Shown here: piece by piece, positions 1 through 64,000 of the stretch
Layout of the letters: the number at the start of each line of letters is the position of its first letter
Numbering within the stretch: position 1 is the first letter of the stretch
Assembly (NCBI GenBank): GCA_963791555.1
Contig: CAWBSQ010000005.1
Location: 3,346 to 67,345, forward strand
Source of the DNA: an uncultured Simkaniaceae bacterium
Lineage (GTDB): Bacteria > Chlamydiota > Chlamydiia > Chlamydiales > Rhabdochlamydiaceae
Length of the DNA stretch: 64,000 bases
Reading direction: 5' to 3'
Translations under genes and position numbers: made by a program
Notes under the pieces: generated by a model
Database searches by the model: none
Seen by the model: the letters and a program-made list of their open reading frames with translations, nothing else
What the model was told of the DNA's origin: nothing

Positions 1-1040
1 CCACCGGCGGCGCGGCCCGGCCAGGCATTGCCTGGCTTCTCAACATGATCTAAAAAACTCGATTTTTTGCTGCCGTGGAGTTTTGCAACTGGCTCTTGTT
101 CATCTTTTTGCACAACAGGCTTTGTTTTCCCTTCTTGTAGGACAAGAGAGTGCGGCTCTTCAGCCGTTCCCCAGACCAAAGTGAACATTGGCGTTTCTTC
201 TTGAAGGATTAGATGAGGATTGCTTTGTTTAAGCTCGTTGGGTCGAATCGTTTGGAAGGCTATGTTGAAGGGCATGATCAATGCCGCTTGAAGAAGCACG
301 GGATGATCTTTCTTAAGCCGTTCGGGAACATGACCATGCCATTGAGCCATAAATAAGTCGAATAGTGTCGGGGCAGGCCGATGCTCTAAATGGGATTCTT
401 TGCCTTGGGGACCACAATAGATGCATAGCTCCTCATGCCAATAGTCGCATACCCAGGCAAGATCTTCCTCAGAATAGTTTCCAAAGAGTTGCAGAGCGAT
501 TAAGTAAGCACTCAACTCTGCACTGCAACGTGGGCGAAAAGAGCCAACAGTCGGTAACGGGTGTTGTTCAAGAGCTACTCTCTTCATCCAAAGGTGAGCC
601 GGAAATGGGAATCTCATCTGTTCTTTATCGAGATAGTCTTTCATCCTTAGCAGGAGATCTTGAAGCTGGGTTCTCAATGGTTCGCCCAAAACACTTCGAA
701 ATTGCATCTGTATATAGGTCAAAATGGGAAGAAGGTCCAAAGCAACGCTGCGGCTGCGGCATTGTGGATATTCATGCAAATAAATGGGAAAATTTCCATG
801 CACTTCAAAGACCAGAAGCTTCTCAAGCATCGCCTTGGCCTCGGCAATGTCTTCGCTTAAGCGGCTACGGAAAAGAGCCAACACATAACAAAAATTCTCT
901 AACAGAGGAATCGTATCGTGTTGTTTTTCATCCGCTTCATAACAGAGGTGAACATAACCTGTTTGAGAACTCAAACGTTTGCGCCCGCAAGCAAGCGCTA
1001 GATCGATGAGACGTCGTTTTTCTTCCTGGATGACAAGCAT
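1..1040 (-). CDS. hypothetical protein, partial (3-prime end lies beyond the window start)
   Basis: Manual minus-strand translation from ATG 1040..1038 ([50 protein letters not shown]...) stays open for about 346 codons to the window edge. It is missing from the ORF track only because no stop codon lies inside the window. Confidence 0.6.
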
Positions 1041-1044
1041 TTGA

Positions 1045-1890
1045 TCAAGAAATCCCTGTTGCTTCGCGCAGTGCGTCGATGATCCCATTTTCACTGGCCG
1101 GCTTGGCTAAAATATCCGCCTCTCTTTGTACCTCTTTAGGAGCCGTGCTCATCACAATCCGGACATCGGCTTTGGCGAGCATACTTAAATCATTACGGTC
1201 ATCTCCAGCGGCAATAATACGGACTTTCTTTTTCTCAGAAGAAAAGGAATGTATACGATCGATGACGTGCCCCTTGCTGGCCTCTCGATCGGTGACTAAA
1301 ACTAAATGCAATCTAGGTTCTAATGGGTCGCGGATGGTGATCACTTCCAAGCCAGGTGTCCCGCGCAACTTAGTTTCAACAAGGCGCATACCTTCTTCGG
1401 GACCAAGGCATTTGATCAAAGAGAAGCGCTGGCTTTCAAGAGTCTGAAAGGTATCAAGCGCCTGCCAAGGCTCGGCAGAAAGCGCCATGATCTTATCGAG
1501 ATATGGCTTGAAGTGAGGGGAAAAATGTTGAGGACGATAATAGCAAAAATCGCCATGTGCATAACCGGCATAGATGATGAAATCTTCATCTTGTCCGCGA
1601 TAGGCCTTTTCTACTTGATGGATAGCGTCGCTATCAAGGTAGCGCTGATCGACGATCTTCCGATCTGGCATAGAGAGAATGTCTGCGCCATTTTGCAGCG
1701 CTAGGTAATAAGGAAACTTCAGCGAGCCGACGGCACGATAAGCAAACGAAAACGTCCGCCCGGTGATAAATAAAAGTTTCCACCCCTCATCGTGCAGTCT
1801 GTGCAAATAAGCAGCTGTGGGGTATGGAATAGGCCCAAACCCTTCAGCCACGGTACCATCTATATCAAGAGCTATCCAACCAATTGTCAT
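1045..1890 (-). CDS. HAD-superfamily hydrolase, Cof-type (HAD-IIB) phosphatase-like
   Basis: HAD motif I DxDGT at the N-terminus (IALDIDGTV). Motif [12 protein letters not shown] lies near the C-terminus, and the cap region has typical Cof length. Confidence 0.8.
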
Positions 1891-1933
1891 AATTACAGTC
1901 AGTTTATCATGCTAGTTGGTTTAAACCAATGGC

Positions 1934-1954
1934 TTAGAAAGCATTTGCAAATTC
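1934..1954. repeat. copy of the dispersed palindromic motif TTAGAAAGNATTTGCAAATTC (half unit)
   Basis: ttagaaagcatttgcaaattc, followed by attttcctagaaa. It resembles the left arm of the 4223-4302 palindrome and lies between divergent genes. Confidence 0.8.
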
Positions 1955-2051
1955 ATTTTCCTAGAAACAGCATCCCGTTCGGCGATGTCAATATTTTTTT
2001 TGAAGTTGATGTGGTTTACAGAAATGGTTTTGTTTCCGTATCCTCAGGCGT

Positions 2052-2435
2052 ATGCAAAATCTACTCTTTACACTCTCTATTTTTTTGGGCCTCCCTCTCC
2101 TGGCCGATGGGGAAACGCCGCTCATCTCTCCTCAAGATCAACCTCCTCTGCCTATTGAAGACTATGGGGCTGCTTTTTTTAAGATGATCATGATGCTACT
2201 TAGCATCCTTGCCATCGTGATATTGACAGTGTGGATCATCAAACGTTGGGGGCATGGACGAATTGGCCGCTTTAAAGATAAGCAGACTATCCATATCCTC
2301 GAAAAACGAGTCTTAAGTCCCAAAACAATCTTGTATGTGGTGGAGATCGAAGGGGCACAGCTGCTCGTAGCTGAATCACAGCTCGAAGTGCGCCAGCTCC
2401 ATCAATGGCAAGTTCCTATAGAAGAAGATAACTAA
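2052..2435 (+). CDS. FliO-like small membrane protein
   Basis: Signal/TM segments are followed by IHILEKRVLSPKTILYVVEIEGAQLLVAESQLEVRQL. This matches the FliO pattern (...raLgpre.L.vVeve...lvlGvt...i..L) as I remember it. Confidence 0.45.
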   Translation: MQNLLFTLSIFLGLPLLADGETPLISPQDQPPLPIEDYGAAFFKMIMMLLSILAIVILTVWIIKRWGHGRIGRFKDKQTIHILEKRVLSPKTILYVVEIEGAQLLVAESQLEVRQLHQWQVPIEEDN

Positions 2436-2510
2436 CAAAGTAGTTGCAGATTCATTTCTCTATTAAAATCATAAAACATGTTTTAAAAAATACATATAAT
2501 ACAATTTTAA

Positions 2511-2538
2511 TTGACAATTTATTTATTTTTTATAAAAT
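2511..2538 (+). promoter_or_regulatory. putative sigma-70/66-type promoter for the 2566 gene
   Basis: TTGACA at 2511-2516, a 16-nt spacer, then TAAAAT at 2533-2538, about 28 nt upstream of the start codon. The context is AT-rich, so a chance match is possible. Confidence 0.3.
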
Positions 2539-2565
2539 ATCACCTTTAATTAACGGTGATGATTT

Positions 2566-4200
2566 ATGGTTAGTTCAATAGATTTTAATCATAAACAAGA
2601 TGCCTTCAAGACGCCTCCTCTTTCAGCAAATATATTGCCCGTTCGAGCATGGCGCCGCGCAATAGCTTATCTCTCAGAAACGGACCAGGATGCTTGTGCA
2701 GTTGTTTCTAAGCAACTAGCCATACTCGTTCTTAGTGATCCCACTGCTGGCTTAGAAGCAATGGATAAAAGAAAAAAGACAATTCTTAATTACAACCCCA
2801 TCCCTTCCGAATTTCGTGGATCGACCCAAGGGCCAACAGGTCGCTTTCTTTTTGATCATCCACGTTCTAAAGATCTTCGTATCCAAAACATCCACCAAAA
2901 AATCAAAGATAGAATGGGGGGTGATCCAACCTTTGATCAAACCATGAAAAAAGTTTGCGAAATCGAACATGCTCATCCAGACTATATTCCTCTTTACCAT
3001 GGTGGAAGCCTCGAGCTTATGGTTTTCATGTCGTTGACCCGTGCTCTGTTATCGACACCCTACATCCCAGGAATGGAAACATTTCCTTGCTCAAATCCCA
3101 TGATCAGATTCCCTTCTCCCGATGGACCGAAAACCATCGGAGAAGCTCTTAGTGAATTCCCTCCAAACTTTGATGATGTTATAGAAACTGTCCGAAATGA
3201 ATTGCTTGCTTGCAACCCATCCTTATTTGCAAATTTTGACATTAACGGAGAATCCACTTGGGATTATTATTTATCGAATAGAAGTTGCACCCCATTTCGT
3301 ATTCAATCATTTTTGCAAAATCTGTGTAAAAGCTACCAAATCAAACCTCATCAAAAATACCTCGACCAATTAGAAGTTCTTCATACGGAACTCTACCGAT
3401 TAGCGATTACTTATGTTGAGCAAAATATGCCTAGTCCAAGTCACTATCTTGCTATCGAGGGAATGCTTTTACAGATTTTGATCCCTGCTCGTGTGTTAGA
3501 TAAAATAGCTTATGCTTCAGTCGCCTATGGTGAAATTCAAAAAAACGATAAATCTCTTTTAGAGAGGTGCTTGACATTGCGTAACGATCCCGATAGCCAG
3601 CCTTTGATGCAAGTCAGACTGCTTGCTCAATCGATCTTGATCAATGGCTATGGTATTAAAGTCTTTGCGCATTGTTGTGGTGGTTTCTTTGATGAACACG
3701 GTATCACTGATAAGCCCAAGCGTATGACAGATAAACAATGGGCAATACAAACTAATTGTCTTGCACGCAAAGAAGAAATCCTCAAGGAAGCAAGAGAGAT
3801 CTTCACAAAGATGATCTTGCTATCACCAAAAAAAACAAAAAAATCTACTGATATACAGCCATCTACTGTAATTGCTCCTAAAACTATTTTGCTTAATTAC
3901 GCGCTATTACAAAAAAAAGCATCGATGGCTCTTCCACCAGGGTTTAGCCTCCGGCCCTATTACAATGAACATAACCTGCTTGAGAAAGTTATTCAGACGG
4001 ATCCCGAAGGGAATGAAACCATTTATCTCCCAGCTGCTCCTAAACCTGTTTCAGTGACAAAAGAAAAGTTTGATAAACTGCTGTCTTGGTGTTCTAATAG
4101 TCGATATCGCTGCTTTAACGATAACCTAGGCAAGCCTGTGAAAATCCTTGAAATTAGCCTTCATGAAGACCAAGAAGACACAATCTATAGTTACTCTTGA
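2566..4200 (+). CDS. hypothetical protein with an F-box-like N-terminal segment (possible eukaryote-like effector)
   Basis: 544-aa ORF. Residues 19-57 (LSANILPVRAWRRAIAYLSETDQDACAVVSKQLAILVLS) fit the F-box pattern L..LP....I..L...D.....VsK.l..lv. I do not recognise the rest. Confidence 0.6.
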   Translation: MVSSIDFNHKQDAFKTPPLSANILPVRAWRRAIAYLSETDQDACAVVSKQLAILVLSDPTAGLEAMDKRKKTILNYNPIPSEFRGSTQGPTGRFLFDHPRSKDLRIQNIHQKIKDRMGGDPTFDQTMKKVCEIEHAHPDYIPLYHGGSLELMVFMSLTRALLSTPYIPGMETFPCSNPMIRFPSPDGPKTIGEALSEFPPNFDDVIETVRNELLACNPSLFANFDINGESTWDYYLSNRSCTPFRIQSFLQNLCKSYQIKPHQKYLDQLEVLHTELYRLAITYVEQNMPSPSHYLAIEGMLLQILIPARVLDKIAYASVAYGEIQKNDKSLLERCLTLRNDPDSQPLMQVRLLAQSILINGYGIKVFAHCCGGFFDEHGITDKPKRMTDKQWAIQTNCLARKEEILKEAREIFTKMILLSPKKTKKSTDIQPSTVIAPKTILLNYALLQKKASMALPPGFSLRPYYNEHNLLEKVIQTDPEGNETIYLPAAPKPVSVTKEKFDKLLSWCSNSRYRCFNDNLGKPVKILEISLHEDQEDTIYSYS

Positions 4201-4222
4201 GCAAGATTCACTACAAGATGCC

Positions 4223-4302
4223 TTAGAAAGTATTTGCAAATTCTTTTCCCTATGAGAATTTTTCAATTCTCATAGGGAAAAGAATTTGCAAATACTTTCT
4301 AA
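4223..4302. repeat. perfect 38-bp-arm inverted repeat (4-nt loop) between convergent genes; likely bidirectional terminator built from the dispersed palindromic motif
   Basis: The left arm ttagaaagtatttgcaaattcttttccctatgagaatt (4223-4260) is the exact reverse complement of 4265-4302. The loop is tttc. Confidence 0.9.
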
Positions 4303-4323
4303 GAGCGACGGGAATCGAACCGA

Positions 4324-4776
4324 CTAGCGGAAGAAAGTACGTTCTACAGTATCTCTCAACCAGCGGATATTTTCGGTGATCATATCCATAGTTGTTTGAT
4401 CTGAGCGAGCCCCTTCAGCAGAGTATTTAAAACGTAATCCAGCAAAATCCCACGCTGCTGTTACAAGTCTTATAGGAAGGGCCAGGTGTTCTACTTCGCT
4501 TCGCGCATAATTGGCTACACCATGGGCAACATAGATTAGGCTAGAGTAGCTTTTCTTGAATTCACGCGCGCGTGAAGCCTCATCGAATGTTGCAAATGCT
4601 TTAATCGCCCTGCCAGCTGCTAGGCCGATGCCACCTAACACTTGAAGAGATGCATAAGAACCACGAAGTGGGGCTGAATAGGTGGCCGTAAATGGAAGAT
4701 AGCCCGACCAGTTCATCACTTTTTCCAGCGCTGCAAAACCTTTTTCGATTTCAGTTTTATTCAACTCAAAGGTCAT
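4324..4776 (-). CDS. hypothetical protein
   Basis: 150-aa ORF with no overlapping competitor and no recognised motif. Confidence 0.55.
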   Translation of the reverse strand: MTFELNKTEIEKGFAALEKVMNWSGYLPFTATYSAPLRGSYASLQVLGGIGLAAGRAIKAFATFDEASRAREFKKSYSSLIYVAHGVANYARSEVEHLALPIRLVTAAWDFAGLRFKYSAEGARSDQTTMDMITENIRWLRDTVERTFFR

Positions 4777-4869
4777 AGATTACACCCTTAATTTAAAAAA
4801 TTATTTCCAAGCAAACAAATCATCTAAAAAGACGGTTTAATAAAAAAACTCAATTGAGAGAATAATAAA

Positions 4870-5541
4870 TTAATAAAACTGAGAAGTCAATATCAAATCA
4901 GCAAGAAGCTGGCTACCGAATAAGAATAGTGTGACAAAAAATGTTATACTACAGGCAAAGAAAAAAATACCCAATAGAACCCATAAACCGTCTTTTTCAA
5001 GAATCCCTAGAGAAAGAGTGGCCGCGGCAAGCGCCGGAGGGATATTCGTTCCTGGGGGAAGAGGAAGAGCAAGACAAAGACCGTTGACGGCCAGCATGAG
5101 TCCTTGTAAAAAATTACTTAACGGCCACGCAAATATCCATTGCATACGAGGCCTTGTAAGCTTCTCGATCCAAGTAATTATTTTGCATACCCAGCGGAAA
5201 ATTTTATAAAAGCGCGGCCCGCCGATTTTGATCGACCGTAAACGCTTGGGTATCCACACGGCTTTGCCAATACACAGATGAATCCCTATAAAAAAGATGA
5301 TCAAGCCAAATAGATTAGAAATTCCTGGCAAGGAAAAAACCACTAAAAATGGAAGGGAGAAGAGCAAACTTAAAAGCGCTTGGCCCTGAGGACCTACGCT
5401 TTCGATGAAAACGCCAAGCGTCATGGCCTCATCTTTGGCTTTGGCAAGAAGTTTGGAAAGCAAATCTGAGAGTTTATTTTCTTGATTCACATTTTCCTGA
5501 TATCCGATTTCACTCTCTTCTTTCAAGGATCTCTTTTGCAA
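4870..5541 (-). CDS. ExoD-like membrane protein
   Basis: A hydrophilic N-terminus is followed by several TM segments. The stretch GQALLSLLFSLPFLVVFSLPGISNLFGLIIFFIGIHLCIGKAVWIPKRL resembles the ExoD family core. Confidence 0.5.
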   Translation of the reverse strand: MQKRSLKEESEIGYQENVNQENKLSDLLSKLLAKAKDEAMTLGVFIESVGPQGQALLSLLFSLPFLVVFSLPGISNLFGLIIFFIGIHLCIGKAVWIPKRLRSIKIGGPRFYKIFRWVCKIITWIEKLTRPRMQWIFAWPLSNFLQGLMLAVNGLCLALPLPPGTNIPPALAAATLSLGILEKDGLWVLLGIFFFACSITFFVTLFLFGSQLLADLILTSQFY

Positions 5542-5788
5542 TGATCATCTTTGCCAATCGAGAACGTGCTTTCTTCTTTGGCGTCACGTCAGGCCTTTCT
5601 AACCCCATATCTACTTTGGTTTCTGCTGCTTCAGACGCCTTTATTTTTTTGCAAAGAGATGGCTTAGGAGGTGTATTCTGAGCGATAGAATGAGCGACCT
5701 CAGGAGGTTTTGGTCTCTCTTCTTTCCTAAAAATTTTTACCAAGATCCATAACATGAGAGGGATCAGAAACCATGATTTCTCTATCAT
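5510..5788 (-). CDS. small membrane-anchored protein downstream of floA
   Basis: 92-aa ORF with an N-terminal TM helix and a basic tail. It sits where yqfB sits in the Bacillus yqeZ-yqfA-yqfB arrangement. It overlaps the next ORF by 32 nt. Confidence 0.4.
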   Translation of the reverse strand: MIEKSWFLIPLMLWILVKIFRKEERPKPPEVAHSIAQNTPPKPSLCKKIKASEAAETKVDMGLERPDVTPKKKARSRLAKMIIAKEILERRE

Positions 5789-5810
5789 TGCTATTACCTA
5801 CATGCATAGA

Positions 5811-6809
5811 TTAATGCTGAATGGATTCTGCAGACAACGCTTTGCGCATATCGGTATCGGCCAAAAGATTCTTCATTCGATAATATTCCATGATCCCGAG
5901 ATTGCCCTTTTGAAAGGCCTCCGCAATCGCTAGAGGAATTCTGGCTTCTGCTTCGACCAGCTTGGCACGCATATCCGTCACTTTGGCGGTATTCTCCTGC
6001 TCCATAGCTACGGCAAGTGCCCTTCTTTCTTCGGCCTTGGCTTGAGCAATGCGTTTATCCGATTCTGCTTTGTCAGCTCGCAACCTCGCTCCAATATTTT
6101 CTCCTACAGTGATATCCGCAATATCGATCGAGAGAATCTCAAAGGCGGTCTGGGCATCGAGCCCACGCTCTAAAACTAATTTGGAGATACGCTGCGGCGA
6201 TTCTAAGACATCCGTATGCGTTTCCGCTGCGCCAATCGCATTGACAATCCCCTCCCCTACCCTGGCAACGATCGTCTCTTCAGTCGCCCCGCCCACTAGC
6301 TGCTGAATATTTGTGCGCACAGTCACCCGCGCCCGCGTCATCAATTGGACGCCATCTTTAGCAACAGCAGTGATGGTTTCTCCATGAATTTTATCAGGGC
6401 AATCGATGACTTTAGGATTCACCGACGTGCGAACTGCGTCGAGAAGATCCCGGCCAGCTAAATCGATCGCCGTGGCTTGTCTCCAATTAAGAGGGATGTT
6501 CGCTTTGTCGGCCGCGATAAGCGCTCGCACGATATTCGATACATTTCCACCGGCTAGGTAGTGGGTTTCTAAATCTCCGACCTGGATTCCCTTTAGACCA
6601 GCCTTGTGGATCGCGATATAAGCGTTGACAATGGCGCGCGCTGGAATTTTGCGCATGCTCATCCCAATGATTGTGAAAAGCGGAATCGGGGTGCCCGATA
6701 CAAACGCCTGAAACCAAAGGCTAATATAGCGGCTTAATACCATGAGTATCACAGCGGCCCCAATCACTAGTGCTGTTAAGATCATCAACGTAATCCCAGA
6801 TGTTTCCAT
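5811..6809 (-). CDS. floA: flotillin-like protein FloA (SPFH domain, UPF0365/YqfA family)
   Basis: N-terminal TM segment, then [43 protein letters not shown], and an Ala/Glu-rich coiled C-terminus typical of FloA. Confidence 0.85.
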
Positions 6810-6821
6810 AATTAACCTCTT

Positions 6822-7280
6822 TTATTTCACGATTAGACGGGTTCCTTCTACCTTGACAACAGTGATCTTTGTCCCTTGACTTAGATAGCCTGCGGAGGAG
6901 ACCGCTTGAAACTGTTCTCCATCGATCATGACATACCCGGAAGGCTTTAGATCGGTCACGGCAGCCCCCGTTCGGTTGAACAGCGATGAATCATAACCCA
7001 AGACTTGAAATCCTTCCTGGCTAGTGCGGAGATAAAAACTATCCCCTTTACCACTTTTTTTGACTAGGTGGAGGGCAATTCGGCAGGCAGTCATGACCAG
7101 TAACACCAACCCTAAGACGAAAGCAAGCAGCCAGCCGATAGCCAAGGTCATGGCTATAAGTGCGATACTCCCTACCAGCACAAGGCAGCCCAGCACGGCA
7201 AGAAGGCCTCCCGGAAGAAAGAATTCCACCATAACAAAGAGCAATCCAAGGACGGCTAAGGCAATACCTAAGATGAACAT
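6822..7280 (-). CDS. nfeD: NfeD-family membrane protein
   Basis: Three TM helices plus a C-terminal OB-like domain (VTDLKPSGYVMIDGEQFQAVS...GTKITVVKVEGTRLIVK), immediately upstream of floA. Confidence 0.8.
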   Translation of the reverse strand: MFILGIALAVLGLLFVMVEFFLPGGLLAVLGCLVLVGSIALIAMTLAIGWLLAFVLGLVLLVMTACRIALHLVKKSGKGDSFYLRTSQEGFQVLGYDSSLFNRTGAAVTDLKPSGYVMIDGEQFQAVSSAGYLSQGTKITVVKVEGTRLIVK

Positions 7281-7418
7281 GGCCAGAAGGATACAAGAAA
7301 GAATAAATATTGTAAAACCTTAATCAAATTACAATTAATTACTTCACTAATTAATAAATAATATAATTAAAATTACTGCACCTATTGATTATTAACTGAC
7401 TGTTAAGTATAATCAATA

Positions 7419-7835
7419 GTGAGAAAAACTAATAATTTTAAAACAATGTCAAATACTAAAATTAAGAAAGTTATGCTTCCAGCGACGCCACCACCCGTCG
7501 TACCATCCGTTGCTAAGCCGGCCCTGATCAATGCCAAGATCGCTGAGATCGAAAAGCTTTGGCAAGGGCTCAATCGTCAGCAAATTGCGACCTGGCAAAG
7601 GCGGAATGAAAAGATCGAGAGTTTTATCGCTCTCGTCAAGGACTTAGCCGGGGATGATGAAGAAAAAACCGAAAAGATCCAACGTGTCCTAGATGATTTT
7701 GAACCATTCAAAAACAGCTCGACCGCTGTGAAGACATTGATCAATATGGTGTGCAATTATGTCGATCTTCCCGAAAAAGTCCAAGACCTTGCACATCCAA
7801 CACTTGCTAGCGACATCTATCGCACTACGCAATAG
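7419..7835 (+). CDS. hypothetical protein
   Basis: 138-aa ORF preceded by an AT-rich intergenic region. No motif recognised. Confidence 0.5.
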   Translation: MRKTNNFKTMSNTKIKKVMLPATPPPVVPSVAKPALINAKIAEIEKLWQGLNRQQIATWQRRNEKIESFIALVKDLAGDDEEKTEKIQRVLDDFEPFKNSSTAVKTLINMVCNYVDLPEKVQDLAHPTLASDIYRTTQ

Positions 7836-7928
7836 TTGTAATAAAGTTTATTAACTTTGATGTTTTTTGATCGTTTATTTAAGTCATAACATTGATATAA
7901 TCTTCCTCATCTAAAATATGAGGATATT

Positions 7929-9146
7929 ATGTTGGGTTATGTAAAATCTTTTCTTCCCAGCCTAGGTGCAAATTCTTTTACGACTTCAGTTATCGATGGG
8001 GTTAAAACTAGCGGTCTTGCATGCTACTATCAAGCTTACGCACCCAAGAATGCTGGCACAAAAGATTATCAGACCTTACGAACGATCTTCAACGAATGCT
8101 CTCGTAACCCACATACAACTGCAAAAATCTCTAGCCGAGTCAAACAGCAGTTCTATTCTTTGCCCTCGAATATTCGATACAAGCTTTATAACCAAATTCA
8201 TGAATTAGCAGGCAAACCTAAGACGGCAAATAACCAAGATTGGGGCAAACGCCACCTCTTTGATCAACCTAAGCGATTGGCCAATGCAGTAAAGCAAATT
8301 GCTTTTAAAAAATTCGATTCGCTTGATGCAGTGCAAAAAGAATCCATTGGTCGTCAGATCGCTATTAGCCGCGGCAAATCAACGCCCAATGACACTGTAG
8401 ATCTCATGACGAAAATCGCGTGGGGAAAACGTCATGCAAAAGACGATGCAGCCATTTTGTTGAATTGTTTTCACTCTTCTCCTGCCCTTTACGATTATGA
8501 AGCGACTCTTAAAAACAAATCGAGTCTATACAGTCTTGGACGCAAAGAACTTCCAAAAGGACAAATCAGTTACATCAATGGCATGAATACGCCGCTCGAT
8601 CGAGCTAAAGGCAATGCGTTCAAATTTTCTAAAGACATTGGTAGAAACTACAATTTCCATTGTGTTCATGCAGCAACCAATGGGAAAACTCAGGACTATC
8701 ATGAAATCGTTCTACTGCGCAATGGAGTTATAACCAACCCGGCGCGATTGCTACATAAACGCTGGGACAATTTTTTTGACAAATGCAGCCCAAAGGAGAA
8801 ATTCCTCCAAATTTGCTTCAGTAAAGGAGCCTCGCATGTGCGCGCAGCTCTAGAATCCTATAAATCAGAGCGGCGCAAACGCATCGTTGTGCTTGCTTTA
8901 GCACCTGCTGAATTGATGCCAAAAGGGCTTTGTCATCGCGTTACGCATATCATTAAGAAGAATGACGGAGTACCATTCACACTCCCAGGCAATGCGGCAC
9001 GTATAGCAAAAAAGGAAACGGATATCGTACTCCTTGCTAAAGGTTCAAACCCTCACAATCCCCACGCGGCGGATTACACCAAAGCAGCCTCTAAAGAGGT
9101 CGACCGGTTTCTAACCCAAGACTGCGGCATCAAATTACGTAAATAA
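7929..9146 (+). CDS. hypothetical protein
   Basis: 405-aa ORF with no confident family assignment. Confidence 0.6.
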   Translation: MLGYVKSFLPSLGANSFTTSVIDGVKTSGLACYYQAYAPKNAGTKDYQTLRTIFNECSRNPHTTAKISSRVKQQFYSLPSNIRYKLYNQIHELAGKPKTANNQDWGKRHLFDQPKRLANAVKQIAFKKFDSLDAVQKESIGRQIAISRGKSTPNDTVDLMTKIAWGKRHAKDDAAILLNCFHSSPALYDYEATLKNKSSLYSLGRKELPKGQISYINGMNTPLDRAKGNAFKFSKDIGRNYNFHCVHAATNGKTQDYHEIVLLRNGVITNPARLLHKRWDNFFDKCSPKEKFLQICFSKGASHVRAALESYKSERRKRIVVLALAPAELMPKGLCHRVTHIIKKNDGVPFTLPGNAARIAKKETDIVLLAKGSNPHNPHAADYTKAASKEVDRFLTQDCGIKLRK

Positions 9147-9329
9147 ATCGTGTCGTTGAACTTTTTCCACAAAAATAAAAGTTTCTTAAGGAGCCTCCAA
9201 ACACTTAATATTCAACAATAATTATTTTAATATTATTAACGCCTTGTATATTATACAAATAATTACAAATAGATTCTATCTATACAATGCTTTATAATAT
9301 TTATTAAAAAACACTAATTTAGGTTATCA

Positions 9330-10970
9330 ATGAATTTAACATCTATTTACTCAACACAAACATCAAGACAAGAGCGTTTGAACTACTTTGCCTACGCCAT
9401 TGAAAAAGGGCATGGAAGAAAGCTTGCTTTCCTATCATTAGATAAAAAAGATCGGATCACATTGCTTGCTCTATGCAAATTCAAAGGCTCAACGGTCTGT
9501 TGGAAGAAAATCGGCAATCAAACACTACAAAGCGCCGTTCAGCACTTGCTCCATGGTCCAAAATTGCCAAATCTACTGCAAGTGCCTCCACAGGAGATGA
9601 CCAAAACACATATAACGCCATTTCTTACATTAAAGGATTTAGCAAATCTACAGAGCACACATAAAGCCGCTCCTGAATTAAGCAATGCTAGTTCAATCAT
9701 TAAGAACTATAATCCAGCTCCCCATATTGCTAGATATTGCCACCAAGATTGCGAACTCTTAAGCGAAAGCGGAAAAATCAAAGCCTTGCATCAGCTAATG
9801 TCGATGGTACAAGAGCTGAGCAAACTCGAAAAGCTTGAATTACCAACCTACCGATCGGCCGGAAAATTCTTCGAACTCGTCGAAGCGAGAAACCTCTTGA
9901 GGATGGCACGCAGAATGCATAGTAAGCATCCGCTTGAAGGTTTAGAAGGTGAACAGCTGCAAATTGCCGAAGATTCTGCAAGCACCCTGCAAAGAGCTGA
10001 GAAAATCAGAGAATGGGTTGGACAACATCAAGCTGATTTAAGAGCTTATAATGAATTGATTTTGAGCAGCTCTGGCTTAACTCTTCTCCCTCCAGAGATC
10101 GGGCAGCTCACAGCTCTGAAAGAGCTTCGTTTAATTTTCAATCACCTGACAAGCCTGCCGAAAGAGATCGGGCAGCTTGGGGCTTTGACTGCGCTTGAGT
10201 TAGGCAGCAATCGCCTGACAAGCATGCCGAAAGAGATTGGCCAGCTAGGGGCTTTGAATGAGCTTAGTCTACACAGCAATCGACTGAACAACTTGCCCAA
10301 AGAAATTGGCCAGCTCAGGGTTTTGACTAAGCTTCGCTTAAACCATAATCACCTCACAAGCCTCCCGAAAGAGATTGGGCAGCTCGGGGCTTTGAAAGTT
10401 GTTTGGTTACACAATAATCGCTTTATCAGCCTGCCGAAAGAAATCGGACAGCTCGGGGCTTTGACTGAACTTGAATTAGGACGTAATAGCCTGACTAGTT
10501 TACCCAAAGAGATCGGACAGCTACTGGCCGTGACTTGTCTTGGGTTAACACATAATCGCTTGACAAGCCTACCTAAAGAGATTGGCAATTTACAAGCTCT
10601 TATAGCTTTTTATACTAAAGGAAATGGTCTCATCTGTCTACCTGCCAAATTAAGTCGCTTTAAGCTCCAAAAACAGGATCAAACACTCCAAATGAAGACG
10701 ATCCTTAGTCAATTAAAAGAATGTTTGAAAGGAAAGCACGACTGCAGAACTATCTTAGCACTTCTAGATACCATGGAAAAATTCCAAGGCAAGGAAATGC
10801 GTTCAAAACTCCATGCCTGTATCTATGAAGTATGTAAAAATAAGAGGTCTTTGCATAAAAAGTTGAAGAGTTCACAATTTGGCAGAAAAGCCCTTGTCGA
10901 TCCAACGATCGATCGTAGATTCAAAATAGCTGCTCTTGAGCGATTCGCGAATATGCTTAAAGATGCGTAG
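9330..10970 (+). CDS. LRR-family paralogue (conserved N-domain, 8 LPKEIGQL-type 23-aa repeats, conserved C-domain), type A C-terminus (...MLKDA)
   Basis: Eight [KP][EP]IGxL motifs occur at 23-residue spacing. The N-terminal SIYSTQTSRQERLNYF... and C-terminal KGKHDCR...KLHACIYEVCK... blocks are shared with 8 other ORFs in the window. Confidence 0.9.
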   Translation: MNLTSIYSTQTSRQERLNYFAYAIEKGHGRKLAFLSLDKKDRITLLALCKFKGSTVCWKKIGNQTLQSAVQHLLHGPKLPNLLQVPPQEMTKTHITPFLTLKDLANLQSTHKAAPELSNASSIIKNYNPAPHIARYCHQDCELLSESGKIKALHQLMSMVQELSKLEKLELPTYRSAGKFFELVEARNLLRMARRMHSKHPLEGLEGEQLQIAEDSASTLQRAEKIREWVGQHQADLRAYNELILSSSGLTLLPPEIGQLTALKELRLIFNHLTSLPKEIGQLGALTALELGSNRLTSMPKEIGQLGALNELSLHSNRLNNLPKEIGQLRVLTKLRLNHNHLTSLPKEIGQLGALKVVWLHNNRFISLPKEIGQLGALTELELGRNSLTSLPKEIGQLLAVTCLGLTHNRLTSLPKEIGNLQALIAFYTKGNGLICLPAKLSRFKLQKQDQTLQMKTILSQLKECLKGKHDCRTILALLDTMEKFQGKEMRSKLHACIYEVCKNKRSLHKKLKSSQFGRKALVDPTIDRRFKIAALERFANMLKDA

Positions 10971-11044
10971 GGTAAATAGGAGAAAACCCACATCGCCATA
11001 GCGTTGATTTTTTATTAAAAATTATTAAGAATAAAACAATAAGC

Positions 11045-11503
11045 ATAACATCTATTTACTCAATACAAACATCCAGACAAGAGCGTTTGAACTACCTTGC
11101 ATACTCCATCGAAAAAGGACAGGGAAGAAGCCTTGCCTTCCAATCATTATATAAAAAAGATCGCATCACATTCCTTGCTCTATGCAAGATCACAAGCTCA
11201 ACAGTCAATTGGAATAAGATCGGCAATCAAACACTAAGAACTGCCGTTCAGCAATTGCTCCATGGTCCAAAATTGCCCAATCTACTGCAAGTGCCTCCAC
11301 AAGCGGTGACCAAAGCACATATAACGCCATTTCTTACATTAAAGGATTTAGCGAATCTACAGAGCACACATAAAGCCGCTCCTGAATTAAGCAACGCTGA
11401 TTCAATCATTAGGAACTATAGTCTAGCTCCCCCTATTGCTAGATATTGCCACCAAGATTGCGAACTCTTAAGTGAAGGCGGAAAAATGCTTCATAAAGCT
11501 TAA
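11045..11503 (+). pseudogene. internally deleted remnant of a type-B LRR-family gene
   Basis: Homology to paralogue N-termini starts at ITSIYSIQTSRQERLNY with no start codon. After ...CHQDCELLSEGGK it jumps straight to MLHKA-stop, followed by the 3-prime UTR shared with the 41855 and 45665 genes. Confidence 0.75.
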
Positions 11504-11579
11504 ACAAAGCGCCTGGGATTGCTCTGCAAAGGGCAGTCCTTCGGGCTTTCTTGTTTCAAGCTGAATTTTCAACTTCAGC

Positions 11580-11637
11580 AGACTTCTTTCGAAACTAAGC
11601 GGTTATGAACATTAACGCTTAGTTTCGAAAGAAGTCT
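11580..11637. terminator. perfect 22-bp stem / 14-nt loop hairpin followed by a T-run
   Basis: agacttctttcgaaactaagcg (11580-11601) is the exact reverse complement of 11616-11637, followed by atttttc. It lies between the LRR remnant (+) and hemL (-). Confidence 0.6.
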
Positions 11638-11775
11638 ATTTTTCTAGAGAACGGAAACCTTTTCGAGATCTTCCAAAATGCGGTTCTCGCTCGTATCATC
11701 GTCCCGATACTGGCTTCACCCCACATTTTGCAATCTCCTCGAAAATCAACAGAAGCTTAGTTTGTGGATAGTCTC

Positions 11776-13146
11776 TTACGCTCTTGGATAATAGTTTCGT
11801 AGGAATTCGATGACGGTTGTAGCGGTAAAATCGAGCTGATCGTGGGTGTGGGCTGATGAGATGAACCACGCCTCAACCTGAGACGGCGGCAAATAAATTC
11901 CGCGTGCAAGCATGAACGCAAAAAATTCGCGAAACGCCAGCGGATCGAGCGCCTTCAAGTCTTGGTAATTCTTCACCGTAGTCACTCCAAAAAACAGGGT
12001 GATCATCGAACCAACGACTTTGAGGCTCACTGGCAGTTGGTGTTTCTCGATATAATCTTGGATCGGTGTCGTAAGTCGCATGCTTTTATCGTCTAATTCA
12101 TGATAAAAATTCGGACGCTCAAGTGCTTTGATAGCTACTTTGCCCGCCGCCATGGCAACAGGAAAACCCGATAAGGTACCAGCCTGATAGACATTGCCTA
12201 AAGGCGCCATCATCTCCATCCATTGCTTTTTACCGCCATATGCAGCTGCAGGAAAACCACCGCCGATGATCTTGCCTAAGCAGGTGAGATCGGGATCGAT
12301 GCCAAAATGTTGCTGTGCCCCACCAAGGCCATGGCGAAATCCTGTCACAACTTCATCGAAAATCAAAAGAATACCAGCTTTAGTAGTCTCTTCGCGCAAC
12401 ATCTCGAGGAATCCCGGCTCAGGTGTTACAATCCCCATATTGGCCGTGATCGGCTCTAAAATCACTGCGGCAATATCTGTACGCTCTCTTAAAACTTGGC
12501 GGCAGATGTCAAAATCGTTAAATGGTAGACAGATCGTATGTTTCACGAATTCTGGTGGTACACCCTGAGAACTTGCCTCCGGCAGTTTGCTCACGCCAGA
12601 GCCGGCTTTGATGAGCAGTCCATCCGAGTGGCCATGATAGTGTCCTTCAAACTTCACTATCGCTGACTTGCCTGTTGCAGCTCTAGCAAGGCGCAGTGCG
12701 CTCATCGTGGCTTCTGTTCCAGAGGATACAAAGCGCACCATCTCTATCGAGGGAACATGATGAACGACGAGTTCGGCCATTTCTGCTTCGATGCGCGTAG
12801 CAATGCCAAAGGACAATCCTTTCTCCAATTGCTTACGGGCTGCTTCGATGAGGAAAGGTGGATTATGTCCATGGATCAATGCCCCCCATCCGCAGCAATA
12901 ATCGATATAGCAATGACCATCGACATCTTCGATGATGGCCCCTTTTCCCTTTTCGACGATGAGAGGGTCGACATTGAGGCCTTTGAATGCACGTACAGGC
13001 GAATTAACACCGCCAGGGATCACTGCACAAGATCTTTCGTAAATCTCTTGCGAACGCAAACGCTTGATCGGTTTTTTTGATTCAGACTCTTGAAAAGAAG
13101 CACTCGATTTCAGCCCTGTATCCATAGACCCATCCTTTTTTTGCAT
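11776..13146 (-). CDS. hemL: glutamate-1-semialdehyde 2,1-aminomutase
   Basis: IPGGVNSPVRAF motif. Class III aminotransferase body with the GHYHG.. and FDEVVTGFR motifs. The true start may be a downstream Met. Confidence 0.9.
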   Translation of the reverse strand: MQKKDGSMDTGLKSSASFQESESKKPIKRLRSQEIYERSCAVIPGGVNSPVRAFKGLNVDPLIVEKGKGAIIEDVDGHCYIDYCCGWGALIHGHNPPFLIEAARKQLEKGLSFGIATRIEAEMAELVVHHVPSIEMVRFVSSGTEATMSALRLARAATGKSAIVKFEGHYHGHSDGLLIKAGSGVSKLPEASSQGVPPEFVKHTICLPFNDFDICRQVLRERTDIAAVILEPITANMGIVTPEPGFLEMLREETTKAGILLIFDEVVTGFRHGLGGAQQHFGIDPDLTCLGKIIGGGFPAAAYGGKKQWMEMMAPLGNVYQAGTLSGFPVAMAAGKVAIKALERPNFYHELDDKSMRLTTPIQDYIEKHQLPVSLKVVGSMITLFFGVTTVKNYQDLKALDPLAFREFFAFMLARGIYLPPSQVEAWFISSAHTHDQLDFTATTVIEFLRNYYPRA

Positions 13147-13221
13147 GCTCTATGGCATTTTTGTCCGAGTTTGCACTACCATGAGCAGATGACATCAGTA
13201 AGCGGCTAACTTTTCTCATTT

Positions 13222-15015
13222 ATGCGGCATTGGTTCAAGCATTTTTTACTTCTGCTTTTTGTACCGCTCTGCTGTCTTTTTTCTGATGAAATTTCGTATG
13301 TCGTCGAATTCGTAGGACTGGACGATTCTCAAGTCTTGAAAGCCATAAAATCGGTCACTCAGCTAACCACATTAAAGAAACCTCCGCCATCGATTACGGC
13401 GTTAAGACAAAGAGCTGAAGGCGATGTCCCGGATATATTAAAGGTTCTCCGTGCCTTTGGTTATTATGAAGCTAAAGTCGATTTCTGCATCGAAGAGACC
13501 ATCCCCAAGATAAGAGTTCTCGTCTACATCAGCTCGGGACCTCTTTATACCATCAATTCTTTTGTTCTCGATCTCACTTCCCCCGAAAGCCAAGCTGAGG
13601 ATATTTGTAAAAAGCTCGAGCTGCCTTCAATAGGCATACAAATTGGCATGGCGGCACGATCGAAAACAATCATCGATGCCACCAATCGTCTCTTTGCAAT
13701 CCTGGCCGAAAACGGTTATCCGCTCAACAAACTCATCGATCGCAGCATCGTCGTCGATGGAAAGACCCACTTGGTCGATATTTGTTTGAAAGTGAATACC
13801 GGCCCGCGGTGTTTTTTTGGACCGACAGAGATCGTAGGGACTAAAACAGTCAAAGAACCCTGGGTACGGCGCAAAATCCAATGGAAAGAAGGCGATCTCT
13901 ACGACAGCAGAAAGCTACAAGCCACGCAAAAAGATTTGATCGAAACAGGTCTTTTCAGCTCGGTCATTGCCTTGCCTAATGGCGATCCGAATGATCAGGG
14001 TCTTCTTCCTCTGAAATTAGAGCTTTCAGAAACCCTTCATCGCAATGTCAGCGCTGGATTTAGCTACCAAACTAAGTTTGGACCTGGTCTTACTTTTGGC
14101 TGGGAGCATCGCAATGTTGGCGGCGAAGGGCAAATCATCAGTTTGCATGGCGATATCACAAAAATCAGCCACAGCGGCATGCTCTCCTACCGAGTGCCCG
14201 ATTTCAGACGTCCAGGGCAAGATCTGGCCTCTCAATTTCAGGCCATGCACGAAGAAATTCAGCATGTCTATACAGAAAAAGCGTACAGTGTGACCAGTCG
14301 ATTAGAGCGACGGGTCGGACAACATCTTCGTTTCGCGATCGGCGGACGGGTAGAACGGATATTTGTCTCAGCAAGTTTACAAAATGGTAACTTTTCTCTT
14401 GTACAAATGCCGCTCTACGTCGGTTGGGCCAGTGTCAATAACGTTCTCAACCCCACCTCGGGGATTTCTTTAGACTATGCGCTATACCCATCTGTCAATT
14501 TTCACAAAATCGGAAAATTCTATATCGAACAACGTTTTTCTCAAGGGTGCTATCTGCCCATTGTGAAGCATCGAGAAATCCTCACCCTCGCTCAGAAAAT
14601 CACCATTGCCACGATTTACAGTACGCATTTAAACGATATCCCCATTCCCGAACGCATCTTAGGTGGAACGGAAGAAGATATGCGGGGATATGGCTACCTG
14701 ACAGTCAGCCCCCTTAGACGCTCTCATAGCGGAAAACTCAAACCTCTTGGGGGAAGATCGGCCATCTTCTACACCTTTGAAACACGTTTCCGCGTGTCAG
14801 AATCGCTTGGACTAGTCCCTTTCTTCGATTTTGGCAATGTATGGCTGCAAATCTTACCAGCTTTTACCGGAAAATGGCTGAAATCTGTAGGGTTAGGACT
14901 GCGTTATTATACGTTTATCGGCCCCTTACGCTGTGACATAGGTTTCCCTTTGAATCGAAGACCAGGACTCGACAATCGATGGCGAGTTCTGGTAAGCATT
15001 GGACAAAGTTTCTAA
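13222..15015 (+). CDS. tamA: Omp85-family outer-membrane protein, TamA-like
   Basis: Signal peptide, POTRA-like N-terminus, and a beta-barrel C-terminal half ending in ...VLVSIGQSF (terminal aromatic residue). It is followed by and overlaps a TamB-like gene. Confidence 0.75.
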   Translation: MRHWFKHFLLLLFVPLCCLFSDEISYVVEFVGLDDSQVLKAIKSVTQLTTLKKPPPSITALRQRAEGDVPDILKVLRAFGYYEAKVDFCIEETIPKIRVLVYISSGPLYTINSFVLDLTSPESQAEDICKKLELPSIGIQIGMAARSKTIIDATNRLFAILAENGYPLNKLIDRSIVVDGKTHLVDICLKVNTGPRCFFGPTEIVGTKTVKEPWVRRKIQWKEGDLYDSRKLQATQKDLIETGLFSSVIALPNGDPNDQGLLPLKLELSETLHRNVSAGFSYQTKFGPGLTFGWEHRNVGGEGQIISLHGDITKISHSGMLSYRVPDFRRPGQDLASQFQAMHEEIQHVYTEKAYSVTSRLERRVGQHLRFAIGGRVERIFVSASLQNGNFSLVQMPLYVGWASVNNVLNPTSGISLDYALYPSVNFHKIGKFYIEQRFSQGCYLPIVKHREILTLAQKITIATIYSTHLNDIPIPERILGGTEEDMRGYGYLTVSPLRRSHSGKLKPLGGRSAIFYTFETRFRVSESLGLVPFFDFGNVWLQILPAFTGKWLKSVGLGLRYYTFIGPLRCDIGFPLNRRPGLDNRWRVLVSIGQSF

Positions 15016-18000
15016 ATTAAAAATGATGAAAAAACTGCTCATAGCCCTCTATCTTTTTATCGTCATCTTCCTCTTAGGGGCAGCAGGGATCATTACGATC
15101 GCGCAAACATCTTGGTTTAAAGTAAAACTCGAAGAAAAGCTGCATGATCTTGCTGCTTCGAGTGGTTTTACCCTCTCTTTTGACGATCTCAAAGGTTCGA
15201 TCCCGCTCCGCTGGGACATGCGCAACCTCTCTCTCTCTTCGCCAAACGGCACAACCATCCACATTGACTCCTTGAGGACGAGGATTGCATTTCTTCCTCT
15301 CCTTCGAAAAGAACTTGGGATTGGGTTCCTCAAAGCACATGAGGTTCATGTAAAAATGCAAGGGGGTCCGAGCGGATCGATCGAAAAAGAGATTTTCACC
15401 ATCCTAGAAACCTTTCCCATCGATATCTCCATTCGCTCCTTGCGCATCGCTATGCTGGCCTGGGAGACCGAAGAATGCACATTGCCTACTATTCAACTCC
15501 GCGGAATCCTCAAAATCAAACGACAAGCGCGCGAGCTATTTGCCAAGATCACCATCAACAGCATCGAAGAAGGATTTGAGCAAGAGATCTTTGCTATGGG
15601 AGGCAGTCGCAAAGGACAGTTAGAACTGCGTTTGAAAAATCGATTAGATTCTTTGAATTCCCTATCGCCCATTTTGAAGACGCCTCCTGCGATCAAATCT
15701 CTTTGTCAATTGGATGTTCGAGGACCTTGGGCAACGTGGCGAGCCGTTGCTCTAAACCAATCGACCCCTTCTTCACCGCTCATCGGCGAGTTTTTTGCTC
15801 GCATCGATCACCTCGAGATCCCTGATTATTCTTTTTTAAACTGTCCTTGGAAACTACGTGCTTCTTTCACAGCGCAATCTAGCCGTGAGATCGATATCAA
15901 AAAATTCTCTCTTCGCAGTTCATTGGCCGAGCTCGATCTTCAAGGGACGCTTCTCTCCGATCTTAGCATTCGGCAAGGTACCTACACGCTAAACATCCCA
16001 TCTCTTGCTCCCTTTGCTATTGGTACAAGTCAACTCCTCCTTGGTTCACTAGATGCCAGCGGCGAATTAGAGCCCAGGAGCTTCACAGGCAAACTCTCTA
16101 TCGAACAAGCTCAAGTAGGTGCTCTGCATTTTGGCTTGCTCGAAGGAATGCTATCTCTTACCTCTGCCGACCAATTATGGGAAGGCACGATGCAAATGGC
16201 GATCGAGGAAAAAACACTTCATCTCGAAGGAGATTCTCAACTCGTCATCGACCCGCAAGAGGGGGTTTACTTTAAGAATTTGGTACTTAGCGCCCCTTCT
16301 TTACATATCGGTGGTGATCTATTCATCGACCATCGACGTTTACTCACAGAAGGGACAATGCGCTTGCAAGCCGATGATCTAAGCCTGCTCGATCCCCTTT
16401 TTCCCGATCGAGCCATCGGCGGACGAATCGGTGCTGAAATCCATTTTGCAAGAAATGAAGGACAATCCTTAAAAGCTTATGCAACTCTTTCCGATGTAGA
16501 AATGCGCCATCTCAAAATTGCCGAAGGAACGCTTTCCATCGATCTTCATCACATAGAAGGAGAACTTGCGGGATCATTCGATTTGCATTCTGAAGGAGTC
16601 TATCTTCCGAATGTCTATTGTGCTTTGTTCGATTTCTATGCCTATGGAGACCCTGCTCTTTGGCATTTCAAGAGCGAATCACGCGGCACATGGAAAGAAC
16701 CTTTTCATCTGTTTGCTAAAGGTTCCTTGAGCAATGACCAGAATACCAAGAAAATCCTCTTCGATGAATTAGGCGGTACTTTCTTAAGCCATAAAATCAA
16801 GCTCGAAGACAAAGCTTCGCTCGCCCTCTCTAGCCAGGCGCTTTGCTTAGAAGCCCCTTCGATCCGCTTAGGCGATGGCGAACTCTCTGCGCTTTATTCG
16901 ATCGATCAAGAGCAGTGGCAGCTTTCGCTCCAAGGAAACGAGGTGCCGCTAGCCTGGCTGACGCTCTTTTCTCCTTACCTAAGCTTGCATGGAGAATCGA
17001 CGATCATCTGTGCCTTGCAGGGCAATAGGGAAAGTGTAAGAGGCTCCTGTCAGCTTTCACTGAAAAGAATCATGGCCAAGCGCTTTGGCACCCAACCCAT
17101 TTTCCAAGCCAAAGGCACACTTCTTGCCAACTTCGAAGGTCAAAAAATGCAACTGCATAGCGAAGTCAATGCCAGCGATGGGCAGGTCGTCTTGCTCGAT
17201 GCCACCCTTCCCCTAGAGTTTGTTCAAACGCCCTATATCCCCTTCCAGCTCGATCCCCAAAGCAATTATAGCGCCTCGCTTTTGATCGAAGGCAAACTCG
17301 AAGAATTATCTGAATTCGTCAACATGAGCTTTCAGCGCTGGAAAGGATGGCTCGAAGGCAAAGTGCTTTTCTCCGGTTCCTTGAACAATCTCGCCATGCA
17401 AGGCCAGCTTGCTATCCATCAAGGCGCTTATGAAAATGACTTTCTTGGACTCCGCTTGCAAAATATCGAAGCCTCTTTTCAAGCATTCCACGATGAGCTC
17501 ATCCTCACCCATTTCAAAGCTACTGGCTTAAAAAAAGAGGGGGTGGTCGAAGGCAATGGGAACATCGTACTGCGCCCTCAACACCATTTTCCTTATCGGT
17601 TCTCAGCCACCATCAACCATCTGCCAATGATCGATCTCGATCTGGTCGAAGCCACCCTGACCGGCTCAGTTGAAATCGAAGGAACATCACAAAAAGCTAT
17701 GGCGCGTGGCATGGCGGACATCGATGAAGCGATGTTCTCTATTCCACGCTCCCTGCCCGCTGACATCCCTGAATTGCCAGTAACCTATATACATCAACCC
17801 GCCCATGTCGAAACACAATTGGAAAATGCTCCCGTTTCCTTCCCATTCGGTTACGATATCACCTTCCATTCGGGAGATACCATCCACTTCGATGCTGGCG
17901 GATTGACTTCGCGCTGGAGCGGAGATCTTCATCTCCATGGCGTCAATATGACCATGCTCGCCAGTGGCAGCCTTCGTCTGAACAAAGGACAATTCTCCCT

Positions 18001-18577
18001 ACTCGGAAAAACCTTCCAGCTCAACCAAGGCGAAATCACCTTCAGCGACCGTCCAGGAGAAGAAGGGCTGCTCAACATCTCGGGCACCCTCAACATGAGC
18101 GATGTGACGATCACAGCTCAGCTAAGAGGTACCCTAAGTGAACCACAGCTGACATTGCAATCTGTCCCGCCCCTCACGACCAGCGATATCTTTTCGCTTT
18201 TGCTCTTCAACAAAAAAGTCACTGAGATCAAACCTATGCAAGCCGTGCAGCTCGCGCGCACAGTGATGTCTCTTTCTGGAAATTCGGGATGGAATTTTGT
18301 CGGACAGATCGGCAGCGGCCTTACTGTCCTCGGCATCGATACCTTTGACATCATCCCATCTGAACGGGGACTTGATCAAACCTCGATCACCATCGGCAAA
18401 CAGTTCTATCTGATCCGCGGGGTATTGGTTTCTTTGACACAAAGCTTGAGCTCCAGCCGCTTCACCGTAGAAGTCGACCTCGGCGGAGGCCTTCTCTTCC
18501 AAGCCGAGAACGAATCAGGCGAAGGGCAATCCCAACAAGTGGGCAAGCTTAGTCTGAAATGGAATAAAAATTATTAA
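14999..18577 (+). CDS. tamB: translocation and assembly module protein TamB-like (DUF490)
   Basis: 1192 aa with an N-terminal signal anchor, a long beta-rich body and a C-terminal block (LGKTFQLNQGEITFSD...GKQFYLIRGVLVSL). Overlaps tamA by 17 nt. Confidence 0.75.
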   Translation: MDKVSKLKMMKKLLIALYLFIVIFLLGAAGIITIAQTSWFKVKLEEKLHDLAASSGFTLSFDDLKGSIPLRWDMRNLSLSSPNGTTIHIDSLRTRIAFLPLLRKELGIGFLKAHEVHVKMQGGPSGSIEKEIFTILETFPIDISIRSLRIAMLAWETEECTLPTIQLRGILKIKRQARELFAKITINSIEEGFEQEIFAMGGSRKGQLELRLKNRLDSLNSLSPILKTPPAIKSLCQLDVRGPWATWRAVALNQSTPSSPLIGEFFARIDHLEIPDYSFLNCPWKLRASFTAQSSREIDIKKFSLRSSLAELDLQGTLLSDLSIRQGTYTLNIPSLAPFAIGTSQLLLGSLDASGELEPRSFTGKLSIEQAQVGALHFGLLEGMLSLTSADQLWEGTMQMAIEEKTLHLEGDSQLVIDPQEGVYFKNLVLSAPSLHIGGDLFIDHRRLLTEGTMRLQADDLSLLDPLFPDRAIGGRIGAEIHFARNEGQSLKAYATLSDVEMRHLKIAEGTLSIDLHHIEGELAGSFDLHSEGVYLPNVYCALFDFYAYGDPALWHFKSESRGTWKEPFHLFAKGSLSNDQNTKKILFDELGGTFLSHKIKLEDKASLALSSQALCLEAPSIRLGDGELSALYSIDQEQWQLSLQGNEVPLAWLTLFSPYLSLHGESTIICALQGNRESVRGSCQLSLKRIMAKRFGTQPIFQAKGTLLANFEGQKMQLHSEVNASDGQVVLLDATLPLEFVQTPYIPFQLDPQSNYSASLLIEGKLEELSEFVNMSFQRWKGWLEGKVLFSGSLNNLAMQGQLAIHQGAYENDFLGLRLQNIEASFQAFHDELILTHFKATGLKKEGVVEGNGNIVLRPQHHFPYRFSATINHLPMIDLDLVEATLTGSVEIEGTSQKAMARGMADIDEAMFSIPRSLPADIPELPVTYIHQPAHVETQLENAPVSFPFGYDITFHSGDTIHFDAGGLTSRWSGDLHLHGVNMTMLASGSLRLNKGQFSLLGKTFQLNQGEITFSDRPGEEGLLNISGTLNMSDVTITAQLRGTLSEPQLTLQSVPPLTTSDIFSLLLFNKKVTEIKPMQAVQLARTVMSLSGNSGWNFVGQIGSGLTVLGIDTFDIIPSERGLDQTSITIGKQFYLIRGVLVSLTQSLSSSRFTVEVDLGGGLLFQAENESGEGQSQQVGKLSLKWNKNY

Positions 18578-18600
18578 GCAGCTTAGTTTGTGGACAGTCT

Positions 18601-20400
18601 CTAAAATCCAACGTTCCCTAAGCGTCCCCTAATAAACTGAGCAAGCCTTTGAATTATACCCAAATCAATACGAACCCTCTGCATAAGAACCTTCGAGATG
18701 ACTTCTCCTGCATCCTCTAGACGGTCCTTCATCCTGCTCAAAATTGGGTCTGCTTTTTCATTGGCAGGTGCAATTGGAACGCTTTGATATTCGGGTAGAA
18801 CTTTCACTAAGACCTTGAATCTATCGAGGGCAGCCATTTTGAGTTTCGGATCGATTTTTGGATCGGTGAAAGCGGTTTTTCCGAAATGTGGATTCTTTAG
18901 TTTTTGGCGCAAAGCCTTTTCTTTTTTACACACTTCATAGATACAAGCATGGAGTTTTGCGCAAATCTTCTTACCATGAATCTTTTCCATTTCATTTAAA
19001 AGATTGGCAACACTATTCCAACGCTGTTTATTTATACACCTGTCTAATCCATCGATGCTGGAAAGCAGTTGAGATAGCGTCCTCTGCTTATGGAGCCTAG
19101 AAAACAAGTGATAAAATTCATTGGGCAATTCGGCGATCCGATTATGATCAAAATTAACCTTAGTCAAACGACGCGCCCCTAAATGACCGTCCGCTAAACG
19201 ATAGTTTCCTAGCTGTAAAATCTCTTTAGGTATTTGGGTTAGATGATTATGACGTACAAAAAGATAATTCAAAGCCTTCAGCCTCCCAATTTCCCTAGGC
19301 AGATTAGCGAGGCGATTATTTGATAAATCAAGCTCGCTCAACCTTCTCAATTGCTTAATTTTTTTAGAAATAGCAGTCAGTTGATTATGACTCAAATCAA
19401 GATAAACTATTTTTTTTAGCTGATAGATCTCATTAGGCATCCTAGTTAGTCGATTATGCCGTAATTTAAGCTGCAATAATTTGTGTTGTAGTTGTTCAAT
19501 CTCCCTAGGAAGATTAGTAAGACAATTATTTTCCAATCTAAGGGTTTCCAAAAAGCGAAGTTCTCCAATTTCTCTCGGAATGCTGGCAAGGAAATTATTT
19601 TCTAAATGTAGGCTGCGCAAATTCCTGCAAAGCCGTATCTCTGGAGGCAGAAGCGTTAAGCCAACTTGTTCTAAATTCAAATCGTTAAAAGCTATTAGAT
19701 CAGCTTGATGTTGTCCAAACCACTCTCTGATTTTTTCGGCATTTTGCAGAGTAGTTACAGAATCTTCTGCAAATCGCAGCTGTTCATTTTCTAAATCTGC
19801 AAGCGGATTTCCCCTATGAATTCCGCGTGCCATCCTCAAGAGATTCCTTGCTTCGATGAATTCAAAGAACTTTCCAACGGATTGGTAGTTTGGCTCTTCT
19901 AGATGCTCGAGTTTGCTCAAGTCTTTAGCCAAAGACATTAACTGACTCAAACCTTGGATTTTTTCTGCTTCGGTCGAAGTAATGCAAGGACAGCGCCCAT
20001 ATCTGGCAATAAGAAGGGCTAACCCATGAGTTTTGATGATATGAGAAGCACTATCGAGCTCTGAGTTTGCTTTACTGGCGCATTTCAGATTGGCTAAATC
20101 TTTCCCCGAAAGAAATGGGGTCAGGTGGGCTTTTGTCATTTCTTTTGGAAGTGTTGGCAGTAGATTGGGCAAGCGTTCTTTTCCGCCTTGGATCAATTGC
20201 TGAACAGCATTTTTCAATCTTATTTTGCCGATCTTGTCCCAATTCACTGTTGAACGAGAAATTTTGCAGAGCGCTAGAAATGCAATCCGATCTTTTTTAT
20301 CTAAGGAACGAAATGCTAACGTTCTCCCCTGCTCCTTTTCGATAGCATGAGATAAATAGGATAACTGCTCATACCTTGATGATTGCATTTGAAAAACCAT
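18601..20400 (-). CDS. LRR-family paralogue (about 8 diverged repeats, extended C-terminus)
   Basis: Shares the N-domain (SRYEQLSYLSHAIEKEQGRTLAFRSLDKKDRIAFLALCK) and C-domain (KLHACIYEVCKKEKALRQKLKNPHFGK). Repeats are of the form LP[RN]EIxxL. Confidence 0.9.
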   Translation of the reverse strand: MVFQMQSSRYEQLSYLSHAIEKEQGRTLAFRSLDKKDRIAFLALCKISRSTVNWDKIGKIRLKNAVQQLIQGGKERLPNLLPTLPKEMTKAHLTPFLSGKDLANLKCASKANSELDSASHIIKTHGLALLIARYGRCPCITSTEAEKIQGLSQLMSLAKDLSKLEHLEEPNYQSVGKFFEFIEARNLLRMARGIHRGNPLADLENEQLRFAEDSVTTLQNAEKIREWFGQHQADLIAFNDLNLEQVGLTLLPPEIRLCRNLRSLHLENNFLASIPREIGELRFLETLRLENNCLTNLPREIEQLQHKLLQLKLRHNRLTRMPNEIYQLKKIVYLDLSHNQLTAISKKIKQLRRLSELDLSNNRLANLPREIGRLKALNYLFVRHNHLTQIPKEILQLGNYRLADGHLGARRLTKVNFDHNRIAELPNEFYHLFSRLHKQRTLSQLLSSIDGLDRCINKQRWNSVANLLNEMEKIHGKKICAKLHACIYEVCKKEKALRQKLKNPHFGKTAFTDPKIDPKLKMAALDRFKVLVKVLPEYQSVPIAPANEKADPILSRMKDRLEDAGEVISKVLMQRVRIDLGIIQRLAQFIRGRLGNVGF

Positions 20401-20474
20401 AATTACCTTAATTAATATTTTATTACATTTTTAAATTACAAACAAATATGAAAACAATTATCCGCATTATCATA

Positions 20475-21530
20475 TTAGCGCATAGATGATAAAAATGCGT
20501 TAAAGTCGCCGAACCAATTCGTAACTTGCGTAACTATAAAATTCTTCACAGGTGTTACAAACTTTGCATAGTCCCTTGATTTCTGTGCATTCACCTGTTC
20601 GTTGTTAAGACGTTTAGAATCTAAACTTGCGATCTTCGCACGCGTATTGGTCTTATTTCTAGTTGAAGAAACCGAATGGCTCTGCTCTGTAATCTGATGC
20701 TCTGCTCGACTTCTGTTTACGATCGGAAAACTTCTGGTTTCCATCGGATAATTTATAGCTATCATCGAAGAATCAGCAGGCATTTGTTTTGATTTCGATG
20801 CGAGTAAGTCTCTCACCAACGAATTCATGAGTTCTTTATCATCTTTTGATATCTTATATGAACGAAAAGAAGACTTACGGTTTTTGTCTTCTTTCCTTAA
20901 AACAACTTGCCCATCATTCTGATTCTTACTAAGTTGCTTGGATTCTTTGCGATGAACAGGGCGCTTCTTGCTTTGATTTTCCTTAGGTATACTCATCATT
21001 GTTTCAAATTGATCAAGAGCAACGAGTTTTAATTTAGGATTGATTTGCGGATCGGTGAACGCTTTCCGCCCGAAGTGCGGGATTTTCATTTTTGATTGTA
21101 AGGTCTTCTCTTTTTTACACACCGTATGGATGCAAGCATGGAGTTTTGAGCGTATCTCTGTGCCATGAAACTTTTCCACTTTACCCAGAAGCACTCCAAT
21201 GCTTTTGCAATTGTGCTTTCCTTTTATGCACCTTCTTAAGTGTGTGAGGATAGTTGCCATTGACAGCTCTTTAATCGGCTTTTGTGGCTGAAGCCCTGTC
21301 GACCCTTGCAATAATGTCTGCACACAGCCTCTAAGCTGTCTTTTCTCAATGTTGTTCCAATCGATCTTATCACCGTTGATTTTGTTCAGGGCAAGAAAAG
21401 CGATGCGATCCTGTTTATTTAAAGTTTGAAAAGCTAGTTCGCGTCCTTTCCCTTTTTCAATGGCATATGAAAAAGCAGTTAACTGCTCATGTCTTGATGC
21501 TTGTGTTAAATAAATTGAATGAATAGCCAT
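20475..21530 (-). CDS. LRR-family paralogue lacking the LRR array and middle domain, with a low-complexity C-terminal extension
   Basis: N-domain residues 1-75 are joined directly to the C-domain (ILTHLRRCIKGKHNCKSIGVLLGKVEKFHGTEIRSKLHACIHTVCKKEK...). A Ser/Lys/Asn-rich tail of about 170 aa follows. Confidence 0.75.
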   Translation of the reverse strand: MAIHSIYLTQASRHEQLTAFSYAIEKGKGRELAFQTLNKQDRIAFLALNKINGDKIDWNNIEKRQLRGCVQTLLQGSTGLQPQKPIKELSMATILTHLRRCIKGKHNCKSIGVLLGKVEKFHGTEIRSKLHACIHTVCKKEKTLQSKMKIPHFGRKAFTDPQINPKLKLVALDQFETMMSIPKENQSKKRPVHRKESKQLSKNQNDGQVVLRKEDKNRKSSFRSYKISKDDKELMNSLVRDLLASKSKQMPADSSMIAINYPMETRSFPIVNRSRAEHQITEQSHSVSSTRNKTNTRAKIASLDSKRLNNEQVNAQKSRDYAKFVTPVKNFIVTQVTNWFGDFNAFLSSMR

Positions 21531-21678
21531 TTCTAACTCCTTATGATTTTAATCAATTAATATTACATGTAATCAACAAATGATTCACCAAAAATCATTT
21601 TTATAAAAAATGTAAACTGAAAATTTTAATAATAAACATTAGAAGCTGTTTAAAAACAGCTTCAATAAAATTGCCCTG

Positions 21679-23670
21679 TTAGTTCACTTTAAACAGACAT
21701 TTGAAGCGATCCAAAGCGGCTATTTTAAGCTTCGGATCGATCGCTGGATCGACAAGGGCTTTTCTGCCAAAGTGCGAACTGCTCAGCTTTTTGCGCAAAG
21801 CCTTTTCATTTTTACATACTTCATAAATGCAGATATGGAGTTTTGAGCGCATTTCCTTGCCTTGGAATTTTTCCATTTTATCCAGAAGAACGGCGATGGC
21901 CTTACAGTCATGCTTTCCACTTAAGCATCTCTTCAATCGCCGGAGGATCGTCTGCATTTGAAACGCTTTATTCTGTCCCTTGAGTTTAGTGCTGTGGTTT
22001 TCTAATCCAGCAGGTAAATCGATAAAGCCATTTCCACCTAGGAAAAGACTATTCAAAGCCTCTAGCTGCCTCATCTCTTTAGGTAGGTTAGCTAGTCGAT
22101 TATTCCCTAACCAAAGACGGGTCAAAGAACCTAACTGCCCAATTTCTTTGGGTAGGCTAGTCAATCGATTGTTGTTTAAAAAAAGCCAAGACAAAGCCTC
22201 TAACTGCCTTATCTCTTTAGGCAGGCTAGTCAAACGATTATCATCTAGACCCAGCCGAGCTAAAGTCCTTAGCCGTCCTATCTCTTTGGGTAAGCTTCTA
22301 AGGCGATTATTTGTTAAATCAAGATCAGTCAATGCCCTTAGCCGTCCAATCTCTTTAGGCAGGCTAGTCAGGCAATTATCTTTTAAACCAAGCATAGTCA
22401 AAGCCTTTAGCCGCCCAATCTCTTTAGGTAGGCTGGTCAGGCGATTATTTCCTAAAAGAAGAAAGGTCAAAGCCCTTAGCTGCCCGATCTCTTTAGATAG
22501 GCTCGACAGACGATTACCTTCTAAATCAAACTGAGTCAAAGCCCTTAGCCGCCCGATTTCTCTAGGCAGGCTAGTCAGGCGATTATTTCCTAAACCAAGC
22601 CGAATCAAAGCCCTCAGCCGTCCAATCTCTTTAGGTAGGCTCATCAGACGATTACCTTCTAAATCAAGCCCAATCAAAGCTCTTAGCTGACCAATTTCTT
22701 TAGGCAGGCGCGTCAGATGATTTCTTTCTAAACCAAGCTCCTGCAAGGCCTCTAATTGCCCAATTTGTCTAGGCAGGCTTGTCAGGCGATTATCATCTAA
22801 CCAAAGCCGATTTAATGCCCTTAGCTCCCTAATCTCTTTAGGTAGGCTATTTAGGCAATTATTTTGCAAACTAAGCACAGTCAAAGCCCTTAGCTGCCCG
22901 ATCTCTGGAGGTAGAAGACTTAACTCACAGAGGCTCAAATTCAATTCGTTGAAAGCTGTTAGATCCGCTTGATGTTGTCCAAACCATTCTCTGATTTGTT
23001 CTGCTCTTTGCAACGTACTTTTGGAATCTGCAGCAATCTCCAACTGTGCACCTTGTAAACCTGCAAGAGGATGTTCTTCCTGCATTTCAGCTGCCATCCT
23101 AATAAGATTTCTCGCTTCGACTAGTTCGAAAAAATTTCTTACGGATTGGTAGCTTGGCGATTCTAGCTCCTCGAGTTCGCTCACATCTTTGGCCAAAGAC
23201 ATCAGTTGATCTAAGATCTTGATTTTTTCGTCCTCAGTCAGTGTATCGCAATAACGATGGCAGTATTTCGCAATGAGAGGCGCAAGATGGTAGGTTTTAA
23301 TGATGTGAGAAGCATCGTCTACTTCCGAAGCAGGCTTGCAGGTGCTTTGCACATTGGCTATATCTTTCCCTGACAGAAATGGGGTTAGATGCGCTTTTAT
23401 CATCTCCTTCGGAGGCAATTTTAGAAGATTGGGCCATCTTGGCCCATGGATCAAGTACTGAACACAGTTTCTTAGCTTTTGTTTGCCTATCTGATCCCAA
23501 TTGATCGTCGAGGTAGAGATGTTGCCTAACGCTATAAAAACAATGTGATCCCTTTTATCTAACGTTAGAAAAGCGAGGGTTCTCCCCTGTTCTTTTTCGA
23601 TGGCCTGCGAAAAATAGGTTAAACACTCACGCCTTGATGCTTGTCTTGAATATATTGAATGTAAAGTCAT
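21679..23670 (-). CDS. LRR-family paralogue (13 repeats)
   Basis: Thirteen LP[KR][EQ][IM][GR]xL motifs at 23-aa spacing, plus the family N- and C-domains. Confidence 0.9.
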   Translation of the reverse strand: MTLHSIYSRQASRRECLTYFSQAIEKEQGRTLAFLTLDKRDHIVFIALGNISTSTINWDQIGKQKLRNCVQYLIHGPRWPNLLKLPPKEMIKAHLTPFLSGKDIANVQSTCKPASEVDDASHIIKTYHLAPLIAKYCHRYCDTLTEDEKIKILDQLMSLAKDVSELEELESPSYQSVRNFFELVEARNLIRMAAEMQEEHPLAGLQGAQLEIAADSKSTLQRAEQIREWFGQHQADLTAFNELNLSLCELSLLPPEIGQLRALTVLSLQNNCLNSLPKEIRELRALNRLWLDDNRLTSLPRQIGQLEALQELGLERNHLTRLPKEIGQLRALIGLDLEGNRLMSLPKEIGRLRALIRLGLGNNRLTSLPREIGRLRALTQFDLEGNRLSSLSKEIGQLRALTFLLLGNNRLTSLPKEIGRLKALTMLGLKDNCLTSLPKEIGRLRALTDLDLTNNRLRSLPKEIGRLRTLARLGLDDNRLTSLPKEIRQLEALSWLFLNNNRLTSLPKEIGQLGSLTRLWLGNNRLANLPKEMRQLEALNSLFLGGNGFIDLPAGLENHSTKLKGQNKAFQMQTILRRLKRCLSGKHDCKAIAVLLDKMEKFQGKEMRSKLHICIYEVCKNEKALRKKLSSSHFGRKALVDPAIDPKLKIAALDRFKCLFKVN

Positions 23671-23948
23671 TTTTAGTCTTTTGTATCTTTGTTATTAATT
23701 AAAATAAATAAAAGCTGCATTTGCAGTTTACTTGCATTTTTTTGAATTGCACCGAAACAACTTGAAGAATCGGATCTTAAGCAAAGTCAGCGTCTTGAAT
23801 TTGAACCAGGAATTAGAGTCTGTCATTGAAAGCTGGTTTCAATGATAAACTCTTAGCCGGCGACTAAGCATCGCCTGTGTATGCATAGATGCGATGTAGT
23901 CAGATTCAAAAGCAGGGATGGTAGTGAAGCCAAAAACCAATTTTCGAG

Positions 23949-25391
23949 TCAGGATGTATATAAGCGCTCAAATCGCTTGAGGGCGGCTAATTTAAGCTTC
24001 GGATCGATGGTTGGATCGATAAGAGCTGTTCTACCGAATTGCGAACTATTCACCTTTTTGCGCAAAGATTTTTCTTTCTTACACACTTCTTGCATGTGTG
24101 CATGGAGTTTTGAGCGAATCTTCTTGCCTTGGAATTTTTCCATTTTATCTAGAAGAACAGCGATGCCCTTGCAGTCGTGCTTTCCACTTAAGCATTTTCT
24201 TAATCGACCAAGGAGCGTCTGCATTTGAAGTGTTTTGCACTGCTGCTTTAGTTGCTCTCCAAAGCGCTTTAAATTATCCGGCAATTCGACAAGACCATTT
24301 TTACTTAAACTAACCGTTCTTAAAGTCATTATCTGTCGGATTTCTTTCGGCAAGCTAATCAGGCGATTATTTTGTACGAAGAGATTACTCAAAACCTTAA
24401 ACTGCCCAATCTCTGGAGGTAGACCAGACAGGCGATTATTATCTGACATAAGCGTAATCAAAGCCTTGAGCTGCCCGATCTCTTTCGGCAGATTGGTCAG
24501 GCGATTATTGTCTAAATCAAGCAGAGCCAAAGCCCTTAGTTGCCCGATCTCTTTAGGGAGGCTGGTCAGGCGATTATTGTATAACCAAAGATCAGTCAAA
24601 GCTCTTAGCTGCCCGATTTCAGGAGGTAGAAGGGTTAAATTACAGTTGTTCAAGTTCAATTGGACAAAAGCTTGTAAATCCGCATGATGTTGTCCAAACC
24701 ATGCTCTCACTTTTTCAGCTCTTTGCTGGGTACTTGCCGAATCTTTGGAAATCTTCAGTTGTGCAGCTTCTAAACCTATACCTATAAGAGGTCGTTTTTG
24801 ATGCATTTTAGCTACCATCCTAATGAGGTTTCTCGCTTCGATGAGTTCGAAGAACTTTCCAATAGATTGATAGGTTGGCATTGCTAGATGTTCGAGTTTG
24901 CTCAGGTCTTTGGCAAAAGACATCAGCTGGTTTAAAACTTTGATTTTTCCACCTTCGCTTAAGATTTCGCTATCTTGGTGGCAATATCTTGCAATGAGAG
25001 GGGTAAGACTATAGTTCTTGATGATTAAACTAGCATTGCTTAGTTCAGGAGCTGCTTTATACGTAGTCTGTAGATTCGCTAAATCCTCTAATGTAAGAAA
25101 TGGCGATAGATGTGCTTTGGTCATCTCCTGTGGAGGCAACTGCAATAGATTGGGCAATTTTGGCCCATGAAGCAAGTGCTGAACGGCGTTTCTCAGTGTT
25201 TCTTTGCCGATTTTCTTCCAACTGACCGTTGAGCCTTTGAATTTGCATAGAGCAAGCAATGTGATGCGATCTTTTTTATCTAATGATAGGAAAGCAAGTT
25301 TTCTTCCTTCCCCTTTTTCGATGGACTGCGAAAAATAGTTTAGGCGCTCATACCTTGATGTTTGTGTTGAATAAATTGAATGTAAGGTCAT
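23949..25391 (-). CDS. LRR-family paralogue (5 repeats)
   Basis: Five repeats. The N-domain is nearly identical to the 9330 gene (KLAFLSLDKKDRITLLALCKFKGSTVSWKKIG). Confidence 0.9.
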   Translation of the reverse strand: MTLHSIYSTQTSRYERLNYFSQSIEKGEGRKLAFLSLDKKDRITLLALCKFKGSTVSWKKIGKETLRNAVQHLLHGPKLPNLLQLPPQEMTKAHLSPFLTLEDLANLQTTYKAAPELSNASLIIKNYSLTPLIARYCHQDSEILSEGGKIKVLNQLMSFAKDLSKLEHLAMPTYQSIGKFFELIEARNLIRMVAKMHQKRPLIGIGLEAAQLKISKDSASTQQRAEKVRAWFGQHHADLQAFVQLNLNNCNLTLLPPEIGQLRALTDLWLYNNRLTSLPKEIGQLRALALLDLDNNRLTNLPKEIGQLKALITLMSDNNRLSGLPPEIGQFKVLSNLFVQNNRLISLPKEIRQIMTLRTVSLSKNGLVELPDNLKRFGEQLKQQCKTLQMQTLLGRLRKCLSGKHDCKGIAVLLDKMEKFQGKKIRSKLHAHMQEVCKKEKSLRKKVNSSQFGRTALIDPTIDPKLKLAALKRFERLYTS

Positions 25392-25615
25392 TTTTTAAAC
25401 CATGAATGCAATTGTTTGTAAATTTCAGAATAATTGTAATTGAAAAATACAAAAAATAACACAAAAAACGCTCCAATACAACAAATCGCATAAATTATTG
25501 CGCAATAAAAAAATGAACAGAAAATTATAGACGTAAAAATTAGAAAACTGTTTTTAAATAAAAAATTTTATAATAAGAAAAAATTGTTAAGTAATTATTA
25601 ATCTCAATTGCCAGA

Positions 25616-26143
25616 ATGTTTCCACCTTGCTATGCTAAAAACCTTTCTCCGATTGAACCGAGTAAAAAGGGAACGAACATGACAATGGGATACAACTTGG
25701 GCCAGCTAGCCGTTGGCTTGCATGAAAAAACATACGATTACCATTCTGGCATTATCGATGACCGCATGGAAAAAATCGATCGCCTTACTGAAAACCTCTC
25801 TCACTTTACCGATTTATTGACAGTGATCAATACAGAATTGCAAAAGAGCAAGACTCATCTCGATTTGTCTGCCCATGGCGACCTAGTCGACAGGGTACGT
25901 GAAATTTGCCCCGATCTCCTCCCTACAGGCGTTTATACATGGGATGGAGAAGATCCGATCAATCTCTTGAAAGATAATATCGTCCACCAGTCGAAGAAGA
26001 CGGGCTCGATTATCAATCCAGAGATGATGCTCAATACGCAAGGGATGCAGAACATCGTCGAACTCACGTCGGTCTTCACACAGATCATAAAAACCGAGCG
26101 CGAACAAGGACAGCGTTTTGTAAGCAATCAAAGACCTCACTAA
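25616..26143 (+). CDS. hypothetical protein, T3SS-associated by context (real start possibly the internal MTMGYNLG)
   Basis: ORF immediately upstream of the class II chaperone gene with a 13-nt gap. No motif recognised. Confidence 0.45.
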   Translation: MFPPCYAKNLSPIEPSKKGTNMTMGYNLGQLAVGLHEKTYDYHSGIIDDRMEKIDRLTENLSHFTDLLTVINTELQKSKTHLDLSAHGDLVDRVREICPDLLPTGVYTWDGEDPINLLKDNIVHQSKKTGSIINPEMMLNTQGMQNIVELTSVFTQIIKTEREQGQRFVSNQRPH

Positions 26144-26156
26144 CTCGAATCGAATC

Positions 26157-26555
26157 ATGAGCACCTTAATCGCCCAGGAAGATTTTCCTTCTTTGTATGC
26201 TGCCGCATACTCCTGCTATGAAGCGGGTGACTACGAAAAAGCAATCCAGCTTTTTACGGTGCTTACACAGTCTGCCCCCTTTGAGCAAGCGCATTGGCGA
26301 GGCCTAGCTTCGACCAGACAAATGCTCTCCGACTATGAAGCAGCTTTACACGCTTGGAGTATCGTTGCTCTATTGAATGAACAAGACCCCTTTGTGCATT
26401 TCCATGCAGCTGAATGCCTGATCTCGCTTGGCGATAGCCATGAGGCAGAAAAAGCACTTGATATGGCTGAAGCACGATTGGACAGCTCAACGCATGGCGA
26501 GCTGAAAAATAAGATTGAATTGTTAAGAACGATCCACATGAGCACGTTTTCATGA
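26157..26555 (+). CDS. type III secretion class II (translocator) chaperone, TPR, LcrH/SycD/Scc2-like
   Basis: 132 aa. TPR pattern YSCYEAGDYEKAIQLFTVLTQSAPFEQAHWRGLASTRQMLSDYEAALHAWSIVALLNEQDPFVHFHAAECLISLGD. Start/stop overlap with the downstream hydrophobic protein. Confidence 0.75.
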   Translation: MSTLIAQEDFPSLYAAAYSCYEAGDYEKAIQLFTVLTQSAPFEQAHWRGLASTRQMLSDYEAALHAWSIVALLNEQDPFVHFHAAECLISLGDSHEAEKALDMAEARLDSSTHGELKNKIELLRTIHMSTFS

Positions 26556-27469
26556 CTAAGATCAACTCGACGAATATTGATTCGCAATTGGTTTCGGTTT
26601 TTTCGACAGATTCTTCGCAGCAGACTCGGCAAACCGGATCGCAGCGTGCCACTACGAAAGACACTATCGAAACTGCACCCGCTGCAAAACCCCATTTCAC
26701 TCCCTCTAAACCTCGCCTGCTTCCAGAAGCGCACATCATTGGTGCTTCGGACAAGCTGTATAAAGTTGGAGAAAGGCAACTCCTGTTAAATACCGACGAG
26801 CTCGCAAAACAACACGACCTCCTCGAAAAACTCTGCCGTGAAAATATCGAGAAAATGAAAGAGACTGCTAGGCGTACTCAAGATCGAGGCACCTGGTCTT
26901 ATCTGCAAAAGATCGGCTCCAGCATCCTCTCCGCTATTTCGATCTATCTTGGATTCGCCACTTTGTCGACAGCGACTCTAGTTGGAGGAGCCCTCATCGG
27001 AGCTGGGATCATGACCTTGGCCAACATCGTACTTACAGAAGCCGGCTTTTGGGATTGGATCGTCGATAAGATGGCCAGCGATAACGAAGATCAAAGGAAA
27101 CTCTATCGCGAACTGGTGACAATTGCTGGACTCACTGTCATTGGCGGACAACTTTTTGCGCTTGGCGCATTAGCTGTCTTTGGGACGTTCAGCCTCGCCA
27201 CAATCGCTGCTCCTATCGCCCAGTTAGCCTTTACCATTGCTTCAACACTTTCTTCGGTGACTAACCAAATTTCTGAGGCCAGGGTCGCTTGGTCGCAGGC
27301 CGAGCTCACCGAATTAGAAGGTAAACTGGCTGTCAACCAACGTGAAACAGAACAACTCGTCCAGAGGCTCGAAGGAACACTAAATGAGCAGCAGCACACG
27401 TTCCGGGCAGCCAAACAAGTCATTGAATTAGGAATCGAAGCACGCCGTCAGGCTATTTATGCAATTTAA
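26552..27469 (+). CDS. putative T3SS hydrophobic translocator (CopB/YopB-like, short)
   Basis: Two long hydrophobic regions (ILSAISIYLGFATLSTATLVGGALIGAGIMTLANIVL; LVTIAGLTVIGGQLFALGALAVFGTFSLATIAAPIA) are flanked by coiled-coil-like segments. ATGA overlap with the chaperone gene. Confidence 0.5.
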   Translation: MTKINSTNIDSQLVSVFSTDSSQQTRQTGSQRATTKDTIETAPAAKPHFTPSKPRLLPEAHIIGASDKLYKVGERQLLLNTDELAKQHDLLEKLCRENIEKMKETARRTQDRGTWSYLQKIGSSILSAISIYLGFATLSTATLVGGALIGAGIMTLANIVLTEAGFWDWIVDKMASDNEDQRKLYRELVTIAGLTVIGGQLFALGALAVFGTFSLATIAAPIAQLAFTIASTLSSVTNQISEARVAWSQAELTELEGKLAVNQRETEQLVQRLEGTLNEQQHTFRAAKQVIELGIEARRQAIYAI

Positions 27470-27489
27470 TTAGAGGTAAAAATCACACT

Positions 27490-27948
27490 ATGGAAATGGA
27501 ATCAGCCGTATATCACTCTCTTAGACAATTAGGAAAATTAGCCACACTAGTGCCTGAGATGGAACATCTCAATACCACTATATCGAAACAGTACCTAAAC
27601 ATGATGAAGGGCCTCTACCAAAAGAACGTAACGGACAATCTCTATAAAACGGCGATCCATTTTGGTACAGCAGGAGCTTGTCTTGGTGCTAATAGTCTTT
27701 TGGGTCCTAACACCCGCTGGGGTCTAGATTCGATGACCGCTGGAGTAATTCCTCAGAAAGGGGGCGAAGCGCTTTCTTCTTTGGTAGGCTCAGATGAAAC
27801 GCACAATACTGGCGAACTTCGTAAAGTTGAGCATAAGCTCAATACGAGCGGCGATAAAAACAGCCGAGAGCTCTTGGAACAGTTCACGCGCTCAGTTCAA
27901 TCCCAGCAAGATGCAGCCCATCGGGCGCGTTCATTGAGTGGCGGTTAA
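27490..27948 (+). CDS. putative second translocator / T3SS substrate (CopD/YopD position)
   Basis: 152 aa with one hydrophobic stretch (AIHFGTAGACLGANSLLG). The call rests on position in the operon only. Confidence 0.35.
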   Translation: MEMESAVYHSLRQLGKLATLVPEMEHLNTTISKQYLNMMKGLYQKNVTDNLYKTAIHFGTAGACLGANSLLGPNTRWGLDSMTAGVIPQKGGEALSSLVGSDETHNTGELRKVEHKLNTSGDKNSRELLEQFTRSVQSQQDAAHRARSLSGG

Positions 27949-27973
27949 GAAAGCATTTGTAAATACTTTCTAA
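27946..27973. repeat. palindromic motif copy overlapping the stop codon (terminator-like)
   Basis: taagaaagcatttgtaaatactttctaa. It is a near-perfect palindrome, and the TAA stop of the 27490 gene forms its first three bases. Confidence 0.85.
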
Positions 27974-28151
27974 GAGCCCTCCACAAACGTATAGGCAATG
28001 TGATGCAAAAGTTGGCTTTTGCATCACGTTATGTAAATATCGTTTGTCTCACAGAGCAGAATCCGATCGAATTTTGCAAGCCACCTCTTGACTGTAGAGG
28101 AAATTCAGGTACAATCCGCAAAAGGGGCCTATTAAGGTCTTTTTAGGGGAT

Positions 28152-28991
28152 ATGGCAGAACAAATATCGAATTTTCAAACCTTCATCGGCAAGCTGCCTA
28201 ATCAGATGAAGTGGCTGCAAGCACGATTCCCCTTCTTAACGCAAGTAGGTGAATACGTCACCTTGATCATCGATGTTGCAAAATGCACTCTGCAGCGTCC
28301 GCCTTCCCTAGCTTTGATTCTTAAACAACTCTATGACATTGGCGTTGCTTCACTGATCGTCGTGGCCATCACGGGATTTTCAACAGGACTGGTCTTAGCC
28401 GCTCAATCATTTTATCAATTGGCTGACAAGGGACTGACAGGAGTCACAGGGATCATGGTCGGTAAAGCGATGATGACCGAATTGGGGCCGGTTCTGACAG
28501 GATTTATGGTCACTGGACGCGTTGGAGCTGCCATGTGCGCCGAACTTGGAAGCATGCGCGTCACTGAGCAAATCGATGCCTTACAGACGATGGCTGTCAA
28601 TCCACATCGCTATCTTGTTGCTCCCCGCTTTATAGCTGGGATTTTCATGATGCCGCTCCTTACTATCTTCAGTATTATTTTGGGGATGTACGGGGGCTAT
28701 CTCATTGCCGTATATTATTTCGGGATGCCGCCTGCCAGCTATTTTGATCCGATGCGCGACCACATCACTCTTTTTGACTTAGGCACAGGCATGGTCAAAG
28801 CCTTTATCTTTGGATTCTTCATCATGACAATCGCCTGCTATAAAGGCATTACGACATATGGCGGAGCAGAAGGGGTAGGACGCTCTACTACGACAAGCGT
28901 GGTGATTACGTATTGTGTGATCCTGCTCGGCAACTTCTTTTTGACCGTAGCGCTCAACATCCTACACGAAGAATTCCCCTGGTTCTTATGA
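28152..28991 (+). CDS. mlaE: ABC transporter permease MlaE/YrbE family
   Basis: LGPVLTGFMVTGRVGAAMCAELGSMRVTEQIDAL motif and multiple TM segments. Followed by an ATPase gene and an MCE gene. Confidence 0.85.
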   Translation: MAEQISNFQTFIGKLPNQMKWLQARFPFLTQVGEYVTLIIDVAKCTLQRPPSLALILKQLYDIGVASLIVVAITGFSTGLVLAAQSFYQLADKGLTGVTGIMVGKAMMTELGPVLTGFMVTGRVGAAMCAELGSMRVTEQIDALQTMAVNPHRYLVAPRFIAGIFMMPLLTIFSIILGMYGGYLIAVYYFGMPPASYFDPMRDHITLFDLGTGMVKAFIFGFFIMTIACYKGITTYGGAEGVGRSTTTSVVITYCVILLGNFFLTVALNILHEEFPWFL

Positions 28992-29776
28992 TCACTATTC
29001 GCGGCCTTTACAAAAAATACGGTAAGCTGCAGGTGCTCGACAACCTCAACCTCGATGTCAAAACGGGCGAAACATTGGTTATCCTGGGTCGATCCGGTGT
29101 GGGAAAAAGCGTCTTGCTCAAGCACATCATCGGCATCACTAAACCAGACGCTGGGACCATCGATGTCGACGGGATGCGTATCACTGATCTTTCGGGTCCT
29201 GAGCTCTACAAAGCTGTGTTGGAAATGGGGATGCTCTTCCAAGGATCCGCTTTGTTCGATTCGATGAATATTCAAGAAAATACAGCATTTTATCTGACGC
29301 AGCACGGCGATCGTAAAACGGGGAAATACTACATACAAGCTGAGCTCGACAAGCTCGTAGCTGAAGCCTTGGCCATGGTCGGATTAGAAGACACGCAAAA
29401 AAAAATGCCATCCGAGCTTTCTGGCGGGATGCGCAAACGCGCTGCTTTAGCCCGATTGATTGTCTATCGCCCTTCGATTATTCTTTACGACGAGCCGACG
29501 ACTGGCCTTGATCCAATTACAGCCATGACCATCAATCAATTGATCGTAAAGACCCAGCAAGAGTTAAAAGCCACCAGCATCGTCGTAACACACGACATCC
29601 TCTCCGCTCTTTACGTGGGCGATAGACTGGCCTTGCATAAAGATGGTAAAATCGCCTATATCGCAGAACCAGGGGAGTTCCTCAAAATCGATGACCCTGT
29701 GATCACCTTTTTGAAAAAAACGATCAGCCAGGATCCTCGTACGTTTCGTGCTGAGTTACAAGGAGTGCGTCTGTGA
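28988..29776 (+). CDS. mlaF: ABC transporter ATP-binding protein MlaF-like
   Basis: Walker A GRSGVGKS, signature LSGGMRKR, Walker B IILYDEPTTGLD. I chose the ATG at 28988 (ATGA overlap with the mlaE stop) over the upstream start in the ORF track. Confidence 0.85.
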   Translation: MITIRGLYKKYGKLQVLDNLNLDVKTGETLVILGRSGVGKSVLLKHIIGITKPDAGTIDVDGMRITDLSGPELYKAVLEMGMLFQGSALFDSMNIQENTAFYLTQHGDRKTGKYYIQAELDKLVAEALAMVGLEDTQKKMPSELSGGMRKRAALARLIVYRPSIILYDEPTTGLDPITAMTINQLIVKTQQELKATSIVVTHDILSALYVGDRLALHKDGKIAYIAEPGEFLKIDDPVITFLKKTISQDPRTFRAELQGVRL

Positions 29777-30999
29777 ACCAATCGACCAAGAACTTTTTGA
29801 TAGGCGTCTTTGTCATAGCGGCATGCGTCTTCATCGTTTGGCTGGTCCTCTTTTTGCATCCTTCTGTTGGCGATGGCAAAAAAACGTTTCATGTGCGTTT
29901 TGCTAATATCAATCAACTCTCTATCGGTACCCGAGTGCTTTTTGCCGGGATGCCTGTCGGTGAAATCGAAGCTATTGAAGAATTGTACGATGCTAGAACC
30001 CAACCAACCGATAGCGAAGGACAGGTCTACTTCTTTCAGCTTACATTGAAGGTAGACTCGAGCGTTGTGATCTATAGTACCGATCAAATCGCTATCCAGA
30101 CTTCTGGTTTATTGGGAGAGAAATCGATCAACATCATTCCCAAGGCTCCGCCTGCCGGCGTAACACCTATTTTGATTACGAACCAGCCCATCTACGCCTC
30201 TTCGGAAGACCCGATCACAAAAACGCTCACCGAACTTGGCGATCTCTCTAAGAAAATCGGCAATACGATCGACGACGTAAAAAATTGGTTCGATAACAAT
30301 AGCGATCATATCTCTTTTGCTATCCAGTCCTTTGGCTGCGCCATGGACCAGGCCTACCTCACGATTTCCGATGTCAACGAACAACGATTAGTCGACGAAT
30401 TCAAAGTGGCCACGCAGAATTTCAATATCAATATGGTCAAACTGCATAATGCAATGCAGGAAATGGAAGATGCCGAGGTCTTTAAAAATGTCGGCATCAC
30501 AATGCAAAATATGAAGAATATTACCCATTCCATCGACCTCGTGACCACCGACATCGCAGAAGGCAAAGGCACGGTCGGTCGTCTGCTCAAAAGCGACGAG
30601 ATGTATCTTCGCTTTACATCCCTCTTGAGTAAAGTCGATACTCTCATGAACGACGTCAATCACTATGGGCTGCTGTTCCATTTGAACAAGGGCTGGCAGC
30701 GGCTTCGCACACAACGGGCGACCTTGATGAATGCCCTCCAATCACCTAGTGAATTCCGCAACTTTTTTGAACAAGAGATCGATCAAATCAACACCGCGAT
30801 GTCCCGTCTCTCAACACTCATCGAAAAAGCGGAAGAATCACGGCAAAAAGATGAAATCATGCAGTCTGTTCCCTTTAAACAAGACTTTAGCGATCTGATG
30901 CGCGAGGTGGACGCCCTTGGCGACAACCTGCGGCTTTACAATCAACAGCTCATGGATCCAGGATCGAGCCAGATCGATGATTGCTTAAAGTCTAACTAA
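29773..30999 (+). CDS. mlaD: MCE-domain protein MlaD-like with a long helical C-terminal extension
   Basis: N-terminal TM anchor and an MCE core (VRFANINQLSIGTRVLFAGMPVGEIEAI). 4-nt overlap with mlaF. Confidence 0.75.
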   Translation: MNQSTKNFLIGVFVIAACVFIVWLVLFLHPSVGDGKKTFHVRFANINQLSIGTRVLFAGMPVGEIEAIEELYDARTQPTDSEGQVYFFQLTLKVDSSVVIYSTDQIAIQTSGLLGEKSINIIPKAPPAGVTPILITNQPIYASSEDPITKTLTELGDLSKKIGNTIDDVKNWFDNNSDHISFAIQSFGCAMDQAYLTISDVNEQRLVDEFKVATQNFNINMVKLHNAMQEMEDAEVFKNVGITMQNMKNITHSIDLVTTDIAEGKGTVGRLLKSDEMYLRFTSLLSKVDTLMNDVNHYGLLFHLNKGWQRLRTQRATLMNALQSPSEFRNFFEQEIDQINTAMSRLSTLIEKAEESRQKDEIMQSVPFKQDFSDLMREVDALGDNLRLYNQQLMDPGSSQIDDCLKSN

Positions 31000-31015
31000 T
31001 AGCAAAGGAGTCTGC

Positions 31016-31585
31016 TTGGAACACTTACCTTACTCTCATATAGATCGAGGAACATTGCTCGTCGCCAGTCCCGACCTCGATAATGGGATATCGTTCCGGA
31101 GCATCGTCATCCTATGCGACCATAGTTCGGCCGGCTCGTTTGGCTTAATCATCAACAAACCTCTCTCGATTGAGTTGCCTGAAGAGATCCTAAAGCTCGA
31201 AGAGATGAGCAATCCCAATTTAGAAATGCGTGTAGGTGGAGTCGTACAGCAAAGCCAACTCATGCTGCTCCACGGTTATAGCGGAGCCCCTGATCAAACG
31301 CTTAAAATCTGTGAAGGCGTCTATCTTGGCGGGGATCTTCCCTTTTTGCAAACGTTGGCAACGGACGCATCCCACCCCCCAGTACGCCTTTGTTTTGGCT
31401 ATTCTGGATGGGGCCCTGGACAGTTGGAACGCGAATTCCTAGCTGGCAACTGGTTCCTCCATCCTGGCTCAAGAAGGCTTGTTTTCGAAGTCCCATCCGA
31501 TCAACTTTGGAAAATCGTGTTGTGCGAAATGGGGGGTAAATTCGCCTCTCTTTCGATGATCCCCGAAGACCTCTCGCTTAATTAA
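31016..31585 (+). CDS. YqgE/AlgH family protein (UPF0301)
   Basis: GTLLVASPDLDNGISFRSIVILCDHSSAGSFGLIINKP and GYSGWGPGQLERE match the family signature. Confidence 0.8.
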   Translation: MEHLPYSHIDRGTLLVASPDLDNGISFRSIVILCDHSSAGSFGLIINKPLSIELPEEILKLEEMSNPNLEMRVGGVVQQSQLMLLHGYSGAPDQTLKICEGVYLGGDLPFLQTLATDASHPPVRLCFGYSGWGPGQLEREFLAGNWFLHPGSRRLVFEVPSDQLWKIVLCEMGGKFASLSMIPEDLSLN

Positions 31586-31922
31586 ATACGAAAACAGAAT
31601 TACTCTCCGTAATTCCTCGATCATAGGTACAAAAAGTATCGGTAGCTTCCGGTTTTCTGTTGTGGATCTTGATATTCGTGATCACTTCCACAGCGCCGCT
31701 ATCGAGGCACTTTTGTTGTGCGGCTTTGACAATTTCGAGCAAGTGGTCAAGATCGCCTTTCATTGTAGTTTCCATAGCACTCACTTGATAGGGAACATTG
31801 GCTTCCTTGACGACCTCTATCGCCTGATCTACCAATTCAAAATTATTCCCCTCGCGCACTCTTGGGATAACCTGAAACGCCACATAAACTTCTGAATGCT
31901 GACCTTTTTTTTTACACATCAT
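31578..31922 (-). CDS. MTH1187/YkoF-like (UPF0045) thiamine-binding-fold protein
   Basis: 114 aa. The pattern VAFQVIP...LVDQAIEVVKEANVPYQVSAMETTMKGDLDHLLEIV resembles DUF77. Confidence 0.55.
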   Translation of the reverse strand: MMCKKKGQHSEVYVAFQVIPRVREGNNFELVDQAIEVVKEANVPYQVSAMETTMKGDLDHLLEIVKAAQQKCLDSGAVEVITNIKIHNRKPEATDTFCTYDRGITESNSVFVFN

Positions 31923-31980
31923 TCCTCTCCCATTTTTCTTAAAAAGAAAGATAGTTTATCATGAATCTGTATTAAAGAAG

Positions 31981-32075
31981 AGATAGAGTAAAGTCTGAAG
32001 AAGCCCTTATGAAAGACATGTCGGGAAAAAGTCCGCTGGCTATCGGACCGCTCTTTTTTACTCGCTTAGATTTTT
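31981..32075 (-). repeat. R-element copy R1 (inverted, internally deleted)
   Basis: 31981-32040 matches the reverse complement of 33781-33840 (gagtaaagtctgaaga.gc.ctta.gaaagacatgtcgggaa.aagtcc.ctggc). 32044-32075 matches the reverse complement of about 33661-33692 (cggaccgctc...actcgcttagatttt). Confidence 0.8.
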
Positions 32076-32292
32076 ATAGCGGATTGCACCATACTTATGT
32101 TGGCAGCGTCGAGTGCAAGTAACGAAATTGTCGACAGAATATCTCGATACGCTCGACAACACATAGAAATGCTTTTCTATTAGTTATGATCCATTAGTAT
32201 ACTGTATTTGCAGCATATACTCGATCCCTGATGGTAGCCACGCAGGTGGCCCTCTTTCCAAACAAAAAACCTGGTAAAGCCAGCTTTACTTG

Positions 32293-32347
32293 CAACTCCG
32301 AACAGGAGTCGCACTTGCAGGTCATTGCTAGCAAGAGATTTTAAGTC
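32293..32347 (-). pseudogene. degenerate tRNA-Leu(UAA) 3-prime-half fragment (F1)
   Basis: About 80 percent identical by eye to fragment F2. It retains the anticodon-loop string cttaaaa, but the T-loop is degenerate (gtgcgactcc) and there is no 5-prime half. Confidence 0.6.
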
Positions 32348-32552
32348 AGGCTGTATCCAACCCTTTTCAAAGTTATTCGATGCTAATCAATTGAAAAATA
32401 GCAACTTATATTTGCACTAGGGTTGACAAGCCAGGATTAAGATCAATAGTTTTTGATCCTTGCTATCCCATATATGTCCCAAATTTTATAAAATACATGG
32501 CCTATTTATTACCGAACGGGTATAATTTGAGAAAAGAGTTTGGGACTGATTT

Positions 32553-32912
32553 GTGAAAAAATTAGTTTGGATAGGGTCGAGCTATAGGGATCTAAAAGAC
32601 TTCCCTCCATCCGTTCGTCAAGCCATGGGATACGCCCTTTTCTTTGCTCAAAACGGGAAAATGCATGAGCACGCAAAGGTCCTCAGCGGCATGGGTAGCG
32701 CAGGAGTCCAGGAGGTTCGAGAAAACGATAAGAGTGGGACCTATAGGGTAATTTATACCGTGGAAACAGCCGAGTTTATATTTGTTTTGCACGCCTTTCA
32801 AAAGAAATCGAAATCCGGTATTGCTACACCAAAGCAAGAAATAGATCTATTGAAAAGTCGCCTGAAGGAAGCTAAGGCTCTCTATAAGAATTTGATTGAG
32901 GAAACCAAATGA
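32553..32912 (+). CDS. higB: RelE/HigB-superfamily toxin (phage Gp49-like)
   Basis: 119 aa. Typical Gp49/HigB-2-like features (W.GSS..DL..FP..vr...G..L...Q.G; YRVIY...FIFVLHAFQKKS). 4-nt overlap with the downstream HTH gene. Confidence 0.8.
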   Translation: MKKLVWIGSSYRDLKDFPPSVRQAMGYALFFAQNGKMHEHAKVLSGMGSAGVQEVRENDKSGTYRVIYTVETAEFIFVLHAFQKKSKSGIATPKQEIDLLKSRLKEAKALYKNLIEETK

Positions 32913-33295
32913 AAACAAAAAAATTAAGAAAAAAACGTTTAGGGAATATCGAATATACTGAAAGTTCCGGGAATGTTTTTGCCGACCTTGGAATCCCCAA
33001 TCCTGAAGAAGCATTAGCGAAGTCTGAAATTGCTATGAAAATCCATGACCTTATCAAGAAAAAGAAACTCACTCAGGCAAAGGCTGCAAAAATCCTCAAG
33101 ATTAGCCAACCCAAGATTTCCTTACTTCTTCGCGGTCATTTGACGGACTTTTCTCTAGAGCGGCTGCTCCGTTTCTTGAATGATCTCGGCCAGGATGTCT
33201 ATATCTCAATCGTACCCACCTCACATTCGAGGCACGGCACTACAATGATTGGCGATTCTCCTTCTAACGCTAGAATCACAGCTTTAGGCAAGTAA
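32909..33295 (+). CDS. higA: XRE-family HTH antitoxin (HigA-like)
   Basis: SGNVFADLGIPNPEE...LTQAKAAKILKISQPKISLLLRGHLTDFSLERLLRFLNDLG is the classic HTH_37/XRE antitoxin partner of Gp49-like toxins. Confidence 0.8.
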   Translation: MKTKKLRKKRLGNIEYTESSGNVFADLGIPNPEEALAKSEIAMKIHDLIKKKKLTQAKAAKILKISQPKISLLLRGHLTDFSLERLLRFLNDLGQDVYISIVPTSHSRHGTTMIGDSPSNARITALGK

Positions 33296-33483
33296 TAGAA
33301 CGCTTTATCAAGATGATTGCATTTAAGGTTTTCTATAGGTTAGTTCATTACTTGAGCTTTCAATGCTACAATTTGCAAATGCTAGATCCTTGCTGTCCCA
33401 CCTGCGTCCTTTTTAAGGGTCAAAGGTAGGACGAAGAAGCGGCTTTACAGCGCTAATAATAAGGCGATTTTATCTAGAGAAAT

Positions 33484-33537
33484 TGCTCGGAACAGGAGTC
33501 GAACCTACACGCCATTGCTTGCAGGGGATTTTAAGAC
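33484..33537 (-). pseudogene. tRNA-Leu(UAA) 3-prime half (F2): anticodon loop, long variable arm, T-arm, acceptor 3-prime strand; no 5-prime half
   Basis: Minus strand reads GTCTTAAAATCCCCTGCAAGCAATGGCGTGTAGGTTCGACTCCTGTTCCGAGCA. The sequence upstream of the loop cannot pair with TCCCC, and no GCTCGGA acceptor 5-prime strand was found nearby. Confidence 0.7.
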
Positions 33538-33550
33538 AACTTCTTATGCG

Positions 33551-33840
33551 CTATTTTTTGCTTCGCTCTGCGACGCGACGCGAAGAGGGGTCCCGCCCTG
33601 AGACGTAAGTCCGGCGGGGAGATGAGCGCGCAGAGCAGCCCACGGCTTCGAGGCGCACAGCAAAATCTAAGCGAGTGAAAGCGAGCGGTCCGAATGACGA
33701 AGCGTAGTATTAGATACGCGTAAGGAGGGAGGATTGATTTGGCCAAGTGCACCGAAGCTCAAGAGGGCAAGCGGGGAACAAGCCAGGGGACTTGTTCCCG
33801 ACATGTCTTTCCTAAGCGCCTCTTCAGACTTTACTCTCTC
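33551..33840 (+). repeat. R-element copy R2 (full length, about 290 bp)
   Basis: Aligns with 58183-58495. The core ggcttc.aggcgcacagcaaaatctaagcga...gacgaagcgtagtattagatac.cgtaaggagggaggattgatttggc.aag is about 93 percent identical over about 105 nt. Confidence 0.85.
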
Positions 33841-33866
33841 TTCTTTCTCTTATTCCTTCTCTTTCT

Positions 33867-36005
33867 TCATTCTTCGATGCGTAGGAGGTCGAAGAGGGGT
33901 TCGCTGAAGGGCTTGTTGCACTCTTTGCGGAGTTTAATACCCTGCGCTTCGATCTCTGCTTGAACTAAGGATAAAGCGCTGATAGCGCGGTGCAACCGTG
34001 ATTTATCCACAGCCCGTTCGCGCAACATCAAAGCTGGGGCGTAAAGAAGAGAGAGAAGAAGAGTTCTCTTTTTTTCGTCGAATTTCTGGTCGCTTCCAAA
34101 CATGTTCACAAGCGAAAAAAGCTCGGCCGTCATGACGGCGCCGGTATCTATCGCATCTTTGCAAGTAAAGCTAAAGTATGCGGGCTGGACCTTTTCTAGA
34201 AAATAGAGCGTTAAAAACAGATAGAACAACTCGATAAAATCGAGTCTGTTTTTGCGCGTTAGGTTTTCTTTTTTAGCAAAGAAGGTTTTATGAATGATCT
34301 CGATAGATTCAGCTGCAAACGCTAAAAGAGCTTTACGTTCTACAAATGGCGGAATATAAAAGCCACACTCTTCGCCACTTTCCAATTGTTCGAGGAGCTG
34401 ACTTTTGAACGTCTTTGCTTCATCTAGAGCCTCGTAATTCTCCGATTGATTATAAAAATCTGTATCCATCGGTAGAGAAATGACCAATAAGTGACCTGTG
34501 AATTCTGCATTTTTTTGCAATTCCTCTAAGGCCGCGGCTCTAGCATGCTCTTGCCACGAAGTTCGATTTTGTAAATTGACGACCAGAATGCGCTCTTTTT
34601 TTCCTGTTTGCACGATGAAGCGAAGACAAGCTTGGAATTCCTTAATAATATCAACCGAATCGACGCGCAATTGGGTGACCGGTGATGGCAAATGGAGGAC
34701 TTTCGTGCCAAGGACACCACCCGAAATGGTGAAGAGCTCGTAAGGTAAATTTTCCTGAGCGATGGGGTCATACCCTTCTCGTTCTTCTCCCTCTCGTAGC
34801 ACATCGAGAGTTTTCATCAACGGTCCGTTCGGAAAGCGCTTGAGAAAACTACGCAGCTTTTCATCGTCATCGAGAAGACTATTCCAAAGCCAAAGAGGAT
34901 TTTTCCCCTCTTGCGACAAAGGTTTGTGATTGCACGCCTTTTCAAAGGTCCTTTCGATGAGCCTATCTGACTCGTGGCGCGAAGGTTTTCTAAAAAAAAG
35001 CAGAGAAGATAGTTTATGTGCGAGATAAAGAGAGATCGTTATGACAGGTTCCATCTGCTCTGGCGGCATTTCAAGCGCCTGCTGATATTCAATGCTTTGC
35101 AACGCCTCGCGTAAATAGCGCTGGAAATCAGAAAAGTAGCTCACCGCTGATTTTCCCATGGTATTTTGCATCAAGTTGCGAGGATTTGCAGCTAACATGA
35201 GCCCCATGACCGCCTTGGACAACCCCATGACAAAGGCGTTTTCTTTAAATTTTAAGGCGTCTCTAAAAAATGAATCGATCGAAGTTTTGGCTGTAGAGAG
35301 CAAATGTTTTGTGCTCTCATAGAGCTGCCCATCTTCGATCAGCTTAATTTTTAAAAAAGGATCTTCTCCGGAGGGATCGCCCATCGACTCATCGAACTCT
35401 CCTACTAAGCGAATGTGCCGCATTAAATTGCGGTTAAAAAATGGGCGGCCGTCTTCTTTTCGAATGTAGAACAATTCGTATTCTTTATCCCTTCTTACTG
35501 TTTCCAGGTCCTTTAATCCTCGTCGTTGAATATCTAGAAGATCAGTTTCTTGACCGCCCCACTCCGCTTCCCACGCCTCTTCACTTGCCAGCGTGGCCTC
35601 AAATTTTTTCATGATTTTGGTGAGATAAAACTGCTGAAAATCTTGAAACTCTTTGAGTTCCGAGACCCCGCCTTCACCATGCGCTCCCTTAAATAGAACA
35701 GTGAAATGGTCGAGCTTTTTAACAGCTTCACTTGCAATGCCCATGATGGCCTTGACGCCCTGCCGCGTATGAGGGTCTTCGAATTGGCCTTTGTCGTGCT
35801 CATACAAGTGCTCGAGGTAGCGATGCAAAACACGGAAAGTCTGTTTGACTTTTTCCTGTTTGATTTCGCGTGCCTGCAATTCGGTCCCGCTCAGGCTATG
35901 GTCGATCTCTGCCAATTTAGAGAGCTCGTCAACGGCTTCCATGACCGATAGCTCTTCGCCTGGTTCCAGTTGCTTGGTTTTTAGCTTCTTAGGCTGCTTA
36001 GCCAT
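33867..36005 (-). CDS. hypothetical protein (712 aa)
   Basis: Long uninterrupted ORF with no recognised motif. Confidence 0.65.
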   Translation of the reverse strand: MAKQPKKLKTKQLEPGEELSVMEAVDELSKLAEIDHSLSGTELQAREIKQEKVKQTFRVLHRYLEHLYEHDKGQFEDPHTRQGVKAIMGIASEAVKKLDHFTVLFKGAHGEGGVSELKEFQDFQQFYLTKIMKKFEATLASEEAWEAEWGGQETDLLDIQRRGLKDLETVRRDKEYELFYIRKEDGRPFFNRNLMRHIRLVGEFDESMGDPSGEDPFLKIKLIEDGQLYESTKHLLSTAKTSIDSFFRDALKFKENAFVMGLSKAVMGLMLAANPRNLMQNTMGKSAVSYFSDFQRYLREALQSIEYQQALEMPPEQMEPVITISLYLAHKLSSLLFFRKPSRHESDRLIERTFEKACNHKPLSQEGKNPLWLWNSLLDDDEKLRSFLKRFPNGPLMKTLDVLREGEEREGYDPIAQENLPYELFTISGGVLGTKVLHLPSPVTQLRVDSVDIIKEFQACLRFIVQTGKKERILVVNLQNRTSWQEHARAAALEELQKNAEFTGHLLVISLPMDTDFYNQSENYEALDEAKTFKSQLLEQLESGEECGFYIPPFVERKALLAFAAESIEIIHKTFFAKKENLTRKNRLDFIELFYLFLTLYFLEKVQPAYFSFTCKDAIDTGAVMTAELFSLVNMFGSDQKFDEKKRTLLLSLLYAPALMLRERAVDKSRLHRAISALSLVQAEIEAQGIKLRKECNKPFSEPLFDLLRIEE

Positions 36006-36136
36006 AATTAATACAACAGTGTTAGTTATAATTTTAATTATGTTTTAATAATTAAATAATATCAAACTAAATAGACTGATAAAAATATCTCGCCATCAGA
36101 AAAGTAATATTTTCGAACAGTAAGACAGATTTACAA

Positions 36137-37138
36137 TTACAACATTCTGAAAATAAATAAGAAGAAGGCAGAGATCAAACCAGCCCCAGGAAGAGTAAAC
36201 ACCCAGGTCAAGACCATCCGCCGGCCTAGCTTCCATTGGACGTGCTTATAGCCTTTAGCAGCTCCCACTCCCCCGATGCTCCCAACAATCATTTGCGAGG
36301 AGCTGATTGGCATGCCAAGAAAGCTAGCTGTTAGGATAACGATTGAAGCACTCACTTCTGCGGCAAACCCTTGGGGCGGGGTGAGGCGTGTGATCTTGAA
36401 TCCGACCGTTTGGATGATCCTATAGCCCCCTGTTGCGGTGCCAAGTCCCATCATTAAAGCGCAGCTCAGGATCACCCAGAAAGGAATTTGGGTCGAAGAG
36501 ACGAGACTCGAAGCAAAAAGGCCCAATGTAATGATCCCCATGCTCTTTTGGGCATCATTAAGCCCATGAGAAAGCGCCATCACACTGCCTGATGCAATCT
36601 GCAAATAGCGAAAGAATTTAGCCTGCCTGCCTTCCTTTTCCACTTTGATGAATCGATAGAGGATTTTCATGAGAAAATAGGAGCCAAAGAAGCCGATGAT
36701 CGGTGAGACGACCATAGGAATGAGCACTTTGTTCGTGAGTCCTTTCCAATGGACTATCTCTAATCCCCCTTCGACTATAGCTGCTCCAAGAAGCCCGCCA
36801 ATCAGGGCATACGATGAACTGCTCGGAAGACCAAAATACCACGTGATGAAATTCCAGATGATAGCGCCGACTACAGCGAAAAGGACAATCTGCTGCGTTG
36901 CTGCCACTTCATCGACGAGCCCTGTAGCAATGGTATGCGCAACCCCGCTGATCTGCGTAGCTCCAAGAGTGTTGAGCAGTGCGGCAAGAACAATAGCAGC
37001 GGCCGGAGCTAGGGCTTTTGTTGCGATTATCGTGGAGACGACATTCGAAGCATCGTGAAAACCATTTGTGTAGTCAAATAGCAATCCAAGAACGACGATT
37101 AAGACAGCGAGTTCTATAGTACCCATGATTTTTGTCAT
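36137..37138 (-). CDS. pit: inorganic phosphate transporter, PiT (PHO4) family
   Basis: GFHDASNVVSTIIATKAL and the second-half repeat SHGLNDAQKSMGII, with about 10 TM segments. Confidence 0.85.
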   Translation of the reverse strand: MTKIMGTIELAVLIVVLGLLFDYTNGFHDASNVVSTIIATKALAPAAAIVLAALLNTLGATQISGVAHTIATGLVDEVAATQQIVLFAVVGAIIWNFITWYFGLPSSSSYALIGGLLGAAIVEGGLEIVHWKGLTNKVLIPMVVSPIIGFFGSYFLMKILYRFIKVEKEGRQAKFFRYLQIASGSVMALSHGLNDAQKSMGIITLGLFASSLVSSTQIPFWVILSCALMMGLGTATGGYRIIQTVGFKITRLTPPQGFAAEVSASIVILTASFLGMPISSSQMIVGSIGGVGAAKGYKHVQWKLGRRMVLTWVFTLPGAGLISAFFLFIFRML

Positions 37139-37215
37139 AATCAGGATCTTGCGATTTAGGCAAGACAGATGTTATAGGCAAATTAATCGACCTCTTTCAT
37201 AACTAAAGGTTCTCT

Positions 37216-38103
37216 ATGATCAGCCGCAGATCCTTTTCCCTGATAGGCACGTGGAACCAAATACGGAATGCAATGCATACCGCAAGCGCTGCTTTACCCC
37301 TGGTTCCCTGTTTTTTAATTCTGCCGCTTACTGCCGCCTATCAACAAACACCTGTCTCGAATCCATCGGAGATCCGTGTCCTGTCGGTAGATCCTACCCC
37401 TGAAGCTGAAGAGGTCCAAATCAAAACGCTCTACCCATTAAACAGATCGGTAGAAAAAAACCCGGTCGGCATGCAAATCCGCCTCAGTGGTTTTCCTCTA
37501 CGCACATACAGCCAATTTCCTAGGGCTAAAGAAGTGCTAAATTACAACAAAGAAGGTCAAAGCCTTCATATCATCATCGATAACGACCCCTACTTTGCGG
37601 AAAACGAGGCCATGATCAATGCCCTTCAGGACCAGGATCATTATTATGAGCAAAATTTGGAATTCAGCGTTCCCTACACTCTCAAGCCCGGTCAACATTT
37701 CATGAGAGTTTTTCCTGCAAGGTCTTATGGCGAAAGCTTGAAAAGCGATGGGTGTTTTGAAGCCCGCATGTTCTATGTAGGCGCTAAAACACCAACCCTC
37801 GATGTGGATTTGACACAACCCTATTTGACCTATAATCAGCCCCAAGGGGATATCAAATACCAAAAAAACAAGCCGATCTTACTCGATTTCTATGTGACGA
37901 ATGTTAAACTTTCAAGGGATGGCTATAAAGTACGCCTAACAATTGATGGCAATGTAAAAAGGATCCTCACCAAATGGTGTCCTTACTATGTCTATGGATT
38001 GAAGCAAGGACAACACACATTCAAATTAGAACTTTTAAATGAATCGAATGGTGTCGTTCCGGGCTTATTCAACACCACAGAGAGGATCATAACGCTCAAA
38101 TAA
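37216..38103 (+). CDS. hypothetical exported protein
   Basis: 295-aa ORF with a hydrophobic N-terminal segment. No family recognised. Confidence 0.55.
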   Translation: MISRRSFSLIGTWNQIRNAMHTASAALPLVPCFLILPLTAAYQQTPVSNPSEIRVLSVDPTPEAEEVQIKTLYPLNRSVEKNPVGMQIRLSGFPLRTYSQFPRAKEVLNYNKEGQSLHIIIDNDPYFAENEAMINALQDQDHYYEQNLEFSVPYTLKPGQHFMRVFPARSYGESLKSDGCFEARMFYVGAKTPTLDVDLTQPYLTYNQPQGDIKYQKNKPILLDFYVTNVKLSRDGYKVRLTIDGNVKRILTKWCPYYVYGLKQGQHTFKLELLNESNGVVPGLFNTTERIITLK

Positions 38104-38174
38104 AAATTTAAGCTTGTTCCTCAACACAAAAAAAGCTCTATGGCGTATACTCTTTGAAGTACACTCTTTGACTT

Positions 38175-39023
38175 ATGCTAAAATTTGTGCTTTGGGAAAA
38201 AGTCCGCTCCTATACCTGGGTTCTTTGTGCAATAGCCCTGGCCATTGGTCTTTCCATTTTTGCTCGAAGCAAAACGCACCACTTTTCGATCGACCGCATC
38301 GTCTCCCCTCTCAGTCATCATCCTGAATGGGAAATTGAAAATCCTCCTGAAGTTGAAGAGATCCTAGCGCAGCCCTTTCATTTTTTTACCAATGGAGGGC
38401 AGTCATGGTCTTTCTTAAGCGATGATGGGAAATGGATTATAAAATTTTTTGATTTTCGTCCTACCTGGCATGATTTGGCAAATTTTCTTCACTTGCCTGA
38501 CGCGTTTTCCCCTAAGCTGACTCCCAAGCAAATTCGACGGCGCGAAGGCCCCCCTCAGGGCTATGCAATTGCAGCAAGAAACCTTAGAAGAGAATGTGGA
38601 CTGGTAGGGGTATTCCTCAATGGAAAAGATACCGGTATATCGAGGATCCAAATCACCAATCCTATCCACTGCCAACAACTTCTCGATCTAGGCTCTACCT
38701 CCTTTGTCATCCAGAAAAGGGCTGAAACACTTCCCATGCGACTTGCCCGTTTTCTCAAGAGCAAAGAAACAGACCGCGCTAGCCAGGCCCTATCTCAAGC
38801 CCTCAATTTGATCGCCGCGCGTTCTGCAGCCGGAATTGCAGATGGCGACAATACACAACTGCATCACAATTTAGGTTTTGTAGAAGACGAAGCTATCTAC
38901 ATCGACGCAGGAACATTTGTGGAACGCCCTGAACTGGCTGTTCAAGAAAATGCGCAAGCAGAAATCCTACGCTCAGCAGACCTTCTCATTGCCAAATTGG
39001 CTGAAGAAAACTTTTGTCAATGA
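38175..39023 (+). CDS. membrane-anchored protein-kinase-like-fold protein (paralogue 1)
   Basis: TM anchor; Gly-rich/beta-3-like GGQSWSFLSDDGKWIIKFF; catalytic-loop-like IADGDNTQLHHNLGF and IYIDAGTF. Paralogous to the next ORF. Confidence 0.55.
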   Translation: MLKFVLWEKVRSYTWVLCAIALAIGLSIFARSKTHHFSIDRIVSPLSHHPEWEIENPPEVEEILAQPFHFFTNGGQSWSFLSDDGKWIIKFFDFRPTWHDLANFLHLPDAFSPKLTPKQIRRREGPPQGYAIAARNLRRECGLVGVFLNGKDTGISRIQITNPIHCQQLLDLGSTSFVIQKRAETLPMRLARFLKSKETDRASQALSQALNLIAARSAAGIADGDNTQLHHNLGFVEDEAIYIDAGTFVERPELAVQENAQAEILRSADLLIAKLAEENFCQ

Positions 39024-39880
39024 ACGTGCGCCGCTTCCTCAAATTTGCTGGTTTTGCCGCCCTTTTCTTCTTCGTGCAGAGCCTGTGCAAAAAAGTCACC
39101 GATGGCTTTGCCCTTGAATGGATCAAACATCCCTTGCCCGAAATCGCAGAGGCCATCCCCGTCGATCCCCAAATCGTCAAAATTCTCGAGCAGCCATTTC
39201 ATTATCTAGGACGAGGCGGGCAATGCTTTGCCTTTCTTAGCGAAGATGGCCAATTCGTGTTAAAGGTCTTTAAGCAGCACCATTTGCGGCTTCCATCGAT
39301 CATTCATCCCTTTGTTCCTTCTTCGATCATCGATTTTTTTCAAAGAAAAGAAGAGCAATTCCTAACGAGCTGTAAGATCGCTTCGCAGGATTTTGCCGAA
39401 GGTACCGGTGTCATTTCCAGTCAACTCACCCATCATTTGCCAAGTCTTCCTTCACATATTCTTCTCTACGACCCTCTTCATAATCCCCATCGAGTATCCT
39501 CAGCACGCCTTCCCTTTGTTTTGCAAAGAAAAGCAACGCTCGTCGATGCCTATCTCGGTAAACTAATGGAACAAGGAAAGACCCAAGAAGCCAAGCAGGC
39601 GATCGATGGTTTGATCTCTCTTGTGAAGCAACGTTGTCAAAAAGGAATCTATGACAACGACCCCGTCCTCAACCGCAATTTTGGGTTTATCGATCAGCAG
39701 GCCGTTGAAATCGACATCGGTTCCTATTCCTACGAACCACGCTTGAAATCGCCAGACTATATGCGGCGTGAATTATTCTTTGAACTCCACCATTTTCACG
39801 ATCATCTGTATGGCCCCTACCCAGAACTTGCCGCCTATGTCGAACTCCATCTTAAAGAGCTTTTTTCGGCAGATATGTAA
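39014..39880 (+). CDS. membrane-anchored protein-kinase-like-fold protein (paralogue 2)
   Basis: GGQCFAFLSEDGQFVLKVFK, IYDNDPVLNRNFGF and VEIDIGSY line up with paralogue 1. Overlaps it by 10 nt. Confidence 0.55.
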   Translation: MSMNVRRFLKFAGFAALFFFVQSLCKKVTDGFALEWIKHPLPEIAEAIPVDPQIVKILEQPFHYLGRGGQCFAFLSEDGQFVLKVFKQHHLRLPSIIHPFVPSSIIDFFQRKEEQFLTSCKIASQDFAEGTGVISSQLTHHLPSLPSHILLYDPLHNPHRVSSARLPFVLQRKATLVDAYLGKLMEQGKTQEAKQAIDGLISLVKQRCQKGIYDNDPVLNRNFGFIDQQAVEIDIGSYSYEPRLKSPDYMRRELFFELHHFHDHLYGPYPELAAYVELHLKELFSADM

Positions 39881-39949
39881 AAAGTTTACTTTGCAAGATC
39901 GGTGGAAACATATAAGCCAAAAAATCAGCTTTGAGAGCTGAAGGCGATC

Positions 39950-40648
39950 ATGGTATCCTCTTTATCCATGTCGAATGAGCTGCTCTTTTTTATACATCTT
40001 TTTTTAATCTTCGCCTTGACCCTTGGTGCACTACGCCTTGGTAAAGAGGCCTTGATTGCTTGGATTGCTCTGCAATCCATTTTGGCCAATCTCTTCGTGC
40101 TCAAGCAAATAACGTTCTTCTCCTTTCAAGCTGTCTGCAGCGATGTCTTCATGCTTGGGGTCGTGCTTAGCTTGAATCTCCTCCAAGAATATTTTGGCCA
40201 AAGTTCTGCAAAGCGGGCGATCTTCATTTCGTTTTTAAGCATGCTGTCGTTCGTCCTTTTGGCAAAGGTCCATCTTTTATATACACCTGCTGGCTGCGAC
40301 TGGTCTCAATCGTCTTACGATGTGATCCTCTCGCAAAGCCCCCGCATGCTTTTTGCTTCACTCATCACCTTTTTTCTCGTTCAGCAGTTCGATGTCCGCT
40401 TTTATGGCTGGCTGCGACGCCATTTCCCAAACCTGAACCTCACCTGGCGTGCCATGACCTCGATCATCCTCACGCAGGCGGTCGATACCATCCTCTTCTC
40501 TTTTCTTGGTCTTTATGGCGTCGTCGATCACATCTTATCGATCATCGTCGTCTGCTTCATCATCAAGGTCGTCATCGCAATCTCTGCTTCTCCCGTCACA
40601 ATCCTATCGAAGAAGATCGTCCAGATCAAACCAGAGGAGAACGTGTGA
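39950..40648 (+). CDS. yhhQ: queuosine-precursor/queuine transporter, YhhQ (VUT/DUF165) family
   Basis: Six TM segments and the ILTQAVDTILFSFLG motif typical of DUF165. 4-nt overlap with tgt. Confidence 0.7.
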   Translation: MVSSLSMSNELLFFIHLFLIFALTLGALRLGKEALIAWIALQSILANLFVLKQITFFSFQAVCSDVFMLGVVLSLNLLQEYFGQSSAKRAIFISFLSMLSFVLLAKVHLLYTPAGCDWSQSSYDVILSQSPRMLFASLITFFLVQQFDVRFYGWLRRHFPNLNLTWRAMTSIILTQAVDTILFSFLGLYGVVDHILSIIVVCFIIKVVIAISASPVTILSKKIVQIKPEENV

Positions 40649-41772
40649 GCTTCACCTTTGAGATCCTTCATCGCTCAAAAAAATCACGAGCCCGTCTTGG
40701 ACGCATCCATACACCGCATGGGATCATCGATACCCCTGGTTTTGTCGCCGTTGGTACCAACGGCACCTTAAAAGCCCTCGATAACCAGGTTGTGAACGAA
40801 ATTGGCCTGCAGCTCATGTTCTGCAACACCTACCACATGCTTTTACAACCTGGCTCACATGTCGTAAAGGCAGCTGGCGGTTTGCACAAATTTATCCAAC
40901 GGACAGGCCCCATCATCACCGATTCGGGCGGATTTCAAGTCTTTAGCTTGGCCTATGGCTCCGTTGCCGATGAACTTAAGGGCAAGGGCAAACGCAAAAG
41001 CGATGGCGGGGTTCTTAAAATCACCGAAGAGGGTGTCCTTTTCCGTTCCTATCGCGATGGCAAAAAAATCCTGCTCACGCCCGAAAGCTCCATCCAGGCG
41101 CAAAAAGATTTAGGGGCCGATATCATCATCCCACTGGACGAACTCCCTCCTTATCACATCGATAAGTTGAGTCTTCGACGTAGCTTTGAAAGGACCCACC
41201 GCTGGGAAGAGCGTTCGTTAATGGAACATCTTGCCAACCCACAAGGCCAGGCCATTTACGCTGTCATCCATGGTGGTTTAGATGACGATTTGCGCAAAGA
41301 AAGTTGTGCTTTTCTCAGTGCACGCCCCTTTGATGGGTATGCCATTGGAGGCAGTCTTGGAAAAACCAAGGAAGAAATGGTGGCCATGCTAACGCAGTTG
41401 ATGCCCTATCTTCCTTCTGAAAAGCCCAATCACCTGCTTGGCATTGGCGATCTACCTTCACTTGAACAGTGCATCCCCCTTGGCATCGATACCTTCGACA
41501 GCTCCTACCCCACTCGTTCTGCCCGCCACGGCATCGCTTTGAGTAAAAAAGGGCCGATCAATCTCACTCGAACAGCTCTGGCCCAAGAATTCACACCGAT
41601 CGACCCCGATTGTACTTGCCCCACATGCAAACGTTTCAATGTCGCCTATCTCCATCACCTGTTCAAAGCTAAAGAACTCTCTGCATTGACGCTAGCTTCG
41701 ATCCACAATCTCCATTTCATGGTAGAGCTTATGGCTGAGTACCGTCAAAAAATCTCTAACGACCAAATCTAA
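40645..41772 (+). CDS. tgt: tRNA-guanine transglycosylase
   Basis: DSGGFQV, LLGIGDLP...GIDTFDSSYPTRSARHG and the zinc motif CTCPTC...H. Confidence 0.9.
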   Translation: MSFTFEILHRSKKSRARLGRIHTPHGIIDTPGFVAVGTNGTLKALDNQVVNEIGLQLMFCNTYHMLLQPGSHVVKAAGGLHKFIQRTGPIITDSGGFQVFSLAYGSVADELKGKGKRKSDGGVLKITEEGVLFRSYRDGKKILLTPESSIQAQKDLGADIIIPLDELPPYHIDKLSLRRSFERTHRWEERSLMEHLANPQGQAIYAVIHGGLDDDLRKESCAFLSARPFDGYAIGGSLGKTKEEMVAMLTQLMPYLPSEKPNHLLGIGDLPSLEQCIPLGIDTFDSSYPTRSARHGIALSKKGPINLTRTALAQEFTPIDPDCTCPTCKRFNVAYLHHLFKAKELSALTLASIHNLHFMVELMAEYRQKISNDQI

Positions 41773-41794
41773 GAAAGAATTTGCAAATTCTTTT
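41770..41794. repeat. palindromic motif copy overlapping the tgt stop codon
   Basis: taagaaagaatttgcaaattctttt, with internal palindrome aagaatttgcaaattctt. Confidence 0.85.
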
Positions 41795-41854
41795 ATCAGA
41801 TCCTAATTGTCAAACTGCATCTCGCAATTTCCTCAATTATAAAAGGTTTCAACA

Positions 41855-43432
41855 GTGAATTTAATCTCGATCTACACAACACAAACATCAAGACAAGAGC
41901 GTTTGAACTACCTTGCATACTCCATCAAAAAAAGACGGGGAAGAAGCCTTGCGTTCCAATCGTTAGACAAAAAAGACCAGATCACATTCCTAGTCCAATG
42001 CAAGATCAAGGAATCAATCGCCAATTGGAACAAGATCGGCAAACAAACACTAAAGAATGCCGTTCAGCAATTGCTTCATGCGCCAAAATTGCCTAACCTA
42101 CTGCAATTGCCTCCACTGGCGATGACCAAAGCACATATAACACCATTTCTTACAGGGAAGAATCTTGCGAACCTACGAAGCACGCATAAAACAGCCGCTG
42201 AATTCATTGATGCTAGTTTAATCATCAAGAACTACGATCTTGCTCCTCTCATTGCAAGATATTGTCACCAAGATTGGGAGACTCTCAGCGAAGACGGAAA
42301 GATCAAAGCCTTGCATCAGCTAATGTCGATGGTGCAAGAGTTGAGCAAGCTCGAACGGATCGAATTACCAAGCTACCGATCGATTGGACAATTCTTCGAA
42401 CTTATCGAAGCAAAGAACCTCTTGAGAATGGCAGCTAGAATGCATGGGGTGCATCCGCTTGCAGGTTTAAAAAATAAACACTTGCAAATTGCCAAAGATT
42501 CCACTAGCACCCTGCAAAGAGCTGAAAAAGTAAGAGCATCATTTGGACAACATCCAGCGGATCTACAAGCTTTTGTCAAATTGAACTTGAGCAACTATAA
42601 TTTAAGCTTTCTGCCTACAGAGATCGGACAACTGGGGGCTTTGACTAATCTTTTGTTACACAATAATCACCTACCAAGCCTGCCGAAAGAAATCGACCGG
42701 CTCAAGAATTTGACTGCACTTAGGTTAGACCATAATCGCCTGACAAGCCTGCCGAAAGAGATCGGTCAACTCAGGGCTTTGTGCATGCTTTGGTTAGACT
42801 ATAATCGCCTGACAACCTTGCCGAAAGAGATCGGTCAGATCGGGGCTTTGATTCACCTTGTGTTAGCCAATAATCGCCTGACCAACCTGCCAAAAGAGAT
42901 CAGTCAGCTCAGAGCTTTGATTTATCTTGGAGTTGAAAATAATCGCCTGACCAGCCTGCCGAAAGGGATCGGTCAACTCGAAGCTTTGAGGGGGCTTGGG
43001 TTAAGAAATAATCAACTGACAACCCTATTAAAAGAGATCGGCGAGCTAAAAAATCTTAGATGCCTCCAAGCTAAAGGAAATGGCCTTGTCTATCTACCTG
43101 CTAGATTGGAACGTTTTAGCGATCAGCTCAAAGAACAGAATCAAATACTCCAAACAAAGTCAGTCCTTACTCAATTAAGGGGATGTTTGAAAGGAAAGCA
43201 TGACTGCAGAGTCATCTTAACGCTTCTTGATACCATTGAAAAACTTCAAGGAAAAGAAATGCGCTCTAAACTCCATGCTTGCCTCTATGAAGTATGTAAA
43301 AAAGAGAAGTCTTTGCGCAAAAAATTGCAAAGTTTGCAATTTGGCAGAAAGGCCTTCGTCGACCCAGAGATCGACCCTAAGTTCAAACTAGCCGCTCTGA
43401 AACGATTCGAAAAGATGCTTCATCGAGTTTAA
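41855..43432 (+). CDS. LRR-family paralogue (7 repeats), type B C-terminus (...KMLHRV)
   Basis: Family N- and C-domains plus seven LPKEIxxL units. Confidence 0.9.
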   Translation: MNLISIYTTQTSRQERLNYLAYSIKKRRGRSLAFQSLDKKDQITFLVQCKIKESIANWNKIGKQTLKNAVQQLLHAPKLPNLLQLPPLAMTKAHITPFLTGKNLANLRSTHKTAAEFIDASLIIKNYDLAPLIARYCHQDWETLSEDGKIKALHQLMSMVQELSKLERIELPSYRSIGQFFELIEAKNLLRMAARMHGVHPLAGLKNKHLQIAKDSTSTLQRAEKVRASFGQHPADLQAFVKLNLSNYNLSFLPTEIGQLGALTNLLLHNNHLPSLPKEIDRLKNLTALRLDHNRLTSLPKEIGQLRALCMLWLDYNRLTTLPKEIGQIGALIHLVLANNRLTNLPKEISQLRALIYLGVENNRLTSLPKGIGQLEALRGLGLRNNQLTTLLKEIGELKNLRCLQAKGNGLVYLPARLERFSDQLKEQNQILQTKSVLTQLRGCLKGKHDCRVILTLLDTIEKLQGKEMRSKLHACLYEVCKKEKSLRKKLQSLQFGRKAFVDPEIDPKFKLAALKRFEKMLHRV

Positions 43433-43662
43433 ACAAAATTCTTGGGACTGTTCTGCATAGGGCAGTCCTATTTCAAGCTAGATTTTCTACTAGTTCCACT
43501 TTGTTTGTATTTGATAATAGACCGCTATTCAACTGGAAAATAAAATATATTTAATAATAGTCGATTTTGCAATAATATTTTAACAACAGTTGCTGATTGA
43601 TTGTTGCTGTTCCATCTGTTATAATCAATATTTATTATAAATAATAACGGAAATAACTAAAA

Positions 43663-45591
43663 ATGAATTTAACATCGATTTACTCAACTCAAACATCTAG
43701 ACAAGAGCGTTTGAATTACTTCACTCACGCCATCAAAAAAGGACAGGGAAGAAGCCTTGCTTTCCTATTATTAGATAAAAAAGATCGCATCACATTGCTT
43801 GCTCTATGCAACATCAAAGGCTCAACGGTCAGTTGGAACAAAATCGGCAATCAAACACTACAAAATGCCATTCAGCAATTAATCCACGGGCCACGATTGC
43901 AAAATCTATTGCTGTTGCCTCCGAAGGCAATGATCGAAGCCCATCTAACACCATTCCTTACAGGGAAGGATCTAGCAAATCTGCAGAGTACGCATAATGC
44001 CGCTCCTAAATTGGGCAATGCTAGTTCAATCATCAAGAACTACAGTCTAGCCCCCCTTATTGCAAGATATTGCCATCAAGATTGCGAACTCCTAAGCGAA
44101 AGCGGAAAAATCCAAGCCCTCCATCAGCTAATATCGATGGTTCAAGAACTGAGCGAGCTCGAACAACTCGAAGTACCAAGCTACCAATCAATTGGACCAT
44201 TCTTCGAACTTATCGAAGCAAGGAACTTATTGAGGTTGTCAGCTCAGATGCATAGAGAACATCCGCTTACAGGTTTAGAGAATGAACAGCTGCAAATTGC
44301 CGAAGATTCTGCAACTACTCTGCAAAGAGCTGAAACAGTAAGAGCGTGGTTTGGAGAACATCAAGTAATTCTACAAGCTTTTGTCGAATTGCGTTTGCAA
44401 GAGCGTAACTTAACCCTTATGCCTCCAGAAATTGGACAGCTTGGGGCTTTGACTCTGTTTTGGTTACATAATAATCCCCTAATCAGCCTGCCGAAAGAAA
44501 TCGGGCAGCTCAGGGCTTTGACTGAGCTTTGGTTAGTAAATAATCGCCTGACAAGCCTGCCGAAAGAGATCGGTCAGTTAAATGCTATGACTAAACTTGT
44601 GGTAAGCGATAATCGCCTGACCAATCTGCCGAAAGAGATCGGTCAACTCGGAGCTTTGACTTGGCTTAGCTGTAGGAATAATCGCCTAACCAGCCTGCCG
44701 AAAGAGATCGGACAGCTAAGGACTTTGATACAGCTTGAGTTAGGCAATAATCACCTTTCCAGCCTGCCGAAAGAGATCGGGCAGCTTGGGAATTTGATCC
44801 TTCTTGATTTAGAGAATAATCGCCTGACCAGCGTGACGAAAGAGATTGGGCAGCTGAGAGTTTTGATTGATCTCTGGTTGCACCATAATCGCCTGACAAG
44901 CCTACCAAAAGAGATCGGGCAGCTCAGGGATTTGACTCATCTTACGCTAGACAATAATCACCTGACCAGCCTGCCACCAGAGATTGGACAGCTCAAGACT
45001 TTGACGCAGCTTGAGTTAGGCTTTAATCGCCTGACAAGCCTACCGAAAGAGATCGGGCAGCTAAGGGCTTTGTTGACTATACTTAATTTAGTCAACAATC
45101 GCCTAAAAAACCTGCCGAAAGAGCTCGGGCAGCTTGGATCTTTGAATGAGCTTTGGTTAGACAATAATCGCCTGACAAGCCTACCGAAAGAGATTGGCAA
45201 GTTACAAACTCTTAAAGCTCTTGGTACTGAAGGAAACGGTTTCCTATATTTACCTGCTAAATTAAATCGATTTAAGCTCCAAAAACAGAATCAAACACTC
45301 CAAATGAAAACGATCATTAGTCAATTAAAGGGATGTTTGAAAGAAAAGCACGATTGCAGAGCTATCTTAGCACTTCTAAATACCATGGAAAAATTCCTAG
45401 GCAAGGAAATACGCTCCAAACTCCATGCTTGCATCTATGAAGTATGTAAAAAAGAGAAGTCTTTGCACAAAAAGTTGAAGAGTTCTCAATTTGGCAGAAA
45501 AGCCTTTGTCGATCCAACGATCGTCCCTAAGTTCAAATTAGCTGCTCTGAAGCGATTCGAAGATATGCTTAAAGATGCACAGGATAAATAA
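43663..45591 (+). CDS. LRR-family paralogue (12 repeats), type A C-terminus (...MLKDAQDK)
   Basis: Family N- and C-domains plus twelve repeat units. Confidence 0.9.
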   Translation: MNLTSIYSTQTSRQERLNYFTHAIKKGQGRSLAFLLLDKKDRITLLALCNIKGSTVSWNKIGNQTLQNAIQQLIHGPRLQNLLLLPPKAMIEAHLTPFLTGKDLANLQSTHNAAPKLGNASSIIKNYSLAPLIARYCHQDCELLSESGKIQALHQLISMVQELSELEQLEVPSYQSIGPFFELIEARNLLRLSAQMHREHPLTGLENEQLQIAEDSATTLQRAETVRAWFGEHQVILQAFVELRLQERNLTLMPPEIGQLGALTLFWLHNNPLISLPKEIGQLRALTELWLVNNRLTSLPKEIGQLNAMTKLVVSDNRLTNLPKEIGQLGALTWLSCRNNRLTSLPKEIGQLRTLIQLELGNNHLSSLPKEIGQLGNLILLDLENNRLTSVTKEIGQLRVLIDLWLHHNRLTSLPKEIGQLRDLTHLTLDNNHLTSLPPEIGQLKTLTQLELGFNRLTSLPKEIGQLRALLTILNLVNNRLKNLPKELGQLGSLNELWLDNNRLTSLPKEIGKLQTLKALGTEGNGFLYLPAKLNRFKLQKQNQTLQMKTIISQLKGCLKEKHDCRAILALLNTMEKFLGKEIRSKLHACIYEVCKKEKSLHKKLKSSQFGRKAFVDPTIVPKFKLAALKRFEDMLKDAQDK

Positions 45592-45664
45592 GAGAAAGCC
45601 AATGCCGCCGTGGTGTTGGTTTTTAGTAAAGAAATTAGATTAAAAAAATAACAAGAATTAAAAA

Positions 45665-47602
45665 GTGACTTTAACATCTATTTATTCGGCACAAACATCA
45701 AGACGAGAGGGTTTGAACTACTTTGCCTACGCCATTGAAAAAGGGCATGGAAGAAAACTTGCTTTCCTATCATTAGATAAAAAAGATCGCATCGCATTGC
45801 TTGCTCTATGCAAATTCAAAGGCTCAACGGTCAGTTGGAAGAAAATCGGCAAAGAAACACTAAGAAACGCCGTTCAGCACTTGCTCCATGGGCCAAGATT
45901 GCCTAATCTATTGCAATTGCCTCCACAGGAGATGACCAAAGCCCACATAACACCATTTCTCACATTAAAAGATCTAGCGAACCTGCAGAGCACGCATAAA
46001 GCCGCTCCTGGATTAAGTAATGCTAGTTCAATTATTAAGAGCTACGATCTAGCTCCCCTTATTGCAAGATATTGCCACCAAGATTGCGAAATCTTAAGCG
46101 AAAGCGGAAAAATCCAAGCCTTCCATCAACTAATGTCGATGGTGCAAGAATTGAGCAAACTCGAAGAACTCGAATTACCAAGCTACCAATCAATTAGAAA
46201 ATTCTTCGAACTCGTCGAAGCAAGGAACCTTTTGAGGATGGCAGCTCAAATGGATAGGGATCTGGTTAGGATAGATCCATTTGCACGTTTAAATGCTGAA
46301 CAGCTGAAAATTGCCGAAGATTCTGCAAGTACCCTGCAAAGGGCAGAAACAGTGAGAGCATGGTTTAGAGGACATCAGGCGGGGTTACAAGCTATCATCT
46401 ACAGATTGGGTTTGCAAAATATTAATTTAACCCTTCTGCCTCCGGAGATCGGGCAATTACGGGCTTTGAGTTATCTTGATTTAAGCAATAATCACCTGAC
46501 AAGCCTGCCAAAAGAAATCGGGCAACTCAGGGCTTTGACGGAACTTAGATTAGACGATAATCACCTGACCAGCCTGCCGAAAGAGAGCGGACAGCTTTCA
46601 ACTTTGAATTATCTTGATTTAAGCAATAATCGCCTGACAAGCCTGCCGAAAGAGATCGGGCAGCTCGGGGCTTTGACTCTGCTTAGTTTAAGCGATAATT
46701 GCCTGACAAGCCTGCCGAAAGAGATCGGGCAGCTCAGGGCTTTGATGTCGCTTTTGTTAAAAGGTAATCGCATGACCAACCTGTCGAAAGAGATCGGCCA
46801 GCTCAAGGCTTTGAATGTGCTTAATGTAAGCAATAATCGCCTGACAAGCCTACCGAAAGAAATCGGGCAACTCAAGGCTTTGAATTATCTTGTAGTACAA
46901 GCTAATTACCTGACCTTCCTGCCGAATGAGATCGGGCAGCTCGGGGCTTTGACTTGGCTTAAGTTAGGCAATAATCGCCTAGTTGGCTTACCTAAAAAAA
47001 TCGACCAGCTCAGGGCTTTGTATTGGCTTAAGTTAGATAACAATCGCTTGACCAGCCTGCCGAAAGAGATCGGCCAGCTCGGAGCATTGGCCTCTTTTGA
47101 AATAAATGGTAATCGCCTGATCAACCTGCCGAAAAAGATCGGGCAGCTCAGGGCTTTGACTCATCTTGCAGTACACGATAATTACCTGACCTTCCTGCCG
47201 AATGAGATCGGGCAGATACAAGTTCTTGAAAAATTTAGCATTACAGGAAACGGCCTGCTTTATCTACCTGCTAAATTAAGTCGCTTTAACGATCAGCTCC
47301 AAAAGCAGGATCAAACACTCCAATTGAAGACGATCCTTGGTCAATTAGGGAGATGCTTGAAAGGAAAGCACAATTGTAGAGCTATCTTAGCGCTTCTAGA
47401 TACTATGGAAAAATTTCAAGGAAAAGAAATACGTTCAAAACTCCATGCTTGCATCTATGAAGTATGTAAAAAAGAGAAGTCTTTGCACAAAAAGTTGAAG
47501 AGTCCGCAGTTTGGAAGAAAAGCCTTCGTCGATCCGACGATCGACCCTAAGTTCAAATTGGCCGCTCTGAAACGATTCGAAAAGATGCTTCATCAAGTTT
47601 AA
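45665..47602 (+). CDS. LRR-family paralogue (12 repeats), type B C-terminus (...KMLHQV)
   Basis: GTG start, family N- and C-domains, twelve repeat units. Confidence 0.9.
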   Translation: MTLTSIYSAQTSRREGLNYFAYAIEKGHGRKLAFLSLDKKDRIALLALCKFKGSTVSWKKIGKETLRNAVQHLLHGPRLPNLLQLPPQEMTKAHITPFLTLKDLANLQSTHKAAPGLSNASSIIKSYDLAPLIARYCHQDCEILSESGKIQAFHQLMSMVQELSKLEELELPSYQSIRKFFELVEARNLLRMAAQMDRDLVRIDPFARLNAEQLKIAEDSASTLQRAETVRAWFRGHQAGLQAIIYRLGLQNINLTLLPPEIGQLRALSYLDLSNNHLTSLPKEIGQLRALTELRLDDNHLTSLPKESGQLSTLNYLDLSNNRLTSLPKEIGQLGALTLLSLSDNCLTSLPKEIGQLRALMSLLLKGNRMTNLSKEIGQLKALNVLNVSNNRLTSLPKEIGQLKALNYLVVQANYLTFLPNEIGQLGALTWLKLGNNRLVGLPKKIDQLRALYWLKLDNNRLTSLPKEIGQLGALASFEINGNRLINLPKKIGQLRALTHLAVHDNYLTFLPNEIGQIQVLEKFSITGNGLLYLPAKLSRFNDQLQKQDQTLQLKTILGQLGRCLKGKHNCRAILALLDTMEKFQGKEIRSKLHACIYEVCKKEKSLHKKLKSPQFGRKAFVDPTIDPKFKLAALKRFEKMLHQV

Positions 47603-47738
47603 ACAAAATCCTTGGGACTGTTCTGCATAGGGCAGTCCTATTTCAAGCAGAACCTTCTAATTGTATATAAAAATTTAAACAGCTTTTAAGAATTCATAAC
47701 ATTGACCATAATAATTAACACGAATTATTATTGTTCCG

Positions 47739-48644
47739 ATGATAAAGCTACGATATTATTATAGAATTTTTGCGAAAATATTTGACTACGCCTTTTGCTT
47801 TCTAGTACTGGCGCTGGGCATTTTGCTGACTCCATTTGCCATCGACGACAGCATTTATCTCTATCTTGTTATTGCTACGCCTTTTCTATGGATCTTGCCC
47901 GAGGCGCTTCTGTTATCTACTTGGGGTACCACACCAGGTAGATTGTTCATGGCTATCTTGCCAAGAACTTGCAAGGGAACGAAACTATCTTTCAATGAAG
48001 CTCTCAGGCTATCACTTTTTTTAGACCGAGGGATGTCTATCGACTGGATCCGGTGCGATCAAGGATTGACGAATTTTATCAAACGCGTGGCCATCGGCAG
48101 TTCTATCGCCCTAGCCGCTATCTTCAGCAAAGCGATCATTCAGTTTCCTGAAACCTTTGAAAAAGAGGTCTCTATTAGAGGCTGGGTGCATTATACCTCG
48201 TCAGAAGGCGATTTCACCGCCGATTTTCCAAGTAAGCCTAAAGTAGAACAAAAGCAGCTCGAAATTCCTCAAGCCAATCGAACTGTAGACTATCAGGAAG
48301 TGAAAAGCAGCCACGGCAAACATACAACCTATTCCGTCAGTGCCATCGAACTCCCTAAGAAATTCAGTTTCTTTGGTGCCAATACGGTGTTAAAAGGAGC
48401 TCTTAGCGTCTTACAAGAAAACCTGCACGTTAAGACCAAGCTCATCTATAAGAAGCTCACAAAGCATGGCGAACACCCTGCGATCGATTTCCATTTCCTC
48501 AAAGGTACCGATGATATCAAGGGTCGGCTCGTCCTAGTAGGCAATAAACTCTTCAAAATCGAAGTCAGCGAACCTTTTGATGGAGAAGCCGAAGAAGCTG
48601 GACTCGCCTTCATCAATTCTTTCAAGCCTATTTCTTCAAACTAA
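47739..48644 (+). CDS. RDD-domain membrane protein with a C-terminal soluble domain
   Basis: N-terminal R..A...DY......, two TM segments, then WGTTPGRLFMAI, which fits the RDD family pattern. Confidence 0.5.
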   Translation: MIKLRYYYRIFAKIFDYAFCFLVLALGILLTPFAIDDSIYLYLVIATPFLWILPEALLLSTWGTTPGRLFMAILPRTCKGTKLSFNEALRLSLFLDRGMSIDWIRCDQGLTNFIKRVAIGSSIALAAIFSKAIIQFPETFEKEVSIRGWVHYTSSEGDFTADFPSKPKVEQKQLEIPQANRTVDYQEVKSSHGKHTTYSVSAIELPKKFSFFGANTVLKGALSVLQENLHVKTKLIYKKLTKHGEHPAIDFHFLKGTDDIKGRLVLVGNKLFKIEVSEPFDGEAEEAGLAFINSFKPISSN

Positions 48645-48704
48645 GAAAGCTTGCATTAATCTATCCATTTTTGAAAGAATCCGAAGAAAATTAATGGCAA
48701 TCTT

Positions 48705-49313
48705 ATGGCTAAACTCTATTTCCGCTATGGAACTGTTGGTAGTGCTAAAACACTCAATCTCGTCGCAGTTGCACACAACTACCGACAGCAAGGAAAAAAA
48801 GTCATCCTTTTAAAACCAGAGCTAGATGAGCGTTTCGGAAAAAGACAGATCAAATCAAGAGCGGGCCTCGAGATGCAGGCCGATATCCTCGTTCAGCCAG
48901 ATTCGAATCTGCTCTATCTCGATTTCGAGGGAACTAGCTGTTTGCTCGTCGACGAAGCGCAGTTTCTTTCTAAAAGCAATGTCGACCAACTCAGAGCCAT
49001 TACCCAACTGAAGCATATCCCTGTGATTTGCTATGGGCTTCGAACCGATTTTAGAAGCCGTCTCTTTGAGGGCTCGCTACGTCTGATGGAGTTAGCTGAT
49101 TCTATCGAAGAGATCAAAGCCACTTGCTTCTTCTGCAACCGCAAATCGATCATGAATCTTAAACACGTCGAAGGAAAAGCATGTCTCGATGGGCCAAGCG
49201 TTCAGCTAGGAACCGAAGAACGCTATCTGCCCGTCTGTTTTTCTTGTTATGTTGGGGAATTGCAAAAATCGAATGCCCTGCCAGTGGACACCTCTGTCTT
49301 AACAACGCACTAA
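48705..49313 (+). CDS. tdk: thymidine kinase
   Basis: Collinear by eye with E. coli Tdk (MAKLYFRYG..., VDEAQFL, ICYGLRTDFRSRLFEGS, C-terminal Cys pairs CFFC...CFSC). Confidence 0.85.
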   Translation: MAKLYFRYGTVGSAKTLNLVAVAHNYRQQGKKVILLKPELDERFGKRQIKSRAGLEMQADILVQPDSNLLYLDFEGTSCLLVDEAQFLSKSNVDQLRAITQLKHIPVICYGLRTDFRSRLFEGSLRLMELADSIEEIKATCFFCNRKSIMNLKHVEGKACLDGPSVQLGTEERYLPVCFSCYVGELQKSNALPVDTSVLTTH

Positions 49314-49316
49314 CGA

Positions 49317-51426
49317 TTATTCTCTAAGTACGATCCTGGCATCCAGAGCAATGAATCCTTCGTCGGATGCGAGCAGAGGATTGATGTCACATTCTGCAAT
49401 TGCTGGCAAAGCTTCGATGAATAGTGAAAACCGCACGAGCAGGTCGGCCAGTTTATCGATATCCACAGGCTTTCTTCCGCGGGCCCCTTCGAGAACATGA
49501 TAGATCTTAGTTCCCTCGATCATCTCTCTGGCGTAGCCGTGACTTAAAGGAGGTAAGCCAAGCGAGCGATCTTTATAAACCTCGACGAGAATGCCGCCTG
49601 CCCCAAAGAGAATGACAGGTCCCCATTGTGAGTCGAGGCTCGAACCTAGAATGACCTCCACTCCTTTCATGCGCACCATAGGCTGCACAGCAACACCTTC
49701 AAAGGCTGCCTTACCAGCGATTTTGGTCACAGAGGATTGGATCTCTTCATACGCTTTGGTCACAGCATGACCGTCATGCAGATTGAGCTTGACCCCGCCC
49801 ACATCGGACTTATGCGTGATCGTCGAGGAATGCAACTTGATCACCACTGGATAGCCGATTTGATTGGCTGCTTCTACAGCTTCTTGTGGCGAATGGGCGA
49901 GCAGATTTCTGGCAACTGGCAGCCCAGCGATGTGCAAGAGTTCTTTTGATAGCACTTTCAGATAAGATTTTTGTCCCGCTTTTAACGAACATGTGCATTT
50001 GCTTTTCCAGCTCGGCTTTGATCGAAGCCGGTAACATGGGTTGCTGGTTCCCCATTTTTTCTAAGTGCTTCAAATATTTATGATGGGAAGCCAATAATCC
50101 AAACGCATGGGCGGCATTATCTGGATAGACAAAATTGGGAAGGCCGGCCTTCTTAAGAATTTCTCTTCCCTCGAAGACCGTCCTTCCTCCCATCCAGCTC
50201 GTTAAGATCGGTTTTTTAAATTCTTTGGCCCGTTCTACTAATGCTTTGGCCGTTCCCGTCGAATCTGTCATATCTTGAGGCGTAAGGATGACGAGAACAC
50301 CATCGGTCGTCGGTTCTTCGAGTGCCTTGGCAATCGCTTCGACATAGCGCTTAGCGTCGGCATCGCCTAAGACATCGATGGGATTACCATGACTCCACGA
50401 GGCTGGCAGCACTTTGTTTAAGGTTTCAATAGCCGCTCGCGGTAGTTCAGTGAGCTCCGCACCGCTCAAAACGGCAGCATCCGTAGCAAGGACACCCGGA
50501 CCGCCGGCATTCGTGACAATGGTCAGATTAGATCCTTTTGGCATAGGCTGCTTGCCGATGCAGAGCGCGACCTCGAACAACTCATCGATCGTATCGACAC
50601 GCATCACCCCTTTTTGACGCATAGCAGCTGTGAATACATCATCGCTGCCTGCAAGCGATCCGGTGTGAGAAGCAGCGGCCCTTGCTGCAGCCTGTGTGCG
50701 TCCAGCTTTTATTACACATAGCGGCTTATGGAAGGCGACATTGGTCACAGCTTTTAGGAATTTTTCCGAATTGCCAATCGTCTCCATATACATAATGACA
50801 GCTGCTGTCTGCGGATCTTTTCCAAGATAGTCGATGAGATCTCCCCACTCTATATCGCACATCGATCCTAGCGACACAAAAGCGCTAAAGCCTAGTTCTC
50901 GTTCCAAGCTCCAATCGAGCACTGCCGTACAAAGCGCGCCAGACTGACTAATGAAAGCGATATTCCCTTTTAATGCACAACCGGCCGCAAAAGTCGCATT
51001 GAGACCTACATGAGCATTCATGCAGCCCAGGCAATTGGGCCCTAAAATCCGCATGCCTGTTTCTCTGGCAATAGCAAGAATTTCATTCTCGAGTTTTTGC
51101 CCCTCTTCCCCTACCTCTTTAAAACCGGCTGAAATCACTATCGTGCTTGGGATCTTCTTGCGACCGCAATCGCGCACTAAAGCAGGGACGGTGGCAGCCG
51201 GAGTCGCAATTACAACAAGATCGATCTCGTCTGGTACGTCTAAGATACTAGGGTAGGCTGGTATACCGAGGATGGTTTCATACTTTGGATTGATTGGATA
51301 GAGCTTACCTTGAAACTTAGCACCTATCATATTTGCAACGAGTGTTCGCCCAAGGCTTCCTTCCCTTTCGCCCGCCCCGATGATCGCAACAGATTTTGGC
51401 TCGAGGAGTGTTTTTAAGTTCGACAT
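49317..51426 (-). pseudogene. ADP-forming acyl/acetyl-CoA synthetase split by a frameshift (538-aa CoA-binding/ligase part plus 212-aa ATP-grasp part)
   Basis: 49810..51426 encodes the CoA-binding and succinyl-CoA-synthetase-like domains ([15 protein letters not shown]; FISQSGAL). 49317..49955 encodes the ATP-grasp part ([10 protein letters not shown]...[12 protein letters not shown]) in another frame. The two frames overlap by 146 nt. Confidence 0.7.
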
Positions 51427-51743
51427 TGGGCCTACCTTGTCTAGAGAGTTGTCTCTGGTTAACCCACCTATAATTCAGCACTTTTTTTTTCGCTAGACGT
51501 TTGAAGAGCTTGCAGAAAACAGTCTCTTCGGTAAAATCGACCTTTTTTACCGCCTTTTCGAAATGACACGACCGACCAACTGAAATGAGAGGTGTTTATT
51601 CTTTTTCTATACGATAGATGCCATTTATTAAGACGCTGTCCTTATCCTTTACAAAGAGACTCGATCACTTGCAGCTCCAATAAGGGGATGTTTTTTTCTT
51701 TGGGGGGCTTTCCTATAAATATCCCTTCCGGTAGATAGCAGAT

Positions 51744-52982
51744 ATGAGACGAAAAATTCTTGTCTTGATCAGCGAGGGGGGCGGTGGACATAAATCTGCC
51801 GGCGAATCCCTTGTCGAGATCTTAGGCCCTACTTATGATGTCGAGGTCGTCAATGCTATTGGCACAATCCTCGAGCCGCTCGATTGGTTCAAACGGGTCT
51901 TTGTTGGCAAAATAACAGCAGAGGCCATCTACAACTGGCTTTTACGCAACGAGCTGGGCATCTTGCTCAAAGCCTATATCTGGCGTGGCAAGCGCCATAT
52001 GCATGTGCGCAGAAAGAAAATCGCCAATATCTTCGATCGCTTCCTACAAGGCTTTAAATGGCGCCCTGATCTCATTATTTCTACGGTTCCCTTTGTCAAT
52101 GATGGTCTCCTTTTGGCAGCCAACCACAATAAAATCCCCTACCTGCTTCTTCCGACTGATCTCGATGTCACCATGTTCCTTAACGGCTTTGAGAAGCTGA
52201 CGCGCGAAGACTTAAGCCTGTTCAAACTCGCTCTAGCTTATAACCGGCAAGAATTGTTAGTGAATGTCTTCAAACACAGCAGCATCGAACCTGAAGATCT
52301 TCTTTTTCCTGGTTTCCCTGTCCGGCCTGCCTGTCAAAAGGACTATTCCCAAGAAGAGATCCAAAGCTTGAAGACAGAATTATGGATGGACATCGATCGG
52401 CCTACAATTACTTTGGTCATGGGCGCCTCAGGGGGCAATGCGATTGTCCGTCACACAATGGAACTTTCCCAGATCCACGTCTTACCTGATGGAAAAAAAA
52501 TCCAAGCCAATATTTGCACAGGACACAACGCCAAAAGCAAAGAGCAGATCATTAAGTTTCTCAAAAAAATGGGCGGTAAGGTCCTTTCCGAAAAAAGTGA
52601 ATGCACAAAAATTGAATCCAAAGAAGGGATCTTGTTCTTGATCTATGGTTTTACCAAGGAGATCATCAAAATCCTGGCTTGCAGCGATCTCGTCATCTCC
52701 AAAACAGGATCGTGTACCGTCAATGAGGCCATTTATCTTGGTAAAAAGCTACTGCTCGACTTTTCAGAGCAATCAATTGCCAAACATGTTTTTTGGGAAG
52801 AATTCAATGTCTGGTTTGTCAAACGGCATGACCTGGGCGCTGCCTTCTGCGAAAGCCGAGAGTTAAGGTCGCTGATTCCATTTATGCTAAAAGAAAAGCA
52901 TGCTTCCCCTACACGTTTCACTCTGCCAAATTTTCAGTCGAATATCAAAACGATGGTCAACTCTCTTGTCTCGTCGGGCTAA
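51744..52982 (+). CDS. GT28-family glycosyltransferase (MGDG-synthase/UgtP-like)
   Basis: N-terminal ILVLISEGGGGHKSAGESL signature and C-terminal SKTGSCTVNEAIYLGKKLL. Confidence 0.7.
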   Translation: MRRKILVLISEGGGGHKSAGESLVEILGPTYDVEVVNAIGTILEPLDWFKRVFVGKITAEAIYNWLLRNELGILLKAYIWRGKRHMHVRRKKIANIFDRFLQGFKWRPDLIISTVPFVNDGLLLAANHNKIPYLLLPTDLDVTMFLNGFEKLTREDLSLFKLALAYNRQELLVNVFKHSSIEPEDLLFPGFPVRPACQKDYSQEEIQSLKTELWMDIDRPTITLVMGASGGNAIVRHTMELSQIHVLPDGKKIQANICTGHNAKSKEQIIKFLKKMGGKVLSEKSECTKIESKEGILFLIYGFTKEIIKILACSDLVISKTGSCTVNEAIYLGKKLLLDFSEQSIAKHVFWEEFNVWFVKRHDLGAAFCESRELRSLIPFMLKEKHASPTRFTLPNFQSNIKTMVNSLVSSG

Positions 52983-54204
52983 CTTTCTCTGACACACTGA
53001 AAAAGCGCGTTATCAAGGCCCCGGTAAGGCAACAGATCATCCCTAGACATAAGACAGGCGCTGGACCGACAACGCTTGCTAGCAAGCTTCCCATAAATGG
53101 AAAGATCATGCCGCGCAATCCCACCATGACCACATTGATACCGCTATAAAACGAGCTGTCCTGATGGCCCGAAAACAGCGGTCCTGAAAGATGCCAGACG
53201 ATATGGCTACCACCTTGAGCAATGCCATAGAGGACATAAGCCGCATAAAGCCAGCTGATGTGAAACGGGGCCAAGAGCAGACAGGCCGGAAAGAGGGCAA
53301 ATAGCAAAATCACAAAACTTGTCAGCGGGATCAGCTTGTAGCGGCTAAGCGCTTTTCCCCACGCGCTCGAAGTCAATACGACACCTACCCCCATGCAAAC
53401 AGCCCGTGCCGTGCTGAACGTAGTATGTGAGATGGCCAGCGTTTTGACAAAGTAGAACGGCAATACAGCGATCACTAGCATGATCCCGGAACCACCCCAC
53501 ATAAAGGCCCATTGAAAGCGTGCAAAATCGGGACGGGTGCGCATCAAATGAAAACTATCTTTCCAAGGCTGTACAATCATACGCCAGACGCCAAGTTTTT
53601 CCAAGGGAGCTCGTTCAATAGGCTCGAGCGGGATCCGATACTGCAAAAACACACCGAGCAACCCTATAAGGCTGCTCGCACAGAAAAGATACCGCCAATA
53701 ACCACTATCGAAATCGAGCAGAAAACCTATCGCAAAGCCTATCGCCACCCCTTCGGCATACCCTAGCATCCAAGAAAATGAAAAGAGCCGCTCTCGCGGC
53801 TCTTTGGGCAGATTGCGCTTGAGCACCTCCATCCACGCCGGGATGCCTGCTCGCGAGAAAAGGATATGCATCGCCGCAGCGAAAATTAAATAACCTGGGC
53901 TCTGGAAAAAAAAGACAAAGATAAAAGGGAGCCTGGCCAAGATCCCCGAAGCAATTAAATTGCTCCTTAGAAGGTCGGGCCTTCTTCCCAGCAAAGAACT
54001 CCAATAAAATGAGACCAGCGACATGATCGGCCTTAAAGAGACCAGCAAGGAGATCTGCCAGGTCGAAGCCTTTAGATCCTTGGCTAGAATAAAAGGCAAA
54101 AGACAAAGAAGTACTGTCAGCGGTTCGCTCAATAAGCTTGCGCCAAAGAGAGCCGCACGTGTGAGCGTGGTCTTTCGCTTGGCTATATCTGAATAAAATG
54201 TCAT
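52957..54204 (-). CDS. MFS transporter
   Basis: 415 aa with about 12 hydrophobic segments and basic loop motifs. Confidence 0.65.
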   Translation of the reverse strand: MTFYSDIAKRKTTLTRAALFGASLLSEPLTVLLCLLPFILAKDLKASTWQISLLVSLRPIMSLVSFYWSSLLGRRPDLLRSNLIASGILARLPFIFVFFFQSPGYLIFAAAMHILFSRAGIPAWMEVLKRNLPKEPRERLFSFSWMLGYAEGVAIGFAIGFLLDFDSGYWRYLFCASSLIGLLGVFLQYRIPLEPIERAPLEKLGVWRMIVQPWKDSFHLMRTRPDFARFQWAFMWGGSGIMLVIAVLPFYFVKTLAISHTTFSTARAVCMGVGVVLTSSAWGKALSRYKLIPLTSFVILLFALFPACLLLAPFHISWLYAAYVLYGIAQGGSHIVWHLSGPLFSGHQDSSFYSGINVVMVGLRGMIFPFMGSLLASVVGPAPVLCLGMICCLTGALITRFFSVSEKVSPTRQES

Positions 54205-54313
54205 AGTTTATTCTTGCTAACCAATCTTCGAGCGCCTCTATGATAGTCCCTGGAGTGCATTTTTGTCCCCTTAGAAGCTGCCCTATATAAGAATAAACTT
54301 TATTGTGTGATCT

Positions 54314-55051
54314 ATGCTTAATACCATCCTCTTTGCAGTTTTTACTTTAACCGCCCAACAGGCTACTCAGATCGGTAAGAGGATCTGGGAAAATGAAAGC
54401 AGAGGATCCTTAGAAGGCCTCACCTGCTGGAATGATGGAGAAGACTTTGCATCGATGGGGATCAACCATTGTATTTGGTATCCAGCTGACAAAAAAGGTG
54501 TGTTTGAAGAGACCTTTCCTGCCCTCATCAACTATCTTCAAAAACAAGGTGTCGTAGTGCCCGGCTGGCTGACCAACCATCCCCCCTGTCCATGGAATTC
54601 AAGAAAAGAATTCCTTGATGAATTCGAATCGGCCAAGATGTCCAGGCTTCGCAAATTCCTGTATCAAACATCTGCTTTGCAGGTTCGCTTTATGGCCGAG
54701 CGCCTCGATCAGGCCTTCCCTAAAATCCTCGAACAGGTCGGCGAGCAAAAAAAAGACCATGTGAAACAGCAATTTCAGCGCCTACAAGCGACCCGAAAAG
54801 GGCCCTATGTCCTCATCGACTATTACAACTTCAAGGGCGCTGGCACATCGCCTACCGAGCGTTACAACGGCCAGGGTTGGGGGCTATTGCAAGTTCTCGA
54901 AGAGATGACCGGCGACACAAAGTTTCCTGAGTACGAGTTTGTCAAGGCAGCCCAAAAAGTTCTTCAACGCCGCGTCGACAATGCACCGCCCGAACGCAAC
55001 GAGCAGCGCTGGCTCCAAGGCTGGCTCAACCGCCTCCAAACCTATCATTGA
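54314..55051 (+). CDS. hypothetical protein (signal peptide)
   Basis: 245-aa ORF. Family not recognised. Confidence 0.55.
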   Translation: MLNTILFAVFTLTAQQATQIGKRIWENESRGSLEGLTCWNDGEDFASMGINHCIWYPADKKGVFEETFPALINYLQKQGVVVPGWLTNHPPCPWNSRKEFLDEFESAKMSRLRKFLYQTSALQVRFMAERLDQAFPKILEQVGEQKKDHVKQQFQRLQATRKGPYVLIDYYNFKGAGTSPTERYNGQGWGLLQVLEEMTGDTKFPEYEFVKAAQKVLQRRVDNAPPERNEQRWLQGWLNRLQTYH

Positions 55052-55122
55052 AAAGAATACCCTAAGAGGGGTTTCATAATTGACATGTGGCCTTGCAGCA
55101 GACCTACTTATAGCCTGTATCA

Positions 55123-55145
55123 AGTTACTGGTTACATTACGAATT
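55123..55145 (+). repeat. left 23-nt direct repeat bracketing the two-gene cassette
   Basis: agttactggttacattacgaatt versus agttactggttatgttacgaatt at 57853-57875 (21/23 identical). Confidence 0.85.
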
Positions 55146-55211
55146 TTTGACTGGATCGCCTTCTCTGAGAAACTCCGTACTTTCTCCTTTCCCACTCACA
55201 GATGCCCGGCT

Positions 55212-56387
55212 CTACACAGTCAGAGCCTGAGATGTTAGTTCATCAGAGATTTCTTCTACGGGTTGACCTTCAAAATCGATATAAGCAACGATCTCTTTCG
55301 GATTTGGATAGGTTTTTTCTTCAAAAAAAGCTTTCGATGCATTTTCTCTAGCTTTTTCAGAAGTCACTCTATCCGCCTTATCTTTATACTTTCGAAGAGG
55401 TATGGGTATTTCACAATATTCTTTGAAAGAATCTTTTTCCAGATGAAGCATTTTAATAATTGCAAGACGAGAAAATTCCATTAAATCAAATAAATCTTTA
55501 AGTTCTAGCTTATCAATCGGACTTTTTGTTTCTGCATTCAATACTGGAAAATCAAGTTCTTTAAGATATCCATGCAGGTCAGGGGCTCGGTGATCATGCC
55601 AAATTGACAAAAGACGAGATTTAATCTTCTCCTCCGACATTGCTTTATATCGCTGAGGTCCAGTTATTCCCTTCAAAAATAGACTAAATCGTTTTGAGAC
55701 CTTTTTATCGTGATCATGTGAAGGATTTCCGGCGAAAGAATCAATTAAAGGGAATAATTTAGAAAATGATGTGCTAGCATAGATTGAACGTTCCCATAGC
55801 GTTGCTTCAAAGAAAGCCTTCAAATTAAAATACGGACGAGCCGCTGTTTTTCTGGAGTTGAATATTTCAACAATCCGAGAAAAATAAAATCCAGCCTGCT
55901 TTAACTCTTCCTCGTTATAACAAAACTTTCCACCATTTGTATTACCAAAAAAAGGCTCAGCGCATATATTGGACCTGTGTCCAATTCTACTTGGGTGTGT
56001 ACCTACAAATCCCTCTTCTAATGTTCCATATGAAAATGCTCCTGCAATACTAATGTAGAGGGGTTTGACAAGGTATAATGCCTCGATAATAAACCAAAAA
56101 TAACGATCTCTCAGTTCTAATGGAACTCTGCTGTCAATTTTAATGCAGGTATTGCATATCCCCCTCACTAAACCATATCCTGGATATACCCAAGCAGCTA
56201 ATCCTATATGCGTTTCGACAGAAGAGCCTTTCGGAGCAGCACAAGCTAATGCATGCTGTGGAGTTAAAGTAAGGTAAATCCCAGGAGCTAATTCTATCGG
56301 GAGATTTGAAGAAAAGGACCAGTCAAATGGAAAGTTTAGAAATAGGTAGCATCTATCATCAACAGAAAATTGATCATCTAATTGCAT
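55212..56387 (-). CDS. hypothetical protein with a C-terminal HEPN-like R-x4-H-G motif (cassette gene 2)
   Basis: 391 aa. WHDH-R267-APDL-H272-G lies in a predicted helical C-terminal half. No other motif recognised. Confidence 0.6.
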   Translation of the reverse strand: MQLDDQFSVDDRCYLFLNFPFDWSFSSNLPIELAPGIYLTLTPQHALACAAPKGSSVETHIGLAAWVYPGYGLVRGICNTCIKIDSRVPLELRDRYFWFIIEALYLVKPLYISIAGAFSYGTLEEGFVGTHPSRIGHRSNICAEPFFGNTNGGKFCYNEEELKQAGFYFSRIVEIFNSRKTAARPYFNLKAFFEATLWERSIYASTSFSKLFPLIDSFAGNPSHDHDKKVSKRFSLFLKGITGPQRYKAMSEEKIKSRLLSIWHDHRAPDLHGYLKELDFPVLNAETKSPIDKLELKDLFDLMEFSRLAIIKMLHLEKDSFKEYCEIPIPLRKYKDKADRVTSEKARENASKAFFEEKTYPNPKEIVAYIDFEGQPVEEISDELTSQALTV

Positions 56388-56431
56388 TAATCCCTCTGGT
56401 TTAAAATCTTGAGGCTAACCATATCATAAAA

Positions 56432-57547
56432 TCATTTTGCAAAACCAGCATGTTGCAAAGCGCTGATCTTATTTTCTGCGTCAACCTCTTGGATGAGCTT
56501 TTGAACGTCAATCACCTCTGAAGGTTTCTTTCGATCCTTATCCACTAGAATCATTACTCCAGGGACAACTGGAATACGCTCAGGGACTGTAATCGCCAAT
56601 TCTTTTCGTTTGTGCATCCCTTCTAATATTCCATTTACGTATTTGACACCTCGAATGATCGCTTTCAGTCTTTCCTTTTGCTTCTTCCAATCGCAGGTGA
56701 TAACTCTAAGAGGGCGCCTTACTTCCTTCAAGGCAAATCCAGTGACAAGAAACTCAGCAAGATCCCCATCTAACAGCTCCCTGCCAGCTCCTCCTTTATA
56801 AAGATTAGGGCGCTTGAGCCATTGCTCCTTGGGTTTAGTACTGGTAGAGACCCCAAGTCTTTCCAGTCTGGCGAAAAGTCTAGCTCCCGAAAGATTTGAC
56901 CCGTCTTGCATCTGCATGAGATAGCTATGCAAAAGTCGCAAAAGTATATTATGCTCAAACTGTTCTACATCAGCCCCATCGCCAACACGCCCTACTAACC
57001 ATACGCGGCTCATTAGGACATGCCAAGCCAAGTGCTTTACCAACAGCTCAAAGGCAAACCCTTTGTCTCCTTGCTCCAATTCTTTTTCCCAATCCTCCAA
57101 CAAGCCTGAAATACTCAAGGCATGTTTGTGGCAAGGATTTTCTCGGCGCCATTTCACGGACTTCGCTATGATTTCCTTTCGATCGATGACCTGAAGAAAA
57201 AGGTGCTTTAAGGCTTCCATTGTCACCAGAATCTCTCTTGATAAGAAACTAATAGATTCATGTAATAGTTTGTTTACATCGGTAGGATCGCACTGCAAAG
57301 CGTCCTGCTGAAAACTTCTCAACGTACGATACAAAGCTTGCGGCATTGGGAAATAGGCATCTATCCGATCTTGATACGTTTGCGGAAACGTATCTATAAG
57401 ATTTCCCAAATGGATCTGCTCAAGAAATCCAGCAGGAGTATCAACTGTCGTGTGGTCACCCCTAAATTCAGGTATTAGCCTATCGCTTTCGCTTATCAAC
57501 CAATCCCATTTCAATTGAGTTTTGAGAATTCCTTCTCTTCCGATCAC
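56432..57547 (-). CDS. hypothetical protein (cassette gene 1)
   Basis: 371 aa from a GTG start. The frame stays open 28 codons further upstream with protein-like sequence but no start codon. 44 nt upstream of gene 2. Confidence 0.55.
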   Translation of the reverse strand: MIGREGILKTQLKWDWLISESDRLIPEFRGDHTTVDTPAGFLEQIHLGNLIDTFPQTYQDRIDAYFPMPQALYRTLRSFQQDALQCDPTDVNKLLHESISFLSREILVTMEALKHLFLQVIDRKEIIAKSVKWRRENPCHKHALSISGLLEDWEKELEQGDKGFAFELLVKHLAWHVLMSRVWLVGRVGDGADVEQFEHNILLRLLHSYLMQMQDGSNLSGARLFARLERLGVSTSTKPKEQWLKRPNLYKGGAGRELLDGDLAEFLVTGFALKEVRRPLRVITCDWKKQKERLKAIIRGVKYVNGILEGMHKRKELAITVPERIPVVPGVMILVDKDRKKPSEVIDVQKLIQEVDAENKISALQHAGFAK

Positions 57548-57719
57548 ACCAAATCGATCTCTAACACCATTATCAAAAACTAATAACCAATCGATAGTAA
57601 AACCTCTTCCTAAACCGAATTTTTCTTGAACAGAAAGAGTCTACCCAAAGTTTTCTATTACCCGCAATCGCTTGTTCCAGAATATAATTGCCTTCTTTTG
57701 CTTTGGGATTTTCCCTTAA

Positions 57720-57854
57720 TTATTTTAGAGATTCCTTACCCTTCAAATCTTTCAGCCAAGCAAAAAGACATTCTGTGGCTCGAACATCATCCTCATTATA
57801 GTTGACGATGTCCTCTAAAATCTCCCGATTGCCCATTTCAAGCCATTCCTCCAG
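57720..57854 (-). pseudogene. C-terminal remnant of an RNase H-fold 3-prime-5-prime exonuclease (YprB/PolB-exo-like)
   Basis: LEEWLEMGNREILEDIVNYNEDDVRATECLFAWLKDL matches the Exo III-type ...I..YNe.Dv.at..L..WL ending of that family. The reading frame begins exactly at the right direct repeat, which carries in-frame stops. Confidence 0.45.
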
Positions 57855-57875
57855 TTACTGGTTATGTTACGAATT
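57853..57875 (+). repeat. right 23-nt direct repeat bracketing the two-gene cassette
   Basis: See 55123-55145. About 150 nt from the 3-prime end of tRNA-Ser. Confidence 0.85.
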
Positions 57876-58023
57876 AACGATTGAGCTGGAACCCGTACCA
57901 GGAGAATGCGTAGTAGAGAATGGGAGGCTTATTGAGAACCGATCGTATTATGTACCTCATACAACCATCGAGACCCTTGCACTCCTGGATGAGGAGTACA
58001 AGGGTTCGAATTAGTTGCGTAAT

Positions 58024-58110
58024 CGGAAGAGGTAGGATTCGAACCCACGGTCGGCTTGCGCCGACTGCTGTTTTCAAGACAGCCGCATTAGGCCACTCTG
58101 CCACTCTTCC
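58024..58110 (-). tRNA. tRNA-Ser(UGA), type II with long variable arm
   Basis: GGAAGAGTGGCAGAGTGGCCTAATGCGGCTGTCTTGAAAACAGCAGTCGGCGCAAGCCGACCGTGGGTTCGAATCCTACCTCTTCCG. The acceptor, anticodon (GCTGT/ACAGC), variable (GTCGGC/GCCGAC) and T stems all pair. No encoded CCA. Confidence 0.95.
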
Positions 58111-58182
58111 TTAGAAGGAGATGATTCAGAAAAACGCTAGAGATTGTACTACATGCTATATTTTTTGGAGAGGGAAAAGATA

Positions 58183-58495
58183 CTATTTTTGTGCTCTGCG
58201 AGATGACACGAGCGACCATGCGAATGAAGAGAGCGGGACGAGAGTGCACGAGCAGCCAGCGGCTTCAAGGCGCACAGCAAAATCTAAGCGAATAGAAGTG
58301 AGCGGTTCGAACGACGAAGCGTAGTATTAGATACACGTAAGGAGGGAGGATTGATTTGGCAAAGCGGATTGAAGCTTAAGGGAGCTGTTGAAGACACGAG
58401 AAGATCCGGGGGATCTTCGTAGTGCGAAAACAGGGGGGTGTGCTTACGCAGTAGGACACACAACCCGACATGTACAATGGAAGCGCTTACACAGA
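58183..58495 (+). repeat. R-element copy R3 (about 310 bp)
   Basis: Aligned to 33551-33840 from ctatttttg.gctctgcga through cccgacatgt. Lies between the tRNA-Ser 5-prime side and the pheS terminator motif. Confidence 0.85.
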
Positions 58496-58521
58496 TTTCA
58501 TTCTAAATCTATGGAGGAAAA

Positions 58522-58544
58522 AATTTGCAAATGCTTTCTTAGAA
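58522..58544. repeat. palindromic motif copy (half unit) just downstream of pheS
   Basis: aatttgcaaatgctttcttagaa, 12 nt beyond the pheS stop. Confidence 0.8.
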
Positions 58545-58555
58545 TTTATTTCTCT

Positions 58556-59575
58556 CTAAAATTGTGAGAGGAAGCGCATGTCGTTTTCGGCGAAGAGGCG
58601 GATATCTTTGATGTCCCAACGGAGCATGGCCAACCTTTCGACGCCCATCCCCCATGCATAGCCCGAATACTCCTCAGGATCGACTCCCCCGTTGCGTAAA
58701 ACTTCAGGGTGGATCATGCCAGCACCAGCTACTTCGAGCCAGCCGCTGAACTTACAAAGCCGGCAACCTTGACCTCGACATGATATGCACTCGAGATCGA
58801 CTTCCAGTCCTGGTTCGACAAAAGGAAAATAACTAGGACGAAAACGTGTTTTGAGGGGCATGTGAAAGAGTTTACGCCAGAATTCTTCCATAGTAGAAAG
58901 CAAATCAGCAAAACTAACGCCCTTATCGATATACATGCCTTCGACTTGATGAAAGAAGACGTGTGAGCGGGCCGTTACTGTCTCGTTGCGATAAACCGTT
59001 CCGGGCATAGCTACACGAATCGGCGGACGGTGTGCTTCCATAACGCGGAGCTGCGTATTGGAGGTATGGGTACGCAAGAGAAACTGCTTATCTACGTAGA
59101 AGGTATCCTGCATATCGCGTGCGGGATGATCTGGCGGAAAGTTCAACCCTTCGAAATTGTAGTAATCGGAATCGATATCGGGCCCTAACTGTACAGAAAA
59201 ACCCATCGATCGCAATACATCGAGCACTTCTTGCATCATGCGTGAAATGGGATGCATCCTGCCAAGCCAGCGCTTGCGCCCAGGTAAAGTTACATCGATG
59301 CGCTCGTTCTCAATTTGTTTAGCAAGTTCTTGTTGGATGAATGCAGTAGAGGCTTGCTTGCAAACATTCTCGAGCTCAGTCTTGAGCTCATTGACGAGTT
59401 TACCAAATAGAGGACGTTCTTCCGCTGTGATATTGCGCAAGTCTTGCATCAGCGCTTGTACAGGTCCTTTGCGTCCTAAAAATTTGACCTGCAACTGCTC
59501 GATGTCGCGTGTATTCTCAGCTTTTTTGAGATCTTGCTCAAAGTCTTGCCGAAGTCGTTCGAAGCGATCTTGCAT
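58556..59575 (-). CDS. pheS: phenylalanine--tRNA ligase alpha subunit
   Basis: Class II motifs FPFVEPG, GAGMIHPEVL and GYAWGMGVERLAML. Confidence 0.95.
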   Translation of the reverse strand: MQDRFERLRQDFEQDLKKAENTRDIEQLQVKFLGRKGPVQALMQDLRNITAEERPLFGKLVNELKTELENVCKQASTAFIQQELAKQIENERIDVTLPGRKRWLGRMHPISRMMQEVLDVLRSMGFSVQLGPDIDSDYYNFEGLNFPPDHPARDMQDTFYVDKQFLLRTHTSNTQLRVMEAHRPPIRVAMPGTVYRNETVTARSHVFFHQVEGMYIDKGVSFADLLSTMEEFWRKLFHMPLKTRFRPSYFPFVEPGLEVDLECISCRGQGCRLCKFSGWLEVAGAGMIHPEVLRNGGVDPEEYSGYAWGMGVERLAMLRWDIKDIRLFAENDMRFLSQF

Positions 59576-59635
59576 AATGCACTTGAGAAGAAAGTGGCAC
59601 GACCTGACAATTCAGGCCATGCCATGTGTAGGTTG

Positions 59636-59992
59636 TTACGCTAGCGCTTCTTTAGCAGTGCCTGCTACAGCTGCAAAGCTATGTGGATCACGGATCGCCA
59701 TATCAGAGAGCATTTTTCGGTTGAGGGAGCAACCTGCTCTTTTGAGTCCGTTCACAAATTTGCTGTAAGAAATGCCGTTGATCTTTGCTGCTACGCTGAT
59801 GCGGACAGTCCAAAGACGACGAAAATCTCTCTTTCTTTGTTTACGATGCTTATAATTAAAGGCCATTGCTGACATTACAGCATCCGAAGTAAGCCGCAAG
59901 TGGTTTTTGCGATCTCCAACGAACCCTTTTGCCAATTTTAGCAACCGCTTTTTCCTGCGGTGCGTGGCCACGGCGTTAGTGACTCTTGCCAT
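59636..59992 (-). CDS. rplT: 50S ribosomal protein L20
   Basis: MARVTNAVATHRRKKRLLKLAKGF.G... is the typical L20 N-terminus. Confidence 0.95.
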   Translation of the reverse strand: MARVTNAVATHRRKKRLLKLAKGFVGDRKNHLRLTSDAVMSAMAFNYKHRKQRKRDFRRLWTVRISVAAKINGISYSKFVNGLKRAGCSLNRKMLSDMAIRDPHSFAAVAGTAKEALA

Positions 59993-60009
59993 GTTGAAAT
60001 CTCCAGAAC

Positions 60010-60198
60010 TTAATTAACGCCCATTAAGAGCGCGTAGGTTTTTAAATGCCCTTTGTCGACGAGCTTGTCTTTTTGCAAACTACGTTTACGTTTAGAGCTT
60101 TTGTGTGCGAGCAAGTGGCGTCGCCCAGGACTCTTGCGAATGAGCTTGCCTGTGCCCGTCACTTTAAATTTTTTGACAACCGATTTACGGGTTTTCAT
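60010..60198 (-). CDS. rpmI: 50S ribosomal protein L35
   Basis: MKTRKSVVKKFKVTGTGKLIRKSPGRRHLL... I chose the internal ATG at 60198. The longer ORF in the track would overlap infC extensively. Confidence 0.9.
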   Translation of the reverse strand: MKTRKSVVKKFKVTGTGKLIRKSPGRRHLLAHKSSKRKRSLQKDKLVDKGHLKTYALLMGVN

Positions 60199-60796
60199 CT
60201 TTGTCACTTGAACTCTCCTGATTCGATTTCTTTTCGGAAGCAACAGTAACTTGCTTTTCTGGCTTCTCAGGTTTCTCATGCTTCTCTGGCTTTTTCTTGG
60301 TTCCACCCGGAGCGATGACCACCGAAAGCGCTTTACCAAGCATTCTTGGCGGTGATTCAGGCGTACCAACGTCAGTCAGATTTTCGCACATCCTGTGCAC
60401 CGAGCGCATTCCAAATTCAGTATGAAGCATCTCACGACCACGGAAAACGCACGTGATACGAACTTTGTTTCCCTTCATAAGGAATTCCCGAGCATGCTTA
60501 AGCTTAGTCATGAGGTCATGCTCATCCGTGTTGGGTTTGAGCTTGATCTCCTTAACTTTAACCTGATGCTGCGCTTTCTTGTTTTCCTTCTCTTTTTTGA
60601 CTAGTTGATAACGAAATTTGCCATAGTCGACGATCTTGCATACGGGCGGCTCGGCATTTGGCGCAATTTCAACTAGATCCAAACCTACTTGTTCTGCTCT
60701 GGACATCGCCTCTATAAGAGGAAGGATGCCAAGCAGTTCACCATCTTTATCAAGTACTCTAACTCTGGGTGCGCGAATTTCTCTATTAATTCTCAA
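60185..60796 (-). CDS. infC: translation initiation factor IF-3 with a Lys/Glu/Pro-rich C-terminal tail
   Basis: RINREIRAPRVRVLDKDGELLGI... plus the C-domain. Apparent TTG start overlapping the stop of the upstream ThrRS-like gene. Confidence 0.9.
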   Translation of the reverse strand: MRINREIRAPRVRVLDKDGELLGILPLIEAMSRAEQVGLDLVEIAPNAEPPVCKIVDYGKFRYQLVKKEKENKKAQHQVKVKEIKLKPNTDEHDLMTKLKHAREFLMKGNKVRITCVFRGREMLHTEFGMRSVHRMCENLTDVGTPESPPRMLGKALSVVIAPGGTKKKPEKHEKPEKPEKQVTVASEKKSNQESSSDKDENP

Positions 60797-62277
60797 TGTT
60801 TCACCATGTTCACAAACTCGTCCACACTCATCGTCTCTTCTTTTTCGCTATTCGAGGTTCTCCAGGAGATCTTTTTCCATTCCTTCTCCTTAGGACCTAT
60901 GACGACGAGATAGGGAATACCTTCCTTTACCGCACCATGAACTCGCTCTTTTAGCGAGACAGATTGTGCATCGATATGGACACGTAGTCCCTCTTTTTCA
61001 AGCTGATCACGTACCTCATCGGCATAGGCTCGAAGATCAGCATGAAGGAGAAAAATCCTTACCTGCTCTTCGATGAGCTCAAAAGGAAGGGCTTTATTCT
61101 TCTGGACGACTAACGCCAAGAACCGCTCCCAAGAGCCAACTAGCGAACCAATGATGATCCACGATCCAGGCAATGATTTTGCTCTCATGATTTCAAGGGT
61201 TGGCCCAGACCACGAATATCCCTCTCCATCCATCAACCGTAATTCGAAACTCACCTGCGATGAAGCACTAGGCTCAATCGCATACTGCTCATCTACAAGA
61301 GCTTTTTGCAAAAGCGAGCTTTCAAACGACGACTGCGAGGCATACAAAACTGCCTGCATTTCAAAGCAAAAGATTTTAGGGATTTGGCGCATCAATTGCA
61401 AGGAAGAAATAATTGTTTCGAAAAGCCTAGCTTCAGGAACTACTCTGCAGAAAAGATCTTGGAATCCACACAGAGGCGTAAGAACGCCATAATCAAAAAT
61501 CTCTTGCCCATGCTCAAGATAGCATAGCTGAGCCAACTTGTCCCCACTCTTTTCCCCTTTTAAACTCTCGGCAAGTAGTAAAAAGTGCGAACGGGCGTCG
61601 TTCTTGGATACTCCTTGCGGGGTCGAAACAAAAGAAAATTTTTCTTGGAGCATGAGAGTTTCCCACAATCCCAGAAGAGCTTTCCTGGCACACTCCCCTT
61701 TCGGCCAATAGCACCATCCTTCATCGACTTGCTTTAAAAGCTTTAACTGCATAGCAAGTTGTGTTGGATCATCCATTGCATAGGGATTCAAATCTTTCTT
61801 TTTGATCTTATCTGCAGAAAGGACTCCTTTGATTCGATAGATGGCTTCTTCTTTGAATGAGCCCACCTCAATTGCCCCTACTAAGGCAAAAAATTCTCCA
61901 CCAGATGTGGTGTCTAGAAAAGAAGACAAGGGAATGGCCTGATCCGCATAGCGGAGAATCTGGACAAGGGCATTTTTTTGAGCAGGCAGTTGGCAAACTA
62001 AAAGATCTTGGCCGTGTGCTGCGAAAAGAGCCGCCGCTCCTGCTACACTCATCTCCAATTCTTCAAAGGGCTTTCTTCGCTCGATCGCCTTCTTCATCAG
62101 TTCTTCGACAAAGGGCAAAAAGCTCTCTTCCCAATCGGTATCAAGTACGACATCGACGAAAAAAAAGGCTTCATGCGTCCAAACTTTTACAAGCCTAGCT
62201 TGAGAGAATTGGTCGCAAAGAACCGAAGCTAAGACTATCGATAGCTGCTGAACTGAATATTGGGAATCGGTTTTCAA
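60793..62277 (-). CDS. threonyl-tRNA-synthetase-like protein lacking the TGS domain and apparently lacking catalytic and editing ligands
   Basis: Collinear by eye with E. coli ThrRS N2, catalytic and anticodon-binding domains (GSLVGSWERFLALVV ~ ILGSMERFIGILT; IPYLVVIGPKEKE ~ VPYMLVCGDKEVE). It occupies the thrS position upstream of infC-rpmI-rplT-pheS. Confidence 0.65.
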   Translation of the reverse strand: MKTDSQYSVQQLSIVLASVLCDQFSQARLVKVWTHEAFFFVDVVLDTDWEESFLPFVEELMKKAIERRKPFEELEMSVAGAAALFAAHGQDLLVCQLPAQKNALVQILRYADQAIPLSSFLDTTSGGEFFALVGAIEVGSFKEEAIYRIKGVLSADKIKKKDLNPYAMDDPTQLAMQLKLLKQVDEGWCYWPKGECARKALLGLWETLMLQEKFSFVSTPQGVSKNDARSHFLLLAESLKGEKSGDKLAQLCYLEHGQEIFDYGVLTPLCGFQDLFCRVVPEARLFETIISSLQLMRQIPKIFCFEMQAVLYASQSSFESSLLQKALVDEQYAIEPSASSQVSFELRLMDGEGYSWSGPTLEIMRAKSLPGSWIIIGSLVGSWERFLALVVQKNKALPFELIEEQVRIFLLHADLRAYADEVRDQLEKEGLRVHIDAQSVSLKERVHGAVKEGIPYLVVIGPKEKEWKKISWRTSNSEKEETMSVDEFVNMVKH

Positions 62278-62300
62278 ACGAAACTTAAGTTAAACAATGT

Positions 62301-62374
62301 TGGGATATAGCTGACTCGAACAGCTGACCTCCACGATGTCAACGTGGCGCTCTAACCAACTGAGCTAATACCCC
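62301..62374 (-). tRNA. tRNA-Val(GAC)
   Basis: GGGGTATTAGCTCAGTTGGTTAGAGCGCCACGTTGACATCGTGGAGGTCAGCTGTTCGAGTCAGCTATATCCCA. All four stems pair. Confidence 0.95.
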
Positions 62375-62488
62375 ATACGGTTGAGAGCAGAGATTCTACC
62401 TTAGCATAGCAATTTTGACAAGAACTTGGTTTCTCTTTAGAGTTCTTATCGATAAACTTCTTTTCTCGGCGACACTCAAATTAGGACT

Positions 62489-63085
62489 ATGCAGTATTCT
62501 TTTTTTCCTCTTTTTTCTTCGCATATCGATCTTGCCCACCACTACTGGATGCAACTCGCAAAAAAAGGAGATACGGTCATCGATGCCACCTGCGGTAATG
62601 GCAAGGACGCTTTAGTACTGGCCCGGCTTGTTATAGACGAAGCGCAAGGACATTTGATAGCTCTTGATATTCAACCAGAAGCACTTCTACATACACGTCA
62701 ATACCTTGGAGAGCATCTCTCTGAGCCCATGATGACAAAAATTTCTTTAATCGAGTGCTCTCATTCTGAATTCCCCAAAGAGATCGCGCACGGCAGCGTA
62801 AAATTAATTGTTTACAACCTTGGCTACCTTCCCACTGGCACCAAAGCGATTACGACCATGACGATGACGACTTTGGTTAGCGTAGAAAAGGCTCTAGGAC
62901 TGCTTTCCCCTGGCGGCCTGCTCTCCATCACCTGTTATCCAGGCCATGATGAAGGGAAAAAAGAAGAAGCAGCGCTCGAATCCTGGCTGAAAGCCCTTAG
63001 TCCCAAATCGTATAGTGTTTGCCAGCATCGCTGGCTCAATCGCTCCCACTCTCCATCGCTACTTTTAGTACAAAAGAAAATTTGA
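62489..63085 (+). CDS. SAM-dependent methyltransferase, YtqB/MnmM (putative rRNA methylase PF06962-like) family
   Basis: VIDATCGNGKDALVLA, LIALDIQ, VYNLGYLPTG and CYPGHDEGKKE match the family pattern. Confidence 0.7.
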   Translation: MQYSFFPLFSSHIDLAHHYWMQLAKKGDTVIDATCGNGKDALVLARLVIDEAQGHLIALDIQPEALLHTRQYLGEHLSEPMMTKISLIECSHSEFPKEIAHGSVKLIVYNLGYLPTGTKAITTMTMTTLVSVEKALGLLSPGGLLSITCYPGHDEGKKEEAALESWLKALSPKSYSVCQHRWLNRSHSPSLLLVQKKI

Positions 63086-63290
63086 ATTTTTCTTTTTTTC
63101 CCTGACATTCGCTTCCTGTACAGTTGCTTATGAACTAAGTGAAAGTTCAATGAATTTTTACCCGTTGACCTGGCCAAGAAAACAGGTTAAAATTAGAGTG
63201 CACTCGAGTGATCGTTCAACGAATGGAGGTCCTCTTGATGCAAAGAAGTTTCTGTCCAAAAAATCATAATTAAAATAGTAATAAAAAATT

Positions 63291-64000
63291 ATGGGCAGTG
63301 AAAAAATAAATTCTAGACCTTGGTCGCCAGCAGACTTGCGCCAGCAAGTACTGTACATCGAAGAACAGGTGAGTTTCGATACACCGATCTCACCGCTTCA
63401 GCGCAACAAGCTGTTTCGTCAGCTTGACAGAACAAGACGTTCTATGGAAGCCATCTGCGATTCATCGAAGCCAACAAATGAGTTTTCGCGGCTTCAAATT
63501 GAACGCGATCTCGACGATCTCCCAGAAAAGATCACAAAGCTCTATGGACAAATTCACAATCGTAGTGTGGATACCCAGGTGCGGCAAGTTGTCGATAAAG
63601 CCAAAAGCCTTCAAGATCGATTAGATCATGGCGATTGTGACAATATTGTAAAAGAGGTCTCTGGACTAAAGAAACGGCTGCAACAAATCCGCCGCCGTCA
63701 TGCTCTAGGGTCAGAAAACCTCAAAATTGCACGGTATGTTTCGACCAGAGCTGAGCAATTTTTGCGTGCTCACGCGCTCGGCCAACCCATTCCTCCACTT
63801 GTCAATCAACTCAACTTACTCGAGATCCAACGCCTACACTATAGGGACGCAGGAAACGAAGATGAGGTGATCATTGAATTATTTGAACTTGCAGAGAGCT
63901 TCTACTTTGGTCATAACCGTGATACACTCAAACGGTTTAATTTATTGCCTGAAGCTGTGCGACGGCGGATTCAAGCCCACTTTGCCATTCTTGGGGTCTC
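63291..64000 (+). CDS. hypothetical protein, partial (continues beyond window end)
   Basis: Manual translation from ATG 63291 (MGSEKINSRPWSPADLRQQVLYIEEQVSFDTPISPLQRNKLFRQL...) is open to the window end. It is not in the ORF track because no stop lies in the window. Confidence 0.6.
   Translation, partial: MGSEKINSRPWSPADLRQQVLYIEEQVSFDTPISPLQRNKLFRQLDRTRRSMEAICDSSKPTNEFSRLQIERDLDDLPEKITKLYGQIHNRSVDTQVRQVVDKAKSLQDRLDHGDCDNIVKEVSGLKKRLQQIRRRHALGSENLKIARYVSTRAEQFLRAHALGQPIPPLVNQLNLLEIQRLHYRDAGNEDEVIIELFELAESFYFGHNRDTLKRFNLLPEAVRRRIQAHFAILGV

Follow-up and report, generated by a model that had tools for sequence, protein, structure and literature searches.

A HigB/HigA-like toxin-antitoxin islet of an uncultured Simkaniaceae bacterium, probably an integrase-less tRNA-Leu cassette nested in a palindromic MITE

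Closest described systems and layout of the islet

Palindromic MITEs, or foldback-type elements, are non-autonomous bacterial elements exemplified by the Correia/NEMIS and the Rickettsia palindromic elements. Integrases that target tRNA genes are reportedly divided by Williams (2002, Nucleic Acids Res.) into classes according to the sublocation used within the gene, one of which comprises crossover in the anticodon loop.

CIMEs (cis-mobilizable elements), as they are introduced in the review PMC5704250 with reference to Pavlovic et al. 2004 and Bellanger et al. 2011, are att-flanked derivatives of integrative elements that lack an integrase and accrete in tandem at tRNA genes. The locus considered here, part of a 64,000-nucleotide stretch of DNA (the window) from an uncultured Simkaniaceae bacterium, is similar to CIMEs in that it has, at both ends, direct repeats that stem from the 3' portion of a tRNA gene, genes for integration or transfer are lacking, homologous cassettes stand in tandem behind the real tRNA-Leu gene as well as in relatives, and integrase-bearing relatives adjoin tRNA genes. 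Unlike CIMEs, it lies away from its tRNA target, has no functional element standing in tandem with it, is very small (the tRNA halves are 1.19 kb apart), and appears to be located inside a MITE. As with tyrosine integrases of the anticodon-loop type, the block of identity covers the tRNA from its anticodon loop to its 3' end, and relatives have the integrase gene immediately downstream of the intact tRNA gene; in contrast to these systems, no integrase is present at either tRNA-Leu-type site of this genome. The outer arms (R) are MITE-like, being multicopy, non-coding, and bounded by terminal inverted repeats, but differ from palindromic MITEs in that they are unusually long (~300 nt) and each have a conserved fold with compensatory changes.

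The first-pass annotation had described the 1.86-kb islet as one unit, either a composite element with terminal inverted repeats or the scar of integration and excision at a tRNA-Leu gene. All the repeats, fragments, and genes that it listed are present, exactly where it placed them or a few bases off, and both of its readings captured a part of the structure; the idea of one single unit, on the other hand, gives way to two nested elements. We consider it probable that the islet is an integrase-less tRNA-Leu cassette with a HigBA pair that is nested inside a palindromic MITE. The att-bounded inner cassette and the outer R element appear to be independent families. The islet is a mosaic of ordinary mobile DNA and not a new kind of system, and as its repeats are resolved into two ordinary mobile elements, the toxin-antitoxin (TA) pair need not count as a new system either.

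The coordinates of all features are given in Table 1. The inverted repeat consists of an outer part of 61 nt (31981-32041 and 33781-33841, 90% identity), which extends to about 31968 and 33854 when the ends are compared by eye, and an inner part of 32 nt (32043-32074 and 33662-33693, 91%). F1 and F2 form a 53-nt direct repeat (81%), and DR1 and DR2 a 25-nt direct repeat (80%). These repeats are not due to chance; each has homologues elsewhere in the same genome or in relatives. The 152-nt filler had no match in the same genome or in the fetched loci.

Table 1. Features of the islet and its surroundings (positions in the window)
Feature	Position	Strand	Remarks
ykoF-like / MTH1187-family thiamine-binding-fold gene, neighbour of the islet	31578..31922	-	Pfam Thiamine_BP, E 3.4e-22
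R1, truncated inverted left arm, MITE-like	31968..32074	.	R positions ~300-231 and 143-112 kept
152-nt filler between R1 and the tRNA-Leu downstream flank	32075..32226	.
Copy of a sequence that, on contig C4, lies downstream of tRNA-Leu(UAA) and of its fragment	32227..32295	-
F1, 3' half of tRNA-Leu(UAA), anticodon loop to 3' end, putative attR-type core	32296..32348	-	44/52 identical to the intact gene
Right-arm spacer, tRNA half to box, 106 nt	32349..32454	-
DR1, degenerate double box GGGACA-N5-GGGATA (tRNA sense), proposed arm-type recombinase site of attR	32455..32479	-
Conserved TA region TATTTATTACCGAACGGGTATAAT, putative promoter/operator	32504..32527	+	conserved among other chlamydial HigBA loci
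higB-like toxin gene, 119 aa, Gp49 / RelE-ParE superfamily	32553..32912	+	Pfam PF05973, E 3.5e-22
higA-like antitoxin gene, 128 aa, HTH_37 / Xre-type	32909..33295	+	Pfam PF13744, E 3.5e-26
DR2, double box reading GGACGCAGGTGGGACAGCAAGGATC in tRNA sense, candidate arm-type site of attL	33385..33409	-
Left-arm spacer, 76 nt (ATTTCTCTAG... in tRNA sense)	33410..33485	-	homologous to L050 4833-4908 (C4 tRNA-Leu locus)
F2, 3' half of tRNA-Leu(UAA), putative attL-type core, without the 5' half of the gene	33486..33538	-	48/50 identical to the intact gene
R2, central-loop remnant (~15-30 nt) and full right arm	33539..33854	+	covariance model, 122.8 bits
R3, solo arm of the R family upstream of tRNA-Ser(UGA), ends ...AATTTGCAAATGC	58186..58535	+	covariance model, 118.8 bits

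The inner cassette and its tRNA-Leu ends

Both tRNA halves have the anticodon loop (CTTAAAA, minus strand) as their exact starting point and extend to the tRNA 3' end. The genome has a single intact tRNA-Leu(UAA) gene, which is located on another contig (C4:112153-112235), and ARAGORN detected no intact tRNA-Leu gene in the window, so that the islet does not qualify as a canonical integration site. In minus-strand orientation, the inner element would extend from 33538 to 32227, with F2, the left-arm spacer, and DR2 as its attL-type end and with DR1, the right-arm spacer, F1, and the tRNA downstream flank as its attR-type end. It would be of the kind that tyrosine-integrase elements leave behind after integrating at the anticodon loop of tRNA-Leu(UAA), and its att-type boundaries place it with integrative elements directed at tRNA-Leu/Tyr. 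F1 is preceded by a conserved element end (..AATCCAAC.. on the plus strand), which is also found at C4, in the locus L096, and in tRNA-Tyr-type loci, and the 106-nt spacing of the right arm is matched to within ~1 nt in L096 (tRNA-Leu) and L110 (tRNA-Tyr). The downstream flank, whose sequence belongs to repeat family D4 at the C4 locus, contains a terminator-like hairpin with a T-run plus a second hairpin (both recognized by eye); an automatic scan called no minus-strand terminator at this position.

At the tRNA-Leu locus on C4, a cassette with the same boundaries carries a different cargo, an unrelated 271-aa ORF. Common to both is the order of tRNA tail, spacer, box, cargo, box, ~107 nt, tRNA half, and downstream flank. 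Positions 33385-33500 of the window are 84.6% identical to C4:112818-112933, and 32227-32347 and 32227-32360 are 77% and 75% identical to C4:112182-112306 and C4:114469-114605, respectively. The sister cassette on C4 stands in tandem at its cognate tRNA-Leu gene, unlike the copy in the islet.

Together with the double boxes, the tRNA halves look like the attL and attR ends of a CIME-like cassette without integrase, because the boxes occupy the place of a similar double box in those tRNA-Leu elements of relatives that have an integrase. In three such loci (L144, L145, and L159), it lies at about the distance of DR2 downstream of the tRNA and just upstream of the integrase gene. The left-arm box was found only in the two cassettes of this genome, apart from a diverged form in integrase-bearing elements. 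Relative to the anticodon loop, the box is found at -132/-121 for F1 and at -142/-131 for the C4 fragment, which is the same distance given that the start used for the latter is shifted inward by 10 nt. Of 36 HigBA loci, 10 contain the strict form of the double box (TGTCCC-N5-TGTCCC) on the TA-coding strand (0 in 20 shuffles), in most of these ~80-130 nt upstream of higB. Across the 2.3 Mb of the genome itself, the strict form is limited to three places, two of which are the boxes of the C4 cassette, whereas the third is a cluster within an element on C1 that bears an integrase. The double boxes are proposed to be binding sites of a recombinase. Around the integrase/primase element at C1:813-818 kb, flanking direct repeats were sought and none was convincing.

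Four genomes of relatives (G004, G022, G026, and G036) contain a tyrosine integrase gene ~105 nt downstream of the intact tRNA-Leu(UAA) gene. In many relatives, halves of tRNA-Leu(UAA) form tandem arrays (five copies in G022:C14), whose cargo includes AbiEi/AbiEii, Bro-N, DUF3800, Schlafen-AlbA_2, and NUDIX genes. The genome under study encodes four integrases of non-Xer size, two of which adjoin tRNA-Met and tRNA-Asn. They were rejected as helpers of the islet: none is near either tRNA-Leu-type site, and neither the double boxes nor the AATCCAA-type end is present in the attR arms of the islands at tRNA-Met and tRNA-Asn. These integrases had no match in the fetched parts of the tRNA-Leu arrays of relatives, and no integrase match was obtained in the related HigBA or tRNA-Leu cassette loci. 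The earlier statement that no recombinase is left applies to the islet itself, as judged from its ORFs and the related loci examined. A reading as integron cassette was considered and set aside on two grounds: the repeats consist of tRNA halves plus arm boxes, and the nearest recombinase genes of relatives encode tyrosine integrases located beside tRNA genes.

Between the tRNA halves, no ORFs of appreciable size exist other than higB and higA, which would constitute an intact operon with its own conserved promoter/operator. As in type II modules of the HigBA kind, the toxin gene precedes the antitoxin gene on the same strand, with an overlap of 4 nt, the toxin is of the Gp49 and the antitoxin of the HTH_37 type, and a conserved inverted repeat (TACC-N5-GGTA), as expected for autoregulation, overlaps the putative -10 element (TATAAT at 32521-32526). 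A simple promoter scan did not call the putative promoter at 32504..32527. At the sequence level, the Gp49 match spans residues 13-105 of the toxin and positions 2-90 of the 90-position profile, and the antitoxin also matches HTH_3 (E 6.9e-5). No NCBIfam model matched the pair, nor did any solved structure by sequence at E <= 0.01. By analogy with the family, the pair would be an addiction or stress module, in which free HigB is expected to cut ribosome-bound mRNA, and HigA to neutralise HigB and repress the operon.

For higA, relatives were found in 36 loci, nearly all labelled chlamydial and mostly 74-92% identical. In L096, the HigB homologue is full-length (119 aa), and the entire TA stretch is 86.7% identical at the DNA level. 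Within the plasmid collection, the TA genes are 65.8% identical to a Protochlamydia naegleriophila plasmid, where the homologues are annotated as RelE/ParE family toxin and HTH regulator; the flanks had no match there. The same HigBA cargo is present in many Chlamydiae MAGs between halves or genes of tRNA-Tyr, tRNA-Leu, or (at one locus) tRNA-Asn, and in related cassettes it is always antisense to the tRNA. In environmental chlamydiae, the cassette type normally resides behind tRNA genes. In these bacteria, tRNA-Leu and tRNA-Tyr (and tRNA-Asn at one locus) are general accretion sites for tiny integrase-less cassettes that carry TA and defence-type genes in a common arm architecture, and no account of such chlamydial cassettes was found in the literature searched. 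The pattern may help to read the accessory genes of uncultured, amoeba-associated bacteria.

The R arms and their family

It was claimed at first that R1 is an inverted and internally deleted copy of the R element, and comparison with R2 bore this out (only R positions 231-290 and 112-143 are kept, and 144-230 and 1-111 are lost). At the inner end of R2, comparison with compact palindromes of the same genome reveals that the last part of the central loop still stands beside F2. The solo arm R3 matched with 86% identity over 144 nt, and no inverted partner of it was found. BLAST found R in only three places of the genome, which is misleading, as a covariance model yielded 14 matches. Among these are four compact pairs with a constant core-to-core gap of 162-165 nt, which are without cargo and leave no room for a gene. 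The islet pair is the only copy found with an insert in this genome, and its insert is located at the position of the central loop. The search for further R-flanked units that the first-pass annotation had proposed yielded R pairs, with cargo found in the islet alone. A widespread repeat without positional link to the TA pair, which the same annotation would have taken as a refutation, applies to R and not to the tRNA halves or the 25-nt repeats.

Across the order, the covariance model matched 15 of 151 genomes, with at least 20 matches in G015 and in G070. The arms in G020 and G003 are 304-309 nt long with 96% complementarity, and a TA dinucleotide possibly flanks these copies. Rfam searches of the islet and four R-bearing loci gave a sub-threshold match to IMES-5 (E 0.66) and one tRNA only; R matched no Rfam family and is no known RNA family. 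The family, for which the literature searched held no description, combines long and internally structured arms with a patchy distribution among genera. Its members are often located at contig ends, and the family probably breaks many chlamydial MAG assemblies.

It is rather doubtful, if worth stating, that the cassettes are still moved in trans by tRNA-Leu/Tyr integrases or that the R arms are structured RNA or single-stranded DNA. If integrases do still move the cassettes via the double boxes, these could land at secondary sites such as MITE loops, and TA or defence cargo would thereby exchange a site-specific mobility system for a transpositional one. The R arms, in turn, would not be transposon ends alone but would encode or form a conserved, structured RNA or single-stranded DNA of ~150-250 nt without Rfam counterpart that is read outward from the palindrome centre.

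The whole 1.86-kb unit could also be a composite or cargo transposon with the R arms as terminal inverted repeats and a transposase acting in trans. This we regard as unlikely. The outer 60-70 nt of both R arms are indeed kept at 90%, and in G003, R-type arms (309 nt, 96%) enclose the remnant of an IS5-like DDE transposase, so that arms of this family can enclose other DNA. However, the IS5-like fragment has no relative in the genome under study, and in G020, where the IS is multicopy, the examined copies are without R-like ends, for which reasons this transposase was rejected as the parent of R; no transposase gene for the R family was found in the genome under study. Furthermore, only one of the five R pairs found there carries cargo, this cargo has its own complete att-type boundaries that match the tRNA-Leu locus, and no clear target-site duplication was found. 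Finally, a composite transposon is by definition made up of two IS copies, at least one of them with a transposase, while the R arms encode nothing.

Insertion site and arrival of the cassette

The islet had been placed at the junction between a ykoF-like gene and a 712-aa gene. When this junction was compared in related genomes, the AlgH-like and 712-aa genes were found directly adjacent in G001 and G004 (a gap of a few bp, with neither tRNA nor islet), and one genome of the same genus has other genes between them. A second tRNA-Leu(UAA) gene that took up elements here in the normal way and later lost its 5' half to a MITE insertion is thereby made improbable. Such a history would agree with the near identity of F2 to the resident tRNA and with the position of two R-family elements 80-115 nt upstream of tRNA genes (R3 at tRNA-Ser and a palindrome in G015 at tRNA-Gly), but the gap in G001 and G004 contains no tRNA, and the arms of one palindrome flank the cassette, so that a MITE inserted beside a tRNA gene would need further rearrangement. 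An assembly artefact joining non-contiguous repeat-bearing pieces (the tRNA-Leu locus and the MITE) would suit a stretch so rich in repeats also present elsewhere in the genome, but is highly improbable, as the copies have diverged from their relatives (F1 44/52, boundaries 77-85%, R1 vs R2 90%) and are therefore not collapsible repeats, the TA genes occur only once in the genome, and the genome is in only 5 contigs.

The preferred reading, a cassette within a MITE, would have a block from a tRNA-Leu cassette array land in the loop of a resident MITE, leaving ~300-nt palindromic arms around the cassette, the left of which has lost its inner part. The cargo is flanked by two full tRNA halves, unlike the outcome of a simple integration of one circular element, which leaves only one; the block would hence stem from an array or a composite circle. 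It may have arrived through integrase action at a secondary site or through break repair at the palindrome centre. The junctions with R are non-contiguous, one being at the central loop and the other at R position 112, with a further internal deletion, and extra deletions must therefore be assumed. The R1 junction bears a weak likeness to the att core (GATTTT and a few more bases, with a score of 8 in the local alignment). With no integrase in the islet and no transposase gene found for the R family, the block would now be stranded.

The ykoF-like gene next to the islet scores 48 bits against TIGR00106 (cut-off 54.7) and was found in no other genome among the 41 searched. Since this gene is extra at the junction as well, the MITE arms are not the limits of the whole inserted DNA; together, the islet and the ykoF-like gene fill the junction that is empty in G001 and G004.

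The islet and its counterpart on contig C4

The islet combines ordinary mobile DNA in a mosaic where a toxin-antitoxin (TA) pair lies between tRNA-Leu fragments (F1, F2), 25-nt direct repeats (DR1, DR2) and inverted arms (R1 left, R2 right). These features of the first-pass annotation were all recovered by a repeat finder and by direct reading of positions 31500-34400, and the absence of a recombinase that it had reported holds, as the islet is without an integrase.

The own genome (2.32 Mb, five contigs, with the window at C5:3346-67345) has a single tRNA-Leu(UAA) gene, and ARAGORN called no tRNA-Leu within the 64-kb window. F1 and F2 are minus-strand copies of the 3' part of that gene starting at the anticodon loop (CTTAAAA), and they match the intact tRNA at 44/52 and 48/50 positions, respectively. 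The fragment flanks are also homologous to the real tRNA-Leu locus when the islet is compared with its own genome by BLAST. Contig C4 carries a second tRNA-Leu fragment, and reading of this locus revealed a cassette with the layout of the islet. After the 3' tail of the tRNA come a spacer (ATTTCTCTAG...) and a box (GGGACACAGGTGGGACAGCAAGGATC), then a cargo gene on the other strand, which is followed by a second copy of the box. A tRNA-Leu half lies about 107 nt further on, and the cassette is completed by sequence that is also found after the intact tRNA and that by eye contains two hairpins, one of them terminator-like. The 271-aa cargo protein has no Pfam match. The tRNA-Leu fragments and 25-nt repeats are, as judged from sequence, att-type boundaries.

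Directly behind the intact tRNA-Leu(UAA), a hairpin and a T-run come before a 93-bp unit that is repeated 5.5 times in tandem; its last copy ends with the final 17 nt of the tRNA. Both ends of the unit resemble the tRNA acceptor stem (GCTCGGA...TCCGAGCA, by eye).

Locations of the islet features, related cassettes and R elements
Feature	Location	Detail	Basis
Inverted arms, outer	31981-32041 / 33781-33841	61 nt, 90%	repeat finder
Inverted arms, inner	32043-32074 / 33662-33693	32 nt, 91%	repeat finder
Direct repeat F1/F2	32296-32348 / 33486-33538	53 nt, 81%	repeat finder
Direct repeat DR1/DR2	32455-32479 / 33385-33409	25 nt, 80%	repeat finder
higB-like ORF	32553-32912	plus strand	Pfam Gp49, E 3.5e-22
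higA-like ORF	32909-33295	plus strand	Pfam HTH_37, E 3.5e-26
ykoF-like gene	31578-31922		
DR2, spacer and F2 3' end	33385-33500 / C4:112818-112933	84.6%	BLAST
F1 and outer flank	32227-32347 / C4:112182-112306	77%	BLAST
Intact tRNA-Leu(UAA)	C4:112153-112235	single copy	
Hairpin and 93-bp tandem copies	C4:112236-112836 (L050 4236-4836)		
Second tRNA-Leu fragment	C4, about 114481-114536		
Integrative element	C1:813000-818300 (L133 7000-12300)		
R arm structures, own genome	33551-33815, 58186-58478; C2:136882-137355, C2:304161-304628, C4:164700-165084, C2:78220-78601		
R pair of related genome G003	L022 (G003:C72:6500-9900) 988-2415	309-nt arms, 96%, 810-nt centre	
tRNA-Leu(UAA)-half-bounded cargo of relatives (AbiEi/AbiEii, Schlafen-AlbA_2/HATPase_c_4, DUF3800)	L086 1924-3395, L084 5198-6847, L087 4083-4793		

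Cassette arrays, integrases and the HigBA cargo

Tandem tRNA-Leu(UAA) 3' halves on one strand recur across many genomes in the family and order: five on one contig (G022:C14), three on another (G004:C22), and pairs in G007, G008, G010, G012, G026, and G034. Among their cargo are AbiEi/AbiEii, Bro-N, DUF3800, a Schlafen-AlbA_2 protein, NUDIX, an AAA ATPase, and orphans; the arrays look like small defence/TA islands. The own genome's integrases lie away from the islet and have no match in the fetched parts of the arrays. Homologues of one of them, a tyrosine integrase, begin about 105 nt after an intact tRNA-Leu(UAA) in four relatives (G004, G022, G026, and G036); in G022, where the contig has five tRNA-Leu matches, the integrase adjoins the outermost one. 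Other members of the integrase family adjoin tRNA-Tyr, Phe, Met, Asn, and Lys. The relatives would supply the recombinase missing from the islet, and the pattern is general.

The distance from box to anticodon loop is identical in the islet and C4 copies. A strict double box (GGGACA-N5-GGGACA) occurs in only three places in the own genome, namely, both C4 cassette boxes and, on C1, a cluster within an integrase/primase element. The integrase-bearing elements of relatives have a double box (TGGGCCAC-N3-TGGGTCAG) between tRNA-Leu and the integrase start codon, at about DR2's distance from tRNA-Leu. Given these box positions, we infer that the 25-nt repeats are putative arm-type binding sites.

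The C1 element, the only strict-double-box place outside the tRNA-Leu cassette, encodes a 376-aa tyrosine integrase, two orphan ORFs, and a 735-aa Toprim/AAA_25 primase-helicase, whose gene is overlapped at its 3' end by the GGGACA/TGTCCC box cluster. A search for att sites and a tRNA near this element found none.

The TA pair adds a new member to the HigBA-type class. HigA relatives were found at 36 loci; most share 74-92% identity, and nearly all carry a chlamydial label. When the TA is placed on the plus strand, the tRNA genes or halves of HigBA loci fall on the minus strand: L098, L109, and L114 are among several loci with tRNA-Tyr(GUA) halves (positions about 31-83), often alongside an intact gene; L103 has tRNA-Asn halves; and L096, with a TA that is 86.7% identical in DNA, has a tRNA-Leu half. 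When the upstream regions were aligned, the Leu and Tyr types were seen to share a right arm, which runs from the tRNA half through ..AATCCAA.., about 107 nt, and TTGCTGTCCCACCTGTGTCCC to the promoter/operator TTATTACCGAACGGGTATAAT. The anticodon arms of tRNA-Leu(UAA) and tRNA-Tyr(GUA), read by eye, differ in the anticodon only, and one integrase lineage could plausibly serve both. The TA pair is full-length, as are its L096 homologues, the promoter/operator is conserved, and the pair is probably functional.

The R arms as a MITE-like family

The R arms are a MITE-like family (miniature non-autonomous transposons) with unusually long and structured arms. Sequences that match R2 are multicopy in six related genera, where they often lie at contig ends and form inverted pairs, and full copies are palindromes, for example with 304-nt arms (96%) and an 85-nt centre in G020. 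The much longer centre of the G003 pair holds a decayed IS5-like DDE transposase remnant, which is either the family's parent or another instance of foreign DNA lodged at a palindrome centre.

Aligned R arms show compensatory changes in conserved hairpins and a long-range helix: 93.8% of cells pair versus 84% in shuffles, and 17 of 37 pairs are changed on both sides versus a shuffled mean of 9.2 (observed values reached by 0/500 shuffles). When partners were slid by 1-3 columns, about 31-38% of cells paired. This covariation is no proof of RNA function, because templated repair within DNA hairpins could also yield it; the structure may represent a structured RNA, a hairpin signal in DNA, or nested repeats that evolve in concert. 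A covariance model built on the arm core has 14 matches in the own genome, where BLAST had found three places, and a patchy distribution in the order (15/151 genomes); the family has no Rfam match.

In the own genome, four R pairs are compact palindromes without cargo and with a constant core-to-core gap (162-165 nt); R1/R2 alone among the pairs found carries an insert. The compact pairs end in ATTTGCAAAT on both sides in two cases and on at least one side in the other two. R2 keeps the last part of the central loop adjoining F2, and R1 lacks R positions 1-111 and 144-230.

The own genome has 179 copies of the palindromic 10-mer ATTTGCAAAT versus about 4 expected, with window copies at 1943, 3225, 4232, 4284, 33371, 41779, and 58523, one of them inside the islet, 4 nt from DR2. 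Eleven pairs lie exactly 145 nt apart and bound a MITE of roughly 155 bp; the 10-mer also bounds compact R palindromes. Two R elements stand close to tRNA genes: the solo arm R3, about 80 nt upstream of tRNA-Ser(UGA) (window 58024-58535), and a full palindrome in G015, 115 nt upstream of tRNA-Gly. The family may favour this side of tRNA genes.

Proposed origin and the AlgH/712-aa junction

A block from a tRNA-Leu cassette array, comprising the TA cassette, F1, the tRNA downstream flank, and about 150 nt, probably entered the loop of a resident MITE, with deletions after. It could have arrived through integrase action at a secondary site, since the R1 breakpoint coincides with AAAATC, a sequence that the anticodon loop also contains (a weak similarity). 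Another option is that a break at the centre of the palindrome was repaired. The islet cassette resembles a CIME, an att-flanked integrase-less integrative element (PMC5704250), except that it does not reside at the target gene. No description of chlamydial cassettes of this type or of the R family was found in the literature searched.

No tRNA gene is present at the AlgH/712-aa junction in any relative examined. In G001 (same genus) and G004, the convergent 712-aa gene lies within a few bases after the AlgH-like gene, and in the own genome the same junction holds the ykoF-like gene and the islet. The ykoF-like (MTH1187-family) gene, found in 0 of 40 related genomes, overlaps the AlgH-like gene end by 8 nt and is probably a separate horizontal acquisition. 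In G002 (same genus), a 740-aa and then a 659-aa ORF lie beside the 712-aa gene in place of the AlgH-like gene (L043, G002:C2:451000-456000); by eye they are WD40-repeat-like and PP2C-type-phosphatase-like, respectively, and the proteins are possibly effector-like. The junction is a variable spot, and a HigBA relative lies 12 kb from the 712-aa gene of G002.

Follow-up and report, generated by a model that had tools for sequence, protein, structure and literature searches.

What is a 2.7-kb segment that carries two genes of no recognised family between direct repeats beside a tRNA gene, and do its two genes act as one system? Both questions are raised by a locus next to tRNA-Ser(UGA) in the 64-kb stretch of DNA analysed here, referred to as the window. 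The original prediction was that of a horizontally acquired, integrase-less unit of two genes bounded by repeats, with an AT-rich composition, a HEPN-like motif in one of the proteins, and the signature of a defence or toxin-type system. Its outline of the locus proved accurate. The two genes, here named A and B, are co-directional on the minus strand, encode proteins of 371 and 391 aa, and are separated by 44 nt; neither protein gave a match in Pfam, NCBIfam, PADLOC or PHROGs. The only other coding sequence in the cassette is the predicted exonuclease remnant, which abuts the right repeat. A gene for an MFS transporter (PF07690) and a hypothetical 245-aa ORF form the left flank, with tRNA-Ser and pheS on the right (Table 1).

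Table 1. Features of the cassette and its borders, in window coordinates
Feature	Position	Strand	Description
75-nt unique spacer, R2 to stop codon of 245-aa chromosomal ORF	55046..55120	-	end of variable slot
R2, distal motif copy	55121..55177	-	nhmmer profile positions 7-63 of 68, 44 bits, E 7e-12
Gene B, 391 aa	55212..56387	-	N-terminal alpha/beta domain (~150 aa) and C-terminal helical domain
Gene A, 371 aa, GTG start	56432..57547	-	orphan, mostly alpha-helical protein
Conserved sequence upstream of gene A (TGGAACAAGCGATTGCGGGTAATAGAAAACTTTGGGTAGACTCTTTCTGT)	57630..57679	-	kept in five A loci
RNase_H_2-family exonuclease remnant, last 43 codons and stop	57720..57851	-	PF13482, E 4.8e-7
R1, proximal motif copy	57849..57875	-	nhmmer profile positions 41-65 of 68, 26 bits, E 3e-6
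148-nt spacer, tRNA-Ser to proximal repeat	57876..58023	-	unique sequence
tRNA-Ser(UGA) (anticodon tga)	58024..58110	-	ARAGORN; Rfam tRNA 56.9 bits

With up to three mismatches allowed, the 23-mer AGTTACTGGTTAYRTTACGAATT was found in the window at 55123-55145 and 57853-57875 only, both times on the plus strand, as had been predicted; none of 100 dinucleotide-shuffled versions of the window gave a match, and hence none is expected by chance. The repeat can be extended to 26 nt at 88% identity, and all mismatches between the two copies fall outside a 12-nt identical core. Both copies have the same orientation as tRNA-Ser, the minus-strand position of which places its 3' end 148 nt from the right repeat (about 150 nt had been estimated). 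R1 consists of the core and GGAG only (AATTCGTAACATAACCAGTAACTGGAG, minus strand) and lacks the conserved upstream arm of the motif, and R2 comprises that arm and the core (…GATCCAGTCAAAAATTCGTAATGTAACCAGTAACT) and lacks the terminal GGAG. The two are read as attL-like and attR-like junctions, respectively, since such a reciprocal chimera is expected from attP x attB recombination, that is, from the site-specific insertion of a 2.73-kb circle. The cassette would most likely have arrived in circular form (exo'-A-B-attP). Recombination between a canonical attP and a degenerate copy of the site already in place would presumably have been carried out by a tyrosine integrase acting in trans, with the crossover inside TAACCAGTAACT. 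A search of the 64-kb window by tblastn with four tyrosine integrases gave no match, and no integrase was found in the cassette, the window, or any motif-bearing contig fetched; the recombinase is therefore hypothetical.

The slot that the cassette occupies is variable. It begins at the 3' end of tRNA-Ser, where homology to the syntenic relative L024 (~79% nucleotide identity) ends at 58024, and this homology restarts at 55045; in L024, 55046-58023 is replaced by 1.9 kb with an ATPase_2 gene. Neither the cassette nor the motif is present in L024 between tRNA-Ser and the 245-aa ORF. The slot is thus polymorphic for presence of the cassette, and the gene pair is not a resident of this locus in all relatives. 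A clean empty site, as sought in the original proposal, was not found, the L024 slot being replaced rather than empty. The 148-nt spacer adjoining tRNA-Ser has no homologue in L024 or any fetched locus, and it is possibly the remainder of an older insertion; the 75-nt spacer at the opposite end likewise has no homologue elsewhere. A copy of the tRNA-Ser 3' end was looked for at the far cassette boundary and is absent from it. The windowed GC calculation that had been proposed gave 40.3% for the cassette, below the 44.5 +/- 2.6% of equal-sized windows, and the suspected AT-richness is to this degree real, but with z = -1.6 the compositional anomaly of the whole cassette is weak. The dip derives mostly from gene B (GC 37%; GC3 26.5%, compared with 50-55% in the flanking genes), and gene A has the GC content of the window average.

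The peptide of the exonuclease remnant corresponds to profile positions 132-164 of the 165 of PF13482 RNase_H_2 (the last 33 positions) and is 90.7% identical to residues 282-324 of a full-length exonuclease of 324 aa in L027, where the intact gene is the upstream neighbour of an A homologue. The breakpoint in the gene coincides exactly with the edge of R1. As the upstream neighbour of A in L027 that is cut here at the repeat edge, the remnant is not incidental.

Gene A itself is rare: its homologues form only 15-17 clusters among 5.8 billion proteins, and its structural model (pLDDT 75) has no fold match in the PDB. The frame is open up to 57637, and the stretch beyond 57547 encodes the conserved N-terminus; where the homologues have their start codon, the window has TTA, which leaves the GTG at 57547 as the earliest usable start, at the cost of about 22-30 conserved N-terminal residues. 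A may thus be impaired in the window by the loss of its usual start codon. The conserved sequence upstream of A was recognised in the window, L027, L004, L002 and L025, with the sequence further upstream differing among them, and it is probably the gene's own promoter or regulatory region; a promoter consensus scan made no call at this position. In L008, A is the last gene before the attR-side tRNA-Phe half of an ~8.5-kb element that is flanked by tRNA-Phe halves and encodes a tyrosine integrase, an HTH regulator, and a DUF5906/VapE-like primase. The likeliest reading of A is that of an orphan accessory gene of the same mobile pool.

With the exonuclease truncated and the usual start codon of A lost, the cassette is partly decayed. 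It is unlikely, however, that the entire segment is no more than what is left of a larger integrative element in decay, functionless and immobile at present. The reduction of the exonuclease to 43 codons, the missing residues of A, and the lack of an integrase would all fit with such a remnant, but A and B are both full-length open frames with dN/dS values of 0.13-0.23 (0.19-0.23 for A and 0.135 for B, with ~30% of synonymous sites differing between the homologues compared), which shows purifying selection on both genes. Moreover, B retains an intact ATG preceded by a GAGGG ribosome-binding sequence, and the two repeats still share their 12-nt core.

The boundary sequence is not confined to the window. 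The 21-nt core of the repeat was found in 21 metagenome contigs, the flanks of which are unrelated, and a profile built from the ~60-nt motif around it detected at least two copies in each of 14 sequences (13 contigs and the window). Within each of these, the copies are always in one orientation and 0.8-3.5 kb apart; by chance, strict co-orientation in all 14 would have a probability of ~1e-5 or lower. An end-to-end alignment pairs the motif with positions 36-74 of tRNA-Asn (z = 1.6-3.9, compared with -0.3 to -0.6 for other tRNAs). This likeness is statistically modest, and it suggests that the 3' ~40 nt of the motif are a degenerate copy of the 3' half of tRNA-Asn(GTT), in other words an att-type site of tRNA-targeting elements. 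The motif is intergenic and is often followed by a terminator-like hairpin, and the genomes that bear it span 30-53% GC.

Several loci connect the motif directly with tRNA-Asn. In five of them (L002, L004, L033, L042 and L046), motif copies lie downstream of tRNA-Asn and co-oriented with it in a conserved recD2-tRNA-Asn neighbourhood; in the window, the motif stands beside tRNA-Ser rather than tRNA-Asn. The A-B pair of L004 has tRNA-Asn on one side and, on the other, 15 nt copied from the tRNA-Asn 3' end and fused to the motif arm, and the arm of R2 is homologous to this sequence following gene B. An islet in L002 with A and a zeta toxin is bounded by an ~45-nt copy of the tRNA-Asn 3' half. 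In L043, what comes after the motif is the left-end sequence found after tRNA-Asn in L004, an arrangement expected for elements inserted in tandem. The same core was found to bound other, unrelated cassettes, and the cargo of the arrays includes Abi_C, AbiEii (twice), Fic, an RHS toxin, a Schlafen/AlbA_2 protein, DUF6602, a zeta toxin, and HipA. The site thus separates small (0.8-3.5 kb) toxin, abortive-infection and defence cassettes in related environmental chlamydiae, and this recurrent use as a cassette boundary supports the predictions of horizontal acquisition and of a defence or toxin-type signature.

A short, intergenic sequence that occurs in many contigs, often with a terminator-like hairpin after it, might instead be a dispersed repeat (REP/MITE-like, or a conserved 3'-UTR/terminator module) with no part in mobility. 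This is highly improbable given the distribution and structure of the copies. There are only two in 64 kb, exactly at the cassette borders, and copies are strictly co-oriented in 14/14 multi-copy sequences and with the adjacent tRNA; a common dispersed repeat had been named as a possible objection at the outset. Likewise, R1 and R2 form a reciprocal chimera of arm and core, cassette and motif are missing together from L024, and the motif is collinear with the 3' half of tRNA-Asn and fused in L004 to a true copy of its 3' end.

The predicted HEPN-like motif was recognised in B as R267-x4-H272-G273; it is invariant in 25 family members, and R267, H272 and G273 are near-invariant (at least 90% conserved) across 50 diverse members of the B superfamily, the distant ones of which read EYxxxRNxxxHG. 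The conserved Rx4-6H motif of HEPN proteins is thus present in B, but a match of B itself to a HEPN profile was not obtained; lone distant superfamily members gave weak, sub-threshold matches to HEPN_Apea (E 1e-3), PADLOC ApeA (7e-3), and Csx1/Csm6 (2e-3). Alignment of B with an Abi_C protein by hhalign was negative, a sequence profile search of the PDB returned nothing, and Foldseek comparison of the B model with the PDB and BFVD gave nothing below E 0.1 and no HEPN structure. The PADLOC and Foldseek checks originally proposed were therefore run and returned neither a PADLOC or Pfam defence model nor a fold match for A or B. The model of B (pLDDT 80 overall, pTM 0.83) has an all-helical C-terminal half in which R267 lies just past the end of helix 252-266, and residues 269-289, including H272, have a pLDDT below 50. 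HEPN-like is thus a putative assignment for B, drawn from the motif and the sub-threshold matches. B would most likely be a stand-alone HEPN-type RNase effector with an N-terminal sensor-like domain and a C-terminal Rx4H domain, and its role may be in abortive infection, phage defence or element addiction.

Among characterised proteins, ApeA provides a point of reference. It is a HEPN tRNase that is switched on when a ligand binds in the pocket that its N-terminal and HEPN domains form (bioRxiv 10.64898/2026.01.26.701840; PMC3710099), and its architecture comprises N-terminal, Mid, and HEPN domains, the family alignment spanning residues 21-557 of Ec1ApeA (bioRxiv 10.64898/2026.01.26.701840). 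B resembles the Rx4H RNases of the ApeA, Abi_C, AbiJ and HepT type in pairing a non-catalytic N-terminal domain with a helical C-terminal one that contains a conserved Rx4H(G), and, like other single-protein HEPN effectors, it is encoded by a single gene on mobile elements and in defence contexts. However, at 391 aa it is much shorter than ApeA, it does not show the combination of architecture and ApeA HMM match that defines that family, and it has no structural match to any HEPN chain in the PDB.

The distribution of A and B bears on whether the two belong together. It had been proposed that they constitute a single undescribed defence or toxin-antitoxin system, with A sensing or neutralising and B acting as the HEPN-like effector. 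Co-direction, the short gap between the genes, the recurrence of their order and spacing in L004 at another locus (tRNA-Asn), and the purifying selection that acts on each would agree with this proposal, but it is quite improbable on the following grounds. The two genes are adjacent only in the window and L004, close relatives with 87-89% amino acid identity, and conservation of the pair across homologous loci, as expected of a two-gene operon, was not found. A occurs without B in L002, L005, L007, L025 and L027; its downstream neighbours elsewhere are zeta toxin genes on the opposite strand (L002), a 212-aa ORF (L027), and small unrelated ORFs (L005 and L025), and the L008 contig ends right after A, such that the downstream neighbour cannot be read from it. 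B occurs without A at no fewer than 12 other loci, with no A within 10 kb in L010-L023 and none with B in L049, and on plasmid-like contigs its recurrent neighbour is a 287-aa DnaB_C/AAA_25 ATPase instead. In addition, A has its own conserved upstream region, and no antitoxin-like partner is present in the cassette. A and B thus appear to be independent cargo genes and not an obligate pair, each being met mostly by itself on other mobile elements, and this part of the original prediction is not supported.

A further notion is that A and/or B are host-interaction effectors delivered into a eukaryotic host, and that effectors are exchanged by means of the cassette. In its favour, the two families are small and have their centre in chlamydiae (named homologues are from Parachlamydiales, Parachlamydiaceae and Chlamydiae MAGs), genes for ankyrin-repeat proteins, which are typical of effectors directed at eukaryotes, often lie nearby or travel as cargo of such cassettes, and A has no recognisable fold. 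Nevertheless, this notion is rather improbable. B relatives were found in prophages next to a portal gene, on plasmid- or ICE-like contigs, next to AbiEi, and in MAGs labelled Verrucomicrobia and Anaerolineae; the catalytic-looking Rx4HG motif is kept across the B superfamily; and most of the identifiable cassette cargo is bacterial conflict machinery (AbiE, Fic, RHS, zeta and HipA).

On balance, the segment at 55121-57875 is probably a 2.73-kb integrase-less, mobile, att-flanked cassette with independent defence/toxin cargo, held in a variable slot 3' of tRNA-Ser(UGA). More speculatively, and with considerable doubt, environmental Chlamydiae could possess an active cassette-exchange system, as yet undescribed, with the ~60-nt pseudo-tRNA-Asn motif as its recombination site. 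An integrase acting in trans, either chromosomal or element-borne, would then shuffle small integrase-less cassettes into co-oriented arrays, mainly at tRNA-Asn but now and then at a different tRNA, as with tRNA-Ser here. If this is true, that cassette pool would have yielded two new single-gene defence proteins: A, with no detectable fold relative, and B, the founder of a HEPN-like family distinguished by an N-terminal domain of its own.

Cis-mobilizable elements (CIMEs) are integrase-less, att-flanked derivatives of integrative elements. The window cassette shares with them its directly repeated att-type borders, the lack of recombinase and transfer genes, and a tRNA-linked hotspot; as with CIMEs and tandem insertion at tRNA genes, an integrase-bearing relative exists (L008), and the arrays would represent successive insertions split by att copies. 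It differs in that no cognate integrase was identified for the window motif, in the unusually small size of the motif-bounded cassettes (0.8-3.5 kb), and in the site, which is a conserved, degenerate pseudo-copy of the tRNA-Asn 3' half used beside tRNA-Ser and not an exact copy of the neighbouring tRNA. In phage satellites, defence genes often hold the last position before the attR-side end. L008 resembles the PICI- and P4-like satellites in this regard, with A placed last before the attR-side tRNA-Phe half, whereas the window cassette has none of the integrase, regulator and primase modules of the L008 element, and no capsid or packaging genes were seen.

Tycheposon islands of marine picocyanobacteria likewise adjoin tRNA genes and grow through repeated site-specific integration; their elements are split by partial tRNA copies, include integrase-less degenerate remnants, and carry cargo that includes defence genes (bioRxiv 10.1101/2020.12.28.424599). 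All of these traits have counterparts here, but tycheposons belong to a different host phylum, and what defines them is a lineage-specific tyrosine recombinase together with a shared set of replication hallmark genes, neither of which was found, and the separator of the present arrays is one conserved ~60-nt motif across genomes of 30-53% GC. Unlike integrons, the arrays have no adjacent IntI-type integrase or attI, they start at tRNA-Asn next to recD2, their site is tRNA-derived and not an attC hairpin, their genes occur on both strands, and A, at least, is preceded by a conserved region of its own; they do not classify as integrons. They nonetheless resemble integron arrays in that the cassettes are small, contain a single gene in most cases, end in a conserved recombination-type site, and bring toxin and defence cargo but no recombinase. 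Should the proposed exchange system exist, the defence/toxin islands of obligate intracellular bacteria would thus combine an integron-like organisation with a tRNA-derived mechanism.

The repeat-bounded cassette described in the original prediction was confirmed as a whole. The two co-oriented copies of its 23-mer are the sole matches in the 64-kb window at up to three mismatches, none occurred in dinucleotide shuffles of the window, and the repeat can be extended to 26 nt (88% identity). The copies enclose two ORFs, A (371 aa, GTG start) and B (391 aa), separated by 44 nt, and 148 nt separate the right copy (R1) from the 3' end of tRNA-Ser(tga). The presumed exonuclease remnant was identified as a 44-residue peptide adjoining R1 that corresponds to the C-terminal end of PF13482 RNase_H_2 (E = 4.8e-7). 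The AT-richness noted by eye held in direction, with a GC content of 40.3% for the cassette and 44.5 ± 2.6% for equal-sized windows, but the departure is weak (z = -1.6) and comes almost wholly from B (GC 37%; GC3 26.5% versus 50-55% in the flanking genes), the GC content of A being that of the window average. Contig L024, from a related organism, is syntenic with the window (nucleotide identity about 79%) from infC-rpmI-rplT-pheS through a 245-aa ORF, an MFS transporter and beyond. This homology ends at the 3' end of tRNA-Ser (58024) and restarts with the 245-aa ORF, at its stop codon (55045), and therefore the whole interval 55046-58023 is accessory DNA. The corresponding slot of L024 measures 1.9 kb and holds a 488-aa ATPase_2 gene on the opposite strand and no copy of the 23-mer; L024 thus shows replacement at this slot rather than a cleanly empty site. 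Homologues of the 148-nt spacer and of a 75-nt spacer were absent from all fetched loci.

Features of the window and of the comparison contigs
Feature	Sequence	Coordinates	Strand	nhmmer profile positions	Content
R2, distal repeat	window	55121-55177		7-63	conserved arm and core, without terminal GGAG
R1, tRNA-Ser-proximal repeat	window	57849-57873		41-65	core and GGAG, without arm
23-mer, left copy	window	55123-55145	+
23-mer, right copy	window	57853-57875	+
Gene B	window	55212-56387	-
Gene A	window	56432-57547	-
Open frame upstream of A	window	57548-57637
Motif-like stretch	window	57985-58015	-
tRNA-Ser(tga)	window	58024-58110	-
pheS-tRNA-Ser spacer	window	58111-58555
53-nt direct repeats	window	32296-32348; 33486-33538
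Motif copies	L002	14151-14214; 16739-16800
Motif copy	L027	3131-3188
ATPase_2 gene	L024	5103-6569			tRNA-Ser slot
ATPase_2 gene	L018	12230-13663			prophage, near B
ATPase_2 gene (reverse-complement coordinates)	L048	3119-4561			motif array
Integrase-primase element	L008	1-8490			A homologue last
DnaB_C/AAA_25 ATPase and B	L019	9098-11182

A search of metagenome contigs with the 21-nt core TTCGTAAYRTAACCAGTAACT returned 21 contigs in which the flanks are unrelated except for a common consensus, (A/T)CCAGTCAAAAG-TTCGTAACGTAACCAGTAACT-GGAG, often followed by a terminator-like hairpin; the core itself is identical among contigs of 30-53% GC. It forms part of a motif of about 60 nt (consensus ...aatCCAgtcAAAAGTTCGTAACGTAACCAGTAACTGGAGtTt), co-oriented copies of which were found in metagenome contigs L028-L048, with others in L002 and L027. 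An nhmmer profile of this motif picks up more diverged copies than the core search, and at least two copies were present in 14 sequences (13 contigs and the window), always in one orientation within a sequence and 0.8-3.5 kb apart. In five contigs (L002, L004, L033, L042 and L046), the copies follow tRNA-Asn and share its orientation; the recD2-tRNA-Asn neighbourhood is conserved in these contigs, with RecD2 identities of 55-63% and contig GC contents of 30-53%. The alignment of the motif to tRNA-Asn is end to end and covers positions 36-74, which reach from the anticodon arm (3' side) to the discriminator base (z = 1.6-3.9, versus -0.3 to -0.6 with other tRNAs). At the sole other locus in which A adjoins B (L004), the pair stands directly downstream of tRNA-Asn(GTT), and B is followed by ...CCAGTCAAAAGTTCGTAACGTAACCAG, the distal repeat of the window with its upstream arm, fused to CATCCGGAG, which duplicates 15 nt of the tRNA-Asn 3' end without a mismatch. 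A and a zeta-toxin module form a 2.9-kb islet in L002 between tRNA-Asn and a copy of about 45 nt of its 3' half, and the sequence found after tRNA-Asn in L004 comes after the motif in L043, as expected for elements inserting one after another. From these observations, it is concluded that the 23-mer is the core of a putative att-type site, apparently descended from the 3' half of tRNA-Asn, that marks cassette boundaries in tandem arrays; in environmental chlamydiae this boundary site, probably derived from tRNA-Asn, is widespread and polar, and the 23-mer is its signature.

Other origins of the repeats were considered. With duplication of the neighbouring tRNA-Ser, a copy of its 3' end would lie at the distal border; such a copy scored below the null, and the repeats are therefore not a tRNA-Ser duplication. 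As to an RNA gene, Rfam sees only the two tRNAs in the window, and variants do not keep the stem that precedes the core. The 11-6-11 palindrome of a dif/Xer site is absent from the motif by eye. The motif was also absent from the viral contigs searched.

The two repeats of the window carry complementary parts of the motif and differ by three mismatches, all of which fall outside a 12-nt identical stretch, TAACCAGTAACT; this pattern is that expected of the remains of a reciprocal site-specific crossover inside this stretch. One partner would have been a 2.73-kb circle bearing a canonical attP (arm-core-GGAG), with a circle junction reading ...CCAGTCAAAAATTCGTAATGTAACCAGTAACTGGAGGAATGGCTTG..., and the other a degenerate resident copy of the site, with the empty site reading ...CAATCGTTAATTCGTAACATAACCAGTAACTTGATACAGG...; a crossover within the 12 nt would then yield R1 and R2 as chimeras. 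The truncation point of the exonuclease gene coincides with the edge of R1: homology with the full-length gene of L027 starts at GAGGAATGG, right after ...GTAACTG, and therefore its truncation was probably already present as the circle junction. No integrase was found in the cassette, the window or any motif-bearing contig by BLAST with four integrases and Pfam scans of 30 array and neighbour ORFs.

Further repeats were observed in the window. The stretch just 3' of tRNA-Ser reads AATTCGAACCCTTGTACTCCTCATCCAGGAG, loosely like the motif (TTCG...CCAG...GGAG); it could be a third, very degenerate copy, and is undetected by the nhmmer motif profile. The pheS-tRNA-Ser spacer spans 445 nt, compared with only 81 nt in the syntenic L024, and its GC skew is strongly positive (+0.23 to +0.26). 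Some 144 nt of the spacer are 86% identical to window positions 33621-33763, with short matches near 1933 and 41765; it looks like a dispersed repeat or insertion and has no Rfam match. Elsewhere, two 53-nt direct repeats, 81% identical and 1190 nt apart, sit in a 2.3-kb stretch without a long ORF. On the minus strand they resemble a tRNA 3' half by eye, with a T-loop (GGTTCGACTCC) and an apparent Leu-type anticodon loop, and no tRNA was called there by ARAGORN; this may be another islet with partial tRNA copies as borders.

Among the products of the ORFs in the motif arrays and their neighbours are Abi_C, AbiEii (twice), Fic/DOC, an RHS-repeat toxin with a DUF7336 partner, a Schlafen AlbA_2/HATPase_c_4 protein, DUF6602, an AAA_33 kinase, Bro-N, ankyrin-repeat proteins and a group II intron reverse transcriptase, and zeta-toxin and HipBA modules adjoin homologues of A; bacterial conflict genes therefore predominate in the pool. 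The homologous ATPase_2 (PF01637) genes were observed in three settings, and several site types seem to draw on one cargo pool.

Homologues of A comprised only 15-17 clusters among 5.8 billion proteins, a profile query included, and the profile search gave no relatives beyond these; their sole named source was a Parachlamydiales MAG. A was absent from the viral contigs searched and had no match in Pfam, NCBIfam, PADLOC or PHROGs. Its AlphaFold2 model (pLDDT 75) consists largely of helices and ends in a small alpha/beta part, and the best PDB matches by Foldseek were designed helical repeats (E ~0.1). A is flanked by a full-length RNase_H_2 exonuclease upstream and a 212-aa ORF downstream in L027, by zeta-toxin genes on the opposite strand in L002, by an integrase fragment upstream in L005 and by ankyrin genes in L025. 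The exonuclease was rejected as a conserved partner of A because it is full-length beside A only in L027, with remnants in the window and L004 and none in L002, L025, L005 and L008. A stretch of about 50 nt upstream of A is kept in five loci while the sequence further upstream differs, which suggests that A may have its own promoter. In L008, about 8.5 kb comprise a tyrosine integrase, an HTH regulator, a DUF5906/VapE-like primase, several ORFs of no assigned family and A; the contig ends overlap (TGTCGCTGGTTCGAT) within a tRNA-Phe(GAA)-like 3' half, which suggests a circular or att-flanked element. This distal-cargo position fits an accessory or defence role for A, by guilt of location only. 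The codon at which homologues start is TTA in the window (TTG in L027) and the start is also missing in L004. The first usable start in the window, GTG, lies some 22-30 codons downstream, such that the conserved N-terminal segment is lost; upstream of this GTG the frame remains open for 30 codons and encodes the conserved N-terminus (GRGFTIDWLLVFDNGVRDRFG).

B occurs without A at six loci from GTDB species representatives (185,579 species scanned). It adjoins a prophage portal gene in L018 and L013, is found once in viral contigs (one IMG/VR contig), and elsewhere neighbours AbiEi, a DUF4143 ATPase, a transposase and YhcG nuclease. For one B protein, P0033, 65 contigs are on record, Tara Oceans assemblies among them, where it adjoins copper-resistance genes, integrases and AbiEii. 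On plasmid- or ICE-like contigs (L016, L017 and L019-L022), a gene for a 287-aa DnaB_C/AAA_25 ATPase lies about 40 nt before B and may be a real partner, or a replication module. A full-library profile search returned 79 clusters at 50% identity, with full-length homology between the close family and a distant clade (hhalign probability 99.9%). The best-conserved positions among 50 diverse members include R267, H272, G273 and R307, and distant members share the pattern LEALF...EYxxxRNxxxHG...LHEIxRL, which we take to be a HEPN signature, as in the HepT-type RNxxxHxY. Single distant members weakly matched Pfam HEPN_Apea (E = 1e-3), PADLOC ApeA (7e-3) and Csx1/Csm6 (2e-3); B itself had no match in Pfam, NCBIfam, PADLOC or PHROGs. 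A specific relationship with Abi_C was rejected on a negative hhalign comparison of the B-superfamily profile with an Abi_C (HEPN) protein from an array. The AlphaFold2 model of B (pLDDT 80, pTM 0.83) starts with an alpha/beta domain (about 150 residues), after which comes an all-helical one, with residues 269-289 at low confidence. Foldseek searches of the models (A and B against PDB, B also against BFVD) gave nothing below E 0.09 and no HEPN structure for B, and sequence-profile searches of PDB (queries A1, A2 and A5) nothing meaningful. The balance leans slightly towards B being a new HEPN-like single-protein effector. It would work in the manner of ApeA, a ligand-activated HEPN tRNase with a pocket made by its N-terminal and HEPN domains (bioRxiv 10.64898/2026.01.26.701840; PMC3710099), through a HEPN domain switched on by ligand; the likeness is one of mode of action only, B lying outside the ApeA family.

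Given the varying neighbours of A and the loci with B but not A, the proposal of a conserved two-gene system is unsupported; A and B are independent cargo. Values of dN/dS against homologues (0.19-0.23 for A and 0.135 for B, each at about 30% synonymous divergence) indicate purifying selection on both. The original interpretation is thus supported in part: the segment represents a partly decayed, att-flanked mobile cassette with two independent accessory genes and is not a demonstrated two-gene defence system, with one of the two, B, a plausible new HEPN-like effector.

The recurrence of the motif as a boundary site lay outside the original claim and is of more interest than the cassette itself. 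Obligate intracellular chlamydiae are usually credited with little mobile DNA and few defence systems. The arrays suggest that lineages of 30-53% GC share a pool of very small integrase-less cassettes, marked by one conserved tRNA-Asn-derived site and carrying abortive-infection, toxin and defence genes. If active, the site would allow the accessory and defence genes of environmental chlamydiae to be catalogued directly, and would represent another variant of genomic-island building at tRNA genes; if inactive, the locus is an ordinary decayed islet. Two uncharacterised protein families are available for testing: one is B, with a candidate catalytic motif (R267/H272), the other A, for which no fold relative was detected.

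The limited set of literature searched contained no account of arrays like these in Chlamydiae. The closest architecture is that of CIMEs, att-flanked derivatives of integrative elements without an integrase, which the window cassette resembles. The chlamydial cassettes also resemble in architecture the tRNA-seeded islands of the tycheposon type, with their successive integrations, partial-tRNA separators and degraded remnants (bioRxiv 10.1101/2020.12.28.424599), while the likeness to integron arrays is one of organisation only. They differ from CIMEs and tycheposons in their very small size, in that no cognate integrase was found for the site, in the use of the window site beside tRNA-Ser, and in the separator, which here is one conserved pseudo-tRNA-Asn motif common to divergent genomes.

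Follow-up and report, generated by a model that had tools for sequence, protein, structure and literature searches.

Our analyses show that the second gene of a small cassette (gene 2) in the chlamydial DNA studied here, a stretch of 64,000 nucleotides that we call the window, encodes a conserved but unannotated protein of environmental chlamydiae. The protein carries an invariant Arg-x4-His pair, which most likely identifies it as a member of a new, very divergent family of HEPN-type toxin or defence RNases. We consider the reading of gene 2 as an HEPN-like RNase probable, and a role in defence or as a toxin a real if uncertain possibility. The HEPN hypothesis had been raised in a sequence-only reading of this DNA and emerges strengthened, not demonstrated. 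The conservation of the Arg and His residues and their placement in the predicted structure speak for it, together with an acidic residue upstream and a distant subfamily of homologues, and against these stands the lack of any fold match or of any HMM match above cut-off.

Gene 2 is an intact open reading frame of 391 amino acids (positions 55212..56387, minus strand) and serves here as the founding member of an unannotated protein family. A word-indexed search returned 39 homologues, mostly from Parachlamydiales MAGs and none of them bearing a name, and an exhaustive phmmer search of 1.8 billion cluster representatives returned 52. The gene is real, and it is under purifying selection because its comparison with an 89%-identical orthologue in L003 gives a dN/dS of 0.135 (dS 0.39). 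Its distribution is patchy: the family occurs in 10 of 400 Chlamydiota species genomes, in almost all of them as a single copy, and the carriers belong to ten genera and several families. Full-length relatives also exist outside the Chlamydiota, for example in a Terriglobales MAG. In a promoter and terminator scan, the number of sites did not exceed that in shuffled sequences.

Positions 55557-55634 of the minus strand translate to EEKIKSRLLSIWHDHRAPDLHGYLKE, which places R267 to H272 at nt 55589-55572 and bears out the motif R267-A-P-D-L-H272, followed by G273 (55572..55589, minus strand), that had been pointed out as the possible catalytic dyad. The same reading had warned of the low information content of such a motif, and rightly so: a protein of 391 residues that contains 19 Arg and 10 His is expected to show ~1.5 occurrences of R-x4-6-H by chance and two are observed (258-264 and 267-272), so that occurrence alone stays at chance level. 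Judged from the alignment of homologues, the conservation of R267 and H272 is, unlike the bare motif, far above chance. Among 43 non-redundant homologues (less than 70% identical pairwise and down to ~20% identity to the query), the only invariant columns are R307, H272, F192 and P109, followed by R267, L211 and G116, which are kept in 42; both residues of one given pair would fall among these 7 best of 391 columns with a chance of ~3e-4. The prediction that homologues conserve the two residues was therefore correct, and their almost perfect retention supports a catalytic dyad. Other well-kept residues are G273 (39 homologues), R184 (38) and R233 (36), and the 35 close homologues share W263, R267, P269, H272, G273 and K276 without exception. 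Two further positions are acidic throughout the 43 homologues, namely 216 (D in 29, E in 14) and 304 (E in 39, D in 4), and the conserved columns thus define a polar core made of Arg/His/Arg and two acids. D216 (55740..55742, minus strand), in the helix 204-218, is a candidate for the upstream acidic residue of HEPN domains, and E304-F-S-R307 (55467..55478, minus strand), in the helix 293-314, contributes further candidate active-site or dimer-interface residues. The position after the Arg, where HEPN domains usually have N, D or H and the query has A268, is variable across the 43 homologues (N 8, H 7, A 6, G 6, Y 5, S 5). The pattern E-x3-[KR], in which the upstream acidic residue of HEPN domains often stands, was not found in the query clade, which has no K or R at +4 from D216, and the conserved columns of the 43 homologues lack a cluster of several acids such as metal-dependent nucleases use. 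Several other folds, Fic/Doc, HD and HKD/PLD as well as tyrosine recombinase, histidine phosphatase (RHG) and HUH, were rejected, their signature motifs being absent from the residue pattern.

AlphaFold2 predicts two domains. The query model, based on an alignment of 35 sequences, reaches a pLDDT of 82.6 and a pTM of 0.85, and its architecture is matched by the independent model of a distant member, P0105 (pLDDT 86.4, pTM 0.88). DSSP analysis of the two models delimits an N-terminal alpha/beta domain of residues 1-150 (55938..56387, minus strand), with conserved residues F16, P69-G70, W98, P109 and G116, for which library scans and Foldseek yielded neither a sequence nor a structural neighbour, and for which we infer a sensor or regulatory role. 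The earlier statement that the N-terminal 230 residues match nothing recognisable holds as far as matches are concerned, and the domain boundary has to be moved to near residues 150-155. From there on, DSSP of the query model describes an all-helical C-terminal domain (residues 153-355; 55323..55931, minus strand) with helices at 159-176, 183-198, 204-218, 226-238, 252-266, 293-314, 318-325 and 337-355. In known HEPN domains, the motif lies at the end of helix 3 or the start of the loop to helix 4, in a region that is often non-helical, an insert is commonly found between helices 2 and 3, and a conserved acidic residue often occurs upstream in helix 2 (PMC3710099). We propose an HEPN-like core that would fit this scheme if 183-198 were helix 1, 204-218 (with D216) helix 2, 226-238 the insert, 252-266 helix 3 and 293-314 helix 4. 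In the query model, the helix 252-266 is immediately followed by R267, and the loop 272-289, predicted with low confidence, starts with H272 and runs to the helix 293-314. The corresponding R238 of P0105 is within the helix 226-242, four residues from its end, with H243 just after it and the next helix at 258-279. The HEPN-type placement of the motif, from a helix end into a loop, is thus seen in both models. As to the helical surroundings that had been claimed for the motif, they are present on the side of the Arg, where the helix 252-266 ends, and missing on that of the His, which falls in the low-confidence loop.

Searches for a known fold or profile went against the hypothesis. Foldseek retrieved no HEPN fold with the two confident models: the query model against PDB and BFVD, and the P0105 model against PDB, gave nothing at E <= 0.001, and HEPN structures are absent among the listed matches of both. 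The best matches were unrelated proteins, MalA' and Cse1/CasA (E 0.06-0.1, TM ~0.1), and a relation to Cse1 was rejected because of the TM of ~0.1 and a probability of 0.13. HEPN domains are notoriously divergent, and for this reason the missing Foldseek match is weak negative evidence. At the profile level, no HMM of the HEPN clan reaches its cut-off. Pfam, NCBIfam, PADLOC and PHROGs gave nothing at cut-off for the query, 35 close and ~25 distant homologues and the clade consensus sequences, and for the query and the whole chlamydial clade none of these four libraries returned an HEPN model even at E <=10. Profile searches of PDB sequences (A1, A3, A4) also gave nothing. Aligned by hhalign with a profile of 30 chlamydial HepT proteins, the family obtained 0.1%, but this comparison has no power because a DUF4145-versus-HepT control likewise obtained 0.1%; against a reference of two DUF4145 sequences the probability was also 0.1%, equally uninformative in view of that control, and pairwise Smith-Waterman alignments with two DUF4145 proteins did not score above shuffles. 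A PF18739 search across genome G000 found no match, and an Apea search in Chlamydiota genomes found three weak matches, none at cut-off: one is to a coiled-coil protein, one to an adenylate kinase, and the third covers a short part of a 728-aa frame.

The lack of any fold or HMM match to an HEPN protein favours the alternative that survives best, namely that the helical domain is a new, non-HEPN fold. Its Arg/His/Arg/acid set would then serve other phosphate chemistry or nucleic-acid binding, and the protein would work for the mobile element that carries it, for instance as a replication, partition or maintenance factor beside a DnaB_C-like ATPase. The conserved E304-x2-R307 on the helix after the motif, which is no standard HEPN feature, points in the same direction. 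Nevertheless, we consider this alternative unlikely, in part for what the distant members of the family reveal about the motif region.

These distant members form a subfamily that includes non-chlamydial sequences, such as that of the Terriglobales MAG, and for which hhalign gives a full-length alignment with the chlamydial clade (99.96%, E 5e-39, 320 columns). The subfamily reads '...LFAALEALF...RVSxFL...W(L/I)xxEYxxxRNxLAHG...LHEIVRL...', so that its motif, Y-x-x-x-R-N-x-L-A-H-G, has the canonical R-N-x3-H-G form. Scanning of ~70 sequences produced Pfam matches below the gathering cut-offs for two of its members. In P0113, residues 204-276 align with model positions 56-133 (of 136) of HEPN_Apea at E 0.016, and DUF4145 is matched at E 0.14; in P0112, DUF4145 is matched at E 0.037 over model positions 7-76 of its 88. 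No other Pfam family was matched by two or more members of the gene-2 family. When the subfamily is reduced to its HMM consensus, Pfam returns three matches and no more, each of them on the motif region: DUF4145 (E 0.0042), MauJ (E 0.006) and HEPN_Apea (E 0.09 overall, 0.013 when the domain is scored by itself). The best scores, reached in the distant subfamily only, are 17.9 bits for DUF4145 (cut-off 23.1) and 16.4 bits for HEPN_Apea (cut-off 24.4). Consensus sequences of other clades gave unrelated Pfam matches only, at E 0.19 or worse, and the sole match of the all-family consensus was HEPN_Apea (E 0.48). The conserved E, N and H of the subfamily consensus fall on DUF4145 model positions ~23, 66 and 70, where a bona fide chlamydial DUF4145 protein (E 1e-11) also has its E, N and H. 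D216 of the query aligns with the E of 'LEALF', that is, with the residue at about model position 23. The fact that sub-threshold matches on the motif region came only from HEPN-clan families and MauJ argues against a non-HEPN fold. Membership in the HEPN superfamily would thus rest on a transitive, borderline link, and many HEPN families were first proposed from similarly borderline, motif-anchored evidence (PMC3710099).

Among known systems, the closest include DUF4145 (PF13643), a recognised HEPN family of Pfam clan CL0291, and HEPN_Apea (PF18739). They share with the gene-2 family the order of an acidic residue in a helix ('LE.L'), ~45 residues, then R-N-x3-H-G where a helix ends and, after a loop, one last long helix. 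HEPN domains of the DUF4145 and Apea-like type are often fused to variable N-terminal domains and found in defence or mobile contexts (PMC3710099). The differences are that matches of the distant subfamily reach 11-18 bits against gathering cut-offs of 23-24 and those of the query clade are nil, that the residue after the Arg in the query clade is A, G or P, and that the last helix carries an additional, invariant E-x2-R in the gene-2 family.

The best functional analogy for gene 2 is ApeA, which has no partner gene: in its single polypeptide, an N-terminal part without catalytic function precedes the HEPN domain at the C-terminus, the active site is on helix 3, and the enzyme is switched on by a ligand that binds between its HEPN and N-terminal domains (bioRxiv 10.64898/2026.01.26.701840). 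However, ApeA has three domains, forms decamers or dodecamers and measures ~600 aa against the 391 of gene 2, whose N-terminal domain is unlike ApeA_NTD1. The query has no HEPN_Apea (PF18739) match, PADLOC models gave nothing, no PDB chain sequence was matched, and ApeA did not appear among the listed Foldseek matches. RnlA and LsoA are close in size to the gene-2 protein. They combine one or more alpha/beta N-terminal domains with a C-terminal HEPN domain whose R-x4-6-H lies at the C-terminus of a helix, use an additional upstream Arg and Glu as catalytic residues, and are carried on a prophage or plasmid with an anti-phage function, RnlA being active as a canonical dimer (PMC8266594). No sequence or Foldseek similarity links RnlA or LsoA to the gene-2 protein, and RnlA has a dedicated antitoxin gene, rnlB, whereas the gene-2 family has no conserved neighbour. 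HepT (DUF86, PF01934) shares the R-x4-H motif and occurs in 70 of 301 Chlamydiota genomes, although not in that of the window. HepT proteins are single-domain toxins of ~120 aa with R-x4-H-x-Y, always paired with an MNT gene, whereas gene 2 encodes 391 aa and has no MNT neighbour. As for the CARF-HEPN proteins Csm6 and Csx1, Foldseek gave no match to their structures, and CRISPR or cyclase genes are lacking in every neighbourhood of the gene-2 family examined.

Taken with the structural predictions, these comparisons lead us to favour, with reasonable but not strong confidence, a stand-alone RNase composed of a new alpha/beta N-terminal domain of ~150 aa and a very divergent HEPN domain at the C-terminus. 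R267 and H272, helped by D216, E304 and R307, would form a metal-independent RNase centre, which would be completed by homodimerisation joining two R-x4-H motifs, as in other HEPN enzymes. The N-terminal domain might hold the enzyme off until a signal arrives, such gating being suggested by analogy with ApeA and RnlA. Once activated, the enzyme would cut cellular or invader RNA. Gene 2 travels as single-gene cargo of Parachlamydiales plasmids, prophages and small tRNA-linked islands, and as such it probably serves in abortive infection, shuts out competing elements or ties the cell to its element by addiction.

The immunity and toxin systems of environmental chlamydiae are poorly charted because genetic handling of these organisms is impossible. 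It is tempting, although speculative, to see in gene 2 a new HEPN family with an unprecedented N-terminal sensor domain, which would act as a one-gene abortive-infection or exclusion RNase. Plasmids, tailed prophages and tRNA-linked cassettes would have spread it among the environmental chlamydiae, which are obligate intracellular organisms, and relatives of it would occur in soil bacteria that live freely. If this were true, it would be among the first element-borne immune effectors recognised in the Chlamydiota, and the HEPN superfamily would gain a family that escapes the current annotation libraries (Pfam, NCBIfam, PADLOC, PHROGs) as well as Foldseek against PDB and BFVD. The N-terminal domain, which lacks a known structural relative, might in that case be a module of a new kind that senses the trigger. 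HEPN toxins already make up a very large and thoroughly studied class. Confirmation would add one more family, with its new N-terminal module, to a superfamily that is very well known; the mechanism proposed here is a conventional one and the practical gain modest. If the reading holds, it would also be a sign that mobile elements compete with one another inside environmental chlamydiae.

The genomic contexts of the family are mobile and diverse. On plasmid-like contigs, a gene coding for a 287-aa DnaB_C/AAA_25 ATPase lies 39-49 nt upstream of the gene-2 homologue, an arrangement that would suit a factor serving the replication or maintenance of the element. However, this neighbour is limited to one lineage, and in L006 an IS inserted between the two genes splits it off. 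Tn3, resolvase, integrase and copper-resistance genes are found nearby in the plasmid-like contexts, other family copies adjoin phage portal, Mu-F, capsid and terminase genes, the small element that carries the Terriglobales relative also encodes an excisionase-type HTH protein and a rolling-circle Rep, and one copy stands alone in a chromosome. Prophage, island and chromosomal copies without replication genes count against a role in replication of the element, as do the plasmid records, which show no similarity to gene 2 (tblastn against plasmid and phage collections gave no match), and an hhalign probability of 0.2% to a 456-aa protein encoded after a large DnaB-like gene in L004. Clustering of all neighbours of gene 2 revealed no conserved partner, in agreement with the single-gene RNase that we favour.

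In the window, gene 2 is part of a 2.7-kb cassette bounded by 26-nt direct repeats. The left copy, at the gene-2 end, is at 55120..55145 and the right one, with 23 of 26 positions identical to it, at 57850..57875. The other gene of the cassette, gene 1 (56432..57547, minus strand), encodes 371 aa of a separate unannotated family and lies 44 nt upstream of gene 2. The two genes could form a toxin-antitoxin or defence pair with gene 1 as antitoxin or sensor, an idea to which their location on the same strand at such a short distance, the purifying selection on both and their joint occurrence, 88-89% identical, next to another tRNA gene in a second genome lend some weight. We nevertheless judge it improbable: of ~25 loci with gene-2 homologues, only the window and L003 contain gene 1, and the window's gene 1 does not have the start codon used by its homologues, the corresponding codon being TTA. 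In addition, gene-1 homologues occur without gene 2, adjoining zeta-toxin, SocA_Panacea, RhuM and Bro-N genes, and the pairing therefore appears lineage-specific. That gene 2 might be a secreted chlamydial effector acting on the eukaryotic host cell is highly improbable: effectors are numerous among the accessory proteins of Chlamydiae and a homologue in L009 has ankyrin-repeat genes near it, but the fold of the query model begins at ~residue 11, with hardly any room for a disordered N-terminal signal, full-length relatives exist in non-chlamydial bacteria on small rolling-circle Rep elements, and no secretion-related neighbours are conserved.

The cassette occupies a variable slot on the 3' side of a tRNA-Ser(UGA) gene (58024..58110, minus strand). 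In G408, a genome of the same genus, the slot is empty, with ~250 bp from the flanking 245-aa gene to the tRNA-Ser gene instead of the ~2970 bp measured here, the intergenic DNA of G408 and the window being too diverged for an empty-site junction to be drawn at base level. Another genome has unrelated cargo in the same tRNA-Ser slot. The cassette, with gene 1 and gene 2, is found again beside a tRNA-Asn gene in L003, where similarity to the cassette of the window stops exactly at the outer edge of the left repeat, and a degraded copy lies near a tRNA-Val gene in G303.

The two-gene cassette, which encodes the proposed HEPN-like RNase (gene 2) and a 371-aa protein of a separate unannotated family (gene 1), has a copy in another Parachlamydiales genome (L003 6369-9300, the counterpart of window 55120-57752), where it adjoins tRNA-Asn and shows 88-89% amino acid identity to the window proteins. 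The flanks of this copy are unrelated to those of the window, and the DNA similarity between the two breaks off on one side precisely where the left 26-nt repeat has its outer edge, on the other at about 57752 in the window. Given these limits, L003 has neither the right repeat nor the small exonuclease-like remnant (window 57720-57854).

Flanked by the conserved 245-aa gene on one side and tRNA-Ser on the other, the cassette site is a region that varies recurrently. In a genome of another genus, G358, this slot (L089 932-3609) holds cargo unrelated to the window cassette, namely a beta-propeller-like repeat protein of 403 aa and a pair of small paralogues that appear to be secreted. The tRNA-Ser/pheS/rplT/infC/thrS-like/tRNA-Val block is conserved in the window and in genome G303, where it contains a degraded gene-2 homologue (L036 8013-8594), a fragment of 193 aa that contains an in-frame TAG and is located ~1.1 kb from tRNA-Val(GAC).

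Comparison of the gene 1 start region (window 57547-57620, minus strand) with homologues, which begin M(G)RGFTIDQLL..., revealed a TTA (Leu) codon in the window at the position matching their start. Upstream of this codon the window frame is open but offers none of the start codons ATG, GTG and TTG. Translation could first begin at the GTG at 57547, 22-23 codons downstream of the homologues' start. Gene 1 has a dN/dS of 0.18, indicating that purifying selection still acts despite the altered start.

HepT/MNT pairs, composed of a HEPN toxin and a nucleotidyltransferase, occur in 70 of the 301 Chlamydiota genomes examined, often in several copies; the genome of the window has none. In one plasmid-like lineage (L001, L004, L005), a gene for a 287-aa DnaB_C/AAA_25 ATPase precedes the gene-2 homologue by 39-49 nt (L004 7098-7961 and 8001-9182). 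This arrangement resembles the ATPase + HEPN dyads that have been proposed as toxin-antitoxin pairs (PMC3710099). In L006 an IS is inserted between the two genes. The plasmid-like element with the gene-2 homologue P0018 (L004-L008) also carries a copper-resistance block (OEP, multicopper oxidase, DUF2231, CsoR-type repressor and P-type ATPase), and its spread is unusually wide, as 89 blocks in the public collection contain it, a TARA ocean sample among them.

On contigs assigned to Parachlamydiales (L009 1-7726 and 16022-17185; L027 1-3084), tailed-phage genes coding for portal, Mu-F, Pa193_gp24, cement, major capsid, tail terminator, large terminase and integrase proteins adjoin a homologue of gene 2 together with ATPase_2/AAA_16 and ankyrin-repeat genes. 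The whole looks like a tailed prophage of an environmental chlamydia.

What the first reader, a model, noticed from the sequence alone, without database searches (positions are those of the whole stretch)
60793..62277. ThrRS-like protein in the canonical thrS slot that appears catalytically and editing-dead
The 494-aa product is collinear with ThrRS from the N2 editing domain to the anticodon-binding domain, but it lacks the TGS domain. In my by-eye alignment to E. coli ThrRS, the functionally critical residues are all replaced. The editing histidines HSCAHLLGH (H73/H77) align with QQLSIVLAS. The zinc ligand C334 region (PMNCPGH) aligns with KNDARSH. Motif 2 SCHRNEPSG aligns with CYLEHGQEI. 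The H385 region (QDDAHIFC) aligns with FQDLFCRV. H511 in VMIHRAILGSMERF aligns with SWIIIGSLVGSWERF. The gene is translationally coupled to infC, with stop and start overlapping, exactly as thrS is in the thrS-infC-rpmI-rplT-pheST operon of other bacteria. It could be a pseudo-synthetase with a regulatory or tRNA-binding role, or a highly unusual ThrRS.
Basis: partly seen in the sequence, partly recalled or inferred. Interest (0 to 1): 0.6.

Follow-up and report, generated by a model that had tools for sequence, protein, structure and literature searches.

The report
Dead threonyl-tRNA synthetase copy before infC
The gene in front of the initiation-factor-3 gene is a well-folded but catalytically dead copy of threonyl-tRNA synthetase, which environmental chlamydiae have kept for a very long time beside a normal working copy elsewhere in the genome; its job is unknown and is probably RNA binding rather than catalysis.

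Summary
Window 60793..62277 (-) is an intact 494-aa ORF. It is collinear with bacterial ThrRS from the N2 (editing) domain to the anticodon-binding domain and has no TGS domain. MAFFT and profile-profile alignments both fail to restore the editing residues, the three zinc ligands or the motif 2 arginine. Only the motif 3 GSxER and the anticodon-binding residues equivalent to E600 and R609 survive.

The genome has a complete canonical thrS on another contig, so this is a pseudo-synthetase and not the cell's ThrRS. It is not a decaying pseudogene:
- dN/dS is 0.24-0.32.
- AlphaFold gives pLDDT 94.6, and full-length ThrRS structures are the best matches.
- At least 150 sequence clusters of the same TGS-less, catalytically eroded family exist.
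- The gene lies between tRNA-Val(GAC) and infC in about 52 of 61 Chlamydiales genomes sampled.

It was cleanly deleted in four lineages and is absent from the genus Chlamydia. Some lineages lost the anticodon-binding domain, so it is dispensable.

The most likely role is a non-catalytic protein that binds tRNA(Thr)-type anticodon loops. This is inferred, at about 40%. I found no description in the literature I could search. Earlier agents of this scan reached the same verdict in seven other genomes.

The parts
62393..62421 (-). Sigma-70-like promoter candidate (TTGTCA, 17-nt spacer, TAGAAT) just upstream of the tRNA gene
   Evidence: Consensus scan, 10 of 12 matches. This is a pattern match only; no transcript data were available.
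62299..62375 (-). tRNA-Val(GAC) gene, which ends 21 nt before the start codon of the ThrRS-like ORF
   Evidence: ARAGORN and Rfam tRNA at 66.8 bits. The same tRNA is in the same position in 21 of 21 related loci. In the four genomes that lack the paralog it lies directly before infC.
60793..62277 (-). ThrRS-derived pseudo-synthetase gene (494 aa, TTG start, TGA stop)
   Evidence: dN/dS is 0.24-0.32 against the homologue that is 69% identical.
61783..62277 (-). N2 (editing-domain)-like part, residues 1-165. The editing residues H73, H77, C182 and H186 are absent.
   Evidence: Alignments, AlphaFold secondary structure and Foldseek matches to full-length ThrRS.
61093..61782 (-). Shrunken class II catalytic-core remnant, residues 166-395. 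The motif 1 proline (P220) and motif 3 G381-S382-x-E384-R385 are kept. C334, R363, H385 and H511 are absent.
60796..61092 (-). Anticodon-binding domain, residues 396-494, with E464 and R473 (equivalent to E. coli E600 and R609)
   Evidence: Pfam PF03129 at 3e-17, PDB phmmer hits to ThrRS anticodon-binding domains and family column counts.
60793..60796 (-). TTGA overlap of the pseudo-synthetase stop codon (TGA) and the infC start codon (TTG)
   Evidence: Sequence. Overlaps of 4, 11 or 14 nt occur in 11 of the 13 other loci sampled from the window's GTDB family (the 11 genome loci L009-L019 plus L029 and L032); other families have gaps of 11-85 nt.
60185..60796 (-). infC (IF-3), TTG start
   Evidence: TIGR00168 at 2e-61; Pfam IF3_N and IF3_C.
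60010..60210 (-). rpmI (L35)
   Evidence: tblastn synteny; Pfam Ribosomal_L35p on the homologous locus L034.
59636..59992 (-). rplT (L20)
58556..59575 (-). pheS

Best explanation
This is a pseudo-synthetase derived from ThrRS. It descends from the thrS gene that bacteria normally keep in front of infC-rpmI-rplT-pheS. It has lost the TGS domain, all editing residues, the catalytic zinc site and the motif 2 arginine. It still folds as N2-like domain, class II core and anticodon-binding domain, and selection maintains it. A separate canonical ThrRS elsewhere in the genome charges tRNA-Thr.

The gene is one member of a large family spread across the Chlamydiales. The family always lies between tRNA-Val(GAC) and infC, probably as one transcription unit. 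In this lineage the gene is translationally coupled to infC.

Shown here: homology, fold, loss of the catalytic and editing residues, presence of a second intact thrS, purifying selection, order-wide synteny, and dispensability in some lineages.

Inferred, at about 40%: it acts without catalysis as an RNA-binding protein, probably a class II-type dimer. It would hold a tRNA(Thr)-type anticodon loop (G35), or a mimic of one, through the retained E464 and R473 pair of its anticodon-binding domain. Its role would then be an accessory one in tRNA-Thr handling or in control of translation genes.
For: Homology and fold:
- hhalign to canonical ThrRS gives prob 99.7, E 2e-26.
- The AlphaFold model has pLDDT 94.6 and pTM 0.92.
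- The best PDB matches are full-length ThrRS structures 6vu9, 1qf6 and 1nyq, at E 1e-28 to 1e-30 and 16-17% identity.

Dead active sites:
- Across 146 family representatives, C334 is never Cys and H511 is never His. R363 is Arg in 11, H73 is His in 7 and H77 is His in 9.
- The least eroded member, P0147, keeps a ThrRS-like sequence but has C334S, R363T, E365A, H511A, H73S and H77E.

Canonical enzyme present: G000 C1:80350-82014 scores 655.8 bits against the 383.65 cut-off. It has every catalytic residue and groups with other chlamydial ThrRS.

Selection:
- dN/dS is 0.24-0.32, against 0.02-0.08 for the neighbouring infC, rplT, pheS and mnmM (0.20-0.22 for the 65-codon rpmI). It is below 0.45 in each of the three domains.
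- The ORFs are intact in all sampled genomes except one, G046, which has an in-frame TAG.

Family and synteny:
- At least 150 clusters at 50% identity, 400-610 aa, none with a TGS domain.
- The gene lies directly upstream of infC in about 52 of 61 Chlamydiales genomes.
- tRNA-Val(GAC) lies directly upstream in 21 of 21 loci, with a gap of 5-26 nt in 18 of the 22 loci measured.

RNA-binding inference:
- The anticodon-binding domain is the best-conserved domain.
- The E600 equivalent is Glu in 133 of 135 members and the R609 equivalent is Arg in 132 of 137.
- These are among the residues named as responsible for binding the anticodon-like loop of the thrS operator (PMC6430810).
- The motif 1 proline of the class II dimer interface is kept in 77% of members.
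Against: - No direct functional data exist.
- Eleven of 146 representatives, and several genomes, have lost the anticodon-binding domain altogether. The domain therefore cannot carry the function in every lineage.
- The gene was cleanly deleted in 4 of the 61 sampled genomes and is absent from all 5 Chlamydia genomes tested. Whatever it does is dispensable.
- It evolves 5-10 times faster than the canonical ThrRS.
- No hairpin resembling a tRNA(Thr) anticodon loop was found in the operon or in the canonical thrS leader.
- E600 and R609 might be kept for structural reasons only.
- R583 is replaced by His in most members.
Confidence: 0.6

Rival explanations
1. It is a non-catalytic partner subunit of the canonical ThrRS. 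In this reading the dead copy forms a heterodimer with the active enzyme through the class II interface and modulates its activity, stability or tRNA capture. SLIMP does this with mitochondrial SerRS2 in insects.
For: - The class II core fold and the motif 1 proline are retained.
- Every genome that has the paralog also has a canonical ThrRS.
- N2 and core are the parts present in all members, including those without the anticodon-binding domain.
- SLIMP is listed as a non-aminoacylating SerRS paralogue in the review read (PMC9437257).
Against: - No interaction could be tested, because a complex could not be modelled with the tools at hand.
- The canonical ThrRS works without the paralog in Chlamydia and in four other lineages.
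- The fast and uneven evolution of the paralog fits poorly with a tight obligate interface.
Confidence: 0.15
2. It is an evolutionary relic kept mainly for operon mechanics. In this reading the ORF has to be translated to deliver ribosomes to the overlapping, weak TTG start of infC. Selection then acts mostly on keeping the frame open and the product harmlessly folded, not on any activity of the protein.
For: - The stop and start codons overlap as TTGA here, and by 4-14 nt in most loci of the window's family.
- The rate of change is very high, 26-46% identity where IF-3 is 70-84% identical.
- Domains have been lost repeatedly, and the gene has been deleted cleanly with tRNA-Val then abutting infC.
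Against: - dN/dS of 0.24-0.32 lies well below neutrality in all three domains.
- The fold is preserved with high confidence across members that are 25-30% identical.
- E600, R609, D472, W478 and R520 are nearly invariant.
- In most other families a gap of 11-85 nt separates the gene from infC, so there is no coupling to preserve there.
Confidence: 0.12
3. It is still an enzyme. It would be either a very unusual ThrRS or a class II-derived enzyme with new chemistry that uses the retained motif 3 arginine and a remodelled pocket.
For: The motif 3 E519 and R520 equivalents are conserved in 84% and 90% of members. Other aaRS paralogues such as AsnA, PoxA and aa:CP ligases kept catalysis (review read).
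Against: - No new constellation of polar residues is conserved in the pocket. The conserved positions are the structural ones shared with ThrRS.
- The motif 2 arginine and all zinc ligands are gone in every member.
- The segment that carries C334 is deleted here.
- A full canonical ThrRS is present.
Confidence: 0.05

Closest known systems
Canonical bacterial threonyl-tRNA synthetase (ThrS; NCBIfam TIGR00418; PDB 1qf6 E. coli, 1nyq S. aureus, 6vu9)
   Same: The domain order N2, class II core, anticodon-binding domain is the same, and so is the fold (Foldseek E 1e-28 to 1e-30). The motif 1 proline, motif 3 GSxER, E600 and R609 are kept. The genomic slot upstream of infC-rpmI-rplT-pheS is the same.
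   Different: There is no TGS domain. The editing residues H73, H77, C182 and H186 are missing. The zinc ligands C334, H385 and H511 and the motif 2 R363 are missing. The core has lost about 86 residues. The protein scores 99.7 bits against a cut-off of 383.65. The real ThrRS is encoded elsewhere in the genome.
HisZ (HisRS paralogue, regulatory subunit of ATP phosphoribosyltransferase)
   Same: It is a bacterial class II aaRS paralogue that keeps the synthetase fold, has no aminoacylation activity and serves a non-catalytic role (PMC9437257).
   Different: HisZ derives from HisRS, lacks an anticodon-binding domain, has a known partner (HisG) and sits in histidine-biosynthesis contexts. This protein derives from ThrRS, keeps the anticodon-binding domain, and has neither a known partner nor a metabolic context.
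SLIMP (SerRS-like insect mitochondrial protein)
   Same: It is a catalytically inactive class II synthetase paralogue that coexists with the active enzyme (PMC9437257).
   Different: SLIMP is eukaryotic and derives from SerRS. A heterodimer with the active enzyme, as reported for SLIMP, has not been tested for this protein.
Free-standing ThrRS-ed / Ser-tRNA(Thr) hydrolase of Crenarchaeota (NF011500), and AlaX
   Same: These are ThrRS-related proteins that lack aminoacylation activity and carry an N2-type domain plus, in ThrRS-ed, an anticodon-binding domain. NF011500 gives a weak hit through the anticodon-binding domain (7.6e-11, 41.6 bits against a cut-off of 362).
   Different: Those proteins keep the editing active site. 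Here the editing histidines and the cysteine are all gone, so a proofreading role is not supported.
E. coli ThrRS as translational repressor of its own mRNA (operator with anticodon-arm mimics)
   Same: That is a non-catalytic use of the ThrRS anticodon-binding domain, with R583, E600 and R609 binding an anticodon-like loop next to a ribosome-binding site (PMC6430810). Here E600 and R609 are retained, and the gene starts 21 nt after a tRNA structure.
   Different: The upstream tRNA here is tRNA-Val(GAC), which has A35 and C36 rather than G35 and U36. No Thr-anticodon-like hairpin was found in the operon or in the thrS leader. R583 is His here.

Membership tests
Threonine--tRNA ligase (TIGR00418 equivalog) | The whole-protein HMM score reaches the curated cut-off (383.65 bits) | tested here: not met
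   99.7 bits in two stretches, the better one covering the anticodon-binding domain. The genome's real thrS scores 655.8 bits.
Threonine--tRNA ligase (TIGR00418 equivalog) | Catalytic zinc site (C334, H385, H511 in E. coli numbering) | tested here: not met
   C334 lies in a deleted or unaligned segment. H385 is deleted (hhalign) or replaced by Cys (MAFFT). H511 is replaced by I376. In the family, Cys at 334 occurs in 0 of 146 and His at 511 in 0 of 146.
Threonine--tRNA ligase (TIGR00418 equivalog) | Class II motif 2 arginine (R363) and motif 3 arginine (R520) for ATP binding | tested here: not met
   R363 is lost and is Arg in only 11 of 146 family members. R520 is kept as R385, and is Arg in 131 of 146.
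Threonine--tRNA ligase (TIGR00418 equivalog) | N2 editing site (H73, H77, C182, H186) | tested here: not met
   H73 is Q10 and H77 is I14. C182 and H186 lie in a 20-residue deletion.
Threonine--tRNA ligase (TIGR00418 equivalog) | HGTP-type anticodon-binding domain with E600 and R609 | tested here: met
   PF03129 at 3e-17. E464 and R473 align to E600 and R609.
Threonine--tRNA ligase (TIGR00418 equivalog) | Aminoacylation of tRNA-Thr | not testable with these tools
   This needs a biochemical assay or complementation of a thrS mutant.
Ser-tRNA(Thr) hydrolase / ThrRS-ed (NF011500) and AlaX-type trans-editing factors | Intact editing-site motif (HxxxH and CxxxH equivalents) | tested here: not met
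   All four positions are absent. NF011500 scores 41.6 bits against a cut-off of 362, through the anticodon-binding domain only.
Chlamydial TGS-less dead-ThrRS family (undescribed; defined here by homology and position) | The proteins form one clade separate from canonical ThrRS; they have N2-like domain plus degenerate core, with or without the anticodon-binding domain; the gene lies between tRNA-Val(GAC) and infC | tested here: met
   The paralogs form one clade with SH-aLRT 100, and the window protein lies inside it. Synteny is shown.
Non-catalytic aaRS paralogues that act as partner subunits (HisZ, SLIMP) | A stable complex with a defined partner protein | not testable with these tools
   Only single chains taken unchanged from the window or from fetched loci can be modelled. 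No interaction data are available.

The most novel reading that the evidence does not exclude
The dead ThrRS could be a trans-acting RNA-binding regulator that environmental chlamydiae kept from the ancestral self-repressing ThrRS. In this reading it senses tRNA-Thr, or a mimic of it, through its intact anticodon-binding pair E464 and R473. It would then tune synthesis of IF-3, L35 and L20 from the tRNA-Val-led operon, or it would buffer tRNA-Thr for the active ThrRS as a heterodimer. That would make it the first bacterial pseudo-synthetase with a role in translational control.
Probability: 0.15. Interest if true: 0.75.

Novelty: new variant of a known kind. Interest (0 to 1): 0.5.

Why it matters
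Synthetase paralogues that have lost catalysis, such as HisZ, SLIMP and the GCN2 HisRS-like domain, are classic cases of enzymes turned into regulators. The review of duplicated synthetases that I read lists no ThrRS-derived pseudo-synthetase in bacteria.

This family is large: at least 150 clusters at 50% identity. It spans the whole chlamydial order apart from the pathogenic genus Chlamydia. It has stayed in one place, between tRNA-Val and infC, while losing every catalytic residue.

It also shows a graded series. Some members are near ThrRS-like, others lack the anticodon-binding domain or are shrunken, and in some lineages the gene is cleanly deleted. That makes it a natural model for how an essential enzyme gene is displaced, repurposed and eventually lost.

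In practical terms, databases leave these proteins unnamed or call them 'threonyl-tRNA synthetase'. That name would mislead metabolic reconstructions.

Tried and rejected
1. Operator hypothesis. I scanned the operon RNA strand (window 62450 to 58500) and the canonical thrS region for hairpins with at least 4 bp of stem and a 7-nt loop matching YUNGURN. There were none, against a background of 2-3 per 64 kb. Rfam finds only the two tRNAs.

2. Recognition of the upstream tRNA-Val by the paralog. Its anticodon is GAC (A35, C36), which does not fit a pocket built on E600 and R609 for G35. I dropped this as a specific proposal.

3. Proofreading-only role, like ThrRS-ed. I rejected it because all four editing residues are missing.

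4. Origin from a TGS-less active ThrRS of the P0009/P0010 type. This type sits next to the paralog clade in the tree. However, that outgroup was chosen by similarity to the query. P0010 also lies in an unrelated context, with neither tRNA-Val nor infC nearby. The question is unresolved.

5. Outgroup synteny. The 'phylum' scope contains only this one order, so sister lineages could not be examined.

6. Searches that added nothing. The search for related loci with A3 failed because no stretch was conserved enough; with A2 it found only one Simkania MAG. The second homologous-protein search added nothing new. A literature search for the C. trachomatis locus tag upstream of infC was uninformative. 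Direct genome searches later showed that Chlamydia lacks the gene.

8. The weak Pfam TIR_2 hit (E 0.002, below the cut-off) on the anticodon-binding domain is treated as a fold-level coincidence.
Full report
**1. The object**

Window 60793..62277 on the minus strand is an open frame of 494 codons that starts with TTG. Its TGA stop overlaps the TTG start of infC in the tetranucleotide TTGA. infC (TIGR00168, 2e-61), rpmI, rplT and pheS follow on the same strand. This is the order of the E. coli thrS-infC-rpmI-rplT-pheS cluster.

Upstream, only 21 nt before the start codon, lies a tRNA-Val(GAC) gene at 62299-62375 on the same strand. A promoter-like site lies just beyond it. That leaves no room for an N-terminal TGS domain. 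A MnmM-type tRNA methyltransferase gene is transcribed divergently at 62489..63085.

**2. Is it ThrRS-like, and is it dead?**

Sequence profiles see little of a synthetase:
- Pfam recognises only the HGTP anticodon-binding domain (residues 405-493, 3e-17).
- The thrS equivalog TIGR00418 gives 99.7 bits against a cut-off of 383.65.

Three other lines show collinearity with full-length bacterial ThrRS from about E. coli residue 63 to the C-terminus:
- A MAFFT alignment with E. coli ThrRS, the genome's own ThrRS and two others.
- An independent profile-profile alignment against 13 canonical ThrRS (hhalign prob 99.7, E 2e-26, 455 columns).
- An AlphaFold model built on 85 family members (pLDDT 94.6, pTM 0.92). 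Its best PDB matches are 6vu9, 1qf6 and 1nyq at E 1e-28 to 1e-30 and 16-17% identity.

The residue mapping is as follows:
- H73 is replaced by Q10 and H77 by I14.
- The DMCRGPH segment, which carries C182 and H186, falls in a 20-residue deletion.
- The PMNCPGH segment, which carries C334, is deleted or unalignable.
- R363 and E365 are lost.
- H385 is lost. hhalign deletes D383-A384-H385 and matches LFC277 to IFC388. MAFFT instead puts C277 at position 385.
- H511 is replaced by I376 and R512 by G377.

What survives is the motif 1 proline (P220), the motif 3 G-S-x-E-R (381-385), and E464 and R473, which are equivalent to E600 and R609 in the anticodon-binding domain.

KNDARSH belongs near E. 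coli 303-309, not at PMNCPGH. Its conclusion is still correct.

**3. A working ThrRS exists elsewhere**

The assembly has 2.32 Mb in 5 contigs and is 98.9% complete. It holds a canonical thrS at C1:80350-82014, which scores 655.8 bits and encodes 643 aa. All editing and catalytic residues are present. In a tree it groups with the canonical ThrRS of other chlamydiae. The window gene is therefore a second, non-canonical copy.

**4. A large family**

A full phmmer scan of 1.84 billion cluster representatives gives 1125 hits at E <= 1e-3. The best 150 are all TGS-less proteins of 400-610 aa. Sources leave them unnamed, or call them 'hypothetical protein' or 'threonyl-tRNA synthetase'. The named organisms are Simkania sp., Rhabdochlamydiaceae, Parachlamydiales, Candidatus Similichlamydia laticola and Chlamydiia.

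Counts of the canonical residue at each position, across 146 representatives:

| E. coli position | Representatives that keep it |
|---|---|
| C334 | 0 |
| H511 | 0 |
| R363 | 11 |
| H73 | 7 |
| H77 | 9 |
| H385 | 47 |
| D180 | 95 |
| C182 | 60 |
| E519 | 122 |
| R520 | 131 |

Of 85 members scanned against Pfam, all hit HGTP_anticodon, 18 hit tRNA-synt_2b and 2 hit tRNA_SAD.

The least eroded member, P0147 (611 aa), reads like a ThrRS almost throughout. Yet it has C334S, R363T, E365A, H511A, H73S and H77E. This is the signature of an old, targeted loss of catalysis followed by lineage-specific erosion.

The window's lineage is among the most derived. It has also lost family-consensus features such as the RDH motif, D180 and W536. 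It sits on a long internal branch in the tree.

**5. Position and distribution**

I sampled 61 genomes of the order: 37 from the window's GTDB family and 24 from other families.
- A family member lies immediately upstream of infC in about 52.
- Five genomes are undetermined because the assemblies are incomplete.
- In four (G006, G038, G040, G054) the gene is absent from the whole genome. There tRNA-Val(GAC) lies 27-244 nt before infC, which is a clean deletion.

tRNA-Val(GAC) precedes the gene in 21 of 21 loci. The gap to the start codon is 5-26 nt in 18 of the 22 loci measured.

In the window's family the stop codon overlaps the infC TTG start by 4, 11 or 14 nt. In other families a gap of 11-85 nt separates them.

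The genus Chlamydia was identified by its MOMP gene. All five genomes tested lack the paralog. There the tRNA-Val is inverted and lies 2.5 kb from infC. This probably explains why the family has escaped experimental attention.

About 8% of representatives, and several sampled genomes, lack the anticodon-binding domain. One copy, in G046, has an in-frame TAG.

**6. Selection**

I compared the window with the homologue that is 69% identical (L034, from a metagenome with identical synteny). dN/dS values were as follows:

| Gene | dN/dS |
|---|---|
| ThrRS-like | 0.24 (NG86), 0.32 (ML) |
| infC | 0.06-0.08 |
| rplT | 0.02 |
| pheS | 0.02 |
| mnmM | 0.07 |
| rpmI (65 codons) | 0.20-0.22 |

By domain, the ThrRS-like gene gives 0.24-0.35 for N2, 0.20-0.26 for the core and 0.33-0.44 for the anticodon-binding domain.

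Constraint is therefore relaxed but clearly present. Across genera the protein is 26-46% identical where IF-3 is 70-84% identical. Terminal branches are 5-10 times longer than those of canonical ThrRS.

Three facts together exclude a neutral pseudogene: the frames are open in some fifty lineages separated at family level, the fold is confidently conserved, and a set of residues is nearly invariant. These are D472, W478, R520, E527, G597, E600 and R609.

**7. What it most likely does**

Nothing points to a new catalytic centre. The conserved positions are the structural ones shared with ThrRS. The only family-specific block is an I-S-S-L-Q-F helix after motif 2.

The best-conserved domain is the anticodon-binding domain. 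Within it the E600 and R609 equivalents are kept in 133 of 135 and 132 of 137 members. A published account names R583, E600 and R609 as the residues responsible for binding the anticodon-like loop of the thrS operator (PMC6430810). R583 is His in most members, and it is not conserved in all canonical ThrRS either.

My preferred reading, at about 40%, is therefore a non-catalytic, probably dimeric protein that binds a tRNA(Thr)-type anticodon loop or a mimic of one.

The specific idea that it represses its own operon through an operator found no support. The adjacent tRNA is tRNA-Val(GAC), which does not fit a pocket that reads G35.

Three rivals remain:
- A SLIMP-like partner of the active ThrRS (about 15%).
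- A translated relic kept for infC coupling (about 12%). This is weakened by dN/dS, the conserved fold and the uncoupled arrangement in other families.
- A cryptic enzyme (about 5%).

**8. Origin**

The gene occupies the universal thrS slot, so it is most simply either the ancestral in-situ thrS or a tandem duplicate of it. On this view its function was taken over by the copy that now lies elsewhere.

The tree places the paralog clade (SH-aLRT 100) apart from the chlamydial canonical clade (SH-aLRT 100) and nearer to some TGS-less ThrRS of unknown taxa. That outgroup was selected by similarity to the query, and long branches are involved. I treat the placement as a lead only. Sister phyla could not be reached with the genome tool.

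**9. Known or new?**

Full-text searches found no description of a catalytically dead bacterial ThrRS paralogue. The searches covered ThrRS paralogues, ThrRS-like proteins, pseudo-synthetases, and chlamydiae with thrS and infC. A 2022 review of duplicated synthetases lists only cyanobacterial T2 and metazoan ThrRS-L for ThrRS.

Within this scan, earlier agents reported the same family in seven other genomes with the same verdict. I consulted these notes after reaching my own reading. They are not independent evidence.

The kind of protein, an aaRS-derived non-enzyme, is known. A ThrRS-derived family that spans an order and is locked in one position is a new variant of that kind.

**10. Limits**

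- No complex could be modelled.
- At this divergence the alignment in the motif 2 region is uncertain in detail. MAFFT and hhalign differ in register, although neither restores a catalytic residue.

Noticed in passing
window 62299-62375 (-), and 25 related loci (L009-L032, L034): tRNA-Val(GAC) is fixed at the head of the infC operon across the whole order. It lies 5-26 nt before the pseudo-ThrRS start codon in most genomes, and directly before infC where the paralog is deleted. After tRNA processing the downstream mRNA would have almost no leader.
   Followed up: partly
window 60794-60796 (-), and infC starts in L008-L034: infC starts with TTG in nearly every Chlamydiales genome examined. A non-AUG start is the feature IF-3 uses for autoregulation in E. 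coli. Here the IF-3 protein also carries a charged C-terminal tail, and its 3' end overlaps rpmI.
   Followed up: partly
L035-L039 (genus Chlamydia, G070, G105, G150, G166, G180): In Chlamydia the tRNA-Val(GAC) gene is inverted and lies about 2.5 kb upstream of infC. Two opposite-strand genes of about 300 and 175-200 aa lie between them. A local rearrangement therefore accompanied loss of the paralog.
   Followed up: partly
G046:C37:4928-6306 (-): The copy in this genome is split by one in-frame TAG into frames of 392 and 279 aa. It may be a recent pseudogene or a sequencing error.
   Followed up: no
L020 1187-2641 (G040): In one lineage that lost the paralog, the gene upstream of tRNA-Val and infC looks like a 484-aa FAD-dependent oxidoreductase of the L-aspartate oxidase or succinate dehydrogenase flavoprotein type. 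I judged this by eye from the GxGxxG N-terminus and ran no family search.
   Followed up: no
window 62489-63085 (+): An MnmM-type tRNA (mnm5s2U34) methyltransferase gene (NF053511, 4e-53) is transcribed divergently from the tRNA-Val promoter region. This neighbour is conserved in most genera of the window's family.
   Followed up: partly
window 58024-58110 (-): A tRNA-Ser(UGA) gene lies just downstream of pheS. Another finding in this window treats it as the anchor of a small mobile cassette.
   Followed up: no
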